Part shown: positions 1 through 64,000 of the stretch, piece after piece | Layout: each line of letters starts with the position of its first letter | Position numbering within the stretch: the stretch's first letter is position 1 | Sequence record: OR062525 | Reading direction: 5' to 3' (one strand) | Source: Escherichia phage vB_EcoM_10C2_SA_NWU | Length of the DNA stretch: 64,000 nucleotides | The notes under the pieces: model-generated | What the model was told of the DNA's origin: nothing | The model's database searches: none | Seen by the model: only the letters and a program-made list of their open reading frames with translations | Translations under genes and position numbers: made by a program

Positions 1-48
1 TTCATTACAGCATCCAACCATCTTGCAGAGTAACTAACAGGAGGGGCT

Positions 49-1188
49 TTGAGTAGAGAATATCCACTTATTGAATCTGTAGATTGTCTTGCTGATCTTC
101 TCGAACCTGACGCTATAGTTTATTATGACTTCGACCAGGTTGCATATCAAGCTGCGGCAAGTTGTGAAAAAAGGACAATTGAGGTAACACACAAAGCCTC
201 CGGACGCAAGAAGATGTTTAAAACACGAACAGAGTTCTGGGGGCGGCAGAAGAACACCGTTGGTGGTTGGTTAAAAGCTGAGAATACCAACCGTGAAGCC
301 GCATGTAAAAAGGCTGGAAAGGAGTTTATTCCGTGGACACGCGAAGATTTCGATGTCTTGGATATCCAAACCCCTGATCCTGTAGAGAACTGCTTACACA
401 CAATTAAGTGTAAAGCTAATGCAGTTCTTAACTATCTAGGTATTCCGGAAGAGCGATGTGTCGGGGTGTTGGGAGGCACAGGTAACTTCAGACTAGATCT
501 TCCAATGCCGGAAAGATACAAAGCCAACCGTAACAATACTCTTCGACCACTGCTGCTTGGAGATGCAAGACAGTATCTACAAAAGCAGTATAATGCTCAA
601 GTGATCAACGGTATCGAGGCTGACGACTGGTTAGCTATCCAGCAATTTGAAGGTTGGAACCACTACCAAAAAACAGGTAAGTTCAACAAGTTTATTATCT
701 CTATTGATAAGGACCAAAGAACACTACCGGGGCTTGTGTTCGATCCCATGCGAAACGATAAGGGAGATTTTGTAAGGGAAACCCCTATGCTGATCGATAA
801 CGGTATGGGGAACATCTTCATGAAGCCCAATGGAGAGGTTGGTGGTTACGGAATGCTGTTCTTCGGATACCAAATGCTGTGTGGTGACTCTGCTGACAAT
901 ATCAAGCCGTATCAAGGACTTATCGGTAAGGGTAAGTTCGGGGATGCCTCAGCATTCTACCTACTGTCTCAGTGCAGCACTCCAAAGGAGATGTGGGTGG
1001 CTATTATTGATCAGTACAAGAAGTGGTTCCCGAAAGGTGTTGTTAAGTATACTGACTTCAATGGTGTTGATCGTAGAATTTCCGTAGGTCAATGGATGAG
1101 TATAATTTTTGACTGTTTGTATATGAAGCGAACATTCAATGATCAAACAAAACTTGTTAACGTTCTTAGAAATGTTGGAGCAATTTGA
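49..1188 (+). CDS. 5'-3' exonuclease / flap endonuclease (FEN, RNase H-like)
   Basis: GIEADDWLA acidic motif (cf. GYEADD of T4 RNase H / T5 D15 / Pol I 5' nuclease) and H3TH-like GDSADNIKPYQGLIGKGKFG; TTG start after GGAGGGG. Confidence 0.7.
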   Translation: MSREYPLIESVDCLADLLEPDAIVYYDFDQVAYQAAASCEKRTIEVTHKASGRKKMFKTRTEFWGRQKNTVGGWLKAENTNREAACKKAGKEFIPWTREDFDVLDIQTPDPVENCLHTIKCKANAVLNYLGIPEERCVGVLGGTGNFRLDLPMPERYKANRNNTLRPLLLGDARQYLQKQYNAQVINGIEADDWLAIQQFEGWNHYQKTGKFNKFIISIDKDQRTLPGLVFDPMRNDKGDFVRETPMLIDNGMGNIFMKPNGEVGGYGMLFFGYQMLCGDSADNIKPYQGLIGKGKFGDASAFYLLSQCSTPKEMWVAIIDQYKKWFPKGVVKYTDFNGVDRRISVGQWMSIIFDCLYMKRTFNDQTKLVNVLRNVGAI

Positions 1189-1520
1189 TGACTAAAAATT
1201 CTGTAGATAATGCAATTATGGAAGCTGTTTTTGAGGATGATCATACAACAGGGACCATTAAAACAAAAAATACATTTATTGTTGCCACAGGTATGTGGCG
1301 GTTGTACGAAGATGACACCATTTCATACATCCTGTACACGGATGATTACGCAGATGACCGTGTATGGTCTGCTGTTTTAAAAGAGGATTGTGAGCTGATT
1401 GAGGGCGAGCGGTTATGCATGTTCACCAGTGTGGAAACAGATGTTAAGCTTTGCTCTCTCGTCCTGTTCAAAGATAAGGCTTATGCTCCTGATGAAGGAG
1501 AGGAGGATGAGGAAGCATGA
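1185..1520 (+). CDS. hypothetical protein, acidic C-terminus
   Basis: ORF overlapping neighbours by 4 nt; no motif recognised. Confidence 0.4.
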   Translation: MMTKNSVDNAIMEAVFEDDHTTGTIKTKNTFIVATGMWRLYEDDTISYILYTDDYADDRVWSAVLKEDCELIEGERLCMFTSVETDVKLCSLVLFKDKAYAPDEGEEDEEA

Positions 1521-2146
1521 GAGAGCGTCTATTATCCATAGACCAGTCGTTGACACACACAGCTTGCGTTGTATGGGACGATGGAAAGCCTGTTCACAAG
1601 GTTGTGTTACGAACTCAAAGCTCATCTGCAAAAGAGAAGAAACCAGGGACGGTTTCTTTTGCAACAGCTGCTGAGCGTATTGACTGGATCTGCAAACAGG
1701 TCAGATATTATATCCACACGCACGGCGTTGACACCGTGGTTATGGAAGGGCTTTCCTTTGGATCACGCGGGGATGCCACACGTGAACTGGCTGGGTTGTT
1801 TTACGGTCTCGAAGTTATGCTTTGGGATGCTTTAGCTGATTGTGAAAATGACGGCCTGTTTAAGGTTCACACAGTGACACCAACAACTGCCAAAAAGTTT
1901 GCTCGTAGTCATCTTCCTGAAGAACTTGCTTTTGAGGAGAAGAAAAAGCTTGACAAAAAGACAGGTAAAGAGCATACTGTGAAGAAACCTGTTACGATGG
2001 ATAAAAAGTTGATGGTTAAGGCCTGCGAAGTATCTGAACCTGGGTTCCTAGACGGGATCAATTTGGTACAAGGTAAGGCCGATCTCGCAGATGCTTATTG
2101 GATAGGTAGGGCGCATCTGGAGGGATTATCGCAAAGCGTAAAATAA
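1517..2146 (+). CDS. RuvC-like Holliday junction resolvase (putative)
   Basis: N-terminal LSIDQSLTHTACVVWD, VVMEGLSFGS acidic motif, C-terminal ADLADAYWIGRAH resemble the RuvC fold catalytic pattern. Confidence 0.45.
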   Translation: MRERLLSIDQSLTHTACVVWDDGKPVHKVVLRTQSSSAKEKKPGTVSFATAAERIDWICKQVRYYIHTHGVDTVVMEGLSFGSRGDATRELAGLFYGLEVMLWDALADCENDGLFKVHTVTPTTAKKFARSHLPEELAFEEKKKLDKKTGKEHTVKKPVTMDKKLMVKACEVSEPGFLDGINLVQGKADLADAYWIGRAHLEGLSQSVK

Positions 2147-2223
2147 GAAAGAAAGCTGTCAAAGCACCCGTTCATAACGGGTGGCTAAAAGATTCTAAGG
2201 ACATAGCCAACTTTCGAAAAGAA

Positions 2224-2703
2224 TTGTCAGAGGAGCAGGATGGTCTTGATCCGATCTTGTGCGAGCCACTTCGTAAGCCTTGTTTAGATCATGATCATCT
2301 GACTGGTCGTTGCAGGGGTGTTTTGTCTCAGTGCACTAATACCTTTGAGGGGTATGTGCTTAAATACTGGATGAAATACTGTAACGAGTATACAGATTGC
2401 AGTTTATCAGAGGCGTTGCGCCGGATGGCTGACTATTTGGAGAAAGACTACAGCGACTTCCCGCTCCACAAAAACTACAGAGATGATATGACAAAGTTCT
2501 TGAGGAGATGCTCTAAAGCTACGATCATTGCACGAGCAGAATCAGATCTCAATCTTGTCATTAATCCAGAGTGCACCAAGCATGAGGCTATTGAGCTCTA
2601 CATGCAGGAGTTTATAAAGAAAACTGAGGAGAGAGATTTCTATGGGGATGAAAAAGGTATTCAATCCTTGCGACTCAGTCCTGATCAGGATGAAATACCG
2701 TAA
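2224..2703 (+). CDS. endonuclease VII-like (T4 gp49 family) recombination endonuclease
   Basis: CLDHDHLTGRCRGVLSQCTN matches the Endo VII DHDH-x-TG-x-x-RG zinc/His-Me finger signature. Confidence 0.7.
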   Translation: MSEEQDGLDPILCEPLRKPCLDHDHLTGRCRGVLSQCTNTFEGYVLKYWMKYCNEYTDCSLSEALRRMADYLEKDYSDFPLHKNYRDDMTKFLRRCSKATIIARAESDLNLVINPECTKHEAIELYMQEFIKKTEERDFYGDEKGIQSLRLSPDQDEIP

Positions 2704-2875
2704 CTGGAAAGGTGTTGTTGCAGATCGCTGCGTTACTGAGCCCAATTTATGGTTTGGCTCTACAGAGTATCATAAAGAAGAGCAGTGGTTGATGCGTGCC
2801 TTCGATGTAGACAAGGGCGAATATCGTGACTTCGCTTTAAAAGACATTCTTCAGTTTTACTAAGGAATCTTAACG

Positions 2876-3859
2876 ATGATGACAAAGTTAACTCTTGAGC
2901 AAATTTTAACACTAAAGCAACAAGGATACACTAATAGACAAATTGCTCGTGAATTTTTAGGCCGTGAGTCACGTGAGAGCTGGATCCGACTACAGCTTAA
3001 ACGTGCACAAGAGAATATGTCAGAAATTGTAGGAGAAGCAACGGAGCGCTTCCTTGAAGAGCACAAAGGTGCTAAAGTTTGGGTGTATGATACAGAGACA
3101 TCCCCAACAAACGGCTGGTTCTTTGGGCACTATAAGACCAACATTCAAACCTGTGGTATTGAAGTTATGCCCTATATGCTAACTTTCGCAGGTAAGTGGT
3201 TAGACAGCCCTAGTGTGGTTGATTGCGCTCTTCCAGATTACAAAATGTGGGATGAGGATATTCACAATGATCTCGAATTGATTCAGGATTTGTGGTATTA
3301 TCTGGATAAATGCGATGTCGCAGTAGCCCACAATTCAGGTTTTGACTGCGGGTGGGCCAACCAACGATTTGCATTTCACGGGTTGCCTCCAACAAGCCCC
3401 TACAAAGATGTTGACACCCTTAAAATGATCAAAAAGGCATTTCGTTTGAATGCAAACACTTTAGAGTATGCATGCAAATACTTCCAACTGGCCCGACAGA
3501 AACTGATTGATCACACATTTGAAATGTGGATCAAGTGTGTCCATGGTGATCTTGAGGCATTTAAACAGATGCGGGAGTATAATGTTGGTGATATCCTGTC
3601 TCTGGAAGGACTGTATTTGCTGGCTCGCCCGTTTGCTAAGCAGCACCCAAACATGTCATTGTACTACCAGGACGAGGAGCCAAAGGTTCGTTGCCCACGC
3701 TGTGGTGGAGAACACCTTCACGAGGAAGAAGCTTTGGCATATACTCAGCTGAGTGCATTTAAAACATACCGCTGTGAAGGTTGTGGATCTGTTGTTCGTG
3801 ATCGTAACAACATCCGTACCCGAGAAGAGATGAAAAACACCCTGATTCAGATAATCTAA
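2876..3859 (+). CDS. DEDD-type 3'-5' exonuclease with C-terminal zinc ribbon
   Basis: Exo I VWVYDTETS, Exo II VAVAHNSGFDCGW, Exo III YNVGD; C-terminal CPRCGG...CEGCG. Confidence 0.5.
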   Translation: MMTKLTLEQILTLKQQGYTNRQIAREFLGRESRESWIRLQLKRAQENMSEIVGEATERFLEEHKGAKVWVYDTETSPTNGWFFGHYKTNIQTCGIEVMPYMLTFAGKWLDSPSVVDCALPDYKMWDEDIHNDLELIQDLWYYLDKCDVAVAHNSGFDCGWANQRFAFHGLPPTSPYKDVDTLKMIKKAFRLNANTLEYACKYFQLARQKLIDHTFEMWIKCVHGDLEAFKQMREYNVGDILSLEGLYLLARPFAKQHPNMSLYYQDEEPKVRCPRCGGEHLHEEEALAYTQLSAFKTYRCEGCGSVVRDRNNIRTREEMKNTLIQII

Positions 3860-3904
3860 CAAGTATAGGGAGGCGCAAGCCTCCCTTTTCCTTTTGGAGG
3901 CACT

Positions 3905-4723
3905 TTGAGTAAGAAAGAGTCCAACGACAAATATTACACAAACCCTGAGTATGCAGAATATCTTGTTGGTAAAGTAAAAGATAAGTATGGGAATTGTGCA
4001 TACGTTGAGCCTTCTGCTGGGAGAGGTTCTTTTTCAAAACTATTTTCAGAGATACTGTCGTACGATTTAGTACCAGATCCTGAATTTGAAGGACCAACAC
4101 CGTGCATTCAGGCAAACTTCTTGGAGGTGCACCCCAAGGCAGATGTCTTCATAGGTAACCCACCGTTTGGTAAGAATTCATCTTTAGCTTGCAAATTCTT
4201 TAACCATTGTGCATCATTGCTAGAGCTTGGCGGGGCTATAGCCTTCATCTTGCCACGGACATTTGAAAAAATATTTTTTTCAAACAAACTTGACATGTCT
4301 ATGCACCTTGTCTACAGCGAAAGGTGCCCTAAGAACTCGTTTTTACTTAATGGCAAACCTTATGACGTGCCATGTGTTTTCCAAATTTGGGAGAAAAAGG
4401 CGTGCAATAGGGATCCTGTAGAGATTGGAGAGAATAAGTTATTTTCTTTTAGCACACCGGATGACTACGACTTCTGTGTAAGACGTGTTGGGTATAACGC
4501 TGGAAAAGTATTGGGTGATGATGATCCAAAATCTGAAGAATCTACATATTTCATAAAATCTTTAGTTGACGGTGTTGACAGAGTGTTTGCTGAATGCTAT
4601 TCTTCTTTTCAAGAAGAGGCAGGTAAGACTGCTGGAATGAAGAGTATAGGCAAGAAAGAACTACAATACATTTTGGAGACCCGGTATGATCAAAAGCATA
4701 GACTTGACCAAAGAACTTACTGA
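3905..4723 (+). CDS. DNA N6-adenine methyltransferase
   Basis: Motif I-like EPSAGRGSF and motif IV IGNPPFGKN; TTG start after GGAGG. Confidence 0.7.
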   Translation: MSKKESNDKYYTNPEYAEYLVGKVKDKYGNCAYVEPSAGRGSFSKLFSEILSYDLVPDPEFEGPTPCIQANFLEVHPKADVFIGNPPFGKNSSLACKFFNHCASLLELGGAIAFILPRTFEKIFFSNKLDMSMHLVYSERCPKNSFLLNGKPYDVPCVFQIWEKKACNRDPVEIGENKLFSFSTPDDYDFCVRRVGYNAGKVLGDDDPKSEESTYFIKSLVDGVDRVFAECYSSFQEEAGKTAGMKSIGKKELQYILETRYDQKHRLDQRTY

Positions 4724-5144
4724 TGCAAAAGCTTTTGGTGAGACAGCGGTACAAAGAGGCCAGGCTATGGGACTGGCACTACCTTTCGTCTTAAAAGAGC
4801 ACTTTACAGATTTTCAACTTATCAAGGGTGATAAGGGAATGCTTATCCTAGAGCATAAGTTGAGTAAGAAACGCTATAAAGTTGTTTTTAATTCTAAAGC
4901 TCCAACAAAACTGGGATTCAGAACTTACAATCTTAACCCATCCTACACTAAGGGTGTTGGAAGAGTAGAACAACAGCATTTCAGTGCTAGAGCTTCTTTA
5001 GCCCCCTTGATGCTAAATTTTTCAGGGGTGGCTTTAGGATACCTTGACAAGAAAAGAGTTCTTCATGTCCGTTTCACAGACTTTGTAACGCTTTTAGCTA
5101 ACAATGAGGTAGATGAAAAGGGACGTGTAAAAACAAACTTCTAA
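4686..5144 (+). CDS. hypothetical protein
   Basis: co-directional ORF, no motif recognised. Confidence 0.4.
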   Translation: MIKSIDLTKELTDAKAFGETAVQRGQAMGLALPFVLKEHFTDFQLIKGDKGMLILEHKLSKKRYKVVFNSKAPTKLGFRTYNLNPSYTKGVGRVEQQHFSARASLAPLMLNFSGVALGYLDKKRVLHVRFTDFVTLLANNEVDEKGRVKTNF

Positions 5145-5159
5145 TAACGCATAGTATGA

Positions 5160-5363
5160 TTGGAGACCGCAATGACACTAAAGTTAACAGTTCCAGACAG
5201 CTTTTCAGAAAACTTTATCCCAGAAATGATGGATAAGATGCGATCATTGCTTGATCAGATTGAAGAGGCTGTTTGGGAAGACGATGCTGTAGTGGCTAAC
5301 GAGCTGGTAGATAAGTGTAAAAGTATTATTGATGCAGTTGAAGAATACCACGGAGGTTTTTGA
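5160..5363 (+). CDS. hypothetical small acidic protein
   Basis: TTG-start ORF, stop overlaps next start. Confidence 0.4.
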   Translation: METAMTLKLTVPDSFSENFIPEMMDKMRSLLDQIEEAVWEDDAVVANELVDKCKSIIDAVEEYHGGF

Positions 5364-5965
5364 TGGATATTATTGTTCTTAACGCCCCACCCAGCAGTGG
5401 TAAGGATCACATTGCAGATCTCTTGTTGGAAGCTATTCCTAACTCACACCATCGTGAGGTTAAGGAGATACTCTTCAGCGTGGCAATTAAGGCAGCTGGT
5501 GTAACCCCTCAACTCTGGAATGCACTCTATGATCGCCGCTACAAAGAAGAACCATGCCCGTTCTTAATGATAGACGGCAAGCATGTTTCTCCGCGAGAAT
5601 GGATGATCCATTGTAGTGAAAATCTGATTAAACCTATCTTTGGTGAAGACGCTTTCGGTAAGGCCGCAGTCGCATCCTTGAAGAAAGATTTCCCTGAAGG
5701 TAAAGGGGTTGTTGTTTACTCCGATGGTGGCTTCAAAGAGGAGCTGGCATGCCTTGGCGAGTACGCATACAGCACAGGTGGCGATCTTCTACTGTTCCGT
5801 ATCCACCGTGCAGGATATGATTGGGGAAATGATTCCAGAACTTACCTTAGCCTAGAGAAGAACGGGATAAAAGGTATCGAGTTTGATGTTGTTAATCCTG
5901 AGGGGTCTCCTTGGGAGTGCGCATCTGAGATTGTGTGCAAGTATATTGATGCTAAAGAGGTCTGA
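5363..5965 (+). CDS. deoxynucleoside monophosphate kinase-like (T4 gp1-like)
   Basis: N-terminal IIVLNAPPSSGKDHIAD P-loop-like motif as in T4 dNMP kinase (SGKD..AD); start taken at ATG 5363. Confidence 0.55.
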   Translation: MDIIVLNAPPSSGKDHIADLLLEAIPNSHHREVKEILFSVAIKAAGVTPQLWNALYDRRYKEEPCPFLMIDGKHVSPREWMIHCSENLIKPIFGEDAFGKAAVASLKKDFPEGKGVVVYSDGGFKEELACLGEYAYSTGGDLLLFRIHRAGYDWGNDSRTYLSLEKNGIKGIEFDVVNPEGSPWECASEIVCKYIDAKEV

Positions 5966-5970
5966 GAACA

Positions 5971-6564
5971 ATGCTGATCGGAATTGATGTAGATTTAACA
6001 CTGGTAGACTCAGGAACAGCATGGTGGGAGTGGCTAGAGCGTTTATATGGTCCAGCCAGTAAGACAGTTGCTAAACCTTCTAACGGACTGATGTATTACG
6101 ATCTGTCAAAGTATTGGCCTGATCGCCCCAAAGAAAACATCATAGGGCCTTTTGATTTCTGGAGTGATCCGTTCCTCTACGACTTTCTTAAGCCTGAAGA
6201 GGGGGCTATTGAGGTTATGAAAGATTTGGTTGCTCGTGGTCACAAGCTTGCATTTATCTCTGTATGCAAGAAAGGTCACCTTGCATCTAAATCAAGGTTC
6301 TTAAAGCGTTGGACCAGCGATTTTATGGATCTTGACGATCACACCCAGGGCCACGGCTTCTATGCCACACATTTCAAAGGAAATGTGGCTGTAGATGTTA
6401 TAATTGACGACAGGCATGAATACCTGAACCAATTCGCTTCACGCCCTGAAGTTATTAAAATCTTAAAAGACACTCCTTATGAGCAATTCGAGGAGTTGAA
6501 GGTCAGTGTTGACTATACCACCAATAGTTGGTATAAAATAGGAAAGTTTTTAGAAGGTATTTGA
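5971..6564 (+). CDS. HAD-superfamily hydrolase, possible 5'(3')-deoxyribonucleotidase
   Basis: N-terminal IGIDVDLTLVD (HAD motif I DxDxT); sits among nucleotide metabolism genes. Confidence 0.45.
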   Translation: MLIGIDVDLTLVDSGTAWWEWLERLYGPASKTVAKPSNGLMYYDLSKYWPDRPKENIIGPFDFWSDPFLYDFLKPEEGAIEVMKDLVARGHKLAFISVCKKGHLASKSRFLKRWTSDFMDLDDHTQGHGFYATHFKGNVAVDVIIDDRHEYLNQFASRPEVIKILKDTPYEQFEELKVSVDYTTNSWYKIGKFLEGI

Positions 6565-6565
6565 A

Positions 6566-6766
6566 ATGGGCAGATGTTCTAAAGGTGGCGATCCTGTAGT
6601 CAGATACGGTGACTGGCTAGAGGTATATGATCTTGGAGGTAAGCTAGTGTATGCCTCCAGGATCACCCAAGACATGTGCTCTGATATGTTTAACAGATAC
6701 CTTGCATTTAAGGCCAACATAAACCCAGACGAAATTTCCAAAATTAAAACAAGGAGAGCTAAATAA
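6566..6766 (+). CDS. hypothetical protein
   Basis: short ORF between HAD and ThyX-like genes. Confidence 0.35.
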   Translation: MGRCSKGGDPVVRYGDWLEVYDLGGKLVYASRITQDMCSDMFNRYLAFKANINPDEISKIKTRRAK

Positions 6767-7749
6767 TGCTAAAACTGTGCACTGCAAAGATTATTGCCGA
6801 CAGCATTTCCGAGAAAGGTAAGCGTATCACCACTTTTGAGCTAGAGTATCCTCGAATTATTCACTCAGAGCTTATGACACATCGAGTGTTCAGCCGAAAC
6901 GCCATGTCTTCTCGTGCAGTTCCTGTCGGTAAGATGCTGCAGCAGATCGTGGAGAATCCGGCAATGCCAGTTCGCTTCGGTGTAAATAAGCGAGGGATGG
7001 AAGATGGTGGGGAACACGATCAAAAGATCCGTGTAGAGTATACCGACATGGAGTTAACTCCTGAAGAGTTTTGGAAAGAAGCTGCAAAAAACGCCGCGTG
7101 GCATGCAGAGAAGTTCGCCCTTGCGGGTTACCATAAGCAGGTATGTAATCGCTTAGTGGAGCCGTTTCAGCGCATGAAAACAGTTGTAACAAGCACCGAG
7201 TGGAATAATTTTTTCCACCTGCGTTGCTGGCACGATGCTGATCCTACGATTCAGATGCTGGCTAATTGTATGTGGGATGCTCTTATGAATAGCACTCCTG
7301 AAACCCTTAAACCGGGTCAATGGCACACCCCATATGTAGAGCACGTTTATTTGGACGGTGAGTTTAACTACGCTGTACGTGACACAGAAGGGAAGCTATG
7401 CATTCTCGATACTAAAGAAGCTCTATCTATTAGTGCTAGTTGCTGTGCACAAGTATCTTATCGAAATATTGACAGCACGTTTGAAAAGGCAGACAGTGTG
7501 GCTAAAAAATTGATTGGCGGGGATCGTATTCATGCAAGCCCTTACGAGCACCAGGCAACACCTATGGATCACGATAACGCAATGGAACGTTTAAACTACT
7601 ACCTGTCTTCATGTGAAATCACACAGGACAGCTGTGTTTGGCAGGAAGGTGTAACCCATCAAGACCGTGATGGTAAATTCTGGTCTGCCAACTTTTGTGG
7701 GTGGGTTCAGCACAGACAGCTGCTTAATAACCACTTCATCAAAGGTTAA
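6766..7749 (+). CDS. thyX: flavin-dependent thymidylate synthase ThyX-like
   Basis: THRVFSRNAMSSRA fits ThyX signature [RT]HR-x7-S-x-R; RBS AAGGAGA; longer than typical ThyX. Confidence 0.45.
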   Translation: MLKLCTAKIIADSISEKGKRITTFELEYPRIIHSELMTHRVFSRNAMSSRAVPVGKMLQQIVENPAMPVRFGVNKRGMEDGGEHDQKIRVEYTDMELTPEEFWKEAAKNAAWHAEKFALAGYHKQVCNRLVEPFQRMKTVVTSTEWNNFFHLRCWHDADPTIQMLANCMWDALMNSTPETLKPGQWHTPYVEHVYLDGEFNYAVRDTEGKLCILDTKEALSISASCCAQVSYRNIDSTFEKADSVAKKLIGGDRIHASPYEHQATPMDHDNAMERLNYYLSSCEITQDSCVWQEGVTHQDRDGKFWSANFCGWVQHRQLLNNHFIKG

Positions 7750-7847
7750 TCCTATCACAGCGATAGGTAACTTTTGTGTTGACTAATAGTATTAGATAAT
7801 CTATAATAATGGCTCACTTTGTTGGTGAGCCAGAAATGGAGACAGAT

Positions 7848-8309
7848 ATGAGTAATGTTATGATTCCTAAAAAGACATTTATTTCAGTTACTTTAGATTT
7901 CCTATCTACTGTTCCCGGATTTAACGTTCGCACACGAAACGGTCTCCGAGCTGCACTCTTCGCCGTAGGGTTTGATTTAAAAAATATTGATGTTCTTCGT
8001 GGAAAAAACGTTCGATGCAAAAATAAGCCAACACATTATAGAAAGGCAGATGTATTTGCTGGTGTCATGCGTGCAGACTTTAGATACCCGCAAATGTATA
8101 ACGGTGTAGATATTTTAGATGTAGATAAAGCACCAGATGAGGCAATGCTTGTTCAAGATCTTCCATATGATATCCCTGTGGAAGATCGTGTTAATGTAAG
8201 AAAGTATACAAAACAATCTGAAAAGGCTGAAGATATTCATATTGTTGATGAACCTTTCAATTTTGAAGATCTGCATCGCCTGGAAAAATTATTCGGTATT
8301 GAAAGCTAA
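7848..8309 (+). CDS. hypothetical protein
   Basis: start moved to internal ATG with GGAG RBS because a TTGACT-N17-TATAAT promoter (7779-7807) overlaps the track start. Confidence 0.4.
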   Translation: MSNVMIPKKTFISVTLDFLSTVPGFNVRTRNGLRAALFAVGFDLKNIDVLRGKNVRCKNKPTHYRKADVFAGVMRADFRYPQMYNGVDILDVDKAPDEAMLVQDLPYDIPVEDRVNVRKYTKQSEKAEDIHIVDEPFNFEDLHRLEKLFGIES

Positions 8310-8319
8310 GGTGGTGAAG

Positions 8320-8550
8320 ATGAGTCATAACTCCAAGTGGAAGGATCTTGGTTTTGCAAGTCGGTCAGAGTATGTTGGTTGGCTTTGGTTCAACGGCCTG
8401 ACAAACGATATTAAAATGTATGATGATGTTTATTATGACGAGTATACAGGTAAAATTATAAATATCTCTGTAGAAGAGGATACCTTTATCCAACAAGATA
8501 CTGATACCTGCCTTGATAAATACGTTGATGAAGTGGAGGAAGCAAATTGA
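8320..8550 (+). CDS. hypothetical acidic protein
   Basis: ATG with AAGGTGG RBS; stop overlaps nrdA start. Confidence 0.4.
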   Translation: MSHNSKWKDLGFASRSEYVGWLWFNGLTNDIKMYDDVYYDEYTGKIINISVEEDTFIQQDTDTCLDKYVDEVEEAN

Positions 8551-10862
8551 TCACCAAGGTAATTAAAAGCAACGGATGTGAAGTAGCATTCGATCCGGAA
8601 CGTTTAAATAAGGCAGCTATTTTCGGTGACGACGGTAACGGCAATTGGTCACATATTGCACTTGATGCATACAAACGGCTGTATGATGGATGCACAACCA
8701 AAGAAGTTAACCAAGCTATTATAGACTCCTGTGTTAGCCGTAAAGACGAAGCACATTCCCGTATGGCTGGTCGTGTTCTTATTGGTCAGATTTATAAAGA
8801 GGCTTTTGGAGGGTTTACAAAGATCCCTTCCTTACCATCATTTTACAATACCATGGTTGAGAAAGGGTATTGGGAGGATATGGGTTATAGCTTTACCGAG
8901 CTAAACACTTTAGACGCTGTTATTGACCACAGTAAAGATCTCGGTTATGGCTATGCAGTCCTTAAACAGTTTCGCGACAAATACGGGATCAAGGATACTC
9001 TTAAAGACACCTTGTTTGAATCTCCCCAGATGATGTTTATGGGGATAGCAATGGCTGTCATGAAGAATATGCCGAAAGAACGTCGTATCAACGATGTTGT
9101 AAAATTATACACTTATCTGTCCGACTTAAAGATCAATGCCCCGACACCGTACTTAAACGGGCTGCGCACAGGTAAGACAGGGTATGCATCTTGTTGTGTA
9201 ATAAAAGCTGACGATACAGCAAAATCTATTGGTGTGGCACGTGAAGTTGCGTACACAATGACGGTTAACCAAGCAGGTATCGGCTACTATTTATCATCAA
9301 GATCTGCAGGCGATGGTGTTCGTGGTAACACTATTAAACACATGGGTAAGATTCCATATTATCGAGGTATTGATGCTGGGGTTAAGGAGAACAGACAACA
9401 ATCACGTGGCGGTTCTGCAACAGTATCATTTCTTGCACTAGACCCGCAGATTGATGAGCTAATCCGTTTGAGAAACCCTATGACTGTTGCTTCAAAAAGA
9501 ATCAACACCATGGACTACTCTATAGGTATTAATAGGTCGTTTATCAACCGTGTGGCTAAGAATTTAGATTGGATGCTTGTTTCTTATAAGCACGCGCCTC
9601 AACTGCATGAAGGTATCTTCACCATGTCTATGGAGGAGTTTGATGCAGAGGTTGATCGTATCGCTAAAGATGATAGTATTCCTAAAACATGGATCCGAGC
9701 TAGAGATCTTGCTGTTGAGCTGATCACGCAGCGTACTGAGGTTGGAAGGCTGTACGTATACTGGACAGACGAGATGAATAGACATACACCTTTTAAAGAT
9801 GTGATCTATTCAAGTAACCTGTGTGCAGAAATAGCCCTCCCGACAAAAGGCTATTCAGATATGCGTAATATCTTCAAGCACGATGTTGATGACGGCGAAG
9901 TTGCATTGTGCTTCCTGTCATCCCTTGTAGCTGGAAGGGTTACTCCAGAAGAGTATGAGGATGTTGCATACTACACGGTGCTTATGATTGACAATGTTAT
10001 GGAAATCATGACATATCCGTATGAAAATATGGAGAGCACTGTTAAAAAACGCAGATCCATCGGGGTTGGCCTTACCAACGTTGCACATTTTATTGCCAGC
10101 CACAAGGTTACTTACGGATCTCCTGAAAGTAAACAGCTTGTTCACGATCTTGCAGAACTTCACAGCTACAGCTTGCATAAGGCAAGTTTACGGTTGGCAA
10201 AAGAGCGTGGTGTCTGCGAGTGGATGCATAAAACAAAATATCCAGAAGGTTGGTTGCCAATCGACACCTATAACAAAGAGGTCGATAGCGTGGTGAAAGA
10301 TCCTTCTCTTAAACAGGATTGGGAAGGGTTACGTAAAGAAATCATTGAAAATGGTGGGCTACGTAATAGCGTTCTTGAAGCATATATGCCTAATGAAAGC
10401 TCTTCGCTGGCAACAAACACCACTAATGGGGTTTATCCTGTCCGTGAGCACATTATCTTTAAAAAATCGCCACAAGGGCAGGTGCTGTTTATCGTTCCTG
10501 ACTATGATGAGTTGAAAGAGTATTACACCTCGGCTTGGGACGTTGATACTAACGACATGATCGATATGTATGCTGTGATTCAAAAATTCACAGGTCAGGC
10601 AATCAGCGCGGATTTATACATAGACTACACCAAGTTGAAAGATGGTAAAATTTCAATGAAGGAGCAGCTAGGGTACCTTATCCGTGCCACTAAATTCGGG
10701 ATGAAGACATGGTATTATTTAAACTCTAGGGTTGGTGCTGGTGACTCCTTGGCAGAGGAACTTAATGCCAAGAAACAGGCTGAAGATGAAACCAGAAAGA
10801 ACTACCCTTTGATTGCAGATAGTTCAGTTGAAGATCCGTATTGCGAAAGCTGTGCACTATAA
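8547..10862 (+). CDS. nrdA: ribonucleotide reductase large subunit (class Ia NrdA)
   Basis: N-terminal ATP-cone; active-site NLCAEIAL; about 770 aa; TTG start after GGAGGA. Confidence 0.85.
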   Translation: MITKVIKSNGCEVAFDPERLNKAAIFGDDGNGNWSHIALDAYKRLYDGCTTKEVNQAIIDSCVSRKDEAHSRMAGRVLIGQIYKEAFGGFTKIPSLPSFYNTMVEKGYWEDMGYSFTELNTLDAVIDHSKDLGYGYAVLKQFRDKYGIKDTLKDTLFESPQMMFMGIAMAVMKNMPKERRINDVVKLYTYLSDLKINAPTPYLNGLRTGKTGYASCCVIKADDTAKSIGVAREVAYTMTVNQAGIGYYLSSRSAGDGVRGNTIKHMGKIPYYRGIDAGVKENRQQSRGGSATVSFLALDPQIDELIRLRNPMTVASKRINTMDYSIGINRSFINRVAKNLDWMLVSYKHAPQLHEGIFTMSMEEFDAEVDRIAKDDSIPKTWIRARDLAVELITQRTEVGRLYVYWTDEMNRHTPFKDVIYSSNLCAEIALPTKGYSDMRNIFKHDVDDGEVALCFLSSLVAGRVTPEEYEDVAYYTVLMIDNVMEIMTYPYENMESTVKKRRSIGVGLTNVAHFIASHKVTYGSPESKQLVHDLAELHSYSLHKASLRLAKERGVCEWMHKTKYPEGWLPIDTYNKEVDSVVKDPSLKQDWEGLRKEIIENGGLRNSVLEAYMPNESSSLATNTTNGVYPVREHIIFKKSPQGQVLFIVPDYDELKEYYTSAWDVDTNDMIDMYAVIQKFTGQAISADLYIDYTKLKDGKISMKEQLGYLIRATKFGMKTWYYLNSRVGAGDSLAEELNAKKQAEDETRKNYPLIADSSVEDPYCESCAL

Positions 10863-10900
10863 TTTTAAAGGGGCTTCGGCCCCATTTTAGAGGTAGAATA

Positions 10901-11989
10901 ATGGCTGTATTTAATGCTGAGAACACCGCTCATAAAACTGGTGACTATCCGCTGTTTCTGGGACAGCAAATGGGTATGTACGACTCTATCAACAAAAAAT
11001 ATCCACAACTGTTCGAACTGTACAAAAAACAAAAAGAACAAGACTGGGCAGAGGATGAAGTGGATTTGTCGCAATCTATTTCAGATTTTGTAACATGCTC
11101 CAAGTCAACTTATGATGTGATGGTGCAGACCTTGATGTGGCAATGGGAGGCTGATAGCGTTGCGGCAAGATCGATCATCTGCCTCTTTTCACCATTCATC
11201 ACTAATAGTGAGCTTTTCACTCTATTGATGAAACAGTCAGAGATTGAAGTTCTTCACGCACTAACTTACTCAGAGATTGTTAGACAATGCCTCCCCAATG
11301 CCCGTGAGATTATAGAAGAGATTCAGGAAAACCAAAACGTTCTGAGCAGATCTGGCGTTATTGTCAAATACATGCAAGAGCTTGAGGTTATTGGTGCAAA
11401 ATACCGACTGGATCCTTCTAGTGTTGAAGAAGATATTGTGCGGAAATGCATTCTTAGAGCGCTTTTTGCACTTTTAGCTCTGGAAAGTATTGAGTTTATT
11501 GCAAGTTTTGCATGCACTTTCGCAGTAGCTGAACAGGGTATTTTTGTTCAGGTGGCACAGCTTGTTCAAAAAATCATGCTTGACGAAATGCTACATTCGA
11601 AAGGTGATTTTGCCATCATTGATATCCTGCTTAACGATCCAGCATGGGAGAAAAGCTTCCTGGAGATAAAAGGGGAGTTAAAAGAGATTCTTGATGAAGT
11701 ACGAACCAAAGAGTACGGTTGGAGCGACTATATTTTCAGCGAAGGAAGAGCGATTATAGGCCTTAACTCACCGTTGCTTAAAGAATGGGTTGACTATAAC
11801 TGCTCACCGATTTATGATTACTACGATATCGACAAAGACTTTGTGCCGCCAACAAAGGACCCGCTACCGTTTATGCAGGTGTGGATGAAACCTTCATTGC
11901 AACAGACGGCGAACCAAGAAATGTCGAACACTGACTACCGAGTCAACACAACTGTTAACGACGCTGAAGAAGAAATTTGGGAGTTTTAA
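10901..11989 (+). CDS. nrdB: ribonucleotide reductase small subunit (NrdB)
   Basis: ferritin-like helices with E..H iron ligands, C-terminal EEIWEF tail; follows nrdA; start at ATG 10901 with GAGGT RBS. Confidence 0.8.
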   Translation: MAVFNAENTAHKTGDYPLFLGQQMGMYDSINKKYPQLFELYKKQKEQDWAEDEVDLSQSISDFVTCSKSTYDVMVQTLMWQWEADSVAARSIICLFSPFITNSELFTLLMKQSEIEVLHALTYSEIVRQCLPNAREIIEEIQENQNVLSRSGVIVKYMQELEVIGAKYRLDPSSVEEDIVRKCILRALFALLALESIEFIASFACTFAVAEQGIFVQVAQLVQKIMLDEMLHSKGDFAIIDILLNDPAWEKSFLEIKGELKEILDEVRTKEYGWSDYIFSEGRAIIGLNSPLLKEWVDYNCSPIYDYYDIDKDFVPPTKDPLPFMQVWMKPSLQQTANQEMSNTDYRVNTTVNDAEEEIWEF

Positions 11990-11992
11990 TAC

Positions 11993-12271
11993 ATGAGCTG
12001 TGAAAAATCTTTTTTCTTTATTATTTACGGTAAAGATAACTGCCCACATTGTGTAAGAGCAAAAGAATTTGCAGTCAGTAAAGGTCTGCCTTTTGTATAT
12101 AAGACACTTGGCGAGGGTTACACAAAAGAAGAGCTTATTGAGAAGTGCAGTCCAATCGTACCCAGAACGTTGCCGCAGATCTTCTTAGAAAGTAATCTTG
12201 AAAGTGCCCATATAGGCGGTGCCGATGATTTCATCTCTTTTGTTAAGAATGGTTTTGGAGAGAAAAAGTGA
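11993..12271 (+). CDS. glutaredoxin/thioredoxin-like protein (NrdC/NrdH-like)
   Basis: CPHC redox motif near N-terminus, about 90 aa, between nrdB and nrdD. Confidence 0.6.
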   Translation: MSCEKSFFFIIYGKDNCPHCVRAKEFAVSKGLPFVYKTLGEGYTKEELIEKCSPIVPRTLPQIFLESNLESAHIGGADDFISFVKNGFGEKK

Positions 12272-13128
12272 AAGTTGTAAAACGGGACGGTAGAGAAGAG
12301 GTCTATAACGGAATTAAGGTGATCAAGGCGGCAGAGTCCGCCTTACTTGAGTCTGGACATACTGAAGAAGAAGCTTACCGGATCGCCTGCGCGGTTAATG
12401 AAGTTGTTGCTAACAATCTACCAACCGACCAGTGCACGATCTCTGTAAAAAATATCCATATCCTTGTTGAAGACGCTCTTATGGATATGGGTTTAAAATG
12501 TGCAGCCAGAGAATACATCCAGTATAGGCAGACAAGAGATAATAACAGAGAGGCAGGTGGAAAACTGCTTGCAGATATTAGTGGCTTCTTGGATCGCACT
12601 TGTGATGAATTTACAAAAGAAAACGCAAATAAGCCTACCAATCATGTACACACTCATCGTGACCTGCTTGCAGGCATCCTTAGCAAACACCTTGCATCAA
12701 CACAGATCCTGCCAGACCGTGTCTCAGAAGAGCACAATAAAGGCTTCATCCATGTGCATGATCTTGACTACTTGATCAGTCCGTTAACAAACTGTTGTTT
12801 GGTAAATTATCCAGATATGTTGGAAAACGGATTCAACATTGGCAACGCCCATGTCAGTAAGCCGAAGTCAATAGGGGTTGCAACAACAATCCTTAGCCAA
12901 ATCTCTAGTGCAGTAGCTAGTGCTCAATATGGAGGTCAGACTATGAGCCATATTGATCATTATCTGGCACAGTATGCTGAGGCTACCTATGAGAAGAATC
13001 TTAAATTTTGCCAGGAGCACTGGTTGCCAGATGCTGAAGGTGTTGCAATGCAGATGACTGATAAAGACGTGTTTGACAGCATGCAGACGTTGCTTTATCA
13101 AATCAACACGTTAACTTCTGTCAACGGT
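12268..13128 (+). CDS. nrdD: anaerobic ribonucleotide reductase NrdD, exon 1
   Basis: ATP-cone-like N-terminus (VKRDGREEVYNGIKVIKAAE); frame ends GGT then TAA at a predicted group I 5' splice site. Confidence 0.7.
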
Positions 13129-13282
13129 TAACAAACTGGCCGTTGTAAAACTCTCCTAACCTCATAAGAGGGGTCGGTAAATCCGGCTAACGGGGAACGC
13201 TAAGGCGAAAGCTATGCCAATCCCGTGACTAGTTCTTACAGGAGTTGGAACGGTTGTAACGACTAACGAAAGGCAGAGATGC

Positions 13283-13311
13283 TTGACAAACATTTCTGAA
13301 CCAAGTAGTGT
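13283..13311 (+). promoter_or_regulatory. sigma70-like promoter for the intron homing endonuclease
   Basis: TTGACA-N17-TAGTGT upstream of GGAGAGG RBS and ATG 13353. Confidence 0.4.
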
Positions 13312-13352
13312 AGGGGTTAGTTGAAATACTAACTTCGAAATGGAGAGGCTCT

Positions 13353-13886
13353 ATGAAAAAGATCATTCTTAATGGTGAAGAATCAAACTATGTGATTGAT
13401 GAGGTTGGAAACGTATACGGAAAACGTGGAATGCTACACCCAATATTGTGGGGAGGTTATGGAAAAGGTAACAAGCATGTTAAACGCCGTTATATGTACT
13501 CTTTCAACCACAAAGGTAAAAAGATTCGAATCCAAACCTCAAGGATTGTTGCCTTGTATTGTTTGCCAGATGTCCCAGAAGACCCTGAAAACTGGGAAGT
13601 GAATCATAAAGATGGCAATACATTGAATGATCATCCGTCTAACCTAGAGTGGGTTTTGCCGGAAGATAATAAGAGACATGCTTTCCGAACAGGACTTTGT
13701 CCAGGCAAGTGCTATAGGAAAGTGCAGGCATACAAAGGGAAAACCTTAGTTGGTGAATATCCTTCACTCTATGCCTGTGCAAAAGCCTTAAATTTGAACG
13801 TAGGTAACGTTCATAGGGCTATCGAAGGAAATGCCGAAGGTAAGCATCTAACAATAAAGGGTTATTATCTTATTGAAGTAGAGTAA
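13353..13886 (+). CDS. HNH homing endonuclease (intron-encoded)
   Basis: EVNHKDGNTLNDHPSNLEWVLPEDNKRH HNH motif; N-terminal NUMOD4-like NYVIDEVGNVY; C-terminal HTH-like. Confidence 0.75.
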   Translation: MKKIILNGEESNYVIDEVGNVYGKRGMLHPILWGGYGKGNKHVKRRYMYSFNHKGKKIRIQTSRIVALYCLPDVPEDPENWEVNHKDGNTLNDHPSNLEWVLPEDNKRHAFRTGLCPGKCYRKVQAYKGKTLVGEYPSLYACAKALNLNVGNVHRAIEGNAEGKHLTIKGYYLIEVE

Positions 13887-13967
13887 GAGATAGTCTGGCC
13901 CTGTGGAAACACAGGGAGGAGACAGCAGACTCCATTCATCACATTAAGTTTAGGACTGGATACCTCG

Positions 13968-15188
13968 GTCTTTGGTAGAATGATTACCAAAAATTACTTG
14001 AAAGTCCACAAAATGGGTCTTGGTGAAGAACGGATCACACCTGTGTTCCCTAAAGTACTGTTCTTCCTAGAAGAGGGTGTCAACATGAACCCCGAGGATC
14101 CTAACTATGATTTGAAACGATTAGCTCTGGAATGCTCTGCAGAGCGGATTTATCCTGACTTTGTTTCTGTTCCACTAAATCGTAAAGTGACAGGCTCGAC
14201 AGATGGTAAAGTAACGAGCATGGGTTGCCGGAGTTTTCTTAGCAAATACAATGACTTGGAAACAGGCGAGGAGAAATACCTTGGCAGATTTAACTTAGGC
14301 GTTGTTAGCCTTAACCTACCAATGATTGCGGCAAAAGCTAAAACGGAAGGTGTTGATTTCTTTGCAGTTCTTGACGAGTACTTGGATCTGGCATACGAGG
14401 CTCACCTTGTAAGGGTTAACCGTCTAAAAGGAACAAAGGCAGGGCAGAACCCCATCATGTGGTGTGAAGGAGCCCTTGCTCGCCTGGATCCTGAAGAGAG
14501 TATTGATAAACTCTTCTATGACGGGTATGCTTCCATAAGTATTGGGTATATTGGTGTGTATGAAACCTGCCAGATTTTAGGCAGAGAGGGAGACAAGTCC
14601 TTAGCTCTTGGGATCCTTCAGCACATGAAAGACGCTTGTGATCGGTACAAAAAAGAAAGTGGTCTGGCATTCAGCTTGTACGGCACTCCTTCAGAGAGCT
14701 TGTGCTATAAGGCTGCAACATGTCTAGATCGTGAATATCCTGAAGTGTTGAAGCACGAGCACGAATACCTTACCAACAGTTTCCACCAGCCCGTGTGGAT
14801 CAATAGCTCACCTTTTGACAAGTGGAAGTATGAGGAAGGTTTTGCTATGATCTCTTCTGGCGGTAACATTGGATACATAGAAACACCTAACCTGAAAAAC
14901 AACCTGGATGCTTTGGAATCCCTTGTCGATTTCGGGTATAAACACATTATGTATTTTGGTATTAACCAACCTGTGGATAAATGTCTTAAGTGCGGATTCT
15001 CTGGTGAGTTCAGTGCAAAAGCTAAAGGCTTTGTATGCCCAGAGTGCGGAAACCATGAAGAGGGAACGATCAGTGTGATTAGACGTGTATCTGGGTATCT
15101 GTCCAGTCCAAACTCCCGACCTTACAACAAAGGTAAGCAAGCGGAAGTTATAGAACGGGTTAAGCACTACGGAAGCTGTGGTTGCTGA
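13968..15188 (+). CDS. nrdD: anaerobic ribonucleotide reductase NrdD, exon 2
   Basis: C-terminal glycyl-radical motif RRVSGYLSS and Cys cluster CLKCG...CPECG; in frame with exon 1 if spliced at 13128/13968. Confidence 0.7.
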   Translation, partial: VFGRMITKNYLKVHKMGLGEERITPVFPKVLFFLEEGVNMNPEDPNYDLKRLALECSAERIYPDFVSVPLNRKVTGSTDGKVTSMGCRSFLSKYNDLETGEEKYLGRFNLGVVSLNLPMIAAKAKTEGVDFFAVLDEYLDLAYEAHLVRVNRLKGTKAGQNPIMWCEGALARLDPEESIDKLFYDGYASISIGYIGVYETCQILGREGDKSLALGILQHMKDACDRYKKESGLAFSLYGTPSESLCYKAATCLDREYPEVLKHEHEYLTNSFHQPVWINSSPFDKWKYEEGFAMISSGGNIGYIETPNLKNNLDALESLVDFGYKHIMYFGINQPVDKCLKCGFSGEFSAKAKGFVCPECGNHEEGTISVIRRVSGYLSSPNSRPYNKGKQAEVIERVKHYGSCGC

Positions 15189-15251
15189 TACTTGACAAAA
15201 GCCACAAGGATGTGGCATATTGTTGTTACACAGTAAACTAGGAGGTGCAGT

Positions 15252-15365
15252 ATGTCGTCAGGTATTTATAAAATTTGCAAGTGTGGTTGTCATTGCAATC
15301 TTCGTTGGTGCAAGGCACTGGATGATTTTATTTGGCATTGTCCTAAATGTGATGCGGAGTACTTA
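15252..15365 (+). CDS. small Cys-rich protein (37 aa)
   Basis: ATG after TAGGAGGTG RBS; MSSGIYKICKCGCHCNLRWCKALDDFIWHCPKCDAEYL; stop overlaps nrdG start; absent from ORF track (too short). Confidence 0.4.
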
Positions 15366-15838
15366 TGAATATTGTCGGATACACAGAAATATCCTACACC
15401 GAAGGGCCAGGTCTCAGGACGGCCTTGTGGGTATCTGGGTGCCCACACGCTTGTCCTGGTTGCTTTAATCAAGCATTTTGGTCCAAAGATAGGGGAAGAG
15501 AATTCACTGAAGAAGATTTGCAGAGAATTTTGTCAGATTTGGACAATGAATCTATATGCGGTATTTCTTTGCTTGGTGGAGAGCCTTTGGCTACGTATAA
15601 TGAGCCCGGTATTATTAAACTTATGAGGAGAATTAAGGAAAAGTTTGGTGACAAGAAAACTATTCTTGTGTATACTGGGTTCACATTTGAGCATATCTCT
15701 AGTGATGTTCTTGAGCTGGCTGATATCATCATTGATGGCAAGTATGTAAAAGATTTACCAACAAAGAAACCATTCCGAGGCAGCGATAACCAAAGAATGT
15801 TTAAAAAGGTAGCAGGCGGTTGGGTTCAGGTTGACTAA
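15365..15838 (+). CDS. nrdG: anaerobic RNR activating enzyme NrdG (radical SAM)
   Basis: CPHACPGCFN cysteine cluster, about 157 aa, directly after nrdD. Confidence 0.8.
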   Translation: MNIVGYTEISYTEGPGLRTALWVSGCPHACPGCFNQAFWSKDRGREFTEEDLQRILSDLDNESICGISLLGGEPLATYNEPGIIKLMRRIKEKFGDKKTILVYTGFTFEHISSDVLELADIIIDGKYVKDLPTKKPFRGSDNQRMFKKVAGGWVQVD

Positions 15839-15842
15839 TCGT

Positions 15843-15872
15843 TGACAAAGCTTTGGTAAGTTGGTTATAATT
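15843..15872 (+). promoter_or_regulatory. sigma70-like promoter
   Basis: TTGACA-N17/18-TATAAT followed by GAGGAGG RBS. Confidence 0.5.
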
Positions 15873-15901
15873 ATCGTAATGAAAGCAGAGGAGGTGCCAA
15901 A

Positions 15902-16015
15902 TGGCTAAAAAAGCCTTGAAGAAGGCGTACAAGAAAGAGATTGCGCTTGAGCTTAAGAAAAAACACAAGCGTGAAAAGAAATATCATGAAGATGAAGAGG
16001 GGGTGCAACAGTGAC
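15902..16015 (+). CDS. small Lys-rich protein (37 aa)
   Basis: strong promoter and RBS upstream; MAKKALKKAYKKEIALELKKKHKREKKYHEDEEGVQQ. Confidence 0.35.
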
Positions 16016-16361
16016 ACAAGAGCGTATTGATTTAGCCAGTAAGTTTGTAGATCTCATTTTGCCACGGTTGGTTACTCAACATGCAGACGCTATTTCTACC
16101 AATCTTGATGGCTTACGCCTAATGCTGAACCGAACAGATGACCCACGTATTCGGGCCGATTTAGAGGCCTCTGCCAACAAACTGGAAAAGTTCTTGCAAG
16201 TAGACACGCAAGAAGCCTTGCACAAGATTATGGTGGAAGGTTTCTCTAAAGAATTCACCGTTAAAGAGCTTAAGGAGCTGATCCGCCAAGAAGAGATGAA
16301 TATCCGAGTTCAGGCTGTTGCAAGCAGCATGGAAGCGGCTATTGAAAAACTGTTGCAGTAA
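16011..16361 (+). CDS. hypothetical protein, predicted helical
   Basis: GTG-start ORF, no motif recognised. Confidence 0.4.
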   Translation: MTQERIDLASKFVDLILPRLVTQHADAISTNLDGLRLMLNRTDDPRIRADLEASANKLEKFLQVDTQEALHKIMVEGFSKEFTVKELKELIRQEEMNIRVQAVASSMEAAIEKLLQ

Positions 16362-16399
16362 AAGTCCTTGACACATCTCAATCTGAAAGGAGTCCCAAC

Positions 16400-17188
16400 A
16401 TGGGTCGAGCTAAAGAAACAAAACGCATGCGTGATGAAGCCAGAGAGGCTCGCAAATCTGATCGCCTGCGTAAGGCTGCTGAGAAATTTGCTGACGAACG
16501 AGAGCACACAGCTCCAGCTCTCCGACCAATGAACAAAAAGCAGCAAAAGTATCTTGATTATCTAGGATCGCGTAAGATTATTATTGTAAACGGTGTGTTT
16601 GGATCCGGTAAGACATTCATGGCATCTGCATATGCAGGTGATCTTTTGCGTAAGAACGAGATTGATAAGATCATTGTTGCACGCCCTTACGTTCAGACAG
16701 GAAAGACTTCAGGGTTTAAACCTGGAAACGCAATGCAGAAACTGTGGCCATATCTCCGAAGCATGATGGACACGATTTGTCGTCGTGTTGGCAAAGGTGC
16801 TTTTGCCGCAATGCTGGGAGATGGTCAGAACAGTCGTATCGAGATCTGTGAAGTTGAAAGCATTCGTGGTCGTAGTTTCGATGAGCGGTGCTTTGTCCTA
16901 ATTGACGAGGCACAGCAAACTAACCCTGAAGAAATGTTGTCAATTATCACAAGGATCTCTGATCAGGCCACACTTGTAATCATGGGTGATAATAGCCAAC
17001 GTGACATTCCTGGTAAGTCTGGGCTTGCATGGGTAACGGATTTCTTTACTCGTCATCCAGATCCTGAGGTTGGGATGATCAGCTTTGATAGCCCAGATGA
17101 TGTTGTTCGTTCTGGATTGGGCCGTCAGATTGCACTCAATCTTATTAAGGATCGTGCAAATCATATTTGGACACCTGTTTCCGAGTAA
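16400..17188 (+). CDS. phoH: PhoH-like ATPase
   Basis: Walker A GVFGSGKTFMA and VLIDEAQQT; PhoH-family length and layout. Confidence 0.8.
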   Translation: MGRAKETKRMRDEAREARKSDRLRKAAEKFADEREHTAPALRPMNKKQQKYLDYLGSRKIIIVNGVFGSGKTFMASAYAGDLLRKNEIDKIIVARPYVQTGKTSGFKPGNAMQKLWPYLRSMMDTICRRVGKGAFAAMLGDGQNSRIEICEVESIRGRSFDERCFVLIDEAQQTNPEEMLSIITRISDQATLVIMGDNSQRDIPGKSGLAWVTDFFTRHPDPEVGMISFDSPDDVVRSGLGRQIALNLIKDRANHIWTPVSE

Positions 17189-17232
17189 TACAAAAGGGTG
17201 GTTATTCCACCCTTAAATATCTAAAACAATTA

Positions 17233-17261
17233 TTGACAAACAGATAAGTTTTAGGTATTAT
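17233..17261 (+). promoter_or_regulatory. sigma70-like promoter
   Basis: TTGACA-N17-TATTAT upstream of AAGGAGAA RBS. Confidence 0.5.
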
Positions 17262-17286
17262 CGAACAAAACAAGGAGAATGACAGT

Positions 17287-17598
17287 ATGGCTACAATACA
17301 AGAGAGACTGAATAAGATATACTGCCTATTTGTCTATAACGGTGAGACAATTTTGGCAAACAAAGGATACAAGAATGTGTGGATTAAGGACAGCGGTGGT
17401 AACATAATCAACTTGGCGCTACTACGTGAGCGAAGACACCGATTCTTCACTGAGTCCCGTGTTATTGAAAGCAACACATTTTACAGAACAGGGGATAAAG
17501 TAATTGTTGACAATGACACGTGGTATGTGGTAGACTGGCAATCGTTGACCTGTGATGCTTCTGACAATTGTAAGTATTCCATGGTAATTGCTAAATAA
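17287..17598 (+). CDS. hypothetical protein
   Basis: ORF with promoter and RBS. Confidence 0.45.
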   Translation: MATIQERLNKIYCLFVYNGETILANKGYKNVWIKDSGGNIINLALLRERRHRFFTESRVIESNTFYRTGDKVIVDNDTWYVVDWQSLTCDASDNCKYSMVIAK

Positions 17599-17659
17599 AG
17601 GCAAATGAGAATCAGGTTTAAATAGATCGCTTTTAACTTTCCAACATTAAGGACCTCAC

Positions 17660-18709
17660 ATGAATTTAACACCTCGCAGCACCATGGTACACGGCATGAA
17701 AGAAAAACAGAACGGCTTCGAACCGATGAGTAATAAAATGTTTGGTATGCCTGGTGGTATTATGGAAACATACAGCTACCCAACGCCAGTTGTTGACCAC
17801 GTGCTTTATATTGACGATCTTGATGATTTGCAGGATCATATGTCCCGTTTACAAACAATTCGTATGGCACAGCCGGAAGAAAGTATCCGTGTAATTGTTA
17901 ACAGCCCTGGTGGTTGCGTCCACATTGCTATGGCGTATTTGCAGGCATTCCGCGAGTCTCAGGCAAGCGTTGTTGTACACGCTGAAGGGATGTGCTGCTC
18001 AGCAGGAACAATCTTATGGCTGGGTTGCAAAGAACGAACTGTGGCTCCGGACACAGAGTTTATGTTCCACTACTATCAAGGTGGCACCTATGGCAACGGT
18101 GTGAACATGAATACTCAGGTCAACTACTGGAAGAAACGTTTTGAACGCCTGATCGAAAAATACTACGGTGGGGTTCTGACAGAAGATGAGATCGCATCCA
18201 TCACGGCTGGTGGAGAAGTGTGGTTGGATGGAGAAGAGCTGGCAGCTCGAACTGGTGCTATCATTCTGGACGATGAAAACATTCAGCGCATTCAGAATGG
18301 GCAGAAACCGAAAAAGCTTTTGGCAAAAAGTGATGAAGAAGGTGTGCTAGGCGAAGCAGGCCTGCCAGAGATTCACCAATGCACATCTCTGGACGAGCTG
18401 GTTCACGCTGTTGAGTCTGCAAAAGCAAATGGTATGAAAGGTGATGTTCACACTGTGTTCCTGAATCTGCAGATGGAGAGTGGTGAGACCGTTAAGATTG
18501 CACTGGGTGAGATTACCTCGGAAGATCTGCAGCGATTCTCTGTGGTAGAGCTTCAGGACATTTTGTCCCAATTGAAAACCACCCTGAACGGAGGTGAAGA
18601 AGTTCAGGTTAAAGATAAGACCCGCAAGCGTCTGGTGGACAATATTATTAAAACAGCAAAAGAGCTCAATGAAAAAATCCTGGGCGCAGGAATTGTCGAA
18701 GAAGCTTAA
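17660..18709 (+). CDS. ClpP-like serine protease (S14 family) with C-terminal extension
   Basis: VNSPGGCVHIAMA, catalytic Ser context GMCCSAGT, His context MFHYYQGG; about 150 aa extra C-terminal. Confidence 0.6.
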   Translation: MNLTPRSTMVHGMKEKQNGFEPMSNKMFGMPGGIMETYSYPTPVVDHVLYIDDLDDLQDHMSRLQTIRMAQPEESIRVIVNSPGGCVHIAMAYLQAFRESQASVVVHAEGMCCSAGTILWLGCKERTVAPDTEFMFHYYQGGTYGNGVNMNTQVNYWKKRFERLIEKYYGGVLTEDEIASITAGGEVWLDGEELAARTGAIILDDENIQRIQNGQKPKKLLAKSDEEGVLGEAGLPEIHQCTSLDELVHAVESAKANGMKGDVHTVFLNLQMESGETVKIALGEITSEDLQRFSVVELQDILSQLKTTLNGGEEVQVKDKTRKRLVDNIIKTAKELNEKILGAGIVEEA

Positions 18710-18721
18710 ACATTAATCTTA

Positions 18722-18745
18722 AAGCCCTCTTCGGAGGGCTTTTAT
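18722..18745 (+). terminator. rho-independent terminator
   Basis: AAGCCCTC-TTCG-GAGGGCTT hairpin followed by TTTAT. Confidence 0.55.
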
Positions 18746-18760
18746 GATCTGGAGATTTGC

Positions 18761-19294
18761 ATGACTTGTGCTAGAAAACCTGACGAACAACGTAACGCCT
18801 ATGATGAATATGTGACACCAGAGTGGTGTGCAGAAGGGTTGTATGACCTCATTCCGTTCCCAGAAGATTGGACCTATTTGGAGCCTTGCAGGAATAGCGC
18901 CTCAGGTGTGTTCTACTCCCGTATGCCGTTAGGATCTGCATGGGGAGAAATCCAAGAAGGTGTTGACTATCTGAATACAGAATACAACCATGTTGACTGT
19001 ATTATCACCAACCCGCCGTACAGCCTGGCTCGTGAGTTTGTGGACAAGGCGTTGAAAGATGCCGACGTAGTTATTATGCTTTTGCGTCTTAATTTTCTGG
19101 AAAGCAAGGCCAGATTTGAATGGTGGCTTGATAATGCCCCTACCACTGTGATCACAATATCTAAGCGTCCATCATTCCAATCGAATGGCAGAACTGACGG
19201 GCAAGCATATGCATATTTTGTGTGGGACAAGAAGAACCGTTTAGACCTACCGCCATTTATGTGGTTGGCACCTCCGGAGGCAGACTTGAAATGA
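18761..19294 (+). CDS. DNA N6-adenine methyltransferase-like (small)
   Basis: IITNPPYSLA (NPPY motif IV); only 177 aa. Confidence 0.5.
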   Translation: MTCARKPDEQRNAYDEYVTPEWCAEGLYDLIPFPEDWTYLEPCRNSASGVFYSRMPLGSAWGEIQEGVDYLNTEYNHVDCIITNPPYSLAREFVDKALKDADVVIMLLRLNFLESKARFEWWLDNAPTTVITISKRPSFQSNGRTDGQAYAYFVWDKKNRLDLPPFMWLAPPEADLK

Positions 19295-19575
19295 AAATGA
19301 GTGCTAAGGACAAGTTGCACCAGTTAGCGCTAAAACGTCCTGTAACTCTCCCTGACGAGCTTAACTCCATTTATGATGCGATTGTAGGGGAGATACAAAA
19401 TAAGGCGTTAGCAGGCTTTCTGGGATGCGGATTTTCGATAAATCTTCCATCACACCTCTCAGACTACTTCCCACACATCGTTGGGGATTTGAGGGCAGGA
19501 GGTCTGCAGGTGGATGTTGTTGGCATCTCCCCGGAGAAAAATAACACAGTTGCCTACTTGACAGTGACCTGGTAG
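19291..19575 (+). CDS. hypothetical protein
   Basis: ATGA overlap with upstream stop. Confidence 0.4.
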   Translation: MKMSAKDKLHQLALKRPVTLPDELNSIYDAIVGEIQNKALAGFLGCGFSINLPSHLSDYFPHIVGDLRAGGLQVDVVGISPEKNNTVAYLTVTW

Positions 19576-19610
19576 TAGTGTATTTTGTTTTCAACAAGAG
19601 GGGGTTATCT

Positions 19611-19850
19611 ATGTATAAGTCATTTTCAATTTACTCAAGACAGGCAAAACACTACACAGAGATTCTGATCACTCAGAAAAAATCTGTGGAAGGTGAGTGG
19701 GAATATCATCATAAAATGTTGCGTCCAGACTGGGTTTTTGATAGGCTTATTGCTATGATCCCTCTTGGAGAAGTATACCCTCTGACAGGTCATAGGGATG
19801 CTTGGGATTTAATTGATTACATAGATTCATTTAAGGAGCCCAGTGTATGA
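19611..19850 (+). CDS. hypothetical protein
   Basis: internal ATG with GAGGGG RBS. Confidence 0.35.
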   Translation: MYKSFSIYSRQAKHYTEILITQKKSVEGEWEYHHKMLRPDWVFDRLIAMIPLGEVYPLTGHRDAWDLIDYIDSFKEPSV

Positions 19851-20245
19851 AGATTGAGATCACTAAAGAAGGTAAGAAAGTGTCTGGAGACTATGCAACA
19901 GTAATTCGAGATGTAATGTTTGAAGCCACCAAGTTCGGCACATCTAAAGTTGGTCAAACTGTTAGTGTGCAAGGCAATATCGCCACAGGGGAGAAGATAA
20001 TCATTGTAATCAAAGGGCAGGATCCTGTGGAAGGAACAGTGGGCCGAGGAGGCTACCTGTGTATTTCTGAAGAACCGCGCATGCTGGTTGCTGATAACCC
20101 CACAGGTAAAAAGCGGGTATGTAACACGGACGAGGTGATGATTATCTATCCAGTCAACCCAGATGATCCGGCAACATGGATTGTGGGAAATGAAATCTTC
20201 TCTTTAGAAGAGTTATCCTTCCCAGCTCCGCGCTCTGTTCAGTAA
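19847..20245 (+). CDS. hypothetical protein (MKIEIT N-terminus)
   Basis: ATGA-coupled ORF. Confidence 0.4.
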   Translation: MKIEITKEGKKVSGDYATVIRDVMFEATKFGTSKVGQTVSVQGNIATGEKIIIVIKGQDPVEGTVGRGGYLCISEEPRMLVADNPTGKKRVCNTDEVMIIYPVNPDDPATWIVGNEIFSLEELSFPAPRSVQ

Positions 20246-20284
20246 TAATTTATCTTACCAGGGACGGTAGAAGTAGGAGGTAGC

Positions 20285-20518
20285 ATGAAAGTTAAATTTC
20301 TTACAGATTTAGGATACCCTTCCTTGGTTGACTGTGTTGGTAAAATTGTGGAAGCAAAACAGCTATCTGCAAACGATAATGTTGTCATGGTTAAGGGAAA
20401 AGATTTATTAGCTGCAGGTGCAGAGTCTGGCAGGATCTCTTCTGACTATACGTATTACCTGTCTTTAAGTAATCTACCAGAACGAGGCGGCAAAGGCCTT
20501 GAAGTTGTGGAGGAGTGA
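20285..20518 (+). CDS. small acidic protein, MKVK-x-L / DLLAAGA paralog family
   Basis: MKVKFL..VGKIVEA..VKGKDLLAAGA...LEVVEE; GGAGG RBS. Confidence 0.5.
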   Translation: MKVKFLTDLGYPSLVDCVGKIVEAKQLSANDNVVMVKGKDLLAAGAESGRISSDYTYYLSLSNLPERGGKGLEVVEE

Positions 20519-21048
20519 CAAGTATGCTTCTGATTAACTGGGAAGACCTCTATGGGGACAAAGACCCTGTTGCGTTTGTTGATCGTAGATGGAGGTACAC
20601 TGAAGAACAACTGGCTGCAAAAAATTTAACTGCAAAACGCAGAAAGATCATCCAGTGCAAATACAAATACGCACAGTTTGCTGCAAAAGTGTCTCCACAA
20701 ATCGAGAGCTTTGTGCTTAAATTGTATGACGAGTACCTCAAATTCAAATTGGATTTTGTACAGGTATACCGTGCACAGGTACGCCCAGATACCAGCATTT
20801 GTAGATGGAAGGTTGTTTGTGACGGTAAAGATTTGCCACTCAGTTTGACAATTGAGCAGCGCTGGGGGTATCATGAGTGCGGTCTGTATGAGACTTGGGA
20901 TGTCATTGTAGATCCTGCTAAGTACCTGAACACAGAGGAGCTGGAATATATCAATAAGGTTATCCTAGATATGTTTTTCAGCTACACCTGTGAAAACTCT
21001 AAGAAAGAACGGGATAATTTTCTTGACACCATCAGTAACCATCTGTAG
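20515..21048 (+). CDS. hypothetical protein
   Basis: co-directional ORF; start GTG 20515 or ATG 20524. Confidence 0.4.
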   Translation: MTSMLLINWEDLYGDKDPVAFVDRRWRYTEEQLAAKNLTAKRRKIIQCKYKYAQFAAKVSPQIESFVLKLYDEYLKFKLDFVQVYRAQVRPDTSICRWKVVCDGKDLPLSLTIEQRWGYHECGLYETWDVIVDPAKYLNTEELEYINKVILDMFFSYTCENSKKERDNFLDTISNHL

Positions 21049-21078
21049 TATACAATTTAACCTACAAAGGGAGGGCTA

Positions 21079-21315
21079 ATGAGTATAAATGTTGTGCTAA
21101 TAGGTTACCTGGTAATAGCCGTTATAACAGCGGTATTCTTGACAGGTGTATGCATCGTGTCTAGACGAAGGGTGAAGTTTGATGATTTTATCACCATCAT
21201 CACTGCTGCACCTTTTTGGCCTATTGTTATCTTCATCGTAATAATGTGCCTAGTTGATTACTACAAGAATATCCGTAAGGAGAAAAAGGAGAGTAGGGAT
21301 GGAGACCGCACCTAA
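21079..21315 (+). CDS. small membrane protein
   Basis: two hydrophobic segments; GGGAGGG RBS. Confidence 0.4.
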   Translation: MSINVVLIGYLVIAVITAVFLTGVCIVSRRRVKFDDFITIITAAPFWPIVIFIVIMCLVDYYKNIRKEKKESRDGDRT

Positions 21316-21534
21316 AACTGTTTATACTGTTCTTAAAGAGATTGCGTTCTACGCAGATCTTAGCCAGGCACCTTTATGGGAAAAGAGCATGTATTTAAAA
21401 TGGTGCGTTAATTTAGGGAGACCTTCCAGTGTTTCAAGCTATGTTTATTGAGATGCTATCTGGGGTATTGTTACTGGTAGCCATCTTAGGTGGTGCAGTT
21501 CTGATGTATAACTATCTTGAAAAAGGAGACAGCA

Positions 21535-21720
21535 ATGGCAAAAAATAAATCTTTAGAGCAGGCTGAAAACCTTCTCCACGAGCTGGTAAAGGAGTGGAAA
21601 GTTGAATACTCGGATTTTAATGCACGAGAGGGTGAAGATTATTGGCCTACGGAGCGCTCAGAGGGCGAATGGTATCAAGATTTTATAGAGTGGTTATATC
21701 AGACGTGTGATGAGGGGTGA
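21535..21720 (+). CDS. hypothetical acidic protein
   Basis: AAGGAG RBS before ATG 21535. Confidence 0.35.
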   Translation: MAKNKSLEQAENLLHELVKEWKVEYSDFNAREGEDYWPTERSEGEWYQDFIEWLYQTCDEG

Positions 21721-22178
21721 CGATGTTTGTTAAATATGTAAAAACGTGCCTCAACAGTCTTGGCAGAGAGCATTGGTACACCTTACTTGAAAAAGGAGAA
21801 ATTTTAACAAAATCTGGAAAGATAACTTTGATACCCTTGGACGATAAAGACCCGTCACTCCTTGTCATAGATGATTACGTTACAGGTGTGTCGTACGAGG
21901 TCTCTGTGGAGAGGTTAATACGCAGAGCTGGCGGCCCTTATGACCGAAGAGAGTATATTTTCGATTCTGTTACAGAGAAGGAAGATCCGTCTCTAATGTT
22001 CAGGATGGTAATCAGGGATATGAAATCATCTATAAATAGGATCGTAAAGGATATTAAGGAGCCTTTTAGGGTAAAAGTTAAGAAGTTTTTTGATTCTAAG
22101 ATTAACATACTTGCCGTTGTGCTAGGCGTAATTCAACTTCTGTTAATTTTGCACTATCTTGAACTGTTATTTAAGTAG
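21717..22178 (+). CDS. hypothetical protein with C-terminal hydrophobic helix
   Basis: ATGA-coupled ORF. Confidence 0.4.
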   Translation: MTMFVKYVKTCLNSLGREHWYTLLEKGEILTKSGKITLIPLDDKDPSLLVIDDYVTGVSYEVSVERLIRRAGGPYDRREYIFDSVTEKEDPSLMFRMVIRDMKSSINRIVKDIKEPFRVKVKKFFDSKINILAVVLGVIQLLLILHYLELLFK

Positions 22179-22238
22179 TGTGCAATAAGGCACAAAGGAT
22201 GTGCCATAACTAAATAAACTAAGAAAGAGGTAGAGAGA

Positions 22239-22586
22239 ATGCCAAAGATTAAATCGATATTAATGTGGGTAGCTGTTGTAGCTTTTGTAGGATACTGGAC
22301 TTGGGAAACTGAATTAAAAGATATCGGATATACCAGTCTTGAGAACAAGGCGTGCATTGGCATAACCGATGCATTCAGGCAAAATGCTATGGATCACGAA
22401 TGTGTTGATGCAGATATAGATGAGAAACTGTCTAAGGACAAAGACTTCTACCACGGGTATGCTTTGCTTGATAGTGGTGACACTGTAGAGTTCTGGTCGT
22501 GGTTCCGTAAAGATGGAACAATAAAAACAGCAGTAAAGATCTCTAACAAAGAGTTAATGCTGTTGCAGCAGAAGGAGGCTCAATGA
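22239..22586 (+). CDS. membrane-anchored hypothetical protein
   Basis: N-terminal hydrophobic segment ILMWVAVVAFVGYW; GAAAGAGG RBS. Confidence 0.4.
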   Translation: MPKIKSILMWVAVVAFVGYWTWETELKDIGYTSLENKACIGITDAFRQNAMDHECVDADIDEKLSKDKDFYHGYALLDSGDTVEFWSWFRKDGTIKTAVKISNKELMLLQQKEAQ

Positions 22587-22870
22587 TCTGGATATCCTAT
22601 GCTGATGGCACCATGCTGTATACTGCAGGTACCAGGTATGAGGTTCAGGAGGACGATAAAAAATTTATCGTAAAAACATTTGACAAGGACGACAACCTTT
22701 TGCTAGAATTGACTTACAAAGTGGGAGAGGTATCCAATATCCAATTGGATTGTGGTCATAAAGATAATCCACTCAAAAAACCTGGAATAGGCAAGGCTTC
22801 AGAAGAACGTTTGTCTCGTATTGCAGAAAGCGTTTCTCCCCAAAAATCTAAGAAGAGGATTAGAAAATGA
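22583..22870 (+). CDS. hypothetical protein
   Basis: ATGA-coupled ORF. Confidence 0.4.
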   Translation: MIWISYADGTMLYTAGTRYEVQEDDKKFIVKTFDKDDNLLLELTYKVGEVSNIQLDCGHKDNPLKKPGIGKASEERLSRIAESVSPQKSKKRIRK

Positions 22871-23067
22871 GTGACAAAATTCTTAAATTTAATACCTACT
22901 ATGAGAATGATTTGAACGATCTGTATTATATAGTGCGTAGCGAAAACCCAAATGTAGTACTGTTTTGCCGAGAACCTTTCAAAAAAGAGGAGATTGAATC
23001 TACCATGGATGTGGATCAGATTTCACACCTACTGCTCCTTGGATCATTAAAAGAGGCGGTATTCTAA
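22867..23067 (+). CDS. hypothetical protein
   Basis: ATGA-coupled ORF. Confidence 0.35.
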   Translation: MSDKILKFNTYYENDLNDLYYIVRSENPNVVLFCREPFKKEEIESTMDVDQISHLLLLGSLKEAVF

Positions 23068-23086
23068 ACCAAGGTAGAGGGTTTTT

Positions 23087-23272
23087 ATGAAGCACTATTG
23101 TCTGTCTGGTAGAATGGGTGCAGATTGTGATTGGGTTTTCTTAAAACTTGTCAGCATTCGAGAGTTCATCCCAGAGGAAGAGCAAGAAAGTGAGCTGATG
23201 TCATGGATCAACCATTACGGTAACACTTTTCGGCATGTTAAGGTGGAAGAGTTGCCAAGCGAGGCTGATTGA
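23087..23272 (+). CDS. hypothetical protein
   Basis: ORF with GAGGG RBS. Confidence 0.35.
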   Translation: MKHYCLSGRMGADCDWVFLKLVSIREFIPEEEQESELMSWINHYGNTFRHVKVEELPSEAD

Positions 23273-23367
23273 CTATGATTGCATCAATATTAACGTTTAT
23301 GGGCGGCGTGGCATTCGGATTCATTGTTTGCCTGTTTATAGTGATTATGTCTATGCGAGGCTGAATT

Positions 23368-23664
23368 ATGAAACTTTTTGAGTGGTTTAAAAAGTTTAAA
23401 TATAAAGCTGTAGCTATCGTGCCATGGTCCATTCAATGGGTGGACGATGAGGGATTACCAATTCCGGGTGATAAAGACACGGGATACTGGATCATGCTTG
23501 AAAACGGGTTTGGAAAGCGAAAATATACGTGCACAAACTCTACTCGATCTGCACTTAATAGAGTGCCTGGTTACAAACTTATGGTTGTGTGGAAAATGTC
23601 AGGCGTGCCTCCGGCTAATGCTCAATTTCTTACTGACAATCCAACCACGGTGGAGGGAGATTGA
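23368..23664 (+). CDS. hypothetical protein
   Basis: co-directional ORF. Confidence 0.4.
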   Translation: MKLFEWFKKFKYKAVAIVPWSIQWVDDEGLPIPGDKDTGYWIMLENGFGKRKYTCTNSTRSALNRVPGYKLMVVWKMSGVPPANAQFLTDNPTTVEGD

Positions 23665-23666
23665 TA

Positions 23667-23948
23667 ATGAAAAAGATTAACAGTGGTGAAGTTGAGTTTA
23701 AACTTGTCGGGAAAGGCACTTACTGGGAAGTTCGTCAAAAGGTATATTTGTTCGGTCTTATTCCCTATTGGTCTAAATTCTACTGGGGAGCTAACGAGTT
23801 GGGAAGATACGCCACCAAATCAATGGCACTTATTGGTATAGCAGAGTACATTGCAGCCAGAGATAGGGTTGGAGACACTTATTACTATACTGCGGACGAT
23901 ATTCGTAACAGTGTTTACGTCCCACAACCACCTGATGGAGACCGTTGA
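23667..23948 (+). CDS. hypothetical protein
   Basis: ATG with GGAGGGAG RBS. Confidence 0.4.
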   Translation: MKKINSGEVEFKLVGKGTYWEVRQKVYLFGLIPYWSKFYWGANELGRYATKSMALIGIAEYIAARDRVGDTYYYTADDIRNSVYVPQPPDGDR

Positions 23949-24172
23949 TGAAAGTTAAAGTTTTAGATTCAAGCTTCTATATTGGTCAGGAGCCTTTAGT
24001 AGGGAAAGTGTTTACTGCTGTCCCTAACGAAGATTATCCTGACCTTTTAAAAATAAAAGGTGCAGATCTTATTGCCGCTGGTGCATCTCAGGACTGCTTT
24101 GACAGTCAGTGGACCTACAACTTTGCCCTAGGTGAGGATGTAGAGATAGTGGAGGACGATCATGAAGGTTAA
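23948..24172 (+). CDS. small acidic protein, MKVK-x-L / DLIAAGA paralog family
   Basis: MKVKVLDSSFYIGQ..GKV..AV..GADLIAAGA..VEIVEDD; closest paralog of next gene. Confidence 0.5.
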   Translation: MKVKVLDSSFYIGQEPLVGKVFTAVPNEDYPDLLKIKGADLIAAGASQDCFDSQWTYNFALGEDVEIVEDDHEG

Positions 24173-24416
24173 AATTCTTGATTCTAACGTCTACTTGGGA
24201 CAATCCTTCCTGAAGGGAAAGGTCGTTCCTGCGGTATACTTTGAAGGGTTGCCGTGGGATGATCCTGTGCGGCAACATCACAGCTATGTAGGCCACAACG
24301 TGGTGTTTATTTTGGGATCAGACCTGATCGCTGCTGGTGCACCGGAATATTATTTCGGGGAAGAGTCATATTATGCCTTTGGGGCAGGGTCAGATGCAGA
24401 TATTGTAGAGCTGTGA
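24162..24416 (+). CDS. small acidic protein, MKVK-x-L / DLIAAGA paralog family
   Basis: MKVKILDSNVYLGQ..GKV..AV..GSDLIAAGA..ADIVEL. Confidence 0.5.
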   Translation: MKVKILDSNVYLGQSFLKGKVVPAVYFEGLPWDDPVRQHHSYVGHNVVFILGSDLIAAGAPEYYFGEESYYAFGAGSDADIVEL

Positions 24417-24428
24417 TAGGTAACCGTT

Positions 24429-24827
24429 GTGAAAAATAAACTATTCAAAGTTACAATGAAAATTCGCGGAGCTTGGAGCGTAAAGCAAGGGCGTATCCCA
24501 GAATTTGAGAAAGACTTCTACGTAGTCTCCACCTCGGAGGAGGCTGCATGCTGGCAGGCTGGCTATGCCTATGCAAGAACCTGGTACGAAGGATACCAGA
24601 CCGGGGGATATGACGGAGAAATTATCAGCAGAGGTGTGGAAGAAATTAATGTGTTGACAAGTGAAAAAGTTTTTGTTATAGTGCATCCAGATTCCAGAGT
24701 GAAGCATTACTGGAACGCCAGAACAAAAACTTGGACACCGTTTGCAGATTCTGCTACGCCACTTTTAAACCAGAAAGCTCTTGACTCTGCCCCAAGTTAT
24801 GGGATTGTTGAAGAAAAGCTAAACTGA
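24429..24827 (+). CDS. hypothetical protein, paralog of 26637..27032
   Basis: shared HPDSRVKHYWNARTKTWTP vs HPHSNIAYYWDVLNNEWTP. Confidence 0.45.
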   Translation: MKNKLFKVTMKIRGAWSVKQGRIPEFEKDFYVVSTSEEAACWQAGYAYARTWYEGYQTGGYDGEIISRGVEEINVLTSEKVFVIVHPDSRVKHYWNARTKTWTPFADSATPLLNQKALDSAPSYGIVEEKLN

Positions 24828-24844
24828 AACAGTGAGGTACTAAC

Positions 24845-25135
24845 ATGATGGATTTAGTTCTGGACACGGATAACACCGGAGAGTTTAAAAAGGATGGTGT
24901 AACAAGCGTTGACCAATCCTTCCCTGCCAAGATTGACTCAAAATGGACCTACAAGTTCGATGGAGAGATCTTCGCAAATGATGAGAAGGTTGTAGATGCT
25001 GCAGCCATTTTGAACGCTCTAGGGTACGACCCTGTGAATTCTTTGATCAAGGATCCTGTTGAGTTTGCAGAGTATGTTCGAAAAATGGCAGATCTTGCTG
25101 TGGATATTTTAAAAACTATCGACGACAAGCTGTAA
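24845..25135 (+). CDS. hypothetical acidic protein
   Basis: GAGG RBS. Confidence 0.4.
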   Translation: MMDLVLDTDNTGEFKKDGVTSVDQSFPAKIDSKWTYKFDGEIFANDEKVVDAAAILNALGYDPVNSLIKDPVEFAEYVRKMADLAVDILKTIDDKL

Positions 25136-25141
25136 AAACTG

Positions 25142-25170
25142 TTGACACAACGCTTCAGATTTAGTATCAT
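25142..25170 (+). promoter_or_regulatory. sigma70-like promoter upstream of hpf homolog
   Basis: TTGACA-N17-TATCAT, then leader hairpin AGAGGG-TTTGGTT-CCCTCT. Confidence 0.45.
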
Positions 25171-25217
25171 TGTTTTCAAAGAGGGTTTGGTTCCCTCTTC
25201 TTTAAAAGGAACACGTT

Positions 25218-25535
25218 ATGCAAATTGAAATCACTGGCAACGTAGAAATCACTGAAGGTATGGTGTCTTTCATTTCCCACAAAATGTCTAAGCTGGAGCG
25301 TTTGCACCCATCTGCCAACTATGCACGTGTGAGTGTAAAAGTTGAAAATGATCACCAGGAAGTTATGGCGTTCATTTTTGACAATTCTGGAAAAGAAGTT
25401 ATTGCCAAGGCTAAAGGCAGTGATGCTTACGAGGCAACTGACCGTATGGTAGATGTTGCAGCACGTCAGCTGGCTAAATGCGGTGGAAAGAAAGGTAAGG
25501 GGAAAGGCAAAGTAAAGATTGACTTTGGAGAATGA
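25218..25535 (+). CDS. hpf: ribosome hibernation promoting factor / RaiA-like protein
   Basis: MQIEITGNVEITEGMVSFISHKMSKLERL...VSVKVEN...DAYEATDRMVDVAARQLAK aligns by eye with my recollection of E. coli Hpf (MQLNITGNNVEITEALREFV...YAAIDGLIDKLARQL); Lys/Gly-rich tail. Confidence 0.65.
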   Translation: MQIEITGNVEITEGMVSFISHKMSKLERLHPSANYARVSVKVENDHQEVMAFIFDNSGKEVIAKAKGSDAYEATDRMVDVAARQLAKCGGKKGKGKGKVKIDFGE

Positions 25536-25672
25536 GGTGCTACAATGGGTGTGATTAAGAAATTAGTCCCAAATGTAGAGATTGCATGCTTTGAAATTAT
25601 GTTTGCAATCGCAGTTGTAGTTAATGTGTTAGGTTACGGCTATTAATATCAAATAATTGAGGAGACCTCTAA

Positions 25673-25942
25673 ATGAAAATTAAATTATTCAAAACCGAGC
25701 TGGCAGACAAAAACTGTGGACTGGTTGAAGGCATGATCGTTGAAGCACAACCAGTAGACTACATGAAGGTAGTTCGTGATGCCTTGGGTGAAGGTTTTGA
25801 TCTGATGGAACCAGCTCTGCGAGAAGATGTTATCGAGATGGCTAAAAAGCACACACCTGAAGGCATGGTGGTGTTTGTTGCACCGGGTAACGGAGAAGAG
25901 TTGATTGTAACCCCTGATGTGTATGAGATTGTAGAAGAGTAA
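25673..25942 (+). CDS. small acidic protein, probable member of MKVK paralog family
   Basis: MKIKLF...LVEGMIVEA...YEIVEE. Confidence 0.4.
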   Translation: MKIKLFKTELADKNCGLVEGMIVEAQPVDYMKVVRDALGEGFDLMEPALREDVIEMAKKHTPEGMVVFVAPGNGEELIVTPDVYEIVEE

Positions 25943-26036
25943 TCCTGCTTGGATTAGCATACTTCCTCAATAAAAAGAAAAGTTTGTAATTATTTGTGGG
26001 AAAGGAATCCCAATCTCTTACCAGAGGTGATACTAT

Positions 26037-26300
26037 ATGATTGTTTATTTTAAAACTTCAGGTGGATACCCTGATTCTCAAAGCTTGATCGGAAAAACGT
26101 GCACAGCATACTCACCTCTTGATGAAGAGGTAGGTGATATTCTACGAAATATGTATCGGATTGACCCCCAAGAAGCTTTTGATCAAAACCTTGTATTTGT
26201 CAAAGGCTCAGACATGAAGTCTTTGGGAGCATTCCCTGAAGCAGATGATGATGCCGTTTATTCGTTCATGACCCCTTTTGAAGCTATGGTTGTTGGGTGA
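26037..26300 (+). CDS. small acidic protein, MKVK paralog family (N-terminally divergent)
   Basis: GYPDSQSLIGK..VFVKGSDMKSLGA shared with 20285 paralog. Confidence 0.45.
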   Translation: MIVYFKTSGGYPDSQSLIGKTCTAYSPLDEEVGDILRNMYRIDPQEAFDQNLVFVKGSDMKSLGAFPEADDDAVYSFMTPFEAMVVG

Positions 26301-26304
26301 TAGT

Positions 26305-26637
26305 ATGAAAGTACGCTTTATTGGTGAAACAATTCCTGTGCATCTCCGGTCGCCTGAAGATTCTGCAGATCTTGCATCTCAGAAGGCGAGAGGTTATGAT
26401 AAGAAAGTAATCTCAACCGATGTAGAACTTGAGGCTACTAGTCTACCTGACCCTGCTGCATTCTTTAATCATTATGGATACTATTTCAGCAATCTGATGA
26501 ATATCGGTGAACTTGTGTTTATTAGTGGTGGAGAAATTGTTAGCAAGCTTGGCGGCGATCCGGATGTCTTTCATGAAACCTGTCCTTTTGCATTTGTGGT
26601 GGGTTCAGATGTGGAAGTTATTGAGGAGGTGCGGTAA
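26305..26637 (+). CDS. small acidic protein, probable member of MKVK paralog family
   Basis: MKVRFIG...FVVGSDVEVIEE. Confidence 0.4.
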   Translation: MKVRFIGETIPVHLRSPEDSADLASQKARGYDKKVISTDVELEATSLPDPAAFFNHYGYYFSNLMNIGELVFISGGEIVSKLGGDPDVFHETCPFAFVVGSDVEVIEEVR

Positions 26638-27032
26638 TGGTAAGCCTATACCGTGTTGAGTATAGCTCAGATACTGTGTACAACGTAAGAAGCAAAGATC
26701 GCAGCGACAGAGTGCAAGAAATGTATGTTCTTGCCGACAGTCCGTTATCTGCAGCGTTCAAGGCAGGGGCTCTTGCATCTCGTTGGAAATTTGAAGGCGG
26801 ATCTTTCTATGAAGAAACCCTTGAAGATTCTGTTGTTATTTCTTCTGTAGAGGTTTCAGATGACTACGAAGGGAAAAAGTTCGTAATGCGGCACCCACAC
26901 AGCAACATTGCGTACTACTGGGATGTTCTGAACAACGAGTGGACCCCAGATCTTCAGAAGGCTACTGTGCTAACACCGTTTTTGGCAGATAAGTTCCCAC
27001 CAGAAGGTAATTTATCCGCACTGTTTCAGTAA
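26637..27032 (+). CDS. hypothetical protein, paralog of 24429..24827
   Basis: shared motifs with 24429 ORF. Confidence 0.45.
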   Translation: MVSLYRVEYSSDTVYNVRSKDRSDRVQEMYVLADSPLSAAFKAGALASRWKFEGGSFYEETLEDSVVISSVEVSDDYEGKKFVMRHPHSNIAYYWDVLNNEWTPDLQKATVLTPFLADKFPPEGNLSALFQ

Positions 27033-27111
27033 TTTTCTTGCACACAGGTGTTGACAACGCCAACCCTGTGTGAAATAATACCTTCATCTTAACAAGACAG
27101 GAGACCGATTG

Positions 27112-27369
27112 ATGAAGATTAAATTGAAAAACCTTGAAACGGCAGAGATTCAGGACGGTGTTGATTTCCGTTCTAAAGATGGTGACATCTTAGAGGTAAA
27201 TATTCCAACCTACGAGCTGATCAAAGGTTTTGGCAACGTCCCAGAGGAAGGTATCGCAGACGTTCTTCTAATGTTAATCGTTAGTGGGACAGTGTTCTTG
27301 GGTGAAGGTGAGAACGCTATTGCAATCCCAAGCCATTTTTATGAAGTAGTTGACGAAGAGGTGCTGTAA
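27112..27369 (+). CDS. small acidic protein (MKIKL N-terminus)
   Basis: GGAGA RBS; ends YEVVDEEVL. Confidence 0.4.
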   Translation: MKIKLKNLETAEIQDGVDFRSKDGDILEVNIPTYELIKGFGNVPEEGIADVLLMLIVSGTVFLGEGENAIAIPSHFYEVVDEEVL

Positions 27370-27720
27370 ATGAAAGTAGAAATTACTGGTTTTGATGTTA
27401 GTGTGGTTCCGGAAGATATTTTAGCTAAACTTCCAGAAGGTTTTGGTAACGGCGTTGTTGTGGATGCTGTTCCTCCTACCAAAGACATTCTGCTGCAGTA
27501 CGGTGTAGCAGAGGAAGATGTCGATAAAGTTCTTACAATGATGGCAATCGATCGTGTTGTCGTTGTTAAAGGTCTCGATAATTTTGAGAGTGATCCCCTG
27601 ATTATTCGTGGAGATGACTACAAAATCATCGATAATGAAGGCCAAGAGTTCTATGAGCCTTGTGCAGAAGATATTCTTAACTTATTACTGGAAGCAGGCA
27701 CCGAAGAGGAGGACGAATAA
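27370..27720 (+). CDS. small acidic protein (MKVEITG N-terminus)
   Basis: ATG overlapping upstream stop. Confidence 0.4.
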   Translation: MKVEITGFDVSVVPEDILAKLPEGFGNGVVVDAVPPTKDILLQYGVAEEDVDKVLTMMAIDRVVVVKGLDNFESDPLIIRGDDYKIIDNEGQEFYEPCAEDILNLLLEAGTEEEDE

Positions 27721-28049
27721 TGAAGATTGACCCGTTACTGAAGGCTCGTGCAGAAAAAGCGTACACCATTAAGTTGACCAACTTGGTTCCTACTTGTCAT
27801 CCGGATGTAGGTTGGCCCGAAGGTTTGGTGGAGGGAACTGTAACAGCTGCATACCTTCCTAACATCAAATACCTCATGGAAATCTTGGAGCTGGATGAGG
27901 AAACGGCAGAAGAGTTTCAGTTGGACATGAAACAAAGTGGGACTCTGGTTATTCACGGGTGGTACAATACTAAAGATGCAGAAGATCCTCTGGTAACTTC
28001 TAATCTGGCATATGAAATCTTAGGACCTTTGAACCTGGAGGAAGACTAA
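27720..28049 (+). CDS. small acidic protein
   Basis: ATGA coupling. Confidence 0.4.
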   Translation: MKIDPLLKARAEKAYTIKLTNLVPTCHPDVGWPEGLVEGTVTAAYLPNIKYLMEILELDEETAEEFQLDMKQSGTLVIHGWYNTKDAEDPLVTSNLAYEILGPLNLEED

Positions 28050-28336
28050 TGAAAGATCTGGTTAAGATTAAGATTAAAGATACCAATGGAGAACTCAGCC
28101 ATTTTGGAATTAATGATGGTGACGAGCTGATCGCACACCTGCCTACCAAGGAGGTTGTAAGCAAAGCAGTTGCCGGAGAAGAAGCTGCAATGCAGGCTGC
28201 AGGTGTGGATGAAAACTATGTAGCTATGTGCATGTGCCGAGATCAGGTTGTTCTGTATAAAGCGTATCGACCAAACGGAGCCACGGAGTGGCTTGTATTC
28301 CGACCCGAAGGATATGAAATCTTAGAGGCACTATGA
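28049..28336 (+). CDS. small acidic protein
   Basis: ATGA coupling; ends YEILEAL. Confidence 0.4.
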   Translation: MKDLVKIKIKDTNGELSHFGINDGDELIAHLPTKEVVSKAVAGEEAAMQAAGVDENYVAMCMCRDQVVLYKAYRPNGATEWLVFRPEGYEILEAL

Positions 28337-28425
28337 TAAATCTTGCCAAGGTTGCAACGGCACTGTTAATTATTTGCTGGTCAGTAACCTTAACACTGTG
28401 TCTTGTATTTCAGTGAGGTGCTTGT

Positions 28426-28689
28426 ATGAACATCCTGATGTGGGTTATAGCAGTGGCGTTTGTTGCATGTTTTTGCTGCTGGGTTGCGGTGAGGATTTCT
28501 GTAGCTACCCTTCGGAAGTTGGGGTTCTCAGAATGGGATATTAATATCCTTTCTTTTCGCAATGAAACAATCTCAGCCGCCCTGCTTTGTAAGAAATTCA
28601 AGTGGGAACCTTGTGAGGTCATGAACTATCTAAGAACAGGTGATATTCCTGAAAGATTTAAAAAAGTTCTTGACGGCAAGGATAAATGA
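28426..28689 (+). CDS. membrane-anchored small protein
   Basis: N-terminal hydrophobic helix ILMWVIAVAFVACFCCWVAV. Confidence 0.4.
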   Translation: MNILMWVIAVAFVACFCCWVAVRISVATLRKLGFSEWDINILSFRNETISAALLCKKFKWEPCEVMNYLRTGDIPERFKKVLDGKDK

Positions 28690-28844
28690 CAGTATAGTGA
28701 CTAACAAGAGGTGAGGAGTGACTGATTTTACTGAAGCTTTAATGATGGCCTTGTCTGTTTTAGCGCTATCGGTGTGTTTTGGGGCGTTATTCACATCTCT
28801 GGTTAAAGTTTTACATACAGTATTATTACCCGAGGAGCGCAGTA

Positions 28845-29096
28845 ATGACGAAGATTGACTTGAATGCTGGCGACCATGTTGTTGTCAAATGCATCGGAGA
28901 TTATCTTGGATTCACAATCGGCAATACTTACGAGGCGGTAGTGGCGAAGGTTTATCATGATAAAGTCCTCAGTCTTGTATTTGACTGCGATGATGATGGG
29001 GATGACCGATACGTCTGTGAGGTGCTGGCACGAGACGATAGTGAAGACCAGAAATTCCTGGTTATTGAACTGAACGGTATTTTTGTAGAACGTTAA
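28845..29096 (+). CDS. hypothetical acidic protein
   Basis: ATG with GAGGAG RBS. Confidence 0.4.
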   Translation: MTKIDLNAGDHVVVKCIGDYLGFTIGNTYEAVVAKVYHDKVLSLVFDCDDDGDDRYVCEVLARDDSEDQKFLVIELNGIFVER

Positions 29097-29124
29097 TTTA
29101 AAACAACATAAGGAGACTCTTACT

Positions 29125-29430
29125 ATGGCTAAATCTAAAGTTGAACTGTTCACCTCTCTTCCTTCTGACACTGCAGAACGTGATCGCCTTCGCAAAACAA
29201 TCGAAGAGCTGGTGGAACTCCAGCTTCAGATTAAAGATCTGAAAGATGCCATCAAGGATATCATTCTTGTTGAGAAGCAGGATCATCTGTATTCTCCTAA
29301 ATTCATCAAATCTTTGGTGGCTACAGAGTTTGATATCCGCTACGAAGCTGAAAAACGTCGCGCTAAGATTGAAGAAGAGGTTGAGCACATGTCTGAGGCA
29401 GACATTCTGTTCAAACGCTCTGTAGAATAA
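29125..29430 (+). CDS. hypothetical coiled-coil protein
   Basis: AAGGAGA RBS; charged helical sequence. Confidence 0.4.
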   Translation: MAKSKVELFTSLPSDTAERDRLRKTIEELVELQLQIKDLKDAIKDIILVEKQDHLYSPKFIKSLVATEFDIRYEAEKRRAKIEEEVEHMSEADILFKRSVE

Positions 29431-29437
29431 TATGGCA

Positions 29438-29462
29438 GAGGGGCTACGGCCCCTCTTTCACT
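29438..29462 (+). terminator. rho-independent terminator / attenuator
   Basis: GAGGGGC-TACG-GCCCCTC hairpin then T-rich tract. Confidence 0.5.
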
Positions 29463-29482
29463 ATTTGCAAAAGGAACCAGCT

Positions 29483-29809
29483 ATGAGAATGCCAATCACT
29501 GTGAAAGAGCTAAATGAACGTGATGCAGGTGGTCTATGGCCTGCACGAAAAATCCGCTGCGTCTATATGAAAGAGAATCTTGAACATCTTGATCAACAGA
29601 TCAAGGTCGGTGATATTTTCGAGGTCTTCTACTCCAATCGTCGCAACTGGGAAACCATTCAGCCTTCTGGTTTTGTTCTTGCCAAACTTGACACTGGAGA
29701 AGTGATTATCCCTGGGTTGGATATTGTCTTCGAAATTATCCAGGAGTGGGATCCGGATAAGATTAGATACGAAGAATTATTCGGTAAAGGTATTATCAAA
29801 CCTGTGTGA
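29483..29809 (+). CDS. hypothetical protein
   Basis: start moved downstream of terminator hairpin to ATG with AAGGA RBS. Confidence 0.4.
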   Translation: MRMPITVKELNERDAGGLWPARKIRCVYMKENLEHLDQQIKVGDIFEVFYSNRRNWETIQPSGFVLAKLDTGEVIIPGLDIVFEIIQEWDPDKIRYEELFGKGIIKPV

Positions 29810-30117
29810 GGTGGATTATGTCTACAAAGGCGGCTAAATACTCCTATATGCCATCAACCTCTGCAGAGGTAGACTTTAGTTTCGATGTATTTCCACTGTT
29901 TGAGGTGGTTCTGGCATACCCTACAATACTATCCACTCCTGAATCACTTGTGCCTGTTAAGTTGCAGAACGCTATGCATTCCATGCACTACAACAATAAA
30001 TGTAGGCACAGATGGTGTCAGGACGAGGAAAAAGATTTGGATAGTTTGAGGGATTTTGACAGTCACCTTTTGACACCTTTCAGCTACTCCAACCTTGATA
30101 AGCCCTCATGGGTATAG
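29806..30117 (+). CDS. hypothetical protein
   Basis: ATGA coupling. Confidence 0.4.
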   Translation: MRWIMSTKAAKYSYMPSTSAEVDFSFDVFPLFEVVLAYPTILSTPESLVPVKLQNAMHSMHYNNKCRHRWCQDEEKDLDSLRDFDSHLLTPFSYSNLDKPSWV

Positions 30118-30142
30118 CAAAATATCAAATTTAAGACACCTA

Positions 30143-30170
30143 GGACGCTCTGTGGCGTCCTTTTCTTTAT
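30143..30170 (+). terminator. rho-independent terminator
   Basis: GGACGC-TCTGTG-GCGTCC hairpin followed by TTTTCTTTAT. Confidence 0.6.
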
Positions 30171-30810
30171 CTGGTGCACGATTGCATACCTTGGACAGAT
30201 AATCTCATTACAGAGCGTTTAAGAGCTTCCTACAAACAACTCCATATTTCGAGCGTAGCGAGAACGCACGTCCGTTTTGACCCAAATCACCATACGCTCG
30301 GATTTTAACCAAACCCTCGCGGCGTTTCTGTTGACACATTGCCGCTCCAGTGATAGTATCCACACATCGTTTGGAGAATATGGGATACACAATGAAAACA
30401 TTGTCAGAGGTTTTGGTGGTGATTCTGATGATCATTACGTCCATAGTGGCTGTTGCCGGAATACTCACGGGTGGAATATGATAAACACACATGCATCTGA
30501 AGAGACATCCAAAGGAGTGACTATATGTCCCTTGGCTGAGCCAGTGAAAGAGGAAAACTTCGATTCTGAAGATTCTCCATCTTCGCTCCAGGTAGATCCT
30601 GAGGCTGATGACCTAACGTGGGAAGACATCGTAGATATCTGGTTCTCTATTATGCCTGAGCACGAAGAGTTCAGGGGTGGTAGACTATGAAGCACCGAGC
30701 CCACACAGGTTCCTCATGCTAAAGCATGGCCTGAAGAGGCAAACGTGCATAATTCCAGTGCATTGGAACATATAAACCCTGTTCACATTCTCATTTCCAG
30801 AGGAGATTTC

Positions 30811-31026
30811 ATGAAGATAGAAATATTTGGTGGAGCTGACAACACTCGTGGCCTGATTTACCTTGAATTCGATGAATCATACCTGCCAGAGGTGTTAAAT
30901 ATAGACTCTGTTGCTGAGGCTTTGGGAGTAAGTCCTAAAGATCTCTACTCTGGTGCTGAGATTGATGGTTGGGAGGAGACCATGAACATTGATTTCAGTG
31001 AAGTAGGTGATGAACCACTGGACTGA
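30811..31026 (+). CDS. small acidic protein (MKIEIFGG N-terminus)
   Basis: GAGGAG RBS before ATG 30811; last + strand gene before noncoding region. Confidence 0.4.
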   Translation: MKIEIFGGADNTRGLIYLEFDESYLPEVLNIDSVAEALGVSPKDLYSGAEIDGWEETMNIDFSEVGDEPLD

Positions 31027-32536
31027 CACACAATTAGCTACCCGGCTAAAGTGCTGGGAGCACCTATAACACATCTTTCAACTAAATTTCCTACCACCAC
31101 AATCACTTACCTCCCACACATGACTGTTTGCTTGTTTAGTGAGCAGTCATGCCTTGACATTCTTGCCTATCCTGATAAAATTAAGTTCTTCTCTTTTCTT
31201 TTACCGAGTAATTCGGGTTTTCTGTTCTCTTCGGTTTGAAGGGGTATGGAGATACACCTGAGTGAACAGGGTGAACAACCGAACCATTGGCTATGGCATT
31301 AGCATGGCGAAGCGGACGGGTGACGAAAGAGGGGCCGGAGGACACCAGTCACTGCCATATGGTATATGGGTGATAACCTGAAGAGTCTGAATAAGTGTTT
31401 AAGTACCAGTCAGAGGAAAAGGTGAATGGTAGCCGAAGGGGGAGGGGGGTTTCTTGTATCTTTAATTTGTATATTATGTATACACTTGTAAACCAATATC
31501 ATCTGAATCTGTTTACCACACAAAGTGGATAGAGACAAATATCACCTATTAAACTTGAATTATTTATAGAAAATACCACAACACCGCTTAAGTCTTTGAT
31601 TTTACACACAAATCCTACAGATATTCACCCTCCATATTTAACATACTTGTAACATATTCCATACTCTACCTGTCTGATCAATTTCCCCAACTACATCCCC
31701 ATATTTTCCCTGTCTGTACTACCCCTGCCCCGCCGGGAGTCCCGTCATATCTGGCTTTCCAGCAAATATCACACCCACAAATATCATTGCCTGAAGAGGG
31801 TTTCATCCCATAATACCTGCCTTACCTGAAGAGCGCTTCATACACCACGTAAATTTTTTAATTGACCTCCCCCTGCCCCGCCGGAGAGGTTGGCTTTTCC
31901 CACACAGACCTGAAGAGTCAGCCAGAAATATCTGAATAGGCCCAATTCTACCACGATTTTGACCTGACCTACAGGGAGGCCCGAAGGGTCTAGCTTTCAG
32001 CTAGAGTCCTTGCAGGACCTACAGGAGCGCTGCCAGGCGGACGGAATGGGAATACTTCTCATTCTTATAACAATTCTCAAATATCGAGGCAGTGAGAGAA
32101 ATTAATAGGCCAGGCCGTTCACACAGTGGCACAACATTTGCAACCTATTTTGTGTGGATGAATGAGAATACCTATCATTGTGAGAACTGTTATCATTACG
32201 GGCAATTTAACATAATACCCATTATGCGCACCACTGGCGATACATACAGGGATTGATAACATGGGTTACTGTTTACGCACATAACAATTATATTTCTTAT
32301 TATTTGTGGGGGATATAGTTAGCAGCCGATAGATTAGATATTGACCTGCGGACTTCTGACCGTCTAGACGTCTAAACGCCCACACAGCAAGGGTTATACA
32401 TACATCACTGAATGTAAACAGGACTGCAAAAATGCTACCATACAAGCTTGTAAATTTTTCATGTAGCACTTGACAAAGAGGAGAAAAACTTGTCTGACAT
32501 AATGGTGACACAATATGACATAATTGACATGCCTGA

Positions 32537-32632
32537 CTGTTTACGCTATTACTATTCACGCTCTTACTGTTTACATGCTTAATGGTTTACATGACCAATA
32601 GTTTACATAGCTAACTATTTACATTGAAATGA
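32537..32632. repeat. tandem array of about 16-bp imperfect direct repeats (core GTTTACAT)
   Basis: GTTTAC/ATTTAC at 32569, 32585, 32601, 32617 with exact 16-bp spacing, plus copy at 32539. Confidence 0.6.
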
Positions 32633-32663
32633 TAAGCCATGACATTCGTTTGCATGAAAACAA

Positions 32664-32693
32664 TTAACAAGTTAACAATTAACAAGTTAATAA
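32664..32693. repeat. tandem 8-bp repeats TTAACAAG/TTAACAAT (about 4 copies)
   Basis: TTAACAAGTTAACAATTAACAAGTTAATAA. Confidence 0.6.
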
Positions 32694-32698
32694 TCTAT

Positions 32699-32850
32699 GA
32701 CATAATATAAAAGCAGGGCAACTATTAGAAGATCTATAGTTGCCTTGCTTGTTATGTCATGATTAACTAAATACAAGGCAACTATGATCTGATTAATAGT
32801 TTGCAGACAAACTATCACGGGGGTGATGGTTACTGCTTTTATATTATGTC
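32699..32850. repeat. perfect 18-bp inverted repeat pair flanking GGCAACTAT palindromic sites
   Basis: GACATAATATAAAAGCAG (32699-32716) and reverse complement CTGCTTTTATATTATGTC (32833-32850); GGCAACTAT/ATAGTTGCC copies between. Confidence 0.6.
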
Positions 32851-33546
32851 GCGACTCCGTCGCGCCATGCCATTCGTTTGCATAGTTGCCTTATTGTTAC
32901 AGGTAAAATAATTACATTATTAATTATTTCTTATCTTTCTCTTAGTCATCTAATGATTCCAGTCAGTATAGTAATGTACAGTAAACATTAGACGACTAAA
33001 GATTTCTCTGTTTATGATAACTCATCGTGATAATTTCGGACTGTTTACGAAAAATGTTGACACCTGAGCTGATTTATGTTATGCAGTTTACACGAATAAT
33101 TATTTTATGCAGGTATTGACTATTCCGTTATTCTGTGGTTGGAATAAATACTTTGCAGGCTATAGAATGGCGTGCGTACGTGAATTCTGAGATCTGGCGG
33201 CTATAGTTATACTCGATTTTTCGCGTAGAACACGCTTTCGATGCTGTGTAAGTGTATGACTTATAAAGATTTTTAGTTGTTGACAAGATATTGGATATGT
33301 GCATCAGGTTAAAATTTGTGCAATAGCGGCATTACGTGCACTTTTGGGAGAGAAAACGGGTAAAAATGGACTTGCTACCACACAATGAAAAATTATGCAA
33401 TAGTTATTTTCCATGTATATTTGTACAGTGTGTGGGATTGATGGCTAGTCAATTATTCCACTTACCAGGCTGGGCCGTTTGTGGTAGGAGAAATACAGAC
33501 AAAAAGAAAGGGGCCTTTTAAAGCCCCTGATAGTTTAGTTAAGAAA

Positions 33547-33966
33547 TTATAATGATTCGTATATTTCATAGATTCGATTTGCCAGGTCGTTACGGTAGCG
33601 GAATTTTTCCTCACGTTTGATCATAAGATCTTTATAGCCGTACTCTTTAAGCACTTCATTAACTTTATGGCGGCATACTTTCATATTATCCTGCGCGTCA
33701 CCAATAAATCTGTTGCTATGGTGCATGGCTTTAATTTCTTCTTCCAGGACCAGGGCAACTATGCGGACCGGATCAAGCTGATAGGCGGTAACATCAATGC
33801 GGCATTGTAAACGGCTTTTTACGTCTGCCACCGGATATACTGCAACCTCTTCCCCGTCAACATTGACAATAATTAGTTTACCATCGATTTCGAATCCTTT
33901 CGCCGCCGGACCGTGACAAAAAGCGTTATCAAAGCTATATGCCGGATTATTAGATTTAATGTTCAT
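33547..33966 (-). CDS. hypothetical protein
   Basis: first gene of - strand array. Confidence 0.45.
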   Translation of the reverse strand: MNIKSNNPAYSFDNAFCHGPAAKGFEIDGKLIIVNVDGEEVAVYPVADVKSRLQCRIDVTAYQLDPVRIVALVLEEEIKAMHHSNRFIGDAQDNMKVCRHKVNEVLKEYGYKDLMIKREEKFRYRNDLANRIYEIYESL

Positions 33967-34109
33967 GGTGTTTTTACCTCTTAGTTAATTTTCTTACAAC
34001 TTCCCTTCAAAAAGAATATAGCAAAACTGCCGATCCTTGTCAACCAAGGATAGCATAATTTTTATGCGATCAAGGGGCTTTATTGCCCCTGACCATGTAA
34101 CTTGTTGTA

Positions 34110-34373
34110 TTATTTGTTGCTCATCCAGTTTTCCCAAGCTGCCTGATAATCTGCCTCACTACGGCGGATCTCTTCTTGTTCTTCAAGTCGGATCTCTTCT
34201 TCCAGGTATCCCAGGATATCGGCTTTTTTGGTCTGGCGTAACATCCAATCATCTTTTTTACGGGTAAAGATCTTATATGCTTTCTCGCAAACCTCTTTTT
34301 TGCTACCTTTTTGGACTTCAAGAACTTTGTAGGCCATGTACTGAACTAGTTTAAGCTGATCAAGACGTTTCAT
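34110..34373 (-). CDS. hypothetical charged protein
   Basis: co-directional ORF. Confidence 0.4.
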   Translation of the reverse strand: MKRLDQLKLVQYMAYKVLEVQKGSKKEVCEKAYKIFTRKKDDWMLRQTKKADILGYLEEEIRLEEQEEIRRSEADYQAAWENWMSNK

Positions 34374-34433
34374 GATGTTTACCTCTTTGTGTGGTTCTGA
34401 TTAGTGGGCCTCCCGGCCCGTGTCATTATCTTA

Positions 34434-34706
34434 TTACTTACGGCGGCAGAATTCAAGCGTTTTTAATTGATAATCTTCCTCAGCCTGGAGTACAACCGCC
34501 TCGATCATTTCGTTGGCATTGTTGAAGCCATACCCTTTAGCGAACTCGTCCGCACCACCTTCGTGATCATGTTCTGCGTTCATCGCTTCCACAAAATGGA
34601 ATTCCAAATTGTTGAGGTAGGGGCTTGATGTGCCGTCTTCTTTTTCGATGAGATCCCAAATAGCATTAAAACGTGATTCGACTTCTTGATTAATCCAGCT
34701 TGACAT
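34434..34706 (-). CDS. hypothetical acidic protein
   Basis: co-directional ORF with upstream GC hairpin. Confidence 0.4.
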   Translation of the reverse strand: MSSWINQEVESRFNAIWDLIEKEDGTSSPYLNNLEFHFVEAMNAEHDHEGGADEFAKGYGFNNANEMIEAVVLQAEEDYQLKTLEFCRRK

Positions 34707-34924
34707 AGTGTTTTCCTCTCTTCTGGTTGTTGTGTGGGCACCTTTGCCCCTTCAAGATAAATGTTACCCCACCCCCTGGCAGATGTCAACGGTTTTTATA
34801 GTTCTTATATGACAGGCAGGCCTGGTGATTGTCTCCCCCTGTTCCCAAGTGCCGCCCGTTTAATAAGAATAGCAAAAGGGGCCGAACAAGTCAACCCCAA
34901 AATCAGTACCAAAACACTTTTTAT

Positions 34925-35236
34925 TTATACGGTCCGGTCATTGGCCTTTGTCCAGGACCTGGCGATCCGTTTCCCAGTCACCTGGAACGGAGACTGCATT
35001 GTGTGTAATGAATCCAGCGTAAGGGAGGACCGTTTACGGCGTATCTTCAGGATCGCCAATGTATTGTCCATCTCACGGCCAGGTCCTGGGCTGTATGGTG
35101 TGCCTCCAGCGTTAAGGTTGATGATCTCATGTATTGAGATCCGGCGTTGTTTTGCTTCCGCATCTTTGAAGATAGCCAGCGGAGGCGCTATGCGTTGCCG
35201 ATACCAATCTAAAACGGTTGGCGTAATAGCGATCAT
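34925..35236 (-). CDS. hypothetical protein
   Basis: ATGA overlap with upstream gene; preferred over antisense + ORF 34761..35285. Confidence 0.35.
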   Translation of the reverse strand: MIAITPTVLDWYRQRIAPPLAIFKDAEAKQRRISIHEIINLNAGGTPYSPGPGREMDNTLAILKIRRKRSSLTLDSLHTMQSPFQVTGKRIARSWTKANDRTV

Positions 35237-35424
35237 ATTTTACCCCCTATGTAGTCCGGTCGGTTTTTCTCTGTCATACGCTTAAGCAATTCTTGCATGT
35301 TGCTTATGGCTTGTAGTGTATCCTCTTCAAGGGATGAATCAAGATAATCAGGATCATTCTTCACCTTGCAATGATTATGATAACGCAGTACCGCCAGTAC
35401 TTTTTTAACTTCTTCCGCTGTCAT
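35233..35424 (-). CDS. hypothetical protein
   Basis: co-directional ORF. Confidence 0.4.
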   Translation of the reverse strand: MTAEEVKKVLAVLRYHNHCKVKNDPDYLDSSLEEDTLQAISNMQELLKRMTEKNRPDYIGGKI

Positions 35425-35569
35425 TATCGCGCCTAAAACAATGAGTTAATATATAACACCAGATCGCTGACTACCAGGACAACATTAATCAGCACATACC
35501 TAACCATAAAGGGAAAGATCGCCAACATTGCCGCCACGATCCCCATGGTAATAATTATCTTTCTCATGG

Positions 35570-35854
35570 TTAACGGTTCACGTAAGTTTTCCCGTTCACG
35601 GTTATGGGCAGATCCTCCAGGTCTGGATCTTCCTTAAGGTCGCGAGCAAGCTCACCGCACCGGATACCCTCGAATCCGTAGTACTCTGTTGTGCCGTCCT
35701 TAAAAGTTTTAGCGGCAAGGCATAAGCGATAAGTAACCCCGATTTGATTGACGGCATGAATATCCGTTAGATTAACCTCTTTTGCCAGCTCTTTAGCCAT
35801 TACAGGCGCATTAAGTCCAACAACCAGGGTAACCACTGCGATCATCTTTTTCAT
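35570..35854 (-). CDS. small secreted/periplasmic protein
   Basis: N-terminal signal-peptide-like MKKMIAVVTLVVGLNAPVMA followed by AKE; two Cys. Confidence 0.45.
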   Translation of the reverse strand: MKKMIAVVTLVVGLNAPVMAKELAKEVNLTDIHAVNQIGVTYRLCLAAKTFKDGTTEYYGFEGIRCGELARDLKEDPDLEDLPITVNGKTYVNR

Positions 35855-35945
35855 TGTGTCTATCCTCTTTCTGCTACGTTTAAGGCGGCGGTAACCGCCT
35901 GTTTATGCTTTGTTGGTTAATTTTCAGGTATCTGTATAAATTAAA

Positions 35946-36161
35946 CTATGCTGTACGCTCAACTATAACAACGGTTTGGGGGATCTCCCCTTCCACCACT
36001 AGTAAGGCCTTTTTCTGCGTGATAGATATCTTTACCCGTTGCAGCGTGGCGGTGAAGTCTTTCATTTCGTCACGCGGTGTTTTAGTGCAGTACCAGATCT
36101 CAGGCTTGCCGATCTGTAAGTTGCGTAAAAATTCCGTTTTGCCTGTTTTGTTAGTGATCAT
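35946..36161 (-). CDS. hypothetical protein
   Basis: co-directional ORF. Confidence 0.35.
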   Translation of the reverse strand: MITNKTGKTEFLRNLQIGKPEIWYCTKTPRDEMKDFTATLQRVKISITQKKALLVVEGEIPQTVVIVERTA

Positions 36162-36352
36162 TTGCCAACCTCACCCGATACCGTTGGAAGACAAGATCAT
36201 ATTAGACATGGTTGCAATCAGGCCAATACCCAGGGCAATAACCAAGATCACTGCATCGATTAATTTCTGTTTCATGGTGTTTATTCTCTTCTGTTAGTAA
36301 CCTTATTCATGGGGCCGCTACCACAGCCCCAGGGTAAGGCAGCTATGTGCTT

Positions 36353-36598
36353 TTAGTGTTTCATTCCAACCATCGCGGCACGGATCGCCGTAGTGCTGTA
36401 CTTGAAGCCGTCCGGGGTCTTATCTTGTCCGGTTAGCTCCAGAAAAAGCATCATATCCCGCGCCGCATCATTACGATTAGCATTGGCGTTAATAAAGCCT
36501 TGGGCCAACCGGTACAATGACTCATCGTTATTAATCCAAAGGCTTACATTCCAATGAGTTTTGTTTTTGTAACCGTTATAACCTTTATTGCTTTTCAT
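36353..36598 (-). CDS. hypothetical protein
   Basis: start placed at internal ATG with AGAGGT RBS. Confidence 0.4.
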   Translation of the reverse strand: MKSNKGYNGYKNKTHWNVSLWINNDESLYRLAQGFINANANRNDAARDMMLFLELTGQDKTPDGFKYSTTAIRAAMVGMKH

Positions 36599-36940
36599 GG
36601 TGTTTACCTCTTCTTTGTTCCAGGTGGCGGACCATTCCACCGCCTTATGTATTATGCTTTGTAAGATGGCTGTTGTCAAACTATTTTAACGATAATCATC
36701 GTACGCTTTATTAACCTGGCGGATATAACATTCAAAAGCCAGATCAATAGATTTATATTCACGGATATACTCACCATAGGAAACCACATACATTTCTATA
36801 GCTTCCTCATATGCGAGGAGAATAGAATCTAAGCCTACGATCTCAGTCTTTGCAATAATAGCCATGATTTTTATCCTCTTTGTAGTTGGTGGGGTTCGTT
36901 GCCCCCTTTGATTTATATATTACAGTCTTATATGGTCATG

Positions 36941-37174
36941 TCAACTATTTTCAAAAAATTTTTCTGCTGTGATATTCTTCCCGGTAGGGTTCGCTACTTT
37001 CAAAATTTTATCATGCACTGGACGCCCAAAAGAATAAGCGCCGTACACAGTAAACCAATAATCGCCGTCAGGTTGTACTATTACTGCCGCATATGGTACG
37101 CCTTTTTCGTTTTTGCTGACAAAATAGATCACGTTGCCATTAATAGCCTCGGCGCGTTTAATTTGTTCCATCAT
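36941..37174 (-). CDS. hypothetical protein
   Basis: co-directional ORF; GC hairpin in leader. Confidence 0.4.
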   Translation of the reverse strand: MMEQIKRAEAINGNVIYFVSKNEKGVPYAAVIVQPDGDYWFTVYGAYSFGRPVHDKILKVANPTGKNITAEKFFENS

Positions 37175-37229
37175 GATGATTTGCCTCTCTTTATTTTCAT
37201 AATTGGGGGCCTTTTCGGCCCCGCCAGGT

Positions 37230-37514
37230 TTATTTATTGATAGCGTGCAGCGGGAAAGCTACGCCAGGTTGATAAATAACCTTTACAACCTCATCAGGAC
37301 AAAAGAAGTTGCAGAACTCACCGCAATAGGCCTCATCCTCTTTCAACTCTTCATCAACATACTCAAAAAAGTAGTCGATGCTTGGATAATCCTGGCCGTG
37401 ATTATAGTCAACCATCGTTAATAATAACTCTTGATCATTCCGTAGGATGTGCATACCCGCTTTTAAGTATTTTGCTTCCATTTCTACTACATCGCCAGCG
37501 GTAACAATAGCCAT
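37230..37514 (-). CDS. hypothetical acidic protein
   Basis: AGGAG RBS; GGGGGAGGCCCCC hairpin in leader. Confidence 0.4.
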   Translation of the reverse strand: MAIVTAGDVVEMEAKYLKAGMHILRNDQELLLTMVDYNHGQDYPSIDYFFEYVDEELKEDEAYCGEFCNFFCPDEVVKVIYQPGVAFPLHAINK

Positions 37515-37647
37515 GATTTTAACTCCTATCTATCTGGTCAACGATTGGGGGCCTCCCCCTCGACAACTCTTATTATCCATATTGTCGGGAATGATGCAAG
37601 TACTTCTTTAAAAATTTTTTAAGCGCCCCGTATGCCGTTGTAACGCC

Positions 37648-37678
37648 AAAATAATAAAGGCCATGCAACCGCATGGCC
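37648..37678 (-). terminator. rho-independent terminator (possibly bidirectional)
   Basis: GGCCATGC-AACC-GCATGGCC hairpin flanked by A-run on one side and T-run on the other. Confidence 0.5.
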
Positions 37679-37716
37679 TTTATGTGATTATATTGCTGCA
37701 GGCCCTGCTAGGGGCC

Positions 37717-38067
37717 TTATTTTGCATTCTTGCCTGTATTGCCGCCACGGTACCAGCGTTTGCGGTGAAAATGGTAATAATCCCCCTCGGCATTAAACAT
37801 CAGATGATTTTCAATAACCAGCTTACGAAGGTGGGCCGGATCTTGTTCCATTCTTGCCAGATTCCGGCGGCTGTTACGTAAGCGTATAAATTCCATATTC
37901 AGGCCGTTGATTGCAGCATGGATGTCAAAGTAACCACCTTTGAGACGTTCACGCATGGCGTTAAGCTCAACACAATATACAGATTTCTCACAAATCAAGG
38001 TATTAGCTAGGGCGCGGACCTGGGCAAGGGGGTTAAGCTCATTGAGGTAATATAGTTTGACTTTCAT
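37717..38067 (-). CDS. hypothetical protein
   Basis: co-directional ORF. Confidence 0.4.
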   Translation of the reverse strand: MKVKLYYLNELNPLAQVRALANTLICEKSVYCVELNAMRERLKGGYFDIHAAINGLNMEFIRLRNSRRNLARMEQDPAHLRKLVIENHLMFNAEGDYYHFHRKRWYRGGNTGKNAK

Positions 38068-38084
38068 AAAATCGCCTGCTGAAA

Positions 38085-38393
38085 TTAGTTTGAGAAAACA
38101 TCGTTCACAATAGCGATCACAATGCCGCCCACCTTGTCACGGTCAACAATGCACAAATCACCATGGATCATGCGGTAGTCTGGATGATCTTTCACAGAAT
38201 AGTCAATAAGTGTTTTCTTGTCGTCCAGCTTCGTAACTTCCATTCTCATAACGATATGAGAATCATCAAAGGCATTATTCCGAAAAGTCATAGCCTGACC
38301 GCCAGGGCACCCGGTGATCTCCACTTCCACACCATCTACGATCTGACCATCAAAGAAATAAAGATTATTAGCCTGGATAAACATGTCTATCAC
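38085..38393 (-). CDS. hypothetical protein
   Basis: co-directional ORF. Confidence 0.4.
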   Translation of the reverse strand: MIDMFIQANNLYFFDGQIVDGVEVEITGCPGGQAMTFRNNAFDDSHIVMRMEVTKLDDKKTLIDYSVKDHPDYRMIHGDLCIVDRDKVGGIVIAIVNDVFSN

Positions 38394-38431
38394 TCCTTGT
38401 TAACTGCGTGGTATTTTAACAGGGTTTAAAT

Positions 38432-38475
38432 TTACTTTATCGATGGCCCTGAAGTCAAGGCCATCTAAAAATAAA
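38432..38475 (-). promoter_or_regulatory. repeated 44-bp intergenic element with GATGGCC-N10-GGCCATC palindrome (copy 1)
   Basis: near-identical to copies at 42146 and 42765; TTGACT in loop on - strand. Confidence 0.5.
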
Positions 38476-38477
38476 TT

Positions 38478-38678
38478 TTACAGGCCTACAATCTCTTTGA
38501 TTCGTTTAACTGCTGCCTCAGCGCCTTGGGGGTAGAAATTATGATAACCAATCACGCGAGTGATACTAATCGCCGTTTGATGATCTTCATAGTCGCCCTT
38601 GAAGATTTCTTGACCGTCAATCAGCACGGCAATTTTTTCTTCTTTTTTGAAGTTAATAACGCGGATATTGTTGCTCAT
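38478..38678 (-). CDS. hypothetical protein
   Basis: co-directional ORF. Confidence 0.4.
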   Translation of the reverse strand: MSNNIRVINFKKEEKIAVLIDGQEIFKGDYEDHQTAISITRVIGYHNFYPQGAEAAVKRIKEIVGL

Positions 38679-39155
38679 TTTGTTTCTCCTTTCTGGTTTT
38701 TGTGGTGGTGGAGATTAGCTCCCCGTTGATTGTTATTATCCACATTCCGGACCGGATTGCAACACCCCGGAAGAAAAATTTTTTAAAAGATAGGCCCCCA
38801 TGATCGGGGGCCGCTCTTAGTTACTTACAGCGATAAAGTACATCCCTACGCCTAACAATATTTCAAGGGCGATAATCTCAAGCCATACCATAACACGGCG
38901 CACCTTATCAGCGCATGGCTTATCCTTGGTTGTCATCGTCTCCCCCTTCCCTCCTGTTAGTAGTGACGTGGTTTACAATGGCCCCCAGGAGTCCTATCAC
39001 CACGCACACCACAAGAAAAATTATCTCCGCTGTTGTTCGATCCATTGTTATAAAATTCCTCAAGATCAGGCCTGAAAATAAAGCGTTCGTTATTGAATCC
39101 GTCACGCCAGGCGGCTGGCTTCAAATCTTCACTAAAGGGATTAATTAACGTGGCG

Positions 39156-39527
39156 TTATTTAAACGGCTGGTCCACATATTTTCTATTCCTCTCAAATAG
39201 GCGATCCGCTTCAGTTAAACATATCTCATGGGCTTGGTCTCTGGTTTTAGCCTCATCAAAAACCTGTTGTGCCAGGCTGCAGCGTAGGGAGACTGGAAGA
39301 TCACTATAATAGGCGTTGACAAACGTTTGTGCGTCATACAGGTCGGAAAACACTTTACCCTTTCTATTATCGCCCTTGTCAACAATTGCAAGGATAACCA
39401 ATACAATAGTTGCAACCACTCCCAGGAAAATAGATATAACAAACCATAGAAAAGCGGATCTACCTATCTTGCCAGCGATCCAGGCGTTGAACAAGGCAAC
39501 TACTACAGCCAAAATAATAAATTCCAT
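39156..39527 (-). CDS. small membrane protein (two predicted TM helices)
   Basis: internal ATG with AAGAGGT RBS; MEFIILAVVVALFNAWIAG and FLWFVISIFLGVVATIVLVILAIV. Confidence 0.45.
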   Translation of the reverse strand: MEFIILAVVVALFNAWIAGKIGRSAFLWFVISIFLGVVATIVLVILAIVDKGDNRKGKVFSDLYDAQTFVNAYYSDLPVSLRCSLAQQVFDEAKTRDQAHEICLTEADRLFERNRKYVDQPFK

Positions 39528-39591
39528 TCTATGTACCTCTTTTGCAGTTCTGTTTAACAATAAGGCGGCAAATATGCCGCCTGTTACCTGA

Positions 39592-39972
39592 TTAAAAATT
39601 ATCGCCGTAAATCTTTCCGCTTTCTGCCCACACCACCACGCGGGGCATGTTATCCCATACATCTTGTTTTAGATTTAACGCGTGCAATTCTTCGGTGGTG
39701 CTCATACCAGGCACGGGCTGATTGTATACTGCAAAACGACCACCTGCATAATCATAGGCCAGAGTTAAATCACACTGAATCATCTTTTTGATCATGGCGT
39801 TAAGCATAGCGTTAGCCGCATACTGGTCACGTTTTAAAGGCAACTCTTTGATTAGTTTGCGATAGTTTTCAATGTGATCGCACACTGTTTCACGTGGAAG
39901 ATCTTTCATATCTTCACGGAATGTAACCAGGTTAAACATAACGGTGTCAATAGCTTTAGTAGTGTTTTTCAT
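39592..39972 (-). CDS. hypothetical protein
   Basis: co-directional ORF. Confidence 0.4.
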   Translation of the reverse strand: MKNTTKAIDTVMFNLVTFREDMKDLPRETVCDHIENYRKLIKELPLKRDQYAANAMLNAMIKKMIQCDLTLAYDYAGGRFAVYNQPVPGMSTTEELHALNLKQDVWDNMPRVVVWAESGKIYGDNF

Positions 39973-40060
39973 AATGTTTACCTCTTTGTTTTGTGTGGGG
40001 CAAACGTCTTGCCCCTTGAGTTTTAATATAGCAGGTTTTTAGGTTATTGCAACACTTTAT

Positions 40061-40684
40061 TTATGAAAAAGTCATCTCACCGTGTTCATCGACATCAAAC
40101 CGCCAATCATTGGCCTCGATAAGGCCGATCAAGTTTTCGGCGGTGAATTGTTCAAGATAGGCCTCCTCCAGGTCTACGTAAACCTTGCGGGATAACTCCC
40201 GTACCGTCTCGGTGATCAGCTCTTCCAGATCTTCCACTTTGTTTTCTTGTTTGGTGGTCAGGTCTAGCCATGTAGTATCGATGTATCCGTTTACAGTGTT
40301 TTCGTGACTATAGCGGCTATATGGATCACGCTCAACACTTGCGGATAACTCGCCATCGTGCATTGTGCCGAACAAGTGACGAATTGAGCGGAATTTAGTC
40401 AGAGACTTGACTTTACGCAAGAATTTTTCTAAATCCACGTTTTCCGCACTGATTGACGCGCCGTCACCCTGGCACCAAAAGCCTGACCAATGTACATCGG
40501 TATCTTCAAGGCCGTACTCTGGAAAAACATATTCTTTATAGTACTCAATTACACTTTCTGCAAAAAAGTTATCCCCGCTGTGTTCTTCTCTTTCGCGGAC
40601 CATTTCCACGGCTTTTTCTTTTTGTTCGTCGGTCAGCACGTCGAAAGCTAAATTGTAACCTGTGGTAATGTTAACGGTGGTCAT
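40061..40684 (-). CDS. hypothetical acidic protein (207 aa)
   Basis: ORF with consensus promoter, leader hairpin and AGGAGAAAA RBS. Confidence 0.5.
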   Translation of the reverse strand: MTTVNITTGYNLAFDVLTDEQKEKAVEMVREREEHSGDNFFAESVIEYYKEYVFPEYGLEDTDVHWSGFWCQGDGASISAENVDLEKFLRKVKSLTKFRSIRHLFGTMHDGELSASVERDPYSRYSHENTVNGYIDTTWLDLTTKQENKVEDLEELITETVRELSRKVYVDLEEAYLEQFTAENLIGLIEANDWRFDVDEHGEMTFS

Positions 40685-40712
40685 GATATTTTCTCCTGTT
40701 TTCTTTGTTAGT

Positions 40713-40731
40713 GGCGGGAAGTTTTCCCGCC
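40713..40731 (-). promoter_or_regulatory. conserved 5' leader hairpin GGCGGGA..TCCCGCC (copy 1)
   Basis: inverted repeat between promoter and RBS; same hairpin at 42558 and 43226. Confidence 0.5.
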
Positions 40732-40741
40732 TGTGTTTTTA

Positions 40742-40770
40742 ATTATACTTATTGAGATTTACTTGTCAAC
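40742..40770 (-). promoter_or_regulatory. consensus sigma70-like promoter
   Basis: TTGACA-N17-TATAAT on - strand. Confidence 0.6.
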
Positions 40771-41019
40771 ACTATTTTTTAAATTATTGTGGCGCAAAAT
40801 GTTTAAAATCTCTTCAACGTCATCAACACGGCGGCAATTTTTAAACGCTACCAATTGCCCCATGATTTTAATCACTGGGCGGCCTTGCCAGTGCCCCTGG
40901 AGAAAGCGCGCCTTGACTTTATCGGTGGAACTATCACGCCACCAAACGGCCTTGTTATTGCAGTAGTAAAAATTATTCAGGACAATATCAACTTTATCAA
41001 AATTTTTTAATTTACGCAT
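40759..41019 (-). CDS. hypothetical protein
   Basis: co-directional ORF. Confidence 0.4.
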   Translation of the reverse strand: MRKLKNFDKVDIVLNNFYYCNNKAVWWRDSSTDKVKARFLQGHWQGRPVIKIMGQLVAFKNCRRVDDVEEILNILRHNNLKNSVDK

Positions 41020-41239
41020 GGCGTTTACTCCTTACTTCTCGCTTTGATGTGATTAGTATATCTAGAATATTTTAGATGTCAACAATATTTTTAACGCTTT
41101 AAAACAGCCTTTGACGATGTTTTCAGGTTAAGAAATGGGATTGCATGGGTAGGGGGCTTTTAGGGCGTTGTGGGGCCAACCAGGGCGCTATTCGTAGGGT
41201 AGAAATAAAAAGCCCCGCACGATGGCGGGGCGTTGGTTG

Positions 41240-41461
41240 TTAGTTGCCTTTGTGGCGGTATCGTTCCGCCTGCCGTTCACGTTCCAAAAGGAGGCCCGGC
41301 AATTTACGATCATAATGATTCCGCCAGATCTTCCCAAATCTTTTTGGCTTATTCAGTTTATTGTTACGCTGGCGGCGTTCCGGCAGCTCTTCGGAATCAT
41401 GAGATCGCTTTACAATTTTCTCAAAATTAATCTTCATATATTCCCCCCTTGCTAACTTCAA
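41240..41461 (-). CDS. small basic protein
   Basis: Arg/Lys-rich ORF. Confidence 0.35.
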   Translation of the reverse strand: MKLARGEYMKINFEKIVKRSHDSEELPERRQRNNKLNKPKRFGKIWRNHYDRKLPGLLLERERQAERYRHKGN

Positions 41462-41780
41462 TATTGGCCTGAATAGCCCGGATACGGCGCTTTATAACTT
41501 CCTGATCTGTGTGATCGTATCCCCAAAAGTCCACAATTTTTGCGCCCCCTGCCTCCAAGCGGTATAGTGTTTCCTGCATCTTGTAAGCCGGGATCGGTCG
41601 CGGTGTTACTTGGTCACCTTCTTTATTTTTATACTTTATAATATAATCTTCGTTATCGTTGAATGTCCAAAATGGATATTCTGCAAGGGCGGTACTTCCT
41701 CTTTCCTTTTTATCCTGGATCTTGTTTACAATTAAAGCTGTAGCAATAGCGCCAATAATAAAACTAGCCCCGCTGATCAT
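41427..41780 (-). CDS. membrane-anchored hypothetical protein
   Basis: N-terminal hydrophobic segment ASFIIGAIATALIV. Confidence 0.4.
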   Translation of the reverse strand: MISGASFIIGAIATALIVNKIQDKKERGSTALAEYPFWTFNDNEDYIIKYKNKEGDQVTPRPIPAYKMQETLYRLEAGGAKIVDFWGYDHTDQEVIKRRIRAIQANIEVSKGGIYED

Positions 41781-41855
41781 GTACTTTCTCCTTTCATGGT
41801 GTTAATAAACTATCTTTATAGATGGCCCTGCCACTAGGGCCACCGAAAAAACAGC

Positions 41856-42101
41856 TTATTTGACAATACCGACAAAACAGATCCCACCTTCCCCAACATA
41901 GGCGATGTCGGTCACCTTATAATTGGTTAAGATCTGCTTATTTAGTTCATTAATAAAATCGGTCATCGCGTTGGTGTAGTTGTCTTCCATGTCTAGGGAA
42001 TAATCCCAAGTGTAAACCTTTTTACGTCCGAAGCCTTTTACCATGATACGGGCGCTTTTGGTGTTGGTAGGGGCGTAATATTTAGTGATTAGTGCTGCCA
42101 T
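41856..42101 (-). CDS. hypothetical protein
   Basis: co-directional ORF; AGGAG RBS. Confidence 0.4.
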   Translation of the reverse strand: MAALITKYYAPTNTKSARIMVKGFGRKKVYTWDYSLDMEDNYTNAMTDFINELNKQILTNYKVTDIAYVGEGGICFVGIVK

Positions 42102-42145
42102 GGTTTTAACTCCTATGCATTAGTTCAGTGTTAACAGTATAAAGT

Positions 42146-42190
42146 TTACTTTATTGATGGCCCTGGAGTCAAGGCCATCTAAAAATAATC
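42146..42190 (-). promoter_or_regulatory. repeated 44-bp palindromic intergenic element (copy 2)
   Basis: TTTACTTTATTGATGGCCCTGGAGTCAAGGCCATCTAAAAATAA. Confidence 0.5.
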
Positions 42191-42532
42191 TTACTCGTTT
42201 TCTTCCAGCTCCGCAAGCTCTTCTTTTGCTTCTTCCAACTCTGTCTGTAATTCCTGGTATTCTTCATCGTCCTCAATATCCAGGCTGTCGATGTAGTCGC
42301 TAAATCCGCAGCGGTAAGCGATAGGATCTAGCTCCTTGAGGATACGCGACGGAAGAAAAGAAATGTTTCCGATCATAATTTCGCCGTAGATCTCGTCTAA
42401 CCATTCATCATAGTTTTCGTCGTACTTGTCCTCGTCGATTTCAAAGTTATCGATCTTATTCTCAAGGTCTGCGATCTGTTTTTTCAGGGCAGCGATCTGA
42501 ATAGCTTTTTCTGCGGCGGTCATAGTGGTCAT
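42191..42532 (-). CDS. hypothetical acidic coiled-coil protein
   Basis: ORF with promoter (TTGACA-N16-TATACT at 42583-42610), leader hairpin and RBS. Confidence 0.45.
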   Translation of the reverse strand: MTTMTAAEKAIQIAALKKQIADLENKIDNFEIDEDKYDENYDEWLDEIYGEIMIGNISFLPSRILKELDPIAYRCGFSDYIDSLDIEDDEEYQELQTELEEAKEELAELEENE

Positions 42533-42764
42533 GGTGTTTTCTCCTTTTGTGTGTTCTGGGAAGTTTTCCCGTTGATGTGTTTAGTATACCGATCTAAGTT
42601 AGCTTGTCAATTAAAAGTTTAAGAAAAATTTTGCGACACCGTTGGCGCTACCCATCAACATTTGCGCCAGGATATAACCAATGATGCAAACGATAATAGT
42701 TACCTTTGTGTGCTGGCGTGTAGTGCTCATCTTCAAGCCTCCTTTTAGCTTAACTAGGATTAGT

Positions 42765-42809
42765 TTACTTTATTGATGGCCCTGGAGTCAAGGCCATCTA
42801 AAAATAAAC
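42765..42809 (-). promoter_or_regulatory. repeated 44-bp palindromic intergenic element (copy 3)
   Basis: identical core to copy 2. Confidence 0.5.
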
Positions 42810-43205
42810 TTAGTAAGTTTTCAGTACTTTCCCATCCAGTCTGTCAAGCTGGATCTCGATAGCTGCAGAAAACCTATTATAAACCACATCGCCCAGGGAG
42901 TCCAGCCAATCTATGACGTTATACACCTGCTCTTTATTCTTGCAAGTCCGGATCCGTTTCATTACGTAAGACGGATCAATATTAGTGCTCCCGTTGTTGT
43001 GGTCATGCGCCTGGCCTGCTGCACTGGTTATAGATTTTACAACCACCTGAAAGGGCTTTAAGGTGCCTTTTGCGTTCATCTCACGCGCTTTTGCGGCGCG
43101 GTTGTTATATGTTACACAACGGCGGCAAATGTTGACCAAATGCATATCAATAATTTTTTCATCGTTTGCCAGTTCGTTCATGATGCGGCGTACGTTCTTA
43201 TTCAT
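42810..43205 (-). CDS. hypothetical protein
   Basis: ORF preceded by conserved leader hairpin. Confidence 0.45.
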   Translation of the reverse strand: MNKNVRRIMNELANDEKIIDMHLVNICRRCVTYNNRAAKAREMNAKGTLKPFQVVVKSITSAAGQAHDHNNGSTNIDPSYVMKRIRTCKNKEQVYNVIDWLDSLGDVVYNRFSAAIEIQLDRLDGKVLKTY

Positions 43206-43295
43206 GATCTTTTTTCCTTTGTGTTGGCGGGAAACATTCCCGCCTTTTGTGTCTAGTTTACTTTAATTTTGCAGCGTGTCAATAATTTTTTTTTT

Positions 43296-43694
43296 TTATT
43301 CGTGGGCGCATGTCACAATGTGCTTTTTATACCCCAGGTGGGCAGCAAGTGCTGACAAAAACTCATCTTCATAGATCCAGCCGTTGGCAGTGATCCCCAT
43401 AGCATTTAACGCGCTTTCAAGTGCTGCATTGGCCTTATCATAACCGTGACCGCTCGCCTTGCCACCAGTATAACCGTACTTATTATTCTTGTTGTCGTGT
43501 ATCCAAAAAACGCAGTAGTTAGTGTTACCGCTGGCGGCGGCATAGTACCGGATCTCCGCTACTTCGTGCAAATTATTATCATCGTCTAGGCCCACCAGAT
43601 TATAAGCCTTGTAAAATCCACGATCACGGCGGCAGTTCTTGACATCAGAAAAAGAAAAGTCCGCATTATCAAAATTAAAGGTAGTGGTTTTCAT
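43296..43694 (-). CDS. hypothetical protein
   Basis: co-directional ORF. Confidence 0.4.
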   Translation of the reverse strand: MKTTTFNFDNADFSFSDVKNCRRDRGFYKAYNLVGLDDDNNLHEVAEIRYYAAASGNTNYCVFWIHDNKNNKYGYTGGKASGHGYDKANAALESALNAMGITANGWIYEDEFLSALAAHLGYKKHIVTCAHE

Positions 43695-43757
43695 GATTTT
43701 ATCCTCTTAGTGTCTTTTGCGATTTCAGTATATTTTGTGTCAGACCATATGTCAATA

Positions 43758-43955
43758 TTATTTTTTATTAAACCAGTGGTTGATCTGACCTTTTGTCAGG
43801 GCGCAACGGTTAAGCTGTTGCAGGGTATAGCTATGACCGCGACGAAATTTATAAAGGCCTTGCCCGTTGTTGATGGTTACATCCACCCGGCAAATCACTT
43901 GATTGGTGACCACCTGGCGAGTGTTGCGACGTACTTTAATTCCGTAGGCGTTCAT
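43758..43955 (-). CDS. hypothetical protein
   Basis: co-directional ORF. Confidence 0.35.
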   Translation of the reverse strand: MNAYGIKVRRNTRQVVTNQVICRVDVTINNGQGLYKFRRGHSYTLQQLNRCALTKGQINHWFNKK

Positions 43956-44033
43956 GATTTTTTATCCTCTCTGTTAATTGGTGTGGTGTTGTTCACCTTG
44001 CGAGGATAAGAATAACAAGAACTGTCCGAGCTG

Positions 44034-44216
44034 TCAACCATTAGTTAAAATTATTTTTGGGTAGAATTCTCCAGCCGCCGCCCCTGCCAGGTTAACCATC
44101 ATTTTTTCGTACTCTTCTTTATGTTCCAACGCTCCCGCCATAGCCTTTTCAACCAGGGCGATAGCCTCAGCGTCATTAATAGCTACATTTTCCAGGGGGA
44201 TCATATTACCTTCCAT
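44034..44216 (-). CDS. hypothetical protein
   Basis: co-directional ORF. Confidence 0.35.
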   Translation of the reverse strand: MEGNMIPLENVAINDAEAIALVEKAMAGALEHKEEYEKMMVNLAGAAAGEFYPKIILTNG

Positions 44217-44410
44217 TTTTGTACCTCCTCTTCAATTGTTACCTATCCTATAGCATAGGCCCACCAGGTTTGCAAGCCTTCATTATCTCCTACCTGGTCA
44301 GTTAGGCCCTGCCAGGCTGGCCCCGCCAGGTTGCAGCGGTCAGCGCATCAGGTTAGAATTTTTTTTTTTTGAAAAGTGTTGACAGCGGCCCCGCCAGGTG
44401 GCACAATATA

Positions 44411-44650
44411 CCTATCGAAAGGACGGCAGGCACCGGTGACGGGGGAGACAACCACCGGGGATGGGCGCTGCATAAAATGAGAACGGTTATCATTATCATT
44501 TAAAAATTTATGCAAAAAATCCTTGCTTTCTTTGTCCTGTGTGATACTATAATAACAAGCCGGGGCAACAGGGGCCGGGAGACAATCACCGGGCCTGCCC
44601 GTTATTCTGCAAACGAGAATGATTATCATTCAAAATTCTAAATGAGAACT
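44411..44650. repeat. two tandem homologous units of about 95 bp (candidate small RNAs or protein-binding modules)
   Basis: GGGAGACAA[CT]CACCGGG and GAGAA-N-TTATCATT shared by unit 44411-44510 and unit 44555-44650. Confidence 0.5.
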
Positions 44651-45235
44651 CCTCGCATTTAATAAATTTAATTAGCATGCTAATTACCCTCCGTAACAAT
44701 TTCCTATAAAACAGTATCCCATAAAATATTCCCATATAGAAATTTTAAAAATCCATTTCTGAAAACGAAAAATCGATTTCGTCCCCAAAAATTTCAGGTC
44801 GAGATCCGGAACGATTTCCAGAAAATCCGATTCAGAAAACGAAAAACAGATCGAGTACTGAGAAATTTATCGAGAAAAATTTTCAGAAAATCCAAGCCAT
44901 GAAATGAAAAGTAGATCGAGTACTTGGAAAGCTGCACCGCAACTTCAAGATAGTGGTTAGATTGTTACCATAGAAGGTTAAGGGCAAGTGGAGGAAGTTC
45001 TAGTAGAGGGAGGTTAGCATGTGCGGGAAATCTATAATGGTGGCCTGGAATATGGTGCAAACGATAGGATGAGTTATTCAGCTTGTCGCGCCTACTCTGA
45101 AAAATCCATTTTAGTTTTCGATCCATTTTCTGATTTTCTAAGAATTTTAAAATATCCAGCCCGGTGAAATATCAAAAGGAGGAAATCCATTTTAGAAATC
45201 CCCCTTACACTTGATATGCCAGGAATTTTCAAGTA

Positions 45236-45565
45236 TCAGCTGTCTTTGTTTTTAGGTTTGTACATGCGTAGAGGTATGGTCTTTGTAACATTCCATTTCC
45301 TCAATCCTTCCCAGCTCCAGTTGTGGGCGTGGTATCCGGTTATGCATGCACTACTGGAGTGATCGTAAGCATAAGAGAACGCTAAGCGCACCAGGTGGGG
45401 CCAGTCCTTCCATGGTTGTGGACCGTAAGCTTTTCTCCAACACCGACACAAACTAAATGTCTCAAGGATAGGAAGGATAACAAACCCATACACTGTCACC
45501 AAAATAGTCAGTGCAATGATTGTCAGGAACACATACCCTGCAGTTGAAATGATGATCTCTGTCAT
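45236..45565 (-). CDS. membrane protein (hypothetical)
   Basis: N-terminal hydrophobic stretch IIISTAGYVFLTIIALTILVTVYGFVILPIL. Confidence 0.4.
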   Translation of the reverse strand: MTEIIISTAGYVFLTIIALTILVTVYGFVILPILETFSLCRCWRKAYGPQPWKDWPHLVRLAFSYAYDHSSSACITGYHAHNWSWEGLRKWNVTKTIPLRMYKPKNKDS

Positions 45566-45765
45566 TTGTCGTCCCCTTTCTTACGGATATAAATGTGAGA
45601 ACCTGCCTGTATATAAATTTCTCGACCATCTTCTGCGAAGATGTGGAATACACGGTCACCTTCGTACTCAATACGAGATATCTTCATAATGGTCTTTCCA
45701 CCTGGGATACGGATCTCGTCCCCCACAGCGATGTTCCATGCAGATTTAAGCTTAAACATCTGCAC
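45562..45765 (-). CDS. hypothetical protein
   Basis: ATGA-coupled ORF. Confidence 0.4.
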   Translation of the reverse strand: MQMFKLKSAWNIAVGDEIRIPGGKTIMKISRIEYEGDRVFHIFAEDGREIYIQAGSHIYIRKKGDDK

Positions 45766-45997
45766 CCTCCTTTGGGAACTTGAACTCTGGCATAGCCATA
45801 TACGCTACAACAGGGTTGTGATCAAAGTAGAACTGACCGTTAATTATCCCGGTTTTACTCACATAGTTACCAGATCCTGCAAGAACAACCTCGCAAGCTC
45901 CGAAATCTACATTGCCATCCTCATCAGCCATGGCTACGATATACTTTCCTAGAGGCATGTTTTTAACGCCGTCTACAAATGTCCACCCTTTGTTCAT
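45752..45997 (-). CDS. hypothetical protein
   Basis: co-directional ORF. Confidence 0.4.
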   Translation of the reverse strand: MNKGWTFVDGVKNMPLGKYIVAMADEDGNVDFGACEVVLAGSGNYVSKTGIINGQFYFDHNPVVAYMAMPEFKFPKEGADV

Positions 45998-46017
45998 ACT
46001 TTATCTCCTGCACTTTC

Positions 46018-46350
46018 TTAAGGTAACCAGTAAACAATCTCGCCTTTCAGCTTCATGTCGTTTCCAACATAAATTTCCCAGCCATCCATCTTAGCACTTG
46101 CAGGCCCAAAGTCAACCGCACCCCTTACCTCTTTCCAGGCTCTGTAGTCAGGTTGCCAGATATAGAATCCACCTTCTTTGTCCCATGCTCCGTACACTAC
46201 GTTTAACAGGTTTCCCATTGCAACAATGGTGGGCCGTGGGAATAATACATCTACAGATGCGCCACAATTTCTGGTATCTTTTAAGTTGCAATCCCAAAAG
46301 ATGTCTGCCAGTGTGGCGGCGATAGCTTTACGTCTTTCCAATGTTACCAT
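46018..46350 (-). CDS. hypothetical protein
   Basis: co-directional ORF. Confidence 0.4.
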   Translation of the reverse strand: MVTLERRKAIAATLADIFWDCNLKDTRNCGASVDVLFPRPTIVAMGNLLNVVYGAWDKEGGFYIWQPDYRAWKEVRGAVDFGPASAKMDGWEIYVGNDMKLKGEIVYWLP

Positions 46351-46360
46351 GGCACGATAC

Positions 46361-46552
46361 TCACTTGTTGTTAATAAGTTCTAAAACTTTCTGTCTTACT
46401 TTGTCAAGGTCTGTTGATTCAAAAACTGTACGATATCCCCAACTTTGCCCATAGGAGTGACTGCAATCCCCGTAGCACCATTGCTCAATTTGATAGTATT
46501 CAAGGAACGGGTGCTGTCTAACTATGATACCATCCCGGTTAAAAATTACCAT
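46361..46552 (-). CDS. hypothetical protein
   Basis: co-directional ORF. Confidence 0.35.
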   Translation of the reverse strand: MVIFNRDGIIVRQHPFLEYYQIEQWCYGDCSHSYGQSWGYRTVFESTDLDKVRQKVLELINNK

Positions 46553-46615
46553 AATACATCGCTCTCTGTTAGTTTATGTGTATACTATACACTGCAGTTT
46601 TCAGATGTCAACCTC

Positions 46616-46867
46616 TTATAGATTGCTCCAGTACAATCGGCATTTACATTTTGGGCAATGAGGTTCTTTTATGTAATAACCGTCAGTCTTTGGAACACTT
46701 TTTGGTGCAGTTTTAAGATTGTACCGAGTAAAACACCGGAAGCAGGTTACCTCTCCGACCTGTTGATCGTTGATCCACTCGCCAGAGTAAAGCTCTTTCT
46801 TGTTTCTCATAATTCTCTCCCCAATCCTCTGCAATCTTCTACCAGAATCTCCAGCCAGAAAGCACAA
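46616..46867 (-). CDS. small zinc-ribbon protein
   Basis: CFRCF...CPKCKC cysteine pairs. Confidence 0.4.
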   Translation of the reverse strand: MCFLAGDSGRRLQRIGERIMRNKKELYSGEWINDQQVGEVTCFRCFTRYNLKTAPKSVPKTDGYYIKEPHCPKCKCRLYWSNL

Positions 46868-47063
46868 GGGAACACTTTAAGGATTGAATCTTTACTCGGT
46901 TCGGAAGTTATTTTTCCGTAGGGCAGGTAGAAATACCCTCCTGCAGATTCGAACACGGCCCCTTCGGTCGTATCTATCACAGCCAGAATTAAGATTTTAG
47001 TCTCCATAGTGGTGCTCCCTCTCTCAATCGTTGTGGTGACTATACCATCTCAAAAGTCAGCTG

Positions 47064-47621
47064 TCAACACTCTTTGTACTCCACCACGATAATATCTATA
47101 TCAAAAGTGGCGAGGTTAATAACGTCCTCTACGTGCTCCCACTTCAAACCGCCTATGCCGCATCCGATCTTAGGGATGTAGAATGGTAAAGTCGATCCAC
47201 TGAATACCTCATTGACTAGCTCAAAGCCTTTCAGGATTGAGAAATATTCAGCATTAGGTCCTGGGTAGAACTGAGTATACAGATTGATTCCGTAGACAAT
47301 ACCTCTCGGAGATAAGTGCTCCCATCGGGAGAACGCACCCAGTTTACTTAGGCAACCGTGTCTGGTCTCTTTGTCAGCTGCCAATGCTTGAGGGAACTCA
47401 CGGGCAATCTGTTTTGCTATCCCCTTGCCCATTGTGTGGAAGCAGTTACAACCGTGGATCAGGTGACCAGCACCGCTCTTAAAAAGGGAGATTAAATCTC
47501 CCTCTACAGTATCAATAATCACGGTATGCCAGCTCCTCTTCCGCAATTTCAAAAAACTCATCCCAACCTTGTGGCATATTTGAGTTGCCGAAGTGGCTTT
47601 CATAGTAAAGGTTCTCACCAC
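47064..47621 (-). CDS. macro domain protein, TARG1/OARD1 (DarG-type) ADP-ribosyl hydrolase-like
   Basis: GDLISLFKSGAGHLIHGCNCFHTMGKGIAKQIAREFP ... YIPKIGCGIGGLKWEHVEDVI ... IDIIVVEY aligns by eye with TARG1-type macro motifs as I recall them; true start probably internal (about 47561). Confidence 0.55.
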   Translation of the reverse strand: MVRTFTMKATSATQICHKVGMSFLKLRKRSWHTVIIDTVEGDLISLFKSGAGHLIHGCNCFHTMGKGIAKQIAREFPQALAADKETRHGCLSKLGAFSRWEHLSPRGIVYGINLYTQFYPGPNAEYFSILKGFELVNEVFSGSTLPFYIPKIGCGIGGLKWEHVEDVINLATFDIDIIVVEYKEC

Positions 47622-47937
47622 TTGGGAGATAGAAATCTGTTACCTCGTAGAATCCACAATCGTCGCACTCGCCTTCTTCAAACTTGGCCTCAACCTTAAT
47701 ACCGAGGAAGGTGAAAAGTTTATGAATATCTTCAGTTTCGAACTCCCAGTGAATGTTGTTTTCCGCATCGGTGTAGAACTGGATCAGCAGACCATTGTCC
47801 AGTTTACCAAAATACTCTGTGAAGTAACTTCCTTCCCAGAAATCTCTATGACAAATAATATCCATGCGTTTGCCCATAATAATGGTGTGAGCGTTTTGGG
47901 CATCGTCGCGAATCAGTTTTGGCATTTCATAGATCAT
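47512..47937 (-). CDS. hypothetical acidic protein
   Basis: co-directional ORF. Confidence 0.4.
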   Translation of the reverse strand: MIYEMPKLIRDDAQNAHTIIMGKRMDIICHRDFWEGSYFTEYFGKLDNGLLIQFYTDAENNIHWEFETEDIHKLFTFLGIKVEAKFEEGECDDCGFYEVTDFYLPSGENLYYESHFGNSNMPQGWDEFFEIAEEELAYRDY

Positions 47938-48005
47938 CTTAGTTCTCCGGGTTCAACAGGTGGTGGTGCTACAGGAAGATCATAAAACATGGCGATCACA
48001 TTCTC

Positions 48006-48203
48006 TTACGCAGGGATTGCTTCAAACAGGCCGTTATCGATACCATCCTTCAAGTAAAGATTATACTCTATGTCAGTATCTGTGTAAAGGGCAGCATCTA
48101 GCATTCTATCTGTTAGTCCATCCATTGGGTGGAGAAACCACCACCCACGCCAGTCAAAGTAACAACCTGGGGCATCTTCTCTCACACGGATTCGATAAAT
48201 CAT
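48006..48203 (-). CDS. hypothetical protein
   Basis: co-directional ORF. Confidence 0.35.
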   Translation of the reverse strand: MIYRIRVREDAPGCYFDWRGWWFLHPMDGLTDRMLDAALYTDTDIEYNLYLKDGIDNGLFEAIPA

Positions 48204-48299
48204 GGGCAGTGGCCTCCTGTTAGTTACACATCCCAGTTTTCTTCGTTCATCACATCCTCCAGCTCAACAAGGTTATAATTGCACACCTTACAACCTGTG

Positions 48300-48716
48300 T
48301 CAACAGAAAACTTCAACAAATTCTTCCACAGTTTTAATGTCGTGGGAAAAAGGTTTGCGGCTATAACGGGCAATAGCACTGTCAACCACCGCCCGGTACT
48401 CCAAATCTTCAGAATATTTCATGAAGCATTGCAACGTCTCCGGACAGATAGCCAGATAGCTCCACCACCCCTCTTCAGATTGGTAGTCAAATCCCATACT
48501 CTCTAGCCACGAAGCGTATACACCTGCACCCTCAAGCCAGTGAGTATTTTCATCAAGGAACTTGTTAACAGTCATGTGAGCTTCTAAGCACTTGTCCAGC
48601 TCTTTTCCGTTAACCAGCCACGCACTAACTGTGGCGCATCCAAGGTCTACAGATTGAGTTGACAGGTTGTATTGGTCATAGTTCTCAGGTTTAACAATGA
48701 TATCTTCTAATGTCAT
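48300..48716 (-). CDS. hypothetical acidic protein
   Basis: co-directional ORF. Confidence 0.4.
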   Translation of the reverse strand: MTLEDIIVKPENYDQYNLSTQSVDLGCATVSAWLVNGKELDKCLEAHMTVNKFLDENTHWLEGAGVYASWLESMGFDYQSEEGWWSYLAICPETLQCFMKYSEDLEYRAVVDSAIARYSRKPFSHDIKTVEEFVEVFC

Positions 48717-48735
48717 TTTTCAGATCTCCTTATAC

Positions 48736-48763
48736 AAAAATGCCCTACCCTTTCGGGCAGGGC
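48736..48763 (-). terminator. rho-independent terminator
   Basis: GCCCTGCCC-GAAA-GGGTAGGGC hairpin followed by TTTTT on - strand. Confidence 0.55.
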
Positions 48764-48778
48764 TATGTTAGTTAGGTG

Positions 48779-49402
48779 CTAAAAGTATTCATAGAGGTAT
48801 CCATCTGGGGCTGGAATTTTTTCATGAATGTAGTAATCAACACATATTCCGGTTTCTCTTCTACAAGAATTGTGGGATACCCATTCTTTAAGAACGTTTC
48901 CATTCATGTCCAGCCTCCTTACATTTTTACACCGTCTACCGCTGGTGCTTCTATGCAACAGAATATCCTCTGTCTGCTTGTCTTTATTTTCTCCCCAAGT
49001 CGTTAAACGGATATTATCAAAAGAGTACCCTTTGAAATCATCTATCCTGTCACAAGAAGGCTTTTTCCTTTTGTCGTACCCGCTGGCTACCCACTGATCA
49101 TACAACTCTTTGTAACCGTTTAGGTATAGCCACTCCTTAAACTCTTTTTTGGTGTAAGTCGGAGGCTGGTGACCTCTTTGCTTGCTGTTGCACTTTTGAG
49201 TCTTGTACAGCACGCGTATTACACCTTTTTCTGAAGAGTCGTTGGAAAATTGGTCAGCCTCTCTGCTGGCCTTCTTACAACACTCTTTGCACTTATTAAG
49301 ATGACCGTCAGACATCTTTGGGTGTTTGTAGAACTCGGAGAGGTCTCTCACCTCTCCGCACTTGATGCACCTCTTACAATGCGTGGATTCTACTTTTGCC
49401 AT
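48779..49402 (-). CDS. Cys-rich zinc-finger protein, possible freestanding HNH-type endonuclease
   Basis: N-terminal HCKRCIKCGEV...DGHLNKCKECC; start overlaps 3' end of SSB-like gene; own terminator; family not resolved. Confidence 0.3.
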   Translation of the reverse strand: MAKVESTHCKRCIKCGEVRDLSEFYKHPKMSDGHLNKCKECCKKASREADQFSNDSSEKGVIRVLYKTQKCNSKQRGHQPPTYTKKEFKEWLYLNGYKELYDQWVASGYDKRKKPSCDRIDDFKGYSFDNIRLTTWGENKDKQTEDILLHRSTSGRRCKNVRRLDMNGNVLKEWVSHNSCRRETGICVDYYIHEKIPAPDGYLYEYF

Positions 49403-50645
49403 ATTGCAAACCTACCGGAGCGAAAGGTATGTCATCACAGAAGTCATACTGCGCCGGATTCTGATCCATCGGGTCGTCTTCCCCATCATTTACAGGAGGA
49501 GCGTCTACAGTGTTTTGCTGTGGAGCTGCTTCCTGTTTGGCAGCCTGAGGTTCTTGATGGTCAGTTGACCCAGCACCGTTCTTGATCCAATCGTACAACG
49601 GCTCAGCCAGATTAGTCAAGACATCTTTTGCTTCTGCAGTAATTGCCGCTGCAAAATCATCAACTTTCGTTTTCTTGTCAATACGGCGACAAGCGTTCAA
49701 CACCGCATTACCGACACTGGCACCTACTTCATCTTCAGTTCGGTTGGTGGCTTGAGCATACTCTTTCTTAAGCTCGATGGTGACTACGTGCAGTGTTTTA
49801 GCCACGCCTAGTGGGTCGTCTACCTTAAACCCACGATCCAGGATGATCTGCAACGCATTGATGCTATGCCCCGTCTCCACACCAATAGGGTCGTAAGAGG
49901 ATTTACGCTTGCCACCAGGGCCTTGAGTGCCGTTCTCTGCCTTAGGTGGGTAGGCTTTGAAACCACTGATAATGTTTCCGGTGTCTTTGTCCACAATGGC
50001 TGCAACACGACCACCTACCACCAGGTCTTTAAGCTGCTCATCAGTTACAACCATAGCACCTTCGCCAATCTTGTGGTCATTTACAGTAACCACGTTGCCA
50101 ACAATCTGAGTCACATCACCATAGATGCGTAAAACGTCCTGATTGGCATTCTGCTGAGGTTTCTGCTTCTGGCCTTGTGATTGTGCACCTTGTTGCTGTT
50201 TTTGCTGCTGAGTCGCTGCTGGAGCCTCTCCTGCGCCCAGCTTAACCATCTTAGCCAGTGAGCCTTTGTAATAGGTCTTACCGTTATGCTCGTTTGCCTT
50301 CAAAGGGATATTTACGATCCATCCTGGCGTTACGGTTTCCCACTTGTCATCAATTTTAACAGAGACAGAGTCTTGATGACCCGGTTTAAGCAGCTTATCG
50401 CCCATACTGATCCAAACTTCTTCACCACCTTGAAGTAGGTTATCAGAGGAATCCAGTTCAGAAATCAGTAAAGAGATGGTGTGGCTGGACTCAATTTTCT
50501 TACCTTGCCACACAGTGGTTTTAATACCTGTTGTAGGATCAGCACCTTTGATAGGCTTGATGCTGACGCGTTTAATCATGCCGTGAGCCAGTAAAACAGT
50601 TTCACGCGGATTCATCGGGTTAGCGAATTGTTGAATAACGCTCAT
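49374..50645 (-). CDS. single-stranded DNA-binding protein-like with acidic DDIPF tip motif
   Basis: Gln-rich linkers and near-C-terminal YDFCDDIPF resembling what I recall as the bacterial SSB tip (MDFDDDIPF); adjacent to replication genes. Confidence 0.45.
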   Translation of the reverse strand: MSVIQQFANPMNPRETVLLAHGMIKRVSIKPIKGADPTTGIKTTVWQGKKIESSHTISLLISELDSSDNLLQGGEEVWISMGDKLLKPGHQDSVSVKIDDKWETVTPGWIVNIPLKANEHNGKTYYKGSLAKMVKLGAGEAPAATQQQKQQQGAQSQGQKQKPQQNANQDVLRIYGDVTQIVGNVVTVNDHKIGEGAMVVTDEQLKDLVVGGRVAAIVDKDTGNIISGFKAYPPKAENGTQGPGGKRKSSYDPIGVETGHSINALQIILDRGFKVDDPLGVAKTLHVVTIELKKEYAQATNRTEDEVGASVGNAVLNACRRIDKKTKVDDFAAAITAEAKDVLTNLAEPLYDWIKNGAGSTDHQEPQAAKQEAAPQQNTVDAPPVNDGEDDPMDQNPAQYDFCDDIPFAPVGLQYGKSRIHAL

Positions 50646-51010
50646 TCTTTGTCTCCTTGTTCTTCGTTAGTGTTTGCCGTGTGTGCAAACCCTGCTTGAA
50701 TTAATTTGTCCTGAACTTGAGCCAACAGGCCCATTGCAAAACTTGTGGTCCCAGAGAGGGCCATCAGCATATCTCGTTGTTGAGCTACCCAACCTAAGGC
50801 ATAGTCCAAACGACGATATTTTTCTTCTTCACGCAGAGCCTGGAATAATTGTTCAGCCTCTGGCTGTTGTGTAAGCTCCTGAAGTCTTCCCATGAAAGAA
50901 GAAAGCACTAGCAGAAGAGACACTTGATCTTTACTTAACCCTAAGAAAAATTCTTGAGGTTGTTCTTGCTCGTTCATCGCAACCGACGCTTGATCGTTCA
51001 TTTGTTCCAT
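50642..51010 (-). CDS. hypothetical acidic protein
   Basis: ATGA-coupled to SSB-like gene. Confidence 0.4.
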   Translation of the reverse strand: MEQMNDQASVAMNEQEQPQEFFLGLSKDQVSLLLVLSSFMGRLQELTQQPEAEQLFQALREEEKYRRLDYALGWVAQQRDMLMALSGTTSFAMGLLAQVQDKLIQAGFAHTANTNEEQGDKE

Positions 51011-51093
51011 TATGGAATCTCCGATTTTATTTGAACAACATAGAAGGAGACACTATTTTAGCATCCCCTTCTGTAAATTACAATAGGTATTTG

Positions 51094-51339
51094 TTAGCCA
51101 ATCACTTCGAAAGTTCCCCAATTCCCGTCCAGCAGGCAGGTGATCGGATCCCCATCGTCGTCAAAGATTTCAAAGTTTTCAGCATCTAGGATGTGGCCCT
51201 CGAACACAATACTTTCGTCGCCACCACCAGAGATAACAGCATATTCCTTGCCTTGAGTCAAGTTTTGACACCCTTTGCCACCAAAACCTACTTCAACACA
51301 ACGTACTTTCTGTCCTGCGCGAGCAACTGCTTCAGTCAT
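51094..51339 (-). CDS. hypothetical protein (DDDGDPITC motif family)
   Basis: shares Asp-Gly-Asp...Cys motif with 52038 and 52362 ORFs. Confidence 0.4.
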   Translation of the reverse strand: MTEAVARAGQKVRCVEVGFGGKGCQNLTQGKEYAVISGGGDESIVFEGHILDAENFEIFDDDGDPITCLLDGNWGTFEVIG

Positions 51340-51356
51340 CTTAAGGTCTCCTGATA

Positions 51357-51677
51357 TTAATCGTCAAGTTCAAAATAGATTTTAACAGCTTCATCAAAGA
51401 TTGGAATCCCGATGTTGTTGATAAGCTGCCAAACTACCATATCTTTACCTGGGTCTGGGAGAATGTCAACCTTTCTCCATGCGCTGTATATCCAGTTTGG
51501 ACCACCTTCTGCACTAACTGGCAGATTTTCACCAGCCTCCTGCAGATACTTATACAGCAAAAGATATTCTGGATACTCTAGAACACTGTCCTCTGTAGTA
51601 TATAGCAGTTCACGGTATACTTTTAAGAACCCTGCTGGGGTGATGTTTTCAGTCTTCATTTGCTGCTTCTCCTGCAT
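51357..51677 (-). CDS. hypothetical protein
   Basis: co-directional ORF. Confidence 0.4.
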   Translation of the reverse strand: MQEKQQMKTENITPAGFLKVYRELLYTTEDSVLEYPEYLLLYKYLQEAGENLPVSAEGGPNWIYSAWRKVDILPDPGKDMVVWQLINNIGIPIFDEAVKIYFELDD

Positions 51678-52041
51678 TCATCAGATCTGCCATAGCGTCA
51701 CCCACGAAGAGAACAACCACATCGTTGACCGCGTCAGCATCATCTTTGTTGACGTTGCTGAATTTAGGACACACAGCAATAATCATATAGACACCGTTAC
51801 CAACCTGAACTGTCCGTGTGGTGCACATCATGGCTGTATTTGTACCTTCTTTGAAAGCGAATCCTTGAAGACGCTCCTCCAAAGTGTTACCGGTAGATTT
51901 CAGAAGCGCCAGCTCGTCCAAGGCATAGATGATATCTCCGGAAGTTAGTGTTGCCTTGCCATCAGACACCATAATCACTCCATCAGCACCGTCAAGCTTA
52001 GAGGCTTCAAAGATATCGATATCCCAAATATTTTTCATCAC
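51649..52041 (-). CDS. hypothetical protein
   Basis: co-directional ORF. Confidence 0.4.
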   Translation of the reverse strand: MMKNIWDIDIFEASKLDGADGVIMVSDGKATLTSGDIIYALDELALLKSTGNTLEERLQGFAFKEGTNTAMMCTTRTVQVGNGVYMIIAVCPKFSNVNKDDADAVNDVVVLFVGDAMADLMNAGEAANED

Positions 52042-52358
52042 GCTTCCTCGTCGTCTAAGGAGTTGAAGATTTCACCGAAATATTCTAAGACTTCTAGCTC
52101 TCGTGTGGTGCAGAAAACACAGTCACCGTTGTCATCCTCGATAACGGCCTCTTTACCCAGCACATCTACTTCAAGTTTATCGTTCAACAGGACAGCCCCT
52201 GTGTAAACTTTGTCGGCTGTGCAGTCCCGAAAAGCAGAGTCTTTCTCCAGATAGTCTGGCTTAACCTTGGCTTTAATTCGTTGATATTGTTTGGTCATTG
52301 CTGTGGTCCCCTTTCGTTTTGATAGGGCCATTATATTAGGCCCCATCACTGTTGTCAA
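52038..52358 (-). CDS. hypothetical protein, paralog of 52362..52616
   Basis: shared KPDYLEKDSAFRDCT / KPECVANDRAFKDCT and DDNGDCVFCT / DDEGDSVWCT. Confidence 0.45.
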   Translation of the reverse strand: MTTVMGPNIMALSKRKGTTAMTKQYQRIKAKVKPDYLEKDSAFRDCTADKVYTGAVLLNDKLEVDVLGKEAVIEDDNGDCVFCTTRELEVLEYFGEIFNSLDDEEA

Positions 52359-52361
52359 GTA

Positions 52362-52616
52362 TTAATGTTCAGGTTTTACAAAAACTACTTCATTAACAGT
52401 GCACCAGACAGAGTCTCCTTCATCATCTTTAAAGGTAAGGCACTGTGCTGAGTTTTCCAGCTCATCAATCTCTTCTTGTGATAAAGGGGCCCCTTCTTCC
52501 AGAAGGGCTTTTACCAAAGGGTTCTCACAAAACTCTGCTTCATAAGTAGCGCCAAGTGTGCAATCTTTAAAAGCTCGGTCGTTTGCAACGCATTCTGGTT
52601 TCAACATGATTTTCAT
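52362..52616 (-). CDS. hypothetical protein, paralog of 52038..52358
   Basis: see paralog motifs. Confidence 0.45.
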   Translation of the reverse strand: MKIMLKPECVANDRAFKDCTLGATYEAEFCENPLVKALLEEGAPLSQEEIDELENSAQCLTFKDDEGDSVWCTVNEVVFVKPEH

Positions 52617-52692
52617 CTTAGAGGTCTCCTTAATTATTTAACAATCAATACTCTGTTTGTGAGGAGTATCTTACATCTAACCTTACTTCTTG

Positions 52693-53091
52693 TCAACGAC
52701 TATTTTCAATCAGCCACACAGGGTCTAGGTAAATTTGTTGGCGTGTTGCCCAATGACAAACTTCATTGTACATCTGAATCTCTTTGTCCGTCAGTTCACG
52801 AATAGGCTCATCTATACCCTCATTTTTGTGGTAATCCCAGTCGGCATCGATCTCCCACAACCACGACTTGTTGTCACCACGCTTACGCACACAGAAGTCA
52901 CCGGGACGGCCTGCCAATGCATTTAAGAACTCGTTCTCCGCTCGCTCCTGAAGAATACTAAGGAGCAAAACGTTGGAGCATGACCGTAAAATATGCTTCA
53001 GCTCACAATCATCAATCTCAACTTCAATACGTTGTTTGACTGTGTGGGTACCTTTTACTAACATCCTGCCTCCTCTAAACGAACTCTGCAA
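52693..53091 (-). CDS. hypothetical protein
   Basis: co-directional ORF. Confidence 0.4.
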   Translation of the reverse strand: MQSSFRGGRMLVKGTHTVKQRIEVEIDDCELKHILRSCSNVLLLSILQERAENEFLNALAGRPGDFCVRKRGDNKSWLWEIDADWDYHKNEGIDEPIRELTDKEIQMYNEVCHWATRQQIYLDPVWLIENSR

Positions 53092-53269
53092 GAGTTGTGT
53101 TGTTCACTGCACCGCAGTAAATGGAGTATCCCAGCCCATTAGAGTGCAGAAACCACGGCGTGCCGAAATTATCTTTCACGTAGACATCGCCGTTGTTTGT
53201 AAAGGGCCAATATTCTTCACCAAGGGTAAAATACCTATTCATACCTTCAGCAAGATACTTTACTTTCAT
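53075..53269 (-). CDS. small protein, tandem paralog set (W[FY]L..NG motif)
   Basis: KDNFGTPWFLHSNGLGYSIY similar to next two ORFs. Confidence 0.4.
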   Translation of the reverse strand: MKVKYLAEGMNRYFTLGEEYWPFTNNGDVYVKDNFGTPWFLHSNGLGYSIYCGAVNNTTLAEFV

Positions 53270-53493
53270 AGGTCCTCTTCAACAACTACAAACTTGGCAA
53301 GCAAAGTGGTTCCGTAGATATGATACTCACCGTTTGCCAGGTGAGAGATATACCAGTCAACCCCTTCCTCGTCTTTAATCATTTTGTTTGCACGAGCTTT
53401 ATCGTAATAAACCTCGTAGGTCTTTCCTTCTTTAAAGAATGACATGTCTGTCATCTTTTCTTCTACAAAGGTGGCTTTAACCAAAGTCGTCAT
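53266..53493 (-). CDS. small protein, tandem paralog set
   Basis: KDEEGVDWYISHLANGEYHIY. Confidence 0.4.
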   Translation of the reverse strand: MTTLVKATFVEEKMTDMSFFKEGKTYEVYYDKARANKMIKDEEGVDWYISHLANGEYHIYGTTLLAKFVVVEEDL

Positions 53494-53864
53494 TGATCGG
53501 TCTCCTTCTTGTTAAGTCTGAATACTGCAATAATAGCATTCCCAAGGTGCAGTGTCAAGTCATTTCCAAGATACCACAGCATCCCACGGTCATCTTTAAT
53601 GAAAGGGTAACAATCTGGTGCCTTCCAGACATTGTACACTTTCCCAACCTGAAAGAAATCAGGCCCTGTTGGGATTTTGGTGCCAGGCCACACTTGAGAT
53701 ACCTGAACACACTCCACCTGCATAATAACAGGGATAGTCATGGATGTAAATGTTTTTGTTGGTTCTACTACCATAAAAGTCTCCTCTTTGCTCAACAACA
53801 CTTCCATGTGTTGATAGTTTACATTAGTGACAATCACCCCAATTACGACCACACAGGTATTCAC
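53490..53864 (-). CDS. small protein, tandem paralog set
   Basis: KDDRGMLWYLGNDLTLHLG. Confidence 0.4.
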   Translation of the reverse strand: MNTCVVVIGVIVTNVNYQHMEVLLSKEETFMVVEPTKTFTSMTIPVIMQVECVQVSQVWPGTKIPTGPDFFQVGKVYNVWKAPDCYPFIKDDRGMLWYLGNDLTLHLGNAIIAVFRLNKKETDQ

Positions 53865-54180
53865 CTGTGATCTGGAACGGGACGCCCATCATTTTAGAAG
53901 CTTGCCAGAAGCAATGCACCACCATTTCACCCACAGGGCTCCAGATAAGTTCAAGCTTTCCGTCATCGTTCAGGATAGGATCGTACACCGTGTTTCCGTC
54001 TCTGTCAACCACTTCGTTTCCGTCCTCATCCTTGCGTGCCTTTTTGTACTTATGACCGTCGAACACATGAAGTTTGGCCTCCTGCTCTGCCTTAAATGCT
54101 TCCAGTTCTTCGATTGTGTCGAAGGTGTACACAGTCTTATACTTCGGTGTGTCAGGGACTTGAAGTTGGTACTCATCCAA
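53824..54180 (-). CDS. hypothetical protein
   Basis: co-directional ORF. Confidence 0.4.
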   Translation of the reverse strand: MDEYQLQVPDTPKYKTVYTFDTIEELEAFKAEQEAKLHVFDGHKYKKARKDEDGNEVVDRDGNTVYDPILNDDGKLELIWSPVGEMVVHCFWQASKMMGVPFQITGEYLCGRNWGDCH

Positions 54181-54447
54181 TAGTTCAGGTAGGTCGTTAA
54201 GCTACCCCGCACCATTACGTGCATAGCCATACGTTTTCACGTAGGATCGGACCATCTCATATTCCTATGATAAGCAACCACAGGAATCCTCCCATTTAGA
54301 CCGCACTTGCTGGTCTACTTCCTTTCGGAATGGCCTCTGAGCGTTCGCTCTTTTGAGCGCTTCGTTGCGGATTACCTTGCCATAAGGTTTAGGCTTCCCG
54401 CAGTTAAAGAGGTTATTCGACATAGATTACTCTATGAAGCCACAATG

Positions 54448-56877
54448 TTATTTATGGTAATAAATAATACGACGAACACCTTCATCGTACCACCCACGCT
54501 TCACCATCTGGTGGTGCATGAGTATTCCAACTAAGTCACACAACGATGCACCGCCATTTTGTTGGTATGCATTAAGTAAAGAGTGTTTAGATCGGGTCCA
54601 GATAGCATGACCATCAAAAGAGTAGATAAACTTCTTACCTGTTGCTTCCCAGAATTTCTCCAGATCCTCTTTGCGCCCCTTAAGACCTGGGTTGGCATCC
54701 CAGAGTGCATCGATTACCCTTTGTCCCAACTCTGGGGAGATGTCCAGCATATCTGCAACTTTATCTTTTTGTGCCCCGTACATAACCCCATACGTGATAG
54801 GTTTACCGTCGTTACGGGACACCTCTCTGCCTGCCACTTTTGTATATGCCTCAGCATTGTTTTGGTGTGCGTCTCCGTTACTTACAACATCATAATACAA
54901 GCCGTTGTCGAACTCAAAGGCACCCCAAGCCCCGATAAGCTGCTCTAAGTTGGACCCGTCAATACCGATCTCAAAGTATCCCGGAGGAACACCCCACAGA
55001 CTACGCATCTCTTTACCCATAACCACTTTAGGAGATGGTTTAGGCATGTTTGCACAAATACTGTGTTTCTGTCTGGAAGTGTTTGTTAATCCAGAGCTTT
55101 TAGCAGGAAGCTTATGGTCAATCTTCAAACGTGGGTGATTAAGAAGACCAGTATCAACCTTATCCTCCTTGATTGGATCAAGGACCGATCTGCGGTTTCG
55201 CAATGATAACCACAAGACGATATCTTTAGCCATCTCTCCGTTCAATTTTTCAAGATTTGGGCATAGGTGTCCAAACGTATCTTTCAGTTGCGGAGAAGTA
55301 ATAAGTGCCCTGGCTTTTCTACGTATTTTCCCGAATACTTCCTTTTTAATCCTTTCGGAGTTAGGAAAGCTTCGGAACTTGTGCACGGTTGTCTGGAACT
55401 TAGCATCAGTTTTGTTCCAGAAGTTGATAATTAGGTCACAATACTCTGACTCCAAAAGCTCGTCCATATATGCATATACTCGTGCATCAACATCTGCATC
55501 AGGTAAAGCTTTCTTCTTGCTGTCTTTAGTTACATCTTTAGTTCTCCACATTGTTGGTAACCATCCGGCCCCGATAAGGTATCTTTTGATATCATCCTGA
55601 TTACTTATCTTCATAGGAACACGGCAGTCTGGCATTCTCTTCTGCCGCAAATCCTGCATTGCTTGCCGCATCAGGTTTTCTGGAAGAGGTTGTGGTTTAG
55701 CAGACCCTTGCAAGTAGCCACGTAAAAACTCAGGCATCATTTCTGGGTCACTGCACCCCATTTCAATACACCACTTAGCGCCAATTTTGCTAACATCCCC
55801 AGATGTTGTAAATGCCCGTTTTGGAGGCTCTTTGAACTCAAGGGCTTCCATATCAACAGGGTAACCAAGCTTATCTTTTAACCACTTCCAGCCGTTGTTT
55901 GAAATCGTACCATCCTGGTTAAAAGGTTTCTCTGGGAATTTCGGTCTTTGTGATTGAGACAGCTCTTTTAGCGGCAACTGAGGCTCCACACGATCCGCGA
56001 TCTCTTTCATCCAAGCATCACAACGATCTCTGAGCGCCAACGCACCATCTATGTCGAAATATACCCCTTGTCGGGCCTGCAATTCCATTAAAAAATGTTG
56101 CAGCATCCCTCTACGTAGTGCATTTTTCCAGTTAATCTTTTTAAAGCCGTGTGGTTTCTCTTTCTCTGGATCATACATAAAGTTCTGCATGTCAGATTTA
56201 CCATAAAACACACCTTTAGCCTCTGCTGTCAGTTCCTTCCATAGAAGTTCTTGAATGATAACGTCTTCAAATACACGATCAACATACTTCCACAGAGGTA
56301 AATTTCTCCAGTCATCAATTTTAACCTTCTGGTTTCCTAAAGCGTACCCCCACGCCATTAGGCCATGAGGACCTACCTGCTGCATACGTTTTGTAACAGG
56401 ATTGTATACAGAATCAGGGCATCCTTTAGGTAACGGTCTGTCGGGCCATAGTATACGACTCATTGGCAGAGTGTCGAACAGGTTCACCTGATGATTATTG
56501 ATTGTCCCCATACACTTGGGATCACGGAACATATCAAAATGAATACCAGACAGCTTCTCCATCAAGATAAAGTCATAACTAAAACAGTTGTGACAACTTA
56601 ATGATGTGGGTGACCAATCGGAGTTCCCGGTTAACCACCATTCAAGCTGGCTGAAATCCGCAATACGGACAGAGCAGCTAGGATAGATATCTTGCTTTGC
56701 CAGCATAAATTGTTTTGCTTTTTCAACCTCCTCTTCACTGTAATGAGATCTATCATTGATAGGCAAAAACAACATAAAATTATTTTTATTCAACTCTTTA
56801 AACAGGCCACAATGGTAGTAAAGATCTTCCTCGTCCAGAAGACCTGAGGCCTCAAAGTCAAAATTCCACATACTCAT
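54448..56877 (-). CDS. family A DNA polymerase with N-terminal 3'-5' exonuclease domain
   Basis: Exo I FDFEASG, Exo II HNCFSYDF; motif A-like GIDGSNLEQL, motif B-like RNDGKPITYGVMYG, motif C variant WYDEG; AAGGAGAA RBS. Confidence 0.6.
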   Translation of the reverse strand: MSMWNFDFEASGLLDEEDLYYHCGLFKELNKNNFMLFLPINDRSHYSEEEVEKAKQFMLAKQDIYPSCSVRIADFSQLEWWLTGNSDWSPTSLSCHNCFSYDFILMEKLSGIHFDMFRDPKCMGTINNHQVNLFDTLPMSRILWPDRPLPKGCPDSVYNPVTKRMQQVGPHGLMAWGYALGNQKVKIDDWRNLPLWKYVDRVFEDVIIQELLWKELTAEAKGVFYGKSDMQNFMYDPEKEKPHGFKKINWKNALRRGMLQHFLMELQARQGVYFDIDGALALRDRCDAWMKEIADRVEPQLPLKELSQSQRPKFPEKPFNQDGTISNNGWKWLKDKLGYPVDMEALEFKEPPKRAFTTSGDVSKIGAKWCIEMGCSDPEMMPEFLRGYLQGSAKPQPLPENLMRQAMQDLRQKRMPDCRVPMKISNQDDIKRYLIGAGWLPTMWRTKDVTKDSKKKALPDADVDARVYAYMDELLESEYCDLIINFWNKTDAKFQTTVHKFRSFPNSERIKKEVFGKIRRKARALITSPQLKDTFGHLCPNLEKLNGEMAKDIVLWLSLRNRRSVLDPIKEDKVDTGLLNHPRLKIDHKLPAKSSGLTNTSRQKHSICANMPKPSPKVVMGKEMRSLWGVPPGYFEIGIDGSNLEQLIGAWGAFEFDNGLYYDVVSNGDAHQNNAEAYTKVAGREVSRNDGKPITYGVMYGAQKDKVADMLDISPELGQRVIDALWDANPGLKGRKEDLEKFWEATGKKFIYSFDGHAIWTRSKHSLLNAYQQNGGASLCDLVGILMHHQMVKRGWYDEGVRRIIYYHK

Positions 56878-56939
56878 AGTATAAACGTTCTCCTTAAAGG
56901 GGAGGCGGTTGTACTACCCCTCCCACTCTTTGTTAAACA

Positions 56940-59018
56940 TTAAAAAGGCGTTTCATCATCCTCAAAACCAGGGACTGGGTCAGAGGATGGATCATCATAC
57001 GGAAGGTCTTCTTGTGTGTCAACAGGCTTAACAGTAGGAGTTACAACCTTATCAGCCACAACCTTGCCCATAGGTGTTTCTACAACTGCATGCTCCTGAT
57101 CCTCAAACATAGCCTGAGGTCTCCAAACAACCTCCCCACCTTCTCCATCTGTAAACATTTGCATTTCTTTGTCCCAGTACCAATTACTGGCATCATGAAA
57201 CTTACCTGTATGTGGGTCCATAACCAAAGTGTCTGCAATACCCAATGTTTTTGCTGGACGGTTTTTAAGACCTACTAAACGGACACGCCCACGAGAACGA
57301 TCCACCATTTCTTCGGCCTCGACACCTATGACTACCCAACTCAACTGTTCAAGCCCAGCCGATCCTCGCAAATTCTCTTTTCGCACAGGATACCAGAAAG
57401 GTAACGGGTTACCATCCTTGTCTTTAGGAGGCACAATCTCTGTACGTTTGAGGTGAGCGATCACCAAGATAAACACGTTAAACTGCTTACAAAACGCAGC
57501 CAGTTGGGTCATAGCCATGTCCAGCTCTTTTCGCTCATCCTTAACATTAAGCCCCGAAATTACCATGGACAAGTGATCCAGCACAATATAACGACAATGG
57601 TACAGGCAAACCATTTGCTTAAGCTTGGTAATCAACTCGTCCACCGGAATAGACCCGAAATGTTTGAACACTTTGATTTTTCCAGCTTTTGCCCATGATT
57701 GGTGAATCTCTGCGTGTTCTTGATCAGTTAAAAACTGGCTAGGATCTTCAACAAACTCTTTAACATCAAACCCTAACTGGTTTGCATACAAGGAGTTAAT
57801 TGCTTCCTCTGGGTCCTCCTCAAGATGAATCATGCATAGACGATCATCCTCTTCGTAATCATCAGCTTTTGGACATGTCGGGTCCATTAGGTATCTTGCA
57901 ATACAGTGTTCCAGTTTTTTAGCTACAGTTGTTTTACCGCCTCCTGATGGACCTGTAAGCATTACGAGTGTCCCTTTGTGCAAGCCTTTTAGCATTTTTT
58001 GCAGTTTTGGGAACTCTGCGCTGATATCTACCCCGTTGGAAGTCTTTTTCCGCAAAGACTCGATAGAGAAGTCTTCTAAATCCGACACAGCATCAGGCAC
58101 ATATTTAACAGGGTGCCGGAACATGTTGACAATATCTTCCAGCTTTTTAGCCTTCAGCATGTCACGGATATCTTTTACCCCGTCAGGGTCATTTACTTCA
58201 CCAGGGTATTCTACGTGGTAAACGTTATCAGCCATCAAAAATGCTGCGATATTGTGCGTGGCCTCAACACCTTTAATGACGTGTTTTTGCTTCTCTACCT
58301 CGTTAGCTGCATCGTTATCCATTGCCAGCACAACTGTTCCATAGCTACGGATAAACTTCTCATTGTTTGCAAAAGTATCTACTGCGTTTGCACATCCACA
58401 GTTAATTCCAACAAAAGGCAGGCAGGGTTTTCCTGCCAGATCACCACCGTTGATAACTGCGTCGATCCCGTCCTGGACCTCTTTAGCCCACTGCTTCACC
58501 TTTGCCGGGGCTTTAGCGTTGGTGAGAATCCCTTTTACTTGTATCTGATATGCAGCCTGCCATGCTGCAATAACATCACCTTCTCCCTCACAAACGTTAA
58601 TCTGCTTACGGTTGTTGGAAGATGCACACAGCTTTTGACCAAACATCTGGGAGTTGGCCTTTACGATGCCAACAACGGAGAAGTGGCCCCTTTGTTCTTT
58701 AGGAATAGTCCAGTCACGCTTTTTGAAACCGGACAGATTTCCGTAGCGGTCGTAATATGGGAAATATGTTGCAGTGACTGTCACACCGTCTTCTTGTGAC
58801 AATGCTGATCGCACACCAAAATATTGTGCAGCCATCAGACCGATATTTTGTTGTGGGACAGGGACAATTTTAGTATTTTCTAAAACAGTCTCTACAGTTT
58901 CAACCTCTTTTTCATCACGATAGTCTCGTTTCACACTTCCCCCACTTTTATACTTAGTTGCTTTCGGGTTTGGCTCACCGAAACGGTTGTATGCAGATGC
59001 CATAAATTTACTTCCCAT
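56940..59018 (-). CDS. primase-helicase (TOPRIM primase fused to DnaB/gp4-like helicase)
   Basis: TOPRIM motifs CEGEGDVIAA and LAMDNDAANE; Walker A MLTGPSGGGKTT; Walker B IVLDHLSMV; AAGGAG RBS. Confidence 0.7.
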   Translation of the reverse strand: MGSKFMASAYNRFGEPNPKATKYKSGGSVKRDYRDEKEVETVETVLENTKIVPVPQQNIGLMAAQYFGVRSALSQEDGVTVTATYFPYYDRYGNLSGFKKRDWTIPKEQRGHFSVVGIVKANSQMFGQKLCASSNNRKQINVCEGEGDVIAAWQAAYQIQVKGILTNAKAPAKVKQWAKEVQDGIDAVINGGDLAGKPCLPFVGINCGCANAVDTFANNEKFIRSYGTVVLAMDNDAANEVEKQKHVIKGVEATHNIAAFLMADNVYHVEYPGEVNDPDGVKDIRDMLKAKKLEDIVNMFRHPVKYVPDAVSDLEDFSIESLRKKTSNGVDISAEFPKLQKMLKGLHKGTLVMLTGPSGGGKTTVAKKLEHCIARYLMDPTCPKADDYEEDDRLCMIHLEEDPEEAINSLYANQLGFDVKEFVEDPSQFLTDQEHAEIHQSWAKAGKIKVFKHFGSIPVDELITKLKQMVCLYHCRYIVLDHLSMVISGLNVKDERKELDMAMTQLAAFCKQFNVFILVIAHLKRTEIVPPKDKDGNPLPFWYPVRKENLRGSAGLEQLSWVVIGVEAEEMVDRSRGRVRLVGLKNRPAKTLGIADTLVMDPHTGKFHDASNWYWDKEMQMFTDGEGGEVVWRPQAMFEDQEHAVVETPMGKVVADKVVTPTVKPVDTQEDLPYDDPSSDPVPGFEDDETPF

Positions 59019-59772
59019 TAATTCTGCTCCTTACTACAGGCTCGTTTGCTAAGAATACGGCTTTTGCCCAGCCACGTGGCGTGAGGCTTCGGATCATCTT
59101 CGTTCTTGCACTCTTTCCACCCAGCTTGGCGTGTTGCATGGAATACCCGCTAACCGCGTCAACTATTTGCGGGACAGGTTTTGTGGCCGGGATTATAAAT
59201 CCATTGCCTATCCAGCCGCAAGTTATTTTTGGATAGGCATCACGTGGAGCTATAAATTCAGGAAACCAGGGGTTTACATCATCCTCCGGTAAATACCCAC
59301 CATAATCCGAAGGATGAAAACGGTAATCAGGTTTTCGCCACAGTGTGGACATAACCCCTACAGGATTCTCTACATGCCACGGGCAATCGTAAATCTCTCC
59401 CAACTCTTCCGCAACCCGAGCATCCTTTACAGCATTAATTTGGATCAAAGGATCCTTAGCCAGCTTTTTCTTAAAATGTGCAGCACCTGATACCGCTAAA
59501 TGCGTGCACGGAGGAAATGCAAGAATAAAGTCTGGAGCTGGATACATGCAAAAAGTTTCCTGAGGGAACCATGGGTCAATCCAATAATCCACATAGTGAA
59601 TGTTAGGATGATCGGTTATCACCTCTGCATAACTGCCGTGGTCAGCACCTTCTGCATTAAAGCACAGGCACAGGTACCCAGCTTTTGCCCAGTCAATAAC
59701 TGCACCACCAGACCCGTCAAATAGACTCCACACAACACCTTTGTGGTAGTGTTCTTTGTAGATGAATTTCAA
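59008..59772 (-). CDS. DNA (cytosine-5)-methyltransferase-like protein (small)
   Basis: motif I FDGSGG, motif IV-like FPPCT, motif VI VENPVG; start moved to in-frame TTG after GGAGA because the track start lies inside the upstream terminator stem. Confidence 0.5.
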   Translation of the reverse strand: MKFIYKEHYHKGVVWSLFDGSGGAVIDWAKAGYLCLCFNAEGADHGSYAEVITDHPNIHYVDYWIDPWFPQETFCMYPAPDFILAFPPCTHLAVSGAAHFKKKLAKDPLIQINAVKDARVAEELGEIYDCPWHVENPVGVMSTLWRKPDYRFHPSDYGGYLPEDDVNPWFPEFIAPRDAYPKITCGWIGNGFIIPATKPVPQIVDAVSGYSMQHAKLGGKSARTKMIRSLTPRGWAKAVFLANEPVVRSRINGK

Positions 59773-59790
59773 TTTGCTGTCTCCTAATGC

Positions 59791-59817
59791 AAAAAGCCCC
59801 ACCCTTTCGGGCAGGGC
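59791..59817 (-). terminator. rho-independent terminator
   Basis: GCCCTGCCC-GAAA-GGGTGGGGC hairpin with G.U pairs followed by TTTTT on - strand; near-duplicate of terminator at 48736. Confidence 0.55.
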
Positions 59818-59823
59818 CTAGTG

Positions 59824-60306
59824 TTAAACCCGGATACCTATTGTATACTCGGTGGATACCAATGTCAAATCTAAATTTAAAATTTCTTGCATCTCATAAT
59901 ATGCGTCCAGGGTTAGGTACATTTCCCCATCCTTTTCTACATACTTGTCCAAGTGCTTGAGGCATTTCGGATAACTATCAAGTGCAGCTTTCAGGCACTC
60001 AAACTCTGTGCTGTTGATGAATCCTTCCATCTTGGCTACCCGTTCTGGGGTAATGATAGCACTGTAGTGAGATTTAGCTTCCTGAATGCAATGGGTCCAA
60101 GCATCAACCTTCTCTTCGAAAAGTCCAAAGAACTTCTTTTTGGTGAGCTTCAGATTCTTTAAGTGCTTAAGCACTCGGTTGCCGATTACAGCCACATCAC
60201 GAAACTTAAGAATCACTTTGTCGATATCCTCGCGACCTATTTTCACAAAACAGGCCTTACACATTTCAGGGGAGGAATAACCAACTTTCCACATAAAATC
60301 TGACAT
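59824..60306 (-). CDS. hypothetical protein
   Basis: co-directional ORF. Confidence 0.45.
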   Translation of the reverse strand: MSDFMWKVGYSSPEMCKACFVKIGREDIDKVILKFRDVAVIGNRVLKHLKNLKLTKKKFFGLFEEKVDAWTHCIQEAKSHYSAIITPERVAKMEGFINSTEFECLKAALDSYPKCLKHLDKYVEKDGEMYLTLDAYYEMQEILNLDLTLVSTEYTIGIRV

Positions 60307-60318
60307 ACCACCTTCTCC

Positions 60319-60714
60319 TTATTCCTTAAAAGCTATGATATCATAGGAACTTGCAGATGATTCTGGTGAAGAATGACTCCAGTCCAGGTCATCAGAATAG
60401 TCAGCGTACTGTGCGCCACTACGCAGTTTGTATTTTACCCACTTACCTGGTGCAGGGTTTTCACCACCTTCCCATACTTCCCAGCCTTCTGGCAGGCCGT
60501 CCTGAGCGTAGTCATCCACCTCACTAATGATCTTAGGGTTTGGCACCAAGATCCCCGCAGGCTCTTCCTTCCGGATAAGTGTCCACACAGCGTATGTGTC
60601 TGAGCAGGCGCATGATAGCAAAGTATATCCACTATTCAGAACTTCTGCAAGCTCTTTTTCAGCATCTTCCAATTTGGTTAAGTGGTATTGGATAATCTTC
60701 ACACCTGTAATCAT
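60319..60714 (-). CDS. hypothetical protein
   Basis: co-directional ORF. Confidence 0.4.
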   Translation of the reverse strand: MITGVKIIQYHLTKLEDAEKELAEVLNSGYTLLSCACSDTYAVWTLIRKEEPAGILVPNPKIISEVDDYAQDGLPEGWEVWEGGENPAPGKWVKYKLRSGAQYADYSDDLDWSHSSPESSASSYDIIAFKE

Positions 60715-61016
60715 CAGAAACCTCCCACTTCTTCAGCAAATGCAGCTGCTGTCGTCGCTGCATCCAGATAGGACTCTAGTTCACGGGCTGCACGTTTGTA
60801 AATTGAGTGGCGCATATCGTTTGGCAGTTGGTGGAAGTCCACCTCTTCACCGTTGTGGTAAACACGCACATCGGTAATTTGTCTAAACCCGTAATAGTCA
60901 ACATCAGAGTCACGGCACTCCGAGTCTGGCAACTGGACAACTGCCTGAGCTTCCACAGTAAACATATCGTCAAGTTCGAAATCGATTTCAAAAGTGTATG
61001 GTTTATAACGTTTCAT
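60714..61016 (-). CDS. hypothetical acidic protein
   Basis: co-directional ORF. Confidence 0.4.
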   Translation of the reverse strand: MKRYKPYTFEIDFELDDMFTVEAQAVVQLPDSECRDSDVDYYGFRQITDVRVYHNGEEVDFHQLPNDMRHSIYKRAARELESYLDAATTAAAFAEEVGGF

Positions 61017-61076
61017 CGTTTAGTGCTTCCTTAGTTTTTGTGGGGAGGAGTGCCTCCCCTTTATACTCACATCTTA

Positions 61077-61418
61077 CTACTCAAGGTCTTCAGAGTCAAG
61101 CTCAAAAAGAATCAAACTGTGCATGCCTGCAGAGAGATCAACACACCCTGCAACAATAAGGGTTTGATAGTAAGGTTCAGCACCCTCAATGTCTTCGTTA
61201 AAATCCACAACAAGGTAGTCACCTTTGTTAAAGGTGTATTTGTCCGATGTAAACGCAAAACCTGCCCAGTCCCCTACTGCAGGATCTTTATCAGTCACCT
61301 TGGTTAGCAGTAGATCTTTTTCACGAGATCTTTTAGTAAAATCGTGAATCACAACATCCTTCTCTTCAGGAGTTGGATTGCCGCACACGTAGTTAACGAT
61401 ATTTCTCCACAAACTCAT
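61077..61418 (-). CDS. hypothetical protein
   Basis: ATGA-coupled to helicase gene. Confidence 0.4.
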   Translation of the reverse strand: MSLWRNIVNYVCGNPTPEEKDVVIHDFTKRSREKDLLLTKVTDKDPAVGDWAGFAFTSDKYTFNKGDYLVVDFNEDIEGAEPYYQTLIVAGCVDLSAGMHSLILFELDSEDLE

Positions 61419-62785
61419 ACGTCCCCCTCTTCTGCTCTGGTTTCAAAATCTTTCCTGACAATTCTGTCTAAGTCAGGGAATGTTGTATTGTAAAACTCTA
61501 CGACTCGCGGGTCAACAATAATGTCAACCTCTCTTAGTGGACGCAACAAGTTTATTCCTTGTATTGTCTTAACTCTACTCAAAGCGACATACGTCATCCC
61601 AGGAGAGAAAGCTCCGTTCTTTCCAAGGTCTAGGTTGTAACAATCTAGTGTAAGTCCTTGACTTTTATGAGATGTTACAGCGTACCCAGATTTCAGAGGA
61701 AGTTGCTTGTATGACCCAATCACTACCCTCTCTATAAACTTCTCCATCTTCCTTTCTGCAATGTTGTATCTCTGGGATGGCTTATACTCGTTATTCTCCC
61801 ACAACCTCTGCTCTATGTCAACCTGTGTTCCATCTTCAAGCTCTACCACCACCGCCTTGTTCTTAAATTTAACAATTGTAGCACGTGTTCCGTTAACATA
61901 ATAAGGTACTTTGTGCGTCGGGTCAACATCGTTGGCGGTTATCATAACTTTCATGCCAATTTTCAACTTCATCTCCTGCTCAACTGGCAGGGTGGAGGGA
62001 AACTTACCCTTCATTTCACCAGTGTATACCTTCTCTGGGGCGTTGATGGCATCATAGAACCTTCTGTTCACTTCCTCTGCTTGTTTGTTGGTGGCGCAAA
62101 TTGTGAGAGCGTCTGTTGGTACACCTCCTTTGTAACAGCGAGCATTAAGTTCTGCTACAACCTCTTTTATGCGACGACCCTCACGAACACAGTTGAGCAT
62201 TGTAGTAAATCGAATAGACTCCTGTCGGAACTGATCTATTAGGGCTATGTTGTGGAGGTCAAGCTCTTTCCAAGATTCGGTATAGCAACACAGGTCCGTA
62301 TGGTAGAAGTTGAAGTAGGCTTCCTTCTCCATAGAAGAGACAACAGGAGGTGCCTGGTAAAAATCGCCAAACAATATGACCTGTATGCCTCCGAAAGGTT
62401 TGTCATTTTTTCGAAGGAAGCGGAGTTTCCTATCCATCTCTATAAACTTATCAGCACGGATCATAGAGATTTCATCGATAATTAGGATGGTAAATGCCTT
62501 GCTTTTCAAAGGCTTTGCTGTTTTTGCCCTTATTGCGGTCCAGTCTGACTCCATGCTCACACCTGCTGCAAGATCGAAGGTTCGGTGTGCTGTTGCTCCA
62601 TTAACGTTTAAAGCGGCTACCCCTGTCGGGGCAACCGTTATGCAAGAGTCTCCATACATCGACTGGATCATGTTGATGAGATACGTCTTCCCACAACCTG
62701 CAGGTCCTGAAACGAAGACATTCTCACCGCTCATGATTGCAACGAGGGCAGCATCTGTGCCTACATCATACTGCCCTTTTTCCAT
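61415..62785 (-). CDS. Dda/RecD/Pif1-like SF1 DNA helicase
   Basis: Walker A VSGPAGCGKTY, Walker B ILIIDEISMI, C-terminal VTSHKSQGLT motif. Confidence 0.7.
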   Translation of the reverse strand: MEKGQYDVGTDAALVAIMSGENVFVSGPAGCGKTYLINMIQSMYGDSCITVAPTGVAALNVNGATAHRTFDLAAGVSMESDWTAIRAKTAKPLKSKAFTILIIDEISMIRADKFIEMDRKLRFLRKNDKPFGGIQVILFGDFYQAPPVVSSMEKEAYFNFYHTDLCCYTESWKELDLHNIALIDQFRQESIRFTTMLNCVREGRRIKEVVAELNARCYKGGVPTDALTICATNKQAEEVNRRFYDAINAPEKVYTGEMKGKFPSTLPVEQEMKLKIGMKVMITANDVDPTHKVPYYVNGTRATIVKFKNKAVVVELEDGTQVDIEQRLWENNEYKPSQRYNIAERKMEKFIERVVIGSYKQLPLKSGYAVTSHKSQGLTLDCYNLDLGKNGAFSPGMTYVALSRVKTIQGINLLRPLREVDIIVDPRVVEFYNTTFPDLDRIVRKDFETRAEEGDV

Positions 62786-63990
62786 TACGCCTCCTCGTAA
62801 AGAATGTCGATAGTGTTACCGTCACGATCAACTACATATTCAATAGGGTCTCCATCTTTGCGTGCTTCCGGAGCTACCACAATCTCATAGCGGCATGCAC
62901 GGCACTTGGCGCTATTGTGTTGGTATGGCACACTAACCACATCTGCAGGGTCAACCATGACAGTCATTACAGTGCCGTAGCTCTTTGCATACTCTTTGCT
63001 GGCGCAGTGTAAGCCATAGGAGCACGCAGCTTCCGGATCATCCTCTACAAAGTTACGAGGCATGGATACAAAAGCACCCTGGTATTGTGGAACTTTACCA
63101 CTGTGCCAATCCACCCACTTGCTGCCGTTAAACTGAACCCCTTTGTAGCAAATGATTCGACCATCTTCTGCAATCTGGATATCGTTGGCCTGCATAAAAT
63201 CGTAGAGCATGTTTACAGATTTTGCAGAAGGATTGCGTAGCAGGCGAACGAGGAATTTCACATAGCGGTCATCCAGCGTTCCGTCTGCATAATCTTTCTC
63301 AATTTTCTTTGCAATGGTGGATCGCATCTCTACACCGTAGTAGTAGAGCTTACCATCTTTCATGATCAGGTTGTCTGCAAGTGTGGTGAACTCATTCTTG
63401 CGTTCCAGCCAGACAAGGATTTCACCAATTGCCTCATCATATTCCTGAACAGAGATATGGTCGAAGACTTTCTGGTAAACTTCCTCACTTTCGCTGCGGC
63501 GAATTTCAAAAATGCCTTCGTTGCAGGTGATCTGGAGGAGTTCCCCACAAATAACTACCAAAGGCTCGATGCTTCGAGTCTGTTGCTGAGACACACTGCT
63601 CACCACCTCCAGCACCGGATCTTTGACTTCTACTAAAGGTTCTTCTGACTTGATTGCTACCCCAGTGAACCCCACACCGTGAACAACACACAGGGGGTAT
63701 ACCACGCCCCAACGTTTAACGGAACCTTCGCCTAAATCTAAGATCATAGCGTACTTACCGTTATCTTCCAGACCGTATCGAAATAAACGGGCCTCTTCGC
63801 GGGTTTCAAAATCCTCACGGGTGTAGCAGACGCTGTCACGGTCAGGATCGAACAACTCTGGGGCACCAACTGCCAGTGTCCAGGTTGTGTCGCCTTTCTC
63901 AATGGCACATGTGAAACCCTTCTTCTCAAGTTCTGCACGGCGGTCTCGTGCTTCTTTACGGGTTTTGAAATGTTCGTAGATGAAAATCAT
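62785..63990 (-). CDS. hypothetical protein (401 aa)
   Basis: long ORF heading the replication gene array; no motif recognised. Confidence 0.45.
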   Translation of the reverse strand: MIFIYEHFKTRKEARDRRAELEKKGFTCAIEKGDTTWTLAVGAPELFDPDRDSVCYTREDFETREEARLFRYGLEDNGKYAMILDLGEGSVKRWGVVYPLCVVHGVGFTGVAIKSEEPLVEVKDPVLEVVSSVSQQQTRSIEPLVVICGELLQITCNEGIFEIRRSESEEVYQKVFDHISVQEYDEAIGEILVWLERKNEFTTLADNLIMKDGKLYYYGVEMRSTIAKKIEKDYADGTLDDRYVKFLVRLLRNPSAKSVNMLYDFMQANDIQIAEDGRIICYKGVQFNGSKWVDWHSGKVPQYQGAFVSMPRNFVEDDPEAACSYGLHCASKEYAKSYGTVMTVMVDPADVVSVPYQHNSAKCRACRYEIVVAPEARKDGDPIEYVVDRDGNTIDILYEEA

Positions 63991-64000
63991 CTTGGTCTCC

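What the first reader, a model, noticed from the sequence alone, without database searches (positions are those of the whole stretch)
32530..32890. Iteron-like repeat cluster in a 2.5 kb noncoding region where the two gene blocks converge
Between the last + gene (ends 31026) and the first - gene (ends 33547) there is no convincing long ORF. The region instead holds a 16-bp-period tandem array with core GTTTACAT (32537-32632), four tandem TTAACAAG octamers (32664-32693), a perfect 18-bp inverted repeat pair (32699-32716 / 32833-32850), GGCAACTAT/ATAGTTGCC palindromes, and a duplicated CATG[AC]CATTCGTTTGCAT (32638 and 32866). This density of direct and inverted repeats is typical of an origin of replication, partition site or packaging site.
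Basis: seen in the sequence. Interest (0 to 1): 0.6.

Follow-up and report, generated by a model that had tools for sequence, protein, structure and literature searches.

The report
Phage genome-end repeats and dif site
The repeat cluster lies 36 bases inside the left end of an rV5-like phage's linear chromosome, beside a 459-base terminal repeat that carries a perfect copy of the bacterial dif recombination site. It also contains a deeply conserved folded element of unknown role, so it looks like chromosome-end machinery rather than a plasmid-style replication origin.

Summary
The repeats are real. The window is an rV5-like phage (Vequintavirus), and its 2.5 kb gene-free stretch holds the physical ends of the virion DNA. 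Mapping onto records with determined ends places a 459-bp direct terminal repeat (DTR) at 32036-32494. The finding (32530-32890) therefore starts 36 nt inside the left end.

It has two layers:
- Short tandem arrays begin exactly at the DTR boundary: TGACAyAAT x5, then GTTTACAy x6. They vary in copy number between close relatives, and the TTAACAAG octamers are specific to this phage. The layout copies phage T7's short-repeat array after its terminal repeat.
- The 18-nt inverted repeat closes an almost invariant ~200-nt folded element. An equivalent element sits 410-704 nt right of the same landmark in 17 lineages spanning the subfamily's genera. There are 14 different, always perfectly complementary, arm pairs. 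The inner helices co-vary and fold better on the + strand. It matches no Rfam family.

Unexpectedly, the DTR carries a perfect host dif site (XerC/XerD target, 32205-32232), conserved across the subfamily. I found no paper linking the two.

An iteron origin is not supported. End processing or packaging is the most likely role, but it is not demonstrated.

The parts
31027..32035 (.). Gene-free stretch on the right-end side of the junction, left of the terminal repeat. Holds CCTGAAGAG x4, CCCCTGCCCCGCCGG x2 and AAATATC motifs, plus a strong sigma-70-like promoter at 31154-31181.
   Evidence: Analogous motifs occur in KPP-1 and A73. 84% of columns are invariant among 6 Vequintavirus sequences.
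32036..32494 (.). Direct terminal repeat (DTR, 459 bp), present once in this permuted or collapsed assembly.
   Evidence: In Gotham and HdK5 the first 459 nt equal the last 459 nt, and their record starts and ends map to 32036 and 32494. Supported by Korf 2019, Dias 2020 and long reads. The coordinates are inferred by homology, not from reads of this phage.
32160..32197 (.). Two adjacent ~18-nt palindrome-like units (AATGAGAATACCTATCATT and GTGAGAACTGTTATCATT) that end 7 nt from the XerD arm.
   Evidence: Annotated as a repeat_region in phage naswa. Related AATGAGAATCATT-type palindromes occur in other genera.
32205..32232 (-). dif-like XerC/XerD site GGTGCGCATAA-TGGGTA-TTATGTTAAAT. Both 11-nt arms are identical to E. 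coli dif; the central 6 nt differ at 2 positions.
   Evidence: 0 mismatches, with 0.00 expected even at 3 mismatches. Searches confirm the match. 100% invariant among 6 Vequintavirus sequences.
32470..32494 (+). Conserved right-boundary motif of the DTR, TTGACA-N14-TTGTC, ending at the mapped end.
   Evidence: cTTGACA, then a ~18-nt mostly purine-rich spacer, then the end, then TAGCA(A/C), in most of the subfamily-type lineages examined. The Hena1 contig ends exactly there.
32495..32538 (+). Five TGACW-initiated units (TGACATAATGG, TGACACAATA, TGACATAAT, TGACATGCC, TGACTG) with a 9-11-nt period, starting at the first base after the DTR.
   Evidence: Copy number and sequence vary between Vequintavirus genomes.
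32539..32624 (+).
   Evidence: There are 4-9 units in relatives, changed by whole-unit indels. Together with the TGACA units, 22% of columns are invariant.
32636..32655 (+). Box B copy 1, GCCATGACATTCGTTTGCAT.
   Evidence: D7. 95% invariant. Other genera have their own ~20-nt box in two direct copies, one in or before the folded element and one after it.
32659..32694 (+). AT-rich TTAACAAG/TTAACAAT octamer array. It is specific to this phage.
   Evidence: Not conserved in other Vequintavirus genomes: the spacer has 21% invariant columns.
32699..32850 (+). Conserved folded element. An 18-bp perfect closing stem (32699-32716 / 32833-32850) encloses a long hairpin (~32718-32805, GGCAACTAT stems) and a 9-bp hairpin (32810-32831).
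   Evidence: Folds (z = -8.7 to -10.4). 96% invariant over 32697-32900. Equivalents in 17 lineages. Covariation. + strand preference.
32851..32866 (+). GC box GCGACTCCGTCGCGCC: the motif GTCGCkCC, a few nt, then TCGCGCC, directly after the closing stem.
   Evidence: TCGCGCC(A) or a close variant follows the right arm in nearly all lineages.
32864..32883 (+). Box B copy 2, GCCATGCCATTCGTTTGCAT.
   Evidence: D7.
33509..33528 (-). Intrinsic terminator that closes the minus-strand gene block.
   Evidence: Annotated as a terminator in Murica, Gotham and HdK5.

Best explanation
The cluster is the sub-terminal cis-acting region just inside the left end of a linear phage chromosome with 459-bp direct terminal repeats (DTR). 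In replicating DNA it forms the right flank of the 'concatemer junction'.

It has two layers.

1. Short tandem arrays begin at the first base after the DTR (TGACAyAAT x5, then GTTTACAy x6). They expand and contract quickly. They are the counterpart of T7's SRL array, the block of short repeats just inside T7's left terminal repeat. By inference, they are reiterated contact sites for the end-processing or packaging proteins, or a by-product of their action.

2. An almost invariant ~200-nt element (32697-32900) folds as a single strand of + polarity, either RNA transcribed away from the end or the + DNA strand. It forms a three-way junction closed by a perfect 18-bp stem and is followed by a conserved GC box. 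It keeps a fixed place 200-310 nt from the DTR boundary across the whole subfamily, while the genes around it are replaced. I therefore infer that it works in cis with the DTR: either in cutting the junction and regenerating two terminal repeats from one, or in priming the DNA synthesis that this requires.

Shown: the position of the ends, the architecture, the conservation, the covariation and the strand bias.

Inferred: every functional step.

The DTR itself carries a host dif site. XerCD recombination (circularisation of the incoming DNA or resolution of multimers) is therefore probably part of the same end-handling module.
For: **Ends**
- Gotham and HdK5 records start at window 32036 and end at 32494, with identical 459-nt ends.
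- 'Short terminal redundancies of 458 bp'.
[quoted passage not shown] - KPP-1 has a 514-bp DTR, shown by 2x coverage and PhageTerm, in the same convergent gap.
- Hena1 has an annotated 519-bp DTR, and its contig ends match the same boundary motifs.

**T7 layout.** T7's 160-bp repeat is followed at 175-341 by CCTAAAG units with a 13-nt period.

**Arrays.** They are hypervariable, while the folded element is 96% invariant.

**Folded element**
- Perfect 16-22-nt inverted repeats lie 410-704 nt right of the dif landmark in 17 lineages, with 14 distinct arm pairs (270 Watson-Crick pairs, no G.T and no mismatch).
- None is found in the 1.4 kb upstream of dif (14 loci) or in the 3 kb beyond the element (9 loci).
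- In the Mydovirus/Seunavirus group, 62 pairs are 96.1% paired. 16 pairs change on both sides, against 5.5 +/- 1.6 in shuffles (0 of 500) and at most 5 in slid controls.
- The + strand folds better than the - strand in 17 of 17 lineages, by 2.8-17.9 kcal/mol. G.U pairs occur in the inner helices on the + strand only.

**Flanking genes.** They are not conserved between genera, yet the non-coding module is.
Against: - No experiment or read data for this phage was available; the ends are transferred by homology.
- Two papers call Vequintavirus genomes circularly permuted or headful from default PhageTerm runs, and the rV5 paper assumed permutation.
- Nothing shows that terminase or any other protein binds the arrays.
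- T7 has no long perfect inverted repeat next to its terminal repeat, so the folded element has no tested counterpart.
- No convincing promoter or intrinsic terminator brackets the element in Vequintavirus, so an RNA product is unproven.
- The closing stem never shows G.U, which is unusual for a purely RNA-level constraint.
- Synteny with the DTR could be inherited rather than required.
Confidence: 0.5

Rival explanations
1. Replication origin. The direct repeats bind an initiator, the 75% A+T stretch at 32640-32716 melts, and the folded + strand acts as a priming signal (G4-type single-strand initiation signal or ColE1-RNA-II-like primer) for the phage's T7-like primase-helicase and family-A polymerase.
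For: - Direct repeats next to an AT-rich stretch.
- A strand-specific fold on the strand that would be the lagging-strand template of forks moving rightward from the end (inference).
- The closing stem ends in ...GTC in 15 of 17 lineages. GTC is the T7 primase recognition triplet (from memory).
- rV5 encodes a gp4-type primase-helicase and a Pol A polymerase, and its origin was never defined.
Against: - The repeats are the least conserved part of the region and vary in number. The octamers are unique to this phage.
- The 15-16-nt period is not helically phased.
- There are no DnaA boxes.
- None of the eight neighbouring proteins scanned matches a known family.
- The cumulative GC skew peaks here, which is terminus-like and coincides with the strand switch.
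Confidence: 0.17
2. An independent non-coding RNA gene. The element is excised from a rightward transcript, for example by RNase III cutting the perfect 18-bp stem, and acts in trans on host takeover, anti-defence or regulation. Its position beside the end is historical or serves immediate-early expression.
For: - Covariation together with sequence-conserved junction nucleotides (GGTTA, GC box), and G.U pairs on one strand only.
- Promoter-like sequences lie just upstream of the left arm in A73 and in L020, L021, L025, L028 and L033.
- A long perfect duplex enclosing a structured core resembles the processing stalks of rRNA precursors (general knowledge).
Against: - No Rfam family matches in the six lineages scanned, the window plus five others.
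- There is no consistent promoter in Vequintavirus and no terminator after the element.
- There are zero G.U pairs in 270 closing-stem pairs.
- I did not find transcript data. My one literature search for it was too broad to be informative.
Confidence: 0.2
3. Accessory region of the Xer site. The sequences on the XerC side of dif, including the arrays and the folded element, organise the synapse or activate XerCD without FtsK, as the cer and psi accessory sequences do on plasmids.
For: - In every lineage the cluster lies on the XerC-arm side of dif, in a fixed orientation.
- Repeated palindromes surround dif.
Against: - The cluster starts about 300 nt from the core, outside the DTR, so only one of the two dif copies in virion DNA would have it.
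- The cer and psi accessory regions are only ~160-200 bp and lie directly adjacent to the core (general knowledge).
- I did not look systematically for ArgR or ArcA boxes and noticed none while reading the sequence.
Confidence: 0.08
4. No dedicated function: slippage-generated junk plus a strong hairpin that merely stops convergent transcription.
For: - The arrays change by unit indels, as slippage products do.
- The rV5 authors expected bidirectional terminators here and found none.
Against: - The element is 96% invariant, against 86% for the neighbouring gene.
- It is maintained by compensatory changes across the subfamily's genera.
- The minus-strand block already ends at its own terminator, 33509-33528.
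- No U-tract follows the stem on either strand.
Confidence: 0.04

Closest known systems
Phage T7 concatemer junction: terminal repeat flanked by the short-repeat arrays SRL and SRR, with the phiOL and phiOR promoters
   Same: - A short, exact DTR: 160 bp in T7, 459 bp here.
- An array of short direct repeats begins within ~15 nt of the repeat's inner boundary. In T7 these are CCTAAAG units with a 13-nt period at 175-341. Here they run from 32495 to 32624.
- Repeats also lie on the other flank.
- The replisome is T7-like.
- One repeat copy must be duplicated during processing, and a DNA hairpin intermediate has been reported in T7.
   Different: - The host is a myovirus of ~137 kb with no phage RNA polymerase.
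- Genes converge on the ends instead of running inward from the left end.
- T7 has no 16-22-nt perfect inverted repeat enclosing a structured core.
- As far as I know, T7 has no dif site in its repeat.
Chromosomal dif, plasmid cer and psi, and elements that integrate via Xer (CTXphi and other filamentous phages)
   Same: - A 28-bp site with an 11-nt XerC arm, a 6-nt centre and an 11-nt XerD arm.
- Both arms are identical to E. coli dif.
- The same search that finds it also recovers CTXphi.
   Different: - It sits in the terminal repeat of a virulent tailed phage.
- Unlike filamentous-phage sites, which have a degenerate XerD arm and a longer centre, it has a perfect XerD arm and canonical spacing.
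- No integrated copy occurs in 5,426 complete E. coli genomes.
Phage P1 Cre-loxP cyclisation of terminally redundant virion DNA
   Same: A site-specific recombination site present in both copies of a terminal redundancy would excise the genome as a circle. This is an inference from the geometry: two direct dif copies lie 169 nt from the left end and 262 nt from the right end.
   Different: P1 encodes its own recombinase. Here the recombinase would be the host's XerCD, which normally needs FtsK. No phage activator was identified: the 87-aa neighbour annotated as 'FtsK' shows no such similarity.
Iteron origins (lambda ori, P4 ori/crr, plasmid Rep-iteron origins)
   Same: Clustered direct repeats next to an AT-rich stretch. 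The core GTTTACA/GTTCACG loosely resembles the P4 octamer TGTTCACC (from memory).
   Different: - No identifiable initiator gene is adjacent.
- Repeat number and sequence are not conserved among close relatives.
- The period is 15-16 nt.
- The repeats start exactly at a chromosome end.
Single-strand initiation signals (G4-type) and the phi29 packaging RNA
   Same: A strand-specific, multi-helix fold of ~150-250 nt near a genome end. In phi29, a structured RNA encoded next to the left end, with paired 5' and 3' ends, drives packaging (from memory).
   Different: There is no sequence or Rfam relationship. Neither transcription nor priming has been shown. The phage families are unrelated.

Membership tests
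Iteron-type replication origin | Three or more direct repeats of ~17-22 bp, helically phased, conserved among relatives | tested here: not met
   The units have 15-16-nt and 9-11-nt periods. Relatives have 4-9 units, changed by whole-unit indels, and only 22% of columns are invariant.
Iteron-type replication origin | An adjacent initiator gene and/or DnaA boxes | tested here: not met
   There is no TTWTNCACA match between 31609 and 38735. The neighbouring proteins have no Pfam family and belong to PHROG families of unknown function.
Iteron-type replication origin | Autonomous or infection-dependent origin activity | not testable with these tools
   Needs a plasmid ori assay or marker-frequency data.
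T7-type DTR junction with flanking short repeats | Exact short direct terminal repeats with fixed ends | tested here: met
   The 459-nt identical ends of Gotham and HdK5 map to 32036-32494. Supported by the literature. This was established in relatives, not with reads of this phage.
T7-type DTR junction with flanking short repeats | Arrays of short direct repeats abutting the repeat | tested here: met
   Window 32495-32624, compared with T7 175-341.
T7-type DTR junction with flanking short repeats | The flanking sequences are required for junction cutting and packaging | not testable with these tools
   Needs packaging or transduction assays, or phage mutants.
Xer recombination site (dif-like) | 11-nt XerC arm, 6-nt central region, 11-nt XerD arm | tested here: met
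   32205-32232 (minus strand) matches 22 of 22 arm positions of E. coli dif. It is unique in the window, with 0.00 expected by chance.
Xer recombination site (dif-like) | Bound and recombined by XerC/XerD | not testable with these tools
   Needs a gel-shift assay, in vitro recombination, or infection of xerC/xerD mutants.
Integrative element exploiting Xer (IMEX) | Found integrated at host dif | tested here: not met
   No megablast match of the junction region or of 12 kb of phage genes in 5,426 complete E. coli genomes.
Structured non-coding RNA | Helices supported by compensatory change | tested here: met
   16 of 62 pairs change on both sides, against 5.5 in shuffles, with 96.1% paired. The closing stem has 14 distinct, fully complementary arm pairs.
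Structured non-coding RNA | Membership of a described family | tested here: not met
   No Rfam 15 match at E <= 10 in the window region beyond chance-level hits, and none at E <= 1 in five other lineages.
Structured non-coding RNA | A transcript with defined ends | tested here: inconclusive
   Promoter-like sequences precede the element in some lineages, but not consistently in Vequintavirus, and there is no terminator. No expression data were available.
Partition site (parS-like) | Centromere repeats together with parA/parB genes | tested here: not met
   None of the eight neighbouring proteins scanned has a ParA or ParB match. The rest of the genome was not scanned.
Headful pac site | Circularly permuted, variable ends | tested here: not met
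   Fixed ends appear in at least six independently deposited records and one long-read study, although two short reports call the genus permuted.

The most novel reading that the evidence does not exclude
Virulent myoviruses of the subfamily Vequintavirinae carry a bona fide host dif site in each copy of their terminal repeat. They use the host XerCD recombinases, without an integrase of their own, to circularise the injected linear genome, releasing a 459-bp DTR fragment, or to resolve replicative multimers. Their centre sequence differs from the chromosomal one, which would keep them from integrating. The adjacent, subfamily-wide folded + strand element would be a new class of cis-acting structured nucleic acid needed to regenerate or package the terminal repeats.
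Probability: 0.35. Interest if true: 0.85.

Novelty: new variant of a known kind. Interest (0 to 1): 0.72.

Why it matters
rV5-like phages are widely used for biocontrol and therapy, and they form a large part of the BASEL collection of E. coli phages. How they handle their chromosome ends is nevertheless unknown.

- **Practical consequence.** Placing the ends, and the conserved signals around them, matters for correct genome annotation, for rebooting or engineering these phages, and for interpreting recombination breakpoints.
- **Two new testable leads.** The first is a perfect host dif site inside the terminal repeat of every genus of the subfamily I examined. It suggests that a strictly lytic tailed phage borrows the host's chromosome-dimer-resolution machinery, which I believe is known so far only for integrating filamentous phages and similar elements. 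The second is a ~200-nt folded element with strong covariation and no known family. It offers a handle on an old open question: how one terminal repeat in a concatemer becomes two.

Tried and rejected
- **Rfam.** Scans of the window region and of five other lineages found nothing above chance.
- **tRNA or tmRNA.** None in the window.
- **RNA downstream of the strong promoter at 31154.** 31186-31470 folds no better than shuffles (z = -0.69).
- **DnaA boxes.** None in the region.
- **Transposon-like reading** (terminal inverted repeats plus flanking direct repeats, as in a miniature inverted-repeat element). Rejected. The direct repeats are 20 nt long and not adjacent to the arms, and the element keeps the same position across the whole subfamily.
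- **'DNA translocase FtsK' annotation of the 87-aa neighbour.** No support from Pfam, PDB or PHROGs.
- **Prophage or dif-integrated state.** No Vequintavirus DNA in 5,426 complete E. coli genomes.
- **FtsK-orienting motifs (KOPS, GGGNAGGG).** Mildly enriched and locally clustered, but in mixed orientation, so uninformative.
- **The TTGACA at the DTR boundary as a sigma-70 promoter.** The -10-like hexamer (TGACAT or TAGCAA) lacks the key positions. It is more likely part of the cut-site signal.
- **Cross-genus structural alignment with MAFFT and RNAalifold.** The 5' arms could not be aligned between groups. Evidence for the closing stem therefore rests on exact inverted-repeat detection.
- **Flanking proteins as anchors.** They are not conserved in KPP-1.
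- **Literature search for a Vequintavirinae transcriptome.** The query was too broad and returned nothing relevant.
Full report
**What the window is.** The 2.6 kb around the finding matches 121 phage records at 91-97% identity. All are rV5-like phages of the genus Vequintavirus. Genes on the + strand end at 31026, and genes on the - strand end at 33547. Relatives leave the gap unannotated or mark only short, non-conserved ORFs. The rV5 genome paper drew it as a box labelled 'non-coding'. That paper expected bidirectional terminators here and did not find them. It attributed the skew change at this position to the change of transcription direction, and it left the origin undefined. The cumulative GC skew of the window peaks here for the same reason.

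**The observation.** All the listed repeats exist:
- six GTTTACAy-type units at 15-16-nt spacing (32539-32624);
- the octamer array at 32659-32694;
- the perfect 18-nt inverted repeat at 32699-32716 / 32833-32850;
- four GGCAACTAT copies in both orientations, out of 5 in the window against 0.47 expected;
- the 20-nt duplicate at 32636 and 32864.

The inverted repeat is the only perfect one of >=16 nt (gap 30-320 nt) in the 64 kb, and none appeared in 20 shuffles.

**Where the chromosome ends are.** Several GenBank records of close relatives start or stop inside this gap. In Gotham and in HdK5 the first 459 nt equal the last 459 nt. Their starts map to window 32036 and their ends to 32494. Further support:
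- Korf et al. report 'short terminal redundancies of 458 bp' for EdH4 and HdK5.
[quoted passage not shown] Other genera of the subfamily behave the same way. KPP-1 has a 514-bp repeat, shown by doubled coverage and PhageTerm, in the same convergent gap. Hena1 has an annotated 519-bp repeat. Two short reports and the 2013 paper call the genus circularly permuted. I regard those as default-software or assumption-based calls, but they are the main caveat. No reads of this phage were available.

The finding therefore begins 36 nt inside the left end of the virion DNA.

**Two layers of very different behaviour.** I compared six Vequintavirus genomes (alignment).

| Segment | Invariant columns |
|---|---|
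| Tandem arrays (32495-32635) | 22% (more than half the columns gapped) |
| Octamer spacer (32658-32696) | 21% |
| Box B copy 1 (32636-32657) | 95% |
| Folded-element stretch (32697-32900) | 96% |
| Nearest conserved gene (34110-34373) | 86% |
| Terminal repeat (32036-32494) | 90% |

The arrays change by whole units (4-9 GTTTAC units), and the TTAACAAG octamers occur only in this phage.

An array of short repeats starting right after a short terminal repeat is also what T7 has. I checked T7 directly: its repeat is 1-160, followed by CCTAAAG units every 13 nt from 175 to 341, with a looser array on the other flank.

**The inverted repeat is the closing stem of a conserved folded element.** In the window, the 18-bp stem encloses a long hairpin built from the GGCAACTAT/ATAGTTGCC 'palindromes' and a 9-bp hairpin. 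The fold energy is -77 kcal/mol over 191 nt, with z = -8.7.

To find distant relatives I used the one block of the terminal repeat that is shared between genera. This gave 21 viral and 39 metagenome loci.
- In 17 lineages with enough flank, a perfect 16-22-nt inverted repeat lies 410-704 nt to the right of that block.
- The arms fall into 14 distinct sequences, 270 base pairs in all, every one Watson-Crick.
- No such repeat occurs in the 1.4 kb to the left (14 loci) or in the next 3 kb to the right (9 loci).
- In the Mydovirus/Seunavirus group the whole element aligns. Its 62 pairs are 96.1% paired. 16 pairs change on both sides, against 5.5 +/- 1.6 in column shuffles (0 of 500) and at most 5 when partners are slid.
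- The inner helices tolerate G.U, but only on the + strand. The + strand fold is more stable than the - strand fold in 17 of 17 lineages.
- Unpaired junction nucleotides (GGTTA before the 3' arm) and a GC box after it (GTCGCkCC...TCGCGCC) are conserved in sequence.
- Each lineage also has its own ~20-nt box in two direct copies around the element.
- The flanking genes are not conserved between genera.
- No Rfam family matches in the window or in the five other lineages scanned.

MAFFT could not align the 5' arms across groups. The cross-genus statement for the closing stem therefore rests on exact-repeat detection.

**An unplanned result: the terminal repeat contains dif.** The shared block also turned up in unrelated, often GC-rich, bacterial contigs, next to tyrosine recombinases, transposases and housekeeping genes. 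Read on the minus strand it is GGTGCGCATAA-TGGGTA-TTATGTTAAAT (32205-32232). This is identical in both 11-nt arms to E. coli dif, GGTGCGCATAATGTATATTATGTTAAAT, the 28-bp XerC/XerD site.
- It is unique in the window, with 0.00 expected by chance.
- A 56-nt query hits one place per genome in 5,403 of 5,426 E. coli genomes. One place I inspected lies beside a filamentous prophage, as expected for dif.
- A dif-like site is present in Vequintavirus, Mydovirus, Certrevirus, Seunavirus, Henunavirus and related Erwinia and Enterobacter phages. The same search recovers CTXphi as a positive control.
- In records that show both ends, the site occurs twice in direct orientation: 169 nt from the left end and 262 nt from the right end.
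- Filamentous-phage sites have a degenerate XerD arm and a longer centre. This one has a perfect XerD arm and a 6-nt centre.
- In the subfamily-type loci examined, every centre differs from E. coli's TGTATA. This comparison is biased, because my search pattern fixed three centre positions.
- No Vequintavirus DNA is found in complete E. coli genomes, so stable integration is not supported.
- The neighbouring 87-aa protein, which some records call 'DNA translocase FtsK', shows no such similarity.
- No paper in the searchable library combines XerC or XerD with these phages.

**Interpretation.** The location of the ends, the architecture, the conservation pattern, the covariation, the strand bias and the identity of the dif arms are all shown here.

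The functional reading is inferred. The non-coding block is one cis-acting 'junction' module. The conserved boundary motifs are the likely cut signals: CTGCCAG|GCGGACGG or TA|GACGGACA on the left, and TTGACA-N18| on the right. The variable arrays are reiterated contacts for, or by-products of, the end-processing machinery, as is presumed for T7. The folded element acts in cis in regenerating or packaging the terminal repeat, or in priming the synthesis that this requires. T7 itself needs such a duplication, and a DNA hairpin intermediate has been reported for it.

I give this composite reading 0.5. The rivals are:
- a trans-acting RNA gene (0.2);
- a replication origin (0.17);
- a Xer accessory region (0.08);
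- no function (0.04).

The perfect, never-wobbled closing stem is compatible with several things: an RNase III stalk, a DNA hairpin, or arms kept identical by copying one from the other. I cannot tell these apart with sequence alone.

**Novelty.** The terminal repeats of the genus, and their position in this gap, are already in the literature, although little discussed. I found no description of the T7-like sub-terminal arrays, of the conserved folded element, or of the dif site in the repeat. I therefore rate the whole as a new variant of a known kind (a short-DTR junction), with one component, the folded element, that has no known family.

Noticed in passing
window 32205-32232 (minus strand): A perfect dif-like XerC/XerD site inside the terminal repeat, conserved in all the Vequintavirinae genera examined. 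It is present twice, in direct orientation, in virion DNA.
   Followed up: yes
L078 1127-1153 (Seuratvirus SLUR76); L077 601-626 (Ralstonia podovirus RpY2, 129-154 nt from the record start, 2 places in the record): Canonical 11-6-11 dif-like sites also occur in other virulent phages: AGTACGTATAA-CGTCTA-TTATGTTAAAT in SLUR76 and ATTGCGCATAA-GGTCCA-TTATGTTAAAT in RpY2. dif near phage genome ends may be more widespread.
   Followed up: partly
window 32160-32197; L010 3741-3762, 3799-3820, 3943-3964; S-group loci near dif (e.g. L020, L025): Palindromes of the type AATGAGAATCATT or TGATAAnnnTTATCA are scattered around dif and in the folded element. Some (GATAATGATAATCATT in L020) look like the Fur box consensus as I remember it. 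Their meaning is unknown.
   Followed up: no
window 31439 (+), 31723 (-), 31871 (-): Three GGGNAGGG (KOPS-like, FtsK-orienting) motifs lie within 440 nt just left of the terminal repeat. The window has 10 against 5.2 expected. Their orientations are mixed.
   Followed up: partly
window 31154-31181 (+): A near-consensus sigma-70 promoter (TTGACA-16-TAAAAT, with TG) has no ORF behind it. The ~280 nt downstream fold no better than shuffles.
   Followed up: partly
window 31377, 31789, 31825, 31909; 31719 and 31867: CCTGAAGAG x4 and CCCCTGCCCCGCCGG x2 lie on the other flank of the terminal repeat. Analogues occur in other genera: CCACAGAG x5 in A73 and ACCTGAAGTGTCAGCC in KPP-1. They may be the counterpart of T7's SRR array.
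   Followed up: partly
window 33547-33966 (-): This 139-aa gene is accessory. It is absent from Gotham, HdK5, Alma and L021, where the 87-aa gene is the first gene after the gap.
   Followed up: partly
window 34110-34373 (-): The 87-aa protein is annotated 'DNA translocase FtsK' in several records. No Pfam, PDB or PHROG result supports this, so it is probably a propagated mis-annotation.
   Followed up: yes
one search hit list (MG0656xx records): Nineteen records named 'Campylobacter phage' are 92-97% identical to this E. coli phage region. The host labels look doubtful.
   Followed up: no
L016/L031/L038 (261,806-bp contig): Three ATTTAACATAA (XerD-arm) copies lie within ~110 nt, in both orientations, followed by TTATCCACAGCTTATCCACA (DnaA-box-like). 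This is an unrelated replicon with an unusual dif neighbourhood.
   Followed up: no

What the first reader, a model, noticed from the sequence alone, without database searches (positions are those of the whole stretch)
31260..32060. GC-rich short repeats in an otherwise AT-rich intergenic stretch (possible structured ncRNA)
The 15-mer CCCCTGCCCCGCCGG occurs twice (31722-31736 and 31870-31884), CCTGAAGAG four times (about 31378, 31790, 31817, 31909) and GACCTACAGG twice, next to purine-rich stretches (GCCGAAGGGGGAGGGGGG at about 31432). A consensus promoter (TTGACA-N16-TAAAAT at about 31155-31182) points into the region. The related motif GGCCCCGCCAGG recurs at about 37215 and 44315/44388.
Basis: seen in the sequence. 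Interest (0 to 1): 0.45.

Follow-up and report, generated by a model that had tools for sequence, protein, structure and literature searches.

The report
Packaging-signal repeats beside phage terminal repeat
The repeats are real, but they sit in the non-coding DNA just before the point where this rV5-like phage cuts its genome for packaging. They look like conserved DNA signals around that cut site, not like a folded RNA gene.

Summary
The window is an rV5-like E. coli phage (Vequintavirus), 100% identical to phage nimi over 31100-32100. The finding lies in a 2.5-kb ORF-free gap (31027-33546) between convergent gene blocks.

Records of close relatives with determined ends place the 459-bp direct terminal repeat (DTR) at 32036-32494. 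So 31260-32035 is the unique DNA just upstream of the left cut (32035|32036).

The repeats are real and non-random. CCTGAAGAG (x4), AAATATC (x5) and the C-run CCCCTGCCCCGCCGG (x2) all lie on one strand. Related versions recur in the same order before the DTR in six Vequintavirinae lineages that share no other DNA similarity there:
- the cut motif is GCTGCCA|GGC or GTGYTA|GAC;
- AAATATC lies 43-44 bp inside the repeat in all nine phages examined;
- a sigma70-type promoter points at the cut in six of eight phages scanned.

GACCTACAGG x2 merely flanks a strain-specific 50-bp insertion.

Structured-RNA tests failed: no Rfam match, fold z-scores near zero, no covariation. One caveat: the 265 nt after the promoter (31186-31450) are 99.3% conserved and genus-specific, and may be a non-coding transcript.

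Best reading: a T7-like concatemer-junction packaging module. The location is firm; the function is inferred.

The parts
31154..31181 (+). Sigma70-type promoter TTGACA-N16-TAAAAT with a TG extension, pointing towards the terminal repeat. It starts 882 bp upstream of the left cut.
   Evidence: 11/12 match. Hexamers invariant in 12 relatives; one spacer position (31167) varies in one genome. -35 and -10 are kept in the most divergent relative L024 while its spacer changes. Similarly placed promoters occur in KPP-1, PVP-SE1, 4MG, GAP31 and SalP219.
31186..31450 (+). Ultra-conserved, G-rich, genus-specific non-coding block that starts at the predicted transcription start. Candidate non-coding transcript or leader. 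It contains the first CCTGAAGAG (31377).
   Evidence: 31080-31450 is 99.3% identical in 12 genomes, against 95.5% for the coding flank. At least 97.9% identical in about 117 phage records. In L024 there are 6 substitutions in 265 nt here, against 14 plus an indel in the 106 nt upstream. GC skew reaches +0.5. No homologue outside the genus (nhmmer). Substitutions show no third-codon-position bias in the ORF frames (my tally from the positions).
31438..31456 (+). GGGGGAGGGGGG followed by TTTCTTG, at the 3' edge of the ultra-conserved block. Possible hairpin-less (G-quadruplex-type) stop or R-loop element. Its function is inferred only.
   Evidence: invariant except for one extra G in one genome. 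The sequence becomes variable and AT-rich immediately downstream (31451-31535, 81% identity). A similar GGGGGAGGGGGAGGGGG lies just inside the repeat of A73, and GGGGGTGGGGAGGGG in PBES 02.
31536..31935 (+). Pre-repeat motif array, C-rich and G-poor, made of two tandem modules. Module 1: C-run 31719-31744; AAATATC at 31764 and 31779; CCTGAAGAG at 31790 and 31825. Module 2: C-run 31867-31893; CCTGAAGAG at 31909; AAATATC at 31926. A further AAATATC lies at 31537.
   Evidence: All copies are on the + strand and none on the - strand; no dinucleotide shuffle reaches the observed counts. The same motifs in the same order occur in KPP-1, PVP-SE1, 4MG, GAP31, SalP219, A73, pEa_SNUABM_55 and PBES 02. 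GC skew falls to -0.78.
31966..32025 (+). Strain-specific 50-bp insertion bounded by the two GACCTACAGG copies, holding three short hairpin-forming palindromes. It lies within a hypervariable indel hotspot (31931-32035).
   Evidence: Alignment: rV5, Murica, FV3, WM and EdH4 have a single GACCTACAGG and no insert, and others carry a different insert. Mean identity 55%.
32029..32044 (+). Left terminus cut site GCTGCCA|GGCGGACGG. The cut falls between 32035 and 32036.
   Evidence: The Gotham and EdH4 records start at 32036. The bov11CS3, bov25_3 and bov10K2 records end at 32035. The same motif sits at the PhageTerm-determined end of PBES 02 (GCTGCCA|GGCATGG; PMC5557969). The related GTGCTA|GACGGACAG sits at the KPP-1 repeat start (PMC9862379), and the KP12 record starts there too.
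32036..32494 (.). Direct terminal repeat (459 bp). It appears once in this circularly assembled or concatemer-form sequence and is duplicated at both ends of virion DNA. AAATATC at 32079 lies 43 bp in.
   Evidence: Gotham repeat_region 1-459 and 136567-137025, the two copies identical. Reported as 459 bp (PMC7471380) and 458 bp (PMC6563267). 94.8% identity in 12 genomes. AAATATC at +43 or +44 in all nine phages examined.
32470..32494 (+). Conserved TTGACAAAGAGGAG... element that ends at the right terminus cut (32494|32495).
   Evidence: The Gotham and EdH4 records end at 32494. The right end lies 24-25 nt after the start of TTGACA(A/C)RGAG in the window, KPP-1 and PBES 02.

Best explanation
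The finding covers the non-coding DNA that, in replicating concatemers, lies just upstream of the left cut of a 459-bp direct terminal repeat (DTR, 32036-32494). In the virion it is the last unique sequence before the right-hand repeat copy.

The CCTGAAGAG, AAATATC and C-run (CCCCTGCCCCGCCGG) repeats form a one-strand array, duplicated into two tandem modules. I propose that, together with the cut motif GCTGCCA|GGC and an AAATATC 43 bp inside the repeat, this array is the recognition and positioning signal for the phage terminase. That would make it a pac- or cosB-like array at a T7-type concatemer junction.

A conserved host-type promoter (31154-31181) transcribes towards the junction. It may help open or mark the site, as transcription does in T7. 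It first crosses an ultra-conserved 265-nt non-coding block of unknown role.

Shown:
- the location relative to the termini;
- the non-randomness, strand bias and cross-genus positional conservation of the motifs;
- the lack of RNA-structure signal.

Inferred:
- that terminase, or a partner protein, binds these motifs;
- that transcription contributes.
For: Location:
- Two relatives whose ends were determined from sequencing reads start at window 32036 and end at 32494, with identical 459-bp end copies in Gotham (PMC7471380, PMC6563267).
- Three further records end at 32035.

Motifs:
- YCTRAAG occurs 4 times and AAATATC 5 times, all on the + strand and none on the - strand. Shuffle means are 0.22 and 0.07, and no shuffle reaches the observed counts.
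- Six lineages with no overall DNA similarity in the spacer carry C-run, then YCTRAAG/AAATATC, then the cut motif, then AAATATC at +43 or +44. They are Vequintavirus, A73, Mydovirus KPP-1, Seunavirus PVP-SE1/4MG/GAP31/SalP219, Henunavirus pEa_SNUABM_55 and Certrevirus PBES 02.
- Ends in KPP-1 (PMC9862379) and PBES 02 (PMC5557969) were determined independently and fall on the same motifs.
- The repeated unit has lineage-specific variants: CCTGAAGAG here, CCTGAAGTG/CCTAAAGAG in PVP-SE1, TTGYCCACAGAGT x6 in A73. Sites that co-evolve with a cognate binding protein would behave this way.

Other features:
- The right cut lies 24-25 nt after a conserved TTGACA(A/C)RGAG element in three lineages.
- A promoter points at the cut in 6 of 8 phages scanned.
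- Sequence just outside both repeat boundaries is hypervariable, while the motifs and the repeat are kept.

Precedent:
- Terminal repeats are made at fixed recognised positions (PMC5557969).
- In T7 the RNA polymerase pauses at the concatemer junction and engages the terminase proteins gp18 and gp19 (PMC3276506, citing Zhang and Studier 2004).
Against: - No binding, cleavage or packaging data exist for any of these motifs. Function is inferred only from position and conservation.
- One-strand motifs would equally suit signals read in the + strand transcript.
- The second 15-mer copy is not conserved within the genus. Most relatives have CCTCCCCGCCGCCGG there.
- One CCTGAAGAG (31377) lies 659 bp from the cut, inside the ultra-conserved block.
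- CCTGAAGAG also occurs five times elsewhere in the window.
- In Seunavirus and Mydovirus one GACCTGAAGAGTCAGCC copy lies in a promoter spacer, so some copies may be promoter parts rather than terminase sites.
- The ends of this particular phage (nimi-like) were not determined. They are transferred from relatives about 95% identical.
- The terminase family was not examined.
Confidence: 0.55

Rival explanations
1. A functional non-coding RNA is transcribed from the 31154 promoter. The 265-nt block 31186-31450, ending at GGGGGAGGGGGG-TTTCTTG, would be a discrete small RNA. The downstream repeats would be RNA motifs or part of a longer structured transcript.
For: - A near-consensus promoter with invariant hexamers.
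- Conservation rises sharply at the predicted transcription start. In the most divergent relative there are 6 changes in 265 nt downstream against 14 plus an indel in the 106 nt upstream.
- The block is more conserved than the neighbouring genes, 99.3% against 95.5%.
- Substitutions show no codon-position pattern (my tally).
- One compensatory change, 31284 C>U with 31315 G>A, falls in a helix predicted from the window sequence alone.
- All motifs lie on the transcribed strand.
Against: - No Rfam match even at E<=10.
- Fold z-scores of -0.77 and -0.13 are not distinguishable from shuffles.
- Changes at 31285 (4 of 12 genomes) and 31304 break the same helix that shows the compensatory pair.
- The consensus fold of 31690-31945 has a covariation term of +0.4 and 1 of 58 pairs compensatory.
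- There is no canonical terminator.
- The block has no homologue in other genera, whereas the downstream motifs do. So the block and the repeats are separable elements.
Confidence: 0.2
2. A transcription-primed replication origin. The promoter drives a G-rich transcript that forms a stable RNA-DNA hybrid (R-loop) ending at the G-run, next to an AT-rich unwinding region (31450-31650). T7, T4 and ColE1 origins work this way.
For: - The layout is promoter, then 260 nt with GC skew up to +0.5, then a G5AG6 run, then a stretch of GC 0.28-0.32.
- The rV5 origin is unknown, and skew analysis there only tracked gene orientation (PMC3606486).
Against: - The case rests purely on composition.
- The AT-rich segment 31451-31535 is the least conserved part (81%).
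- The block is absent from other genera that share the rest of the junction.
- No repeated initiator sites or DnaA boxes were identified here.
Confidence: 0.1
3. A transcription insulator at the end of the long + strand operon. The C-rich, G-poor stretch 31550-31900 would act as a Rho loading site, and the C-run or G-run elements as pause or stop signals. These would keep transcription out of the terminal repeat.
For: - GC skew falls to -0.78 over about 300 nt on the transcribed strand.
- No intrinsic terminator was found between the last + strand gene and the repeat. The rV5 authors expected terminators between genes 163 and 164 and found none.
- The - strand unit has its own terminator at 33528-33509.
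Against: - It does not explain the fixed +43 AAATATC inside the repeat, the conserved cut motifs, or a promoter placed downstream of the last gene and aimed at the repeat.
- Rho sites do not need discrete conserved 7-9-mers.
Confidence: 0.1
4. Chance or neutral duplications in unconstrained spacer DNA, with no function.
For: The GACCTACAGG pair only bounds a strain-specific 50-bp insertion, and the second 15-mer copy is allele-specific.
Against: The motif counts exceed every shuffle, the strand bias is complete, and order and position are conserved across six lineages that otherwise lack similarity here.
Confidence: 0.05

Closest known systems
Bacteriophage T7/T3 concatemer junction: short exact terminal repeat, flanking short-repeat arrays, and a promoter reading into the junction
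   Same: - Short exact direct terminal repeat with fixed, sequence-specific ends, present once per junction.
- Arrays of short repeats in the unique DNA next to the repeat.
- A promoter upstream of the right-end repeat copy that transcribes into the junction.
- KPP-1 was classed as T7-type by PhageTerm (PMC9862379).
- T7 RNA polymerase pausing at the junction recruits gp18 and gp19 (PMC3276506).
   Different: - These are about 137-kb myoviruses, not T7-like podoviruses.
- The repeat is 443-514 bp, against 160-231 bp.
- The promoter is of the host sigma70 type, and no phage RNA polymerase is known.
- The motif sequences are unrelated.
- The T7 flanking arrays (SRL/SRR) and the hairpin intermediate are recalled from Dunn and Studier 1983 and Chung, Nardone and Hinkle 1990. 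I did not check them here.
Terminase recognition sites built from repeated motifs: lambda cosB R-sites, P1 pac hexamers, SPP1 pacL/pacR boxes
   Same: Several copies of a short motif are clustered next to the cut. Spacing to the cut is conserved, and the motif variant is lineage-specific.
   Different: - Those phages make cohesive ends or headful cuts, not exact terminal repeats.
- Small-subunit binding is shown for them and only inferred here.
- All copies here share one orientation.
- This comparison rests on my knowledge of those systems, not on a tool result.
Vequintavirus 458-459-bp terminal redundancy and the rV5 'non-coding' box
   Same: The same locus. The repeat length and the existence of an ORF-free region are already published (PMC6563267, PMC7471380, PMC3606486).
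   Different: In the passages read, those papers report only the repeat length or the absence of ORFs. None describes the cut-site motif, the +43 AAATATC, the motif arrays, the promoter or the cross-genus conservation. My literature searches found no such description.

Membership tests
Short direct-terminal-repeat (T7-type) genome ends | Identical short repeat at both physical ends of virion DNA | tested here: met
   In Gotham, record positions 1-459 equal 136567-137025 exactly, and both map to window 32036-32494. Published as 459 and 458 bp (PMC7471380, PMC6563267). Shown for relatives about 95% identical, not for this isolate.
Short direct-terminal-repeat (T7-type) genome ends | Fixed, sequence-specific ends shared by relatives (not permuted) | tested here: met
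   Gotham and EdH4 start at 32036, and three bov records end at 32035. The ends of KPP-1 with KP12, and of PBES 02, fall on the homologous motifs. [quoted passage not shown]
Short direct-terminal-repeat (T7-type) genome ends | Terminase large subunit groups with those of other terminal-repeat phages | not tested
   The terminase genes were not located or compared.
Terminase recognition (pac/cosB-like) site | Cluster of repeated short motifs next to the cut, beyond chance | tested here: met
   YCTRAAG x4 and AAATATC x5 on one strand, within 660 bp upstream to 43 bp downstream of the cut. No shuffle reaches these counts.
Terminase recognition (pac/cosB-like) site | Motifs keep their order and position relative to the cut in diverged relatives | tested here: met
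   Nine phages from six lineages. AAATATC at +43 or +44 in all, and invariant cut-site and AAATATC columns in the eight-way alignment A2.
Terminase recognition (pac/cosB-like) site | Bound by the small terminase subunit and required for packaging | not testable with these tools
   Needs gel-shift or footprinting assays and a plasmid-transduction or deletion assay.
Structured non-coding RNA | Match to a curated RNA family | tested here: not met
   At gathering threshold Rfam finds only a group I intron at 54228-54463. Nothing matches 31000-32100 even at E<=10. No tRNA or tmRNA.
Structured non-coding RNA | Folding energy better than shuffled sequence | tested here: not met
   z = -0.77 and -0.18 for 31186-31465 (+ and - strand). 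z = -0.13 and -0.32 for 31690-32060.
Structured non-coding RNA | Base pairs kept by compensatory changes | tested here: inconclusive
   For 31690-31945, 1 of 58 pairs is compensatory and the covariation term is +0.4. For 31186-31460, one compensatory pair (31284/31315), but changes at 31285 and 31304 break the same helix. There is too little variation to decide for the ultra-conserved block.
Structured non-coding RNA | Own promoter and a defined 3' end; transcript detected | tested here: inconclusive
   The promoter is present and conserved. The only terminator-like site is a weak hairpin at 31204-31216, about 20 nt after the predicted start. The G-run plus T-run at 31438-31456 is not a canonical terminator. 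No transcript data were found.

The most novel reading that the evidence does not exclude
Vequintavirinae use a transcription-coupled packaging start that depends on the host RNA polymerase. A conserved sigma70 promoter would fire into the concatemer junction. The transcript or R-loop, including the ultra-conserved 265-nt G-rich block ending in a G5AG6 run, together with the AAATATC, YCTRAAG and C-run array, would mark the site where terminase makes the staggered cuts that create the 459-bp repeat. This would be a T7-like mechanism rebuilt without a phage polymerase. It would also give the first defined pac site for large myoviruses with short terminal repeats.
Probability: 0.12. Interest if true: 0.65.

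Novelty: new member of a known kind. Interest (0 to 1): 0.4.

Why it matters
Vequintaviruses are common therapy and biocontrol phages, yet their packaging signals are undefined.

The cut motifs, the +43 AAATATC and the upstream arrays form a compact, testable candidate pac region. If confirmed, it would allow:
- consistent placement of genome ends in more than 100 deposited records, which are now opened arbitrarily;
- design of packageable plasmids and engineered phages;
- a direct test of how terminal repeats are generated outside the T7 group.

This result also removes a false ncRNA lead for the repeats. It singles out a narrower candidate, 31186-31450, for transcript mapping.

Tried and rejected
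1. Anchoring on the DsbA-like 101-aa protein (29125-29430) to find the equivalent region in other genera. Synteny is not kept in Seunavirus or Mydovirus, so three fetched loci (L014-L016) were uninformative.
2. Anchoring on the 87-aa protein (34110-34373). It reached only A73 and A5-4 outside the genus. The same-length first genes of KPP-1 are not homologous.
3. DNA search with 31100-32100 in 'distant' mode. It found only Vequintavirus, so there is no overall similarity beyond the genus.
4. Exact 18-mer scans of IMG/VR and JGI metagenomes to gain diversity for covariation. They gave only 2 and 4 true relatives among mostly chance hits. One, L024 (identical to L109 over the 391-nt block), is usefully divergent.
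5. Small ORFs in 31139-31381, on both strands. Rejected as genes: the substitutions show no third-position bias, and relatives annotate them inconsistently.
6. The C-run as a conserved hairpin. Each lineage can form a 4-7-bp stem, but the DNA energies (-2.9 to -7.5 kcal/mol) are mostly no better than shuffles, so the hairpin is not claimed.
8. Enrichment of GGA (CsrA-sponge) motifs in the G-rich block. By eye there are about 6 in 260 nt, roughly what the composition predicts. Dropped.

Full report
**Context.** The window is an rV5-like E. coli myovirus of the genus Vequintavirus.
- 121 phage records match 31000-33600 at 90-99% identity. Phage nimi is 100% identical over 31100-32100.
- The finding lies in a 2.5-kb ORF-poor gap, 31027-33546. 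The + strand genes end at 31026, and the first - strand gene ends at 33547.
- The rV5 genome paper drew this region as a 'non-coding' box and found no terminators between genes 163 and 164 (PMC3606486).

- The 15-mer occurs twice, CCTGAAGAG four times in the region (31377, 31790, 31825, 31909), and GACCTACAGG twice. All are far above shuffle expectation.
- The promoter is at 31154-31181 and matches 11 of 12 consensus positions with a TG extension.

**The key fact is position.**
- Many relatives' records open or close inside this region.
- Gotham carries an annotated 459-bp repeat at both ends, and the two copies are identical. EdH4 has a published 458-bp terminal redundancy (PMC6563267).
- Both records start at window 32036 and end at 32494. 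Three bov records end at 32035.
- So 32036-32494 is the direct terminal repeat, present once in this circular-form assembly. The stretch 31260-32035 is the unique DNA just upstream of the left cut.

**Conservation within the genus** (12 genomes).

| Segment | Mean identity | Note |
|---|---|---|
| Coding flank 29630-31026 | 95.5% | baseline |
| 31080-31450 | 99.3% | includes the promoter |
| 31451-31535 | 81% | AT-rich |
| 31536-31930 | 95% | motif array |
| 31931-32035 | 55% | indel hotspot |
| 32036-32494 | 95% | terminal repeat |
| 32495-32700 | 69% | variable again |

- The second GACCTACAGG copy and the 50 bp before it form an insertion. It is absent from rV5, Murica, FV3, WM and EdH4.
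- The second 15-mer copy is allele-specific. Most relatives read CCTCCCCGCCGCCGG there.
- The first 15-mer copy is nearly invariant (substitutions in three genomes). The four CCTGAAGAG sites are kept, with single substitutions in one genome each at 31825 and 31909. The AAATATC sites are invariant except one substitution in EdH4.

**Conservation across genera.** The spacer has no overall DNA similarity outside the genus. I located the equivalent junction in five other lineages:
- Mydovirus KPP-1, repeat at 116316-116829 by coverage and PhageTerm (PMC9862379). The KP12 record starts exactly there.
- Seunavirus PVP-SE1, 4MG, GAP31 and SalP219.
- The unclassified phage A73.
- Henunavirus pEa_SNUABM_55.
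- Certrevirus PBES 02, repeat at 200-642 by PhageTerm (PMC5557969).

All share the same order on the same strand:
1. A C-run element: ACCCACCCCTCCCCCGCCCGGAGGG in Seunavirus, against CTACCCCTGCCCCGCCGGGAG and CTCCCCCTGCCCCGCCGGAGAGG here.
2. YCTRAAG and AAATATC units. For example, 4MG has AAAATATCCTGAAGAGG and the window has AAATATCATTGCCTGAAGAGG.
3. The cut motif: GCTGCCA|GGC in Vequintavirus, A73 and PBES 02, or GTGYTA|GAC in Mydo-, Seuna- and Henunavirus.
4. AAATATC 43 or 44 bp inside the repeat, in all nine phages.

Further points:
- Every copy lies on the + strand and none on the - strand. Counts mostly exceed all of 500 shuffles.
- The eight-way alignment has invariant cut-site and AAATATC columns.
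- The repeated unit varies by lineage. A73 has TTGYCCACAGAGT six times, and PVP-SE1 has six CCTGAAGTG or CCTAAAGAG copies.
- The window, like SalP219, carries two tandem modules.
- The right cut lies 24-25 nt after the start of a conserved TTGACA(A/C)RGAG element in all three lineages with experimentally determined ends.
- A sigma70-type promoter points at the left cut from 321-882 bp upstream in six of eight phages scanned.
- Window 31903-31935 is a degenerate homologue of the Seunavirus and Mydovirus promoter, whose spacer holds GACCTGAAGAGTCAGCC.

**RNA tests.**
- Rfam gives nothing in 31000-32100, even at E<=10. There are no tRNAs.
- Fold z-scores lie between -0.13 and -0.77 on both strands.
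- The consensus fold of 31690-31945 has a covariation term of +0.4 and one compensatory pair out of 58.
- So the GC-rich repeats are not supported as a structured RNA.

**The promoter-proximal block 31186-31450 is a separate matter.**
- It is genus-specific (nhmmer) and more conserved than the flanking genes.
- In the most divergent relative (IMG/VR contig L024) it has 6 changes in 265 nt. The 106 nt upstream of the predicted start have 14 changes plus an indel.
- One compensatory pair (31284/31315) is offset by changes at 31285 and 31304 that break the same helix.
- It ends in GGGGGAGGGGGG-TTTCTTG (31438-31456), followed by AT-rich variable sequence. GC skew is +0.5 across the block and down to -0.78 across 31550-31900.
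- It may be a non-coding transcript, a leader or an R-loop element. I cannot decide which.

**Mechanism proposed.**
- Terminal repeats arise at fixed recognised positions by extension from staggered nicks (PMC5557969).
- In T7 the RNA polymerase pauses at the concatemer junction and engages terminase (PMC3276506).
- By analogy, the motif array, the cut motif and the +43 site would be the terminase recognition and positioning signal for the left cut. The TTGACA element would mark the right cut, and promoter-driven transcription into the junction may assist.
- Location and conservation are shown. Binding and requirement are inferred.
- Confidence is about 0.9 that this is the junction-proximal packaging region, and about 0.5 that the motifs are terminase signals.

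**Novelty and score.** The repeat length and the ORF-free box are published. I found no description of the conserved junction anatomy. It is a new member of a known kind, of moderate interest (0.4).

Noticed in passing
window 54228-54463 (- strand): Group I catalytic intron. Rfam RF00028, 64.7 bits against a gathering score of 50, full-length model match. Presumably it interrupts a - strand gene.
   Followed up: no
window 37217-37228, 44305-44330, 44387-44398: GGCCCCGCCAGG(T) recurs three times exactly and once with one mismatch: 11 matches at up to 2 mismatches against 1.8 expected. One copy is the 3' arm of a terminator-like hairpin (GGGGCCTTTTCGGCCCC). Another sits between a TTGACA and a CACAAT/ACAATA -10-like hexamer. 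It may be an operator-like site. It resembles the finding's 15-mer only loosely.
   Followed up: partly
window 32495-33100 (just after the terminal repeat): A dense repeat field: GTTTACAT three times at 16-bp spacing (32569-32624); GACTGTTTACG three times; a perfect 18-bp inverted repeat (32699-32716 and 32833-32850) with nested ATAGTTGCC inverted repeats; GC 0.26-0.33. The equivalent region of Seunavirus and Mydovirus holds several strong TTGACA promoters aimed into - strand genes, plus (G)ACAGTTTAC motifs. Possible origin, operators or early promoters.
   Followed up: partly
window 31931-32035 and 32495-32700: The sequence just outside both repeat boundaries is hypervariable within the genus (55% and 69% identity, with indels). 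The repeat itself and the motif array are about 95% conserved.
   Followed up: partly
window 31438-31456; A73 locus L018 (reverse complement); PBES 02 locus L142: A G5-A-G5/6 run recurs near the terminus in several lineages, on the + strand here and just inside the repeat in A73 and PBES 02. The C-run motif gives GGGCGGGGGAGGGGTGGG on the - strand of Seunavirus, a textbook quadruplex pattern. From memory, GAAGGGGGAGGGGGGTTT resembles the human mitochondrial CSB II element that stops transcription and primes replication. I did not check this.
   Followed up: no
phage records MG0656xx: Nineteen 'Campylobacter phage' records match this E. coli phage region at 87-98% identity. The one opened (A147) is marked UNVERIFIED and has no annotation. 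They are probably mislabelled or contaminant vequintaviruses.
   Followed up: no
window 31204-31216: A small hairpin, CCGAGTAATTCGG, followed by GTTTTCTGTT, only about 20 nt after the predicted transcription start. It is terminator-like or attenuator-like and invariant in relatives.
   Followed up: no
window 31186-31203 and 31433-31449: A pyrimidine run (TTCTTCTCTTTTCTTTT) at the predicted 5' end and a purine run at the 3' end of the conserved block pair in the minimum-energy fold through many G-U pairs. Both are essentially invariant (one extra G in one genome), so this cannot be tested by covariation.
   Followed up: partly

What the first reader, a model, noticed from the sequence alone, without database searches (positions are those of the whole stretch)
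38432..42809. Repeated 44-bp intergenic element containing a GATGGCC-N10-GGCCATC palindrome
TTTACTTTATTGATGGCCCTGGAGTCAAGGCCATCTAAAAATAA occurs three times (38432-38475 with one or two substitutions, 42146-42190, 42765-42809) plus a variant at about 41812-41850, always just downstream of a - strand stop codon. The 7-bp arms with a 10-bp spacer fit a dimeric DNA-binding protein operator; on the - strand the loop contains TTGACT followed 17-18 nt later by TAAA[CT]T. It lacks a U-tract, so it is not a canonical terminator.
Basis: seen in the sequence. Interest (0 to 1): 0.5.

Follow-up and report, generated by a model that had tools for sequence, protein, structure and literature searches.

The report
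Phage intergenic hairpin-promoter repeat cassette
A roughly 50-base repeat found four times between small early genes of an rV5-like coliphage folds into a conserved mRNA hairpin, also looks like a host-type promoter in three copies, and marks the points where gene cassettes are lost or swapped between phages, much like the promoter/stem-loop (PeSL) cassettes of T4-type phages.

Summary
Four copies lie at 38429-38479, 41808-41858, 42143-42193 and 42762-42812, against 0.1 expected by chance, and a covariance model finds no others in the 136-kb genome. The window is an rV5-like phage (Vequintavirus) with all local genes on the - strand.

The operator reading is not supported. On the - strand each copy starts at a stop codon and folds into a two-part RNA hairpin: 10-bp A/U lower stem, 2x3 internal loop, 10-bp G+C upper stem, tetraloop (dG -21 to -28 kcal/mol). 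Across 27 distinct copies, 98% of pairs hold on the sense strand and 86% on the antisense. Changes are G-U wobbles or compensatory. There is no U-tract, so it is not an intrinsic terminator.

Three copies also carry TTGACT-18-TAAAYT. The same AAAGTAAACT is the -10 context of canonical promoters in this phage and in a phi92-like phage.

Copies act as recombination junctions. At least four isolates lack the 619-bp cassette between copies 3 and 2 and keep one chimeric copy. A phage of another subfamily acquired a promoter-gene-element module.

The closest known kind is the T4-type PeSL. Hairpin function (3' stabiliser or RNase III-type site) and promoter activity are inferred, not shown.

The parts
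42762..42810 (-). Copy 3 (type A). Hairpin from the last base of the stop codon of the 131-aa ORF (TAA 42812-42810) to the end of the lower stem. Predicted -35 TTGACT 42791-42786; predicted -10 TAAACT 42767-42762.
   Evidence: dG -25, z -6.1; 85 bits sense, 41.7 antisense
42143..42191 (-). Copy 2 (type A). Hairpin starting in the stop codon of the 113-aa ORF (TAA 42193-42191). Predicted -35 42172-42167; predicted -10 42148-42143.
   Evidence: dG -21.5; 81.8 bits
41804..41860 (-). Copy 4 (type B). Same two-part hairpin with a longer lower stem, overlapping the stop codon of the 81-aa ORF (TAA 41858-41856). No -35 hexamer and a different loop.
   Evidence: dG -28.3, z -6.3; 71.7 bits
38428..38478 (-). 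Copy 1 (type A). Hairpin starting in the stop codon of the 66-aa ORF (TAA 38480-38478). Predicted -35 TTGACT 38458-38453; predicted -10 TAAATT 38434-38429.
   Evidence: dG -24.7; 80.9 bits
42192..42761 (-). ORFan cassette bracketed by copies 3 and 2: 39-aa ORF (42730-42611), sigma70 promoter TTGACA-16-TATACT (42610-42583), 5'UTR hairpin, and 113-aa ORF (42532-42191). With one repeat copy it forms the 619-bp unit absent from ECP26, ECP32, ime, phiWec189 and IMG/VR contig L019.
42139..42611 (-). Module shared at 93.7% identity with Justusliebigvirus phage KKE7M: promoter, 5'UTR hairpin, 113-aa ORF and element copy 2. Homology stops at the 3' end of the element.
42750..42754 (-). GTTAA starting at the predicted +1 of the copy-3 promoter. 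Equivalent GTTAA lies at 42131-42135 (copy 2) and 38416-38420 (copy 1). Inferred initial transcribed sequence.
   Evidence: conserved across relatives while the rest of the 5'UTR varies

Best explanation
The four copies belong to a Vequintavirus-specific composite intergenic cassette read on the - (coding) strand.

(1) RNA layer. Structure is shown; function is inferred. In read-through early mRNA each copy starts at the upstream stop codon. It folds into a roughly 50-nt two-part hairpin: a 10-bp A-U/G-U lower stem, a 2x3-nt internal loop, a 10-bp G+C-rich upper stem and a tetraloop. No U-tract follows, so E. coli RNA polymerase should not terminate there. About two helical turns interrupted by an internal loop is the shape that blocks 3'-exonucleases, and the shape E. 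coli RNase III cuts once in T7 intercistronic sites. I therefore infer that the hairpin defines or stabilises the 3' end of the upstream ORFan message inside a polycistronic early transcript.

(2) DNA layer, in three type A copies. This is predicted from sequence and comparison only. The same DNA spells a moderate sigma70 promoter: a T-rich tract at about -46 to -56, TTGACT in the hairpin loop, an 18-nt spacer, TAAAYT in the 3' lower-stem arm, and a conserved G(TTAA) at +1. This would restart transcription for the downstream gene.

(3) Evolutionary layer. This is shown by comparison. The copies are near-identical direct repeats a few hundred bp apart. Recombination between them, and between their promoter halves and other early promoters, deletes, inserts and exchanges the ORFan cassettes they bracket, including exchange between phage subfamilies. 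In function and architecture this matches a T4-type PeSL (promoter-early stem-loop).
For: Identity and context.
- The window matches Vequintavirus phage vB_EcoM_12A_SA_NWU at 100%. Genes are on the - strand.
- All flanking genes fall in PHROGs of unknown function.

Structure.
- All copies fold alike on the - strand: dG -21.5 to -28.3, z -5.4 to -6.3. On the + strand dG is -15 to -18, z -2 to -3. The same fold appears in 37 copies from relatives.
- RNAalifold independently returns the same 20 pairs.
- Pair counts: 98.3% of cells paired, and 0 of 500 shuffles reach this. Slid controls give 35-56%. Four lower-stem pairs change on both sides (GC/AU/GU, UA/CG, UA/AU/GU, AU/UA). All four variable upper-stem pairs change only through G-U.
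- The antisense strand would pair only 86.5% of cells; 72 cells are G-U.
- The covariance model scores 72-85 bits on the sense strand and 32-42 on the antisense.
- Within copy 4 orthologues, C-G in this phage is U-A in EdH4 and isim.
- The element is invariant except for loop nt 3-4 and one internal-loop nt, while adjacent 5'UTRs vary.
- There is no U-tract and the terminator scan does not list the sites. The EdH4 and Alma records do not annotate them as terminators.

Promoter.
- The hexamers match the consensus at 9 of 12 positions.
- TTGAC is invariant in type A copies while the sixth base varies T/A/G.
- AAAGTAAACT is the -10 context of the canonical TTGACA-16-TAAACT promoter at 43282-43255, listed as P194 in rV5 Table S4.
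- In phi92-like phage PD114, AATAAAGTAAACT is the -10 region of TTGCAA-16-TAAACT, followed by a 5'UTR hairpin and SD. KKE7M recombined exactly there with the element.
- The Gotham record annotates TTGACTCCAGGGCCATCAATAAAGTAAACT as a PhagePromoter prediction.

Recombination.
- ECP26, ime and L019 carry one chimeric copy with the 5' flank of copy 3 and the 3' flank of copy 2, and lack 619 bp. ECP32 and phiWec189 match that junction as a single piece.
- The KKE7M module boundary lies at the element.
- The loop variants ACAC and ACTT, and the internal-loop G, are shared by different paralogous positions in different genomes. This indicates gene conversion.

PeSL definition and behaviour come from PMC2839356 and PMC4122927. 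RNase III substrate rules come from PMC1540722.
Against: - There are no transcript 5'- or 3'-end data for any rV5-like phage, so hairpin function and promoter activity are both untested.
- Most double changes separate type A from type B paralogues, so independent covariation events are few. Gene conversion could account for part of the near-invariance without selection.
- The promoter matches only 9 of 12 positions, has a long 18-nt spacer and has a G+C stem directly upstream of -35. The rV5 authors' 10/12 screen did not list it.
- Copy 4 and the divergent copy 3 of IMG contig L030 keep the hairpin but lose promoter geometry. The promoter is therefore dispensable for at least some copies.
- PeSL stem-loops were reported to terminate transcription; this hairpin lacks terminator features.
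- There are only 4 copies per genome, against many in T4-type phages.
- The base pair next to the internal loop is G-C. If that is RNase III proximal-box position 4, it is a catalytic antideterminant.
Confidence: 0.55

Rival explanations
1. Pure RNA element. The hairpin (RNase III-type processing site, 3' stabiliser, or binding site for an RNA-binding protein) is the only selected function. The TTGACT/TAAAYT resemblance is a by-product of an A/U-rich lower stem and a chance loop sequence.
For: Copy 4 and L030 copy 3 keep the hairpin through compensatory or wobble changes but have no usable -35/-10 geometry. Strand asymmetry is strong. The promoter matches only 9 of 12 positions with an 18-nt spacer.
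Against: TTGAC is invariant while neighbouring loop bases vary. AAAGTAAACT is the -10 context of two canonical promoters, and recombination with one of them preserved a promoter-like arrangement in front of a 5'UTR hairpin, SD and gene in KKE7M. A conserved G lies at the predicted +1.
Confidence: 0.2
2. Non-canonical terminator or attenuator plus promoter, i.e. a true PeSL. The hairpin partially stops or pauses upstream transcription, and the promoter re-initiates.
For: PeSL stem-loops in RB49 acted as terminators in reporter constructs. The hairpin is strong (-21 to -28 kcal/mol) and sits directly after stop codons. The tail after the stem is A/U-rich.
Against: Only about 2 U in the first 8-12 nt after the upper stem, and no consistent U-run after the lower stem. 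The U-rich arm is 5' and the A-rich arm is 3', the reverse of an intrinsic terminator, on both strands. Canonical terminators with U-tracts are used elsewhere in the same region: 38812-38793, 39582-39563, 41231-41212.
Confidence: 0.12
3. A dsDNA operator (7-bp arms, 10-bp spacer) for a dimeric regulator overlaps the -35 of a promoter.
For: Perfect 7-bp arms in three copies overlap a promoter-like -35. The arms are highly conserved in relatives.
Against: Pairing extends to 10+10 bp only on one strand, with invariant G-U pairs. Arm changes (A to G, C to U) break DNA symmetry but keep RNA pairing. Lower-stem covariation has no meaning for an operator. Copy 4 has the arms but no promoter to regulate.
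Confidence: 0.06
4. A selfish or neutral palindromic repeat (REP- or MITE-like) with no function, kept uniform by gene conversion.
For: Concerted evolution among copies. Association with indels.
Against: No copy in 5,426 E. coli genomes. Only 4 copies per genome, all in one orientation, all exactly at stop codons. No empty sites or target-site duplications seen. Compensatory change within orthologous copy 4. Strict strand bias.
Confidence: 0.05

Closest known systems
PeSL (promoter-early stem-loop) cassettes of T4-type phages (Arbiol et al. 2010, PMC2839356; Comeau et al. 2014, PMC4122927)
   Same: A conserved composite of a stem-loop and a sigma70-like early promoter, with an A/T-rich tract upstream. 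It lies in intergenic spaces between small ORFans of a hyperplastic early region, followed by SD and start codon. Recombination between copies leaves a chimeric element and removes or inserts the intervening ORFan. Degraded half-copies exist.
   Different: A different phage lineage (Vequintavirinae, and one Stephanstirmvirinae), with no sequence similarity. The promoter is inside the hairpin (-35 in the loop, -10 in the 3' lower-stem arm) rather than downstream of it. The hairpin has no terminator tail. There are only 4 copies per genome. Terminator activity and mini-circles are untested here.
Phage T7 intercistronic RNase III processing signals (R1.1 type; substrate rules in Pertzev and Nicholson 2006, PMC1540722)
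   Same: An intergenic hairpin in polycistronic early mRNA with about two helical turns split by an asymmetric internal loop and no U-tract. Single-strand cleavage of such sites leaves a protective 3' hairpin. The internal loop here lies 10 bp from the tetraloop, close to the 11-bp minimum distance from loop to cleavage site.
   Different: No homology. Cleavage is untested. The base pair flanking the internal loop is G-C, which is unfavourable if it is proximal-box position 4. Whether rV5-like phages depend on RNase III is unknown.
Rho-independent terminators
   Same: A G+C-rich stem-loop directly after a stop codon.
   Different: No 3' U-tract. The U-rich arm is on the 5' side. The terminator scan does not call it, nor do the terminator annotations of the EdH4 and Alma records.
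REP and other intercistronic mRNA stabiliser hairpins of E. coli operons (from my own knowledge of the malE-malF REP literature; not checked here)
   Same: A repeated extragenic palindrome inside operons that could protect upstream mRNA from 3'-exonucleases and serve as a recombination substrate.
   Different: Not present in E. coli genomes. Phage-specific, very low copy number, and carries a promoter-like motif.

Membership tests
PeSL (T4-type promoter-early stem-loop) | sigma70-like -35 and -10 hexamers at about 17-nt spacing | tested here: met
   TTGACT-18-TAAACT/TAAATT, 9 of 12 positions, in copies 1-3. Not present in copy 4. This is a sequence match only; activity was not measured.
PeSL (T4-type promoter-early stem-loop) | Stable stem-loop adjoining the promoter on its upstream side | tested here: met
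   Hairpin of -21 to -28 kcal/mol, z about -5 to -6. Here it overlaps the promoter instead of preceding it.
PeSL (T4-type promoter-early stem-loop) | Intergenic position between ORFans of a hyperplastic region, followed by SD and start codon | tested here: met
   Stop codon, then element, then SD and ATG within 25-45 nt. Flanking genes are PHROGs of unknown function. The region is rich in indels among relatives.
PeSL (T4-type promoter-early stem-loop) | Copies mark insertion, deletion or replacement junctions and leave chimeric elements | tested here: met
   619-bp cassette loss with a chimeric copy in ECP26, ime and L019, and in ECP32 and phiWec189. Cassette exchange between KKE7M and PD114 has both junctions in promoter sequence.
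PeSL (T4-type promoter-early stem-loop) | Stem-loop acts as a transcription terminator or attenuator | not testable with these tools
   The sequence argues against efficient intrinsic termination because there is no U-tract. Needs in vitro transcription or Term-seq.
PeSL (T4-type promoter-early stem-loop) | Formation of excised mini-circles | not testable with these tools
   Needs inverse PCR on infected cells or virion DNA.
Rho-independent terminator | U-tract (at least 5 U in 8) starting 0-2 nt after the stem | tested here: not met
   The tail after the upper stem is AAUAAAGU (copy 1: GAUAAAGU; copy 4: UAUAAAGA). The sites are not listed by the terminator scan, although neighbouring canonical terminators are.
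E. coli RNase III processing signal (T7 R1.1 type) | About two helical turns of dsRNA | tested here: met
   10 + 10 bp coaxial stems, longer in copy 4. Rule from PMC1540722.
E. coli RNase III processing signal (T7 R1.1 type) | Internal loop or bulge that limits cleavage to one strand, at least 11 bp from the loop end | tested here: inconclusive
   The 2x3 internal loop begins 10 bp below the tetraloop in all copies. The geometry is compatible, but the cleavage site is unknown.
E. coli RNase III processing signal (T7 R1.1 type) | Proximal and distal box sequences without antideterminants; actual cleavage | not testable with these tools
   The box register cannot be set without a mapped cut. G-C next to the internal loop could be a catalytic antideterminant.
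Operator for a dimeric DNA-binding protein | Dyad symmetry maintained in duplex DNA, with changes symmetric or strand-neutral | tested here: not met
   Arm substitutions keep pairing only as G-U on the - strand: 98.3% of cells paired on the sense strand, 86.5% on the antisense.
Integron attC-like cassette site | R''/R' core sites (RYYYAAC ... GTTRRRY) and an integron integrase in the genome | tested here: not met
   No RYYYAAC at the 5' boundary. GTTRRRY fits only downstream of copy 3 (GTTAAGC). No integrase or recombinase is annotated in OR062528.1. The consensus is taken from my own knowledge of integron literature.
Host REP/MITE-type repeat | Copies in the host chromosome, or many dispersed copies in both orientations | tested here: not met
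   No match in 5,426 complete E. coli genomes. Four copies in the phage genome, all in one orientation.

The most novel reading that the evidence does not exclude
The hairpin is the recognition site of a dedicated structure- and strand-specific machinery. This could be an attC-like single-strand recombination site, or the target of a phage RNA- or DNA-binding protein. It would actively excise and insert ORFan cassettes and move them between Vequintavirus and Justusliebigvirus phages. That would amount to an integron-like gene-cassette system in strictly lytic phages, rather than passive homologous recombination at a regulatory repeat.
Probability: 0.05. Interest if true: 0.8.

Novelty: new variant of a known kind. 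Interest (0 to 1): 0.35.

Why it matters
- It extends the PeSL idea, in which regulatory promoter/stem-loop repeats act as linkers for modular shuffling of early ORFans. Here the idea applies outside T4-type phages, to rV5-like and phi92-like coliphages used in therapy and biocontrol.
- There is a concrete inter-subfamily cassette transfer with both junctions inside promoter sequence.
- It supplies an unannotated, strongly structured intercistronic RNA element to test for mRNA processing or stabilisation in a phage group with no transcript maps.
- It flags a recombination-prone 619-bp cassette that varies between otherwise near-identical isolates.
- It does not overturn any current view.

Tried and rejected
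- Rfam at permissive E-value on 36000-46000: only sub-threshold chance hits (rhtB 23 bits, SurC 21 bits) on two copies.
- Exact-pattern scan of IMG/VR (CAGGGCCATCNATAAAG): 18 loci, of which only the 3 Vequintavirus-derived ones carry the element. The rest are unrelated coding matches.
- Metagenome scan with the 81-aa neighbour: only 4 loci, all Vequintavirus.
- tblastn of the 81-aa neighbour to find syntenic sites in other Vequintavirinae genera: homologues below 60% identity are in unrelated phages (CAjan-like, Pseudomonas, Klebsiella). No distant orthologous intergenic site was available for deeper covariation.
- Covariance-model search for divergent copies in the whole genome and the KKE7M locus: none beyond the known ones.
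- Brute-force 60-nt folding scan of the whole window for a wider class of hairpins without U-tracts: 348 hits, mostly coding-sequence noise, so it was abandoned.
- Literature search for Vequintavirus transcriptomics: nothing usable. rV5 Table S4 does not list the element.
- + strand mini-ORFs starting at the ATGGCC inside the element (38443-38535, 42154-42303, 42773-42862): rejected. The loop and internal-loop variation falls inside them, and all neighbouring genes are on the - strand.
- Integron attC, host REP/MITE and Frpo-type single-strand promoter analogies: considered and rejected. The first two are in the membership tests. For an Frpo-type promoter both hexamers should be in duplex stem, whereas here the -35 is in the loop.

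Full report
1. OBSERVATION

The palindrome GATGGCC-N10-GGCCATC (up to 2 mismatches) occurs four times in the window, against 0.1 expected. The repeat finder groups the sites into one 51-nt direct-repeat family at 38429-38479, 41808-41858 (the divergent copy), 42143-42193 and 42762-42812. All neighbouring ORFs are on the - strand. Each copy begins at, or overlaps, a - strand TAA stop codon and is followed within 25-45 nt by an SD and start codon.

2. SOURCE OF THE WINDOW

Window 38000-43200 is 100% identical to Escherichia phage vB_EcoM_12A_SA_NWU (Vequintavirus, rV5-like). It is 90-97% identical to about 120 other records. The copies lie in the block of small - strand ORFans (record 104-121 kb). 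Their products match only PHROGs of unknown function.

The region is organised as many short units: a sigma70 promoter, a 5'UTR hairpin, genes, then a canonical terminator. The repeat sits inside such units, between genes, where no canonical terminator is present.

3. ANATOMY

Folded as RNA on the - (mRNA) strand, every copy gives the same two-part hairpin:
- a lower stem of about 10 A-U/G-U pairs (UUUAUUUUU with AAAGUAAAY);
- a 2x3-nt internal loop;
- a 10-bp upper stem (GAUGGCCUUG with CAGGGCCAUC, including a U-G pair);
- a tetraloop.

The energy is -21.5 to -28.3 kcal/mol with z -5.4 to -6.3. The + strand folds much less well, at -15 to -18 kcal/mol, because the G-U pairs become C-A mismatches.

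I collected 61 copies (36 distinct) from 17 related genomes or contigs, and all adopt this fold. On an ungapped alignment of 27 distinct copies:
- RNAalifold independently predicts the same 20 pairs.
- 98.3% of pair cells are standard pairs. None of 500 shuffles reaches that, and slid registers give 35-56%.
- Four lower-stem pairs show changes on both sides.
- The four variable upper-stem pairs vary only through G-U.
- Read on the antisense strand, only 86.5% of cells would pair.

A covariance model built from the alignment scores the sense strand at 72-85 bits and the antisense at 32-42. It finds exactly four copies in the whole 136-kb genome.

Within orthologous copy 4, a C-G pair in this phage is U-A in EdH4, isim and ECP26, with C-A intermediates in V18 and L031.

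One caveat applies. Most double changes separate the two paralogous types, so independent events are few.

The element is essentially invariant among relatives except at loop positions 3-4 and one internal-loop base. The adjoining 5'UTRs and synonymous sites vary.

4. WHAT IT IS NOT

It is not an intrinsic terminator.
- The tail after the stem is AAUAAAGU in copies 2 and 3, with one base different in copies 1 and 4.
- The U-rich arm is 5' of the stem on either strand.
- The terminator scan does not list the sites, yet it finds the canonical terminators nearby.
- The EdH4 and Alma records do not mark them as terminators.

It has no Rfam family. It is not a host repeat: there is no match in 5,426 E. 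coli genomes.

It is not well described as a duplex-DNA operator. Conservation follows single-strand pairing rules rather than dyad symmetry.

5. THE PROMOTER LAYER

Copies 1-3 (type A) carry TTGACT in the loop, an 18-nt spacer, and TAAACT or TAAATT in the 3' lower-stem arm. That is 9 of 12 consensus positions.

Support beyond the consensus match:
- (a) TTGAC is invariant in all type A copies except the divergent L030 copy 3 (TTGATA), while the sixth base varies T/A/G and the next varies C/T.
- (b) AAAGTAAACT is also the -10 context of the canonical promoter TTGACA-16-TAAACT at 43282-43255, which is rV5 P194.
- (c) In phi92-like phage PD114, AATAAAGTAAACT is the -10 region of TTGCAA-16-TAAACT, followed by the usual 5'UTR hairpin, SD and gene. 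In KKE7M the element has recombined exactly within that sequence. TTGACT-18-TAAATT now sits in front of the same 5'UTR.
- (d) A conserved GTTAA begins at the predicted +1 in all three copies.
- (e) The Gotham GenBank record already lists the 30-mer as a PhagePromoter prediction.

Evidence against:
- The rV5 authors' 10/12 screen did not list it.
- Copy 4 (type B) has no -35.
- The divergent copy 3 of an 83%-identical relative keeps the hairpin through compensating changes but has 15- or 20-nt hexamer spacing.

The hairpin is therefore the more consistently conserved feature.

6. THE RECOMBINATION LAYER

ECP26, ime and IMG/VR contig L019 have a single element with the 5' flank of copy 3 and the 3' flank of copy 2. 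They lack the 619-bp unit between these copies: the 39-aa ORF, a sigma70 promoter and the 113-aa ORF. ECP32 and phiWec189 match that junction as a single piece.

KKE7M belongs to Justusliebigvirus, in a different subfamily. It shares 474 bp at 93.7% with window 42611-42139. That span is exactly promoter, 5'UTR hairpin, 113-aa ORF and element. Its relatives carry a different ORF at that place. The left junction lies in the spacer of a shared promoter, and the right junction lies in AATAAAGTAAAYT.

The loop variants ACAC and ACTT, and the internal-loop G, turn up at different paralogous positions in different genomes. This indicates gene conversion among copies.

7. MECHANISM

Shown:
- a repeated, strand-specific, structurally conserved intercistronic hairpin at stop codons;
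- promoter-like hexamers in three copies;
- recombination junctions at the copies.

Inferred:
- The hairpin acts in read-through mRNA as a non-terminating 3' structure. About two helical turns with an internal loop 10 bp from the tetraloop is the geometry of E. coli RNase III single-cut sites, which leave protective 3' hairpins (PMC1540722).
- The type A copies re-initiate transcription for the next gene.

Probabilities:
- RNA structure under selection: about 0.85.
- Functional promoter in type A: about 0.5.
- RNase III specifically: about 0.3.
- The composite PeSL-like reading overall: 0.55.

8. COMPARISON AND NOVELTY

The closest known kind is the PeSL of T4-type phages (PMC2839356, PMC4122927).
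- Defining features met: promoter hexamers, adjoining stem-loop, A/T-rich tract, ORFan context, chimeric junctions at indels.
- Not testable here: terminator activity and mini-circles. Terminator activity is doubtful on sequence grounds.
- Differences: a different phage lineage, the promoter embedded in the hairpin, no terminator tail, and only four copies.

I found no description of this element in the rV5 literature. I rate it a new variant of a known kind, of moderate interest.

Noticed in passing
window 40704-40741, 42546-42583, 43217-43254 (- strand); also L007 about 6062-6085 and L037 about 1324-1345: A second repeat family. Strong sigma70 promoters (TTGACA-16/17-TATAAT/TATACT/TAAACT) are followed by a 5'UTR hairpin GGCGGGAAnnnTTCCCGCC (or GGGAAAACTTCCC) just before the SD. 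The same promoter, 5' hairpin and SD layout occurs in phi92-like phages. It may be a 5' mRNA stabiliser, and it provides the left junction of the KKE7M cassette exchange.
   Followed up: partly
window 44730-44930: Three degenerate 62-nt direct repeats (61-76% identity, spacing 65-74 nt) in an ORF-poor stretch. This may correspond to the 'non-coding' box drawn in the rV5 genome paper. Function is unknown; a replication or regulatory region is possible.
   Followed up: no
window 37727-38092: The 116-aa ORF (37717-38067) is absent from several relatives (Gotham, L019, L032, V18, PDX) with clean breakpoints that do not involve the hairpin element. This shows other indel routes in the same hyperplastic region.
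   Followed up: no
GenBank records MG0656xx (hits H24-H28 and others): Seventeen records named 'Campylobacter phage', with host Campylobacter jejuni, are about 94% identical to this coliphage region and carry the element. Other 'Campylobacter phage' records match phi92-like phages. Host misattribution or contamination in that submission seems likely.
   Followed up: no
L010 (Gotham) 6001-6056, equivalent to window copy 3: Copy 3 of phage Gotham lacks 5 nt (GGGCC) of the 3' upper-stem arm, which destroys both the hairpin and the promoter spacing. This is either a natural knockout or an assembly error.
   Followed up: no
window 48737-48763 and 59791-59817: Two 93%-identical terminator-like hairpins (GCCCTGCCCGAAAGGGTAGGGC type) lie 11 kb apart. 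They may form another repeated regulatory unit.
   Followed up: no
window 37654-37683 (- strand): A 13-bp-stem terminator-like hairpin, ATAAAGGCCATGC-GGTT-GCATGGCCTTTAT plus a T-rich tail, contains the same ATAAAG and GGCCAT words as the element. A relationship to the element was not examined.
   Followed up: no
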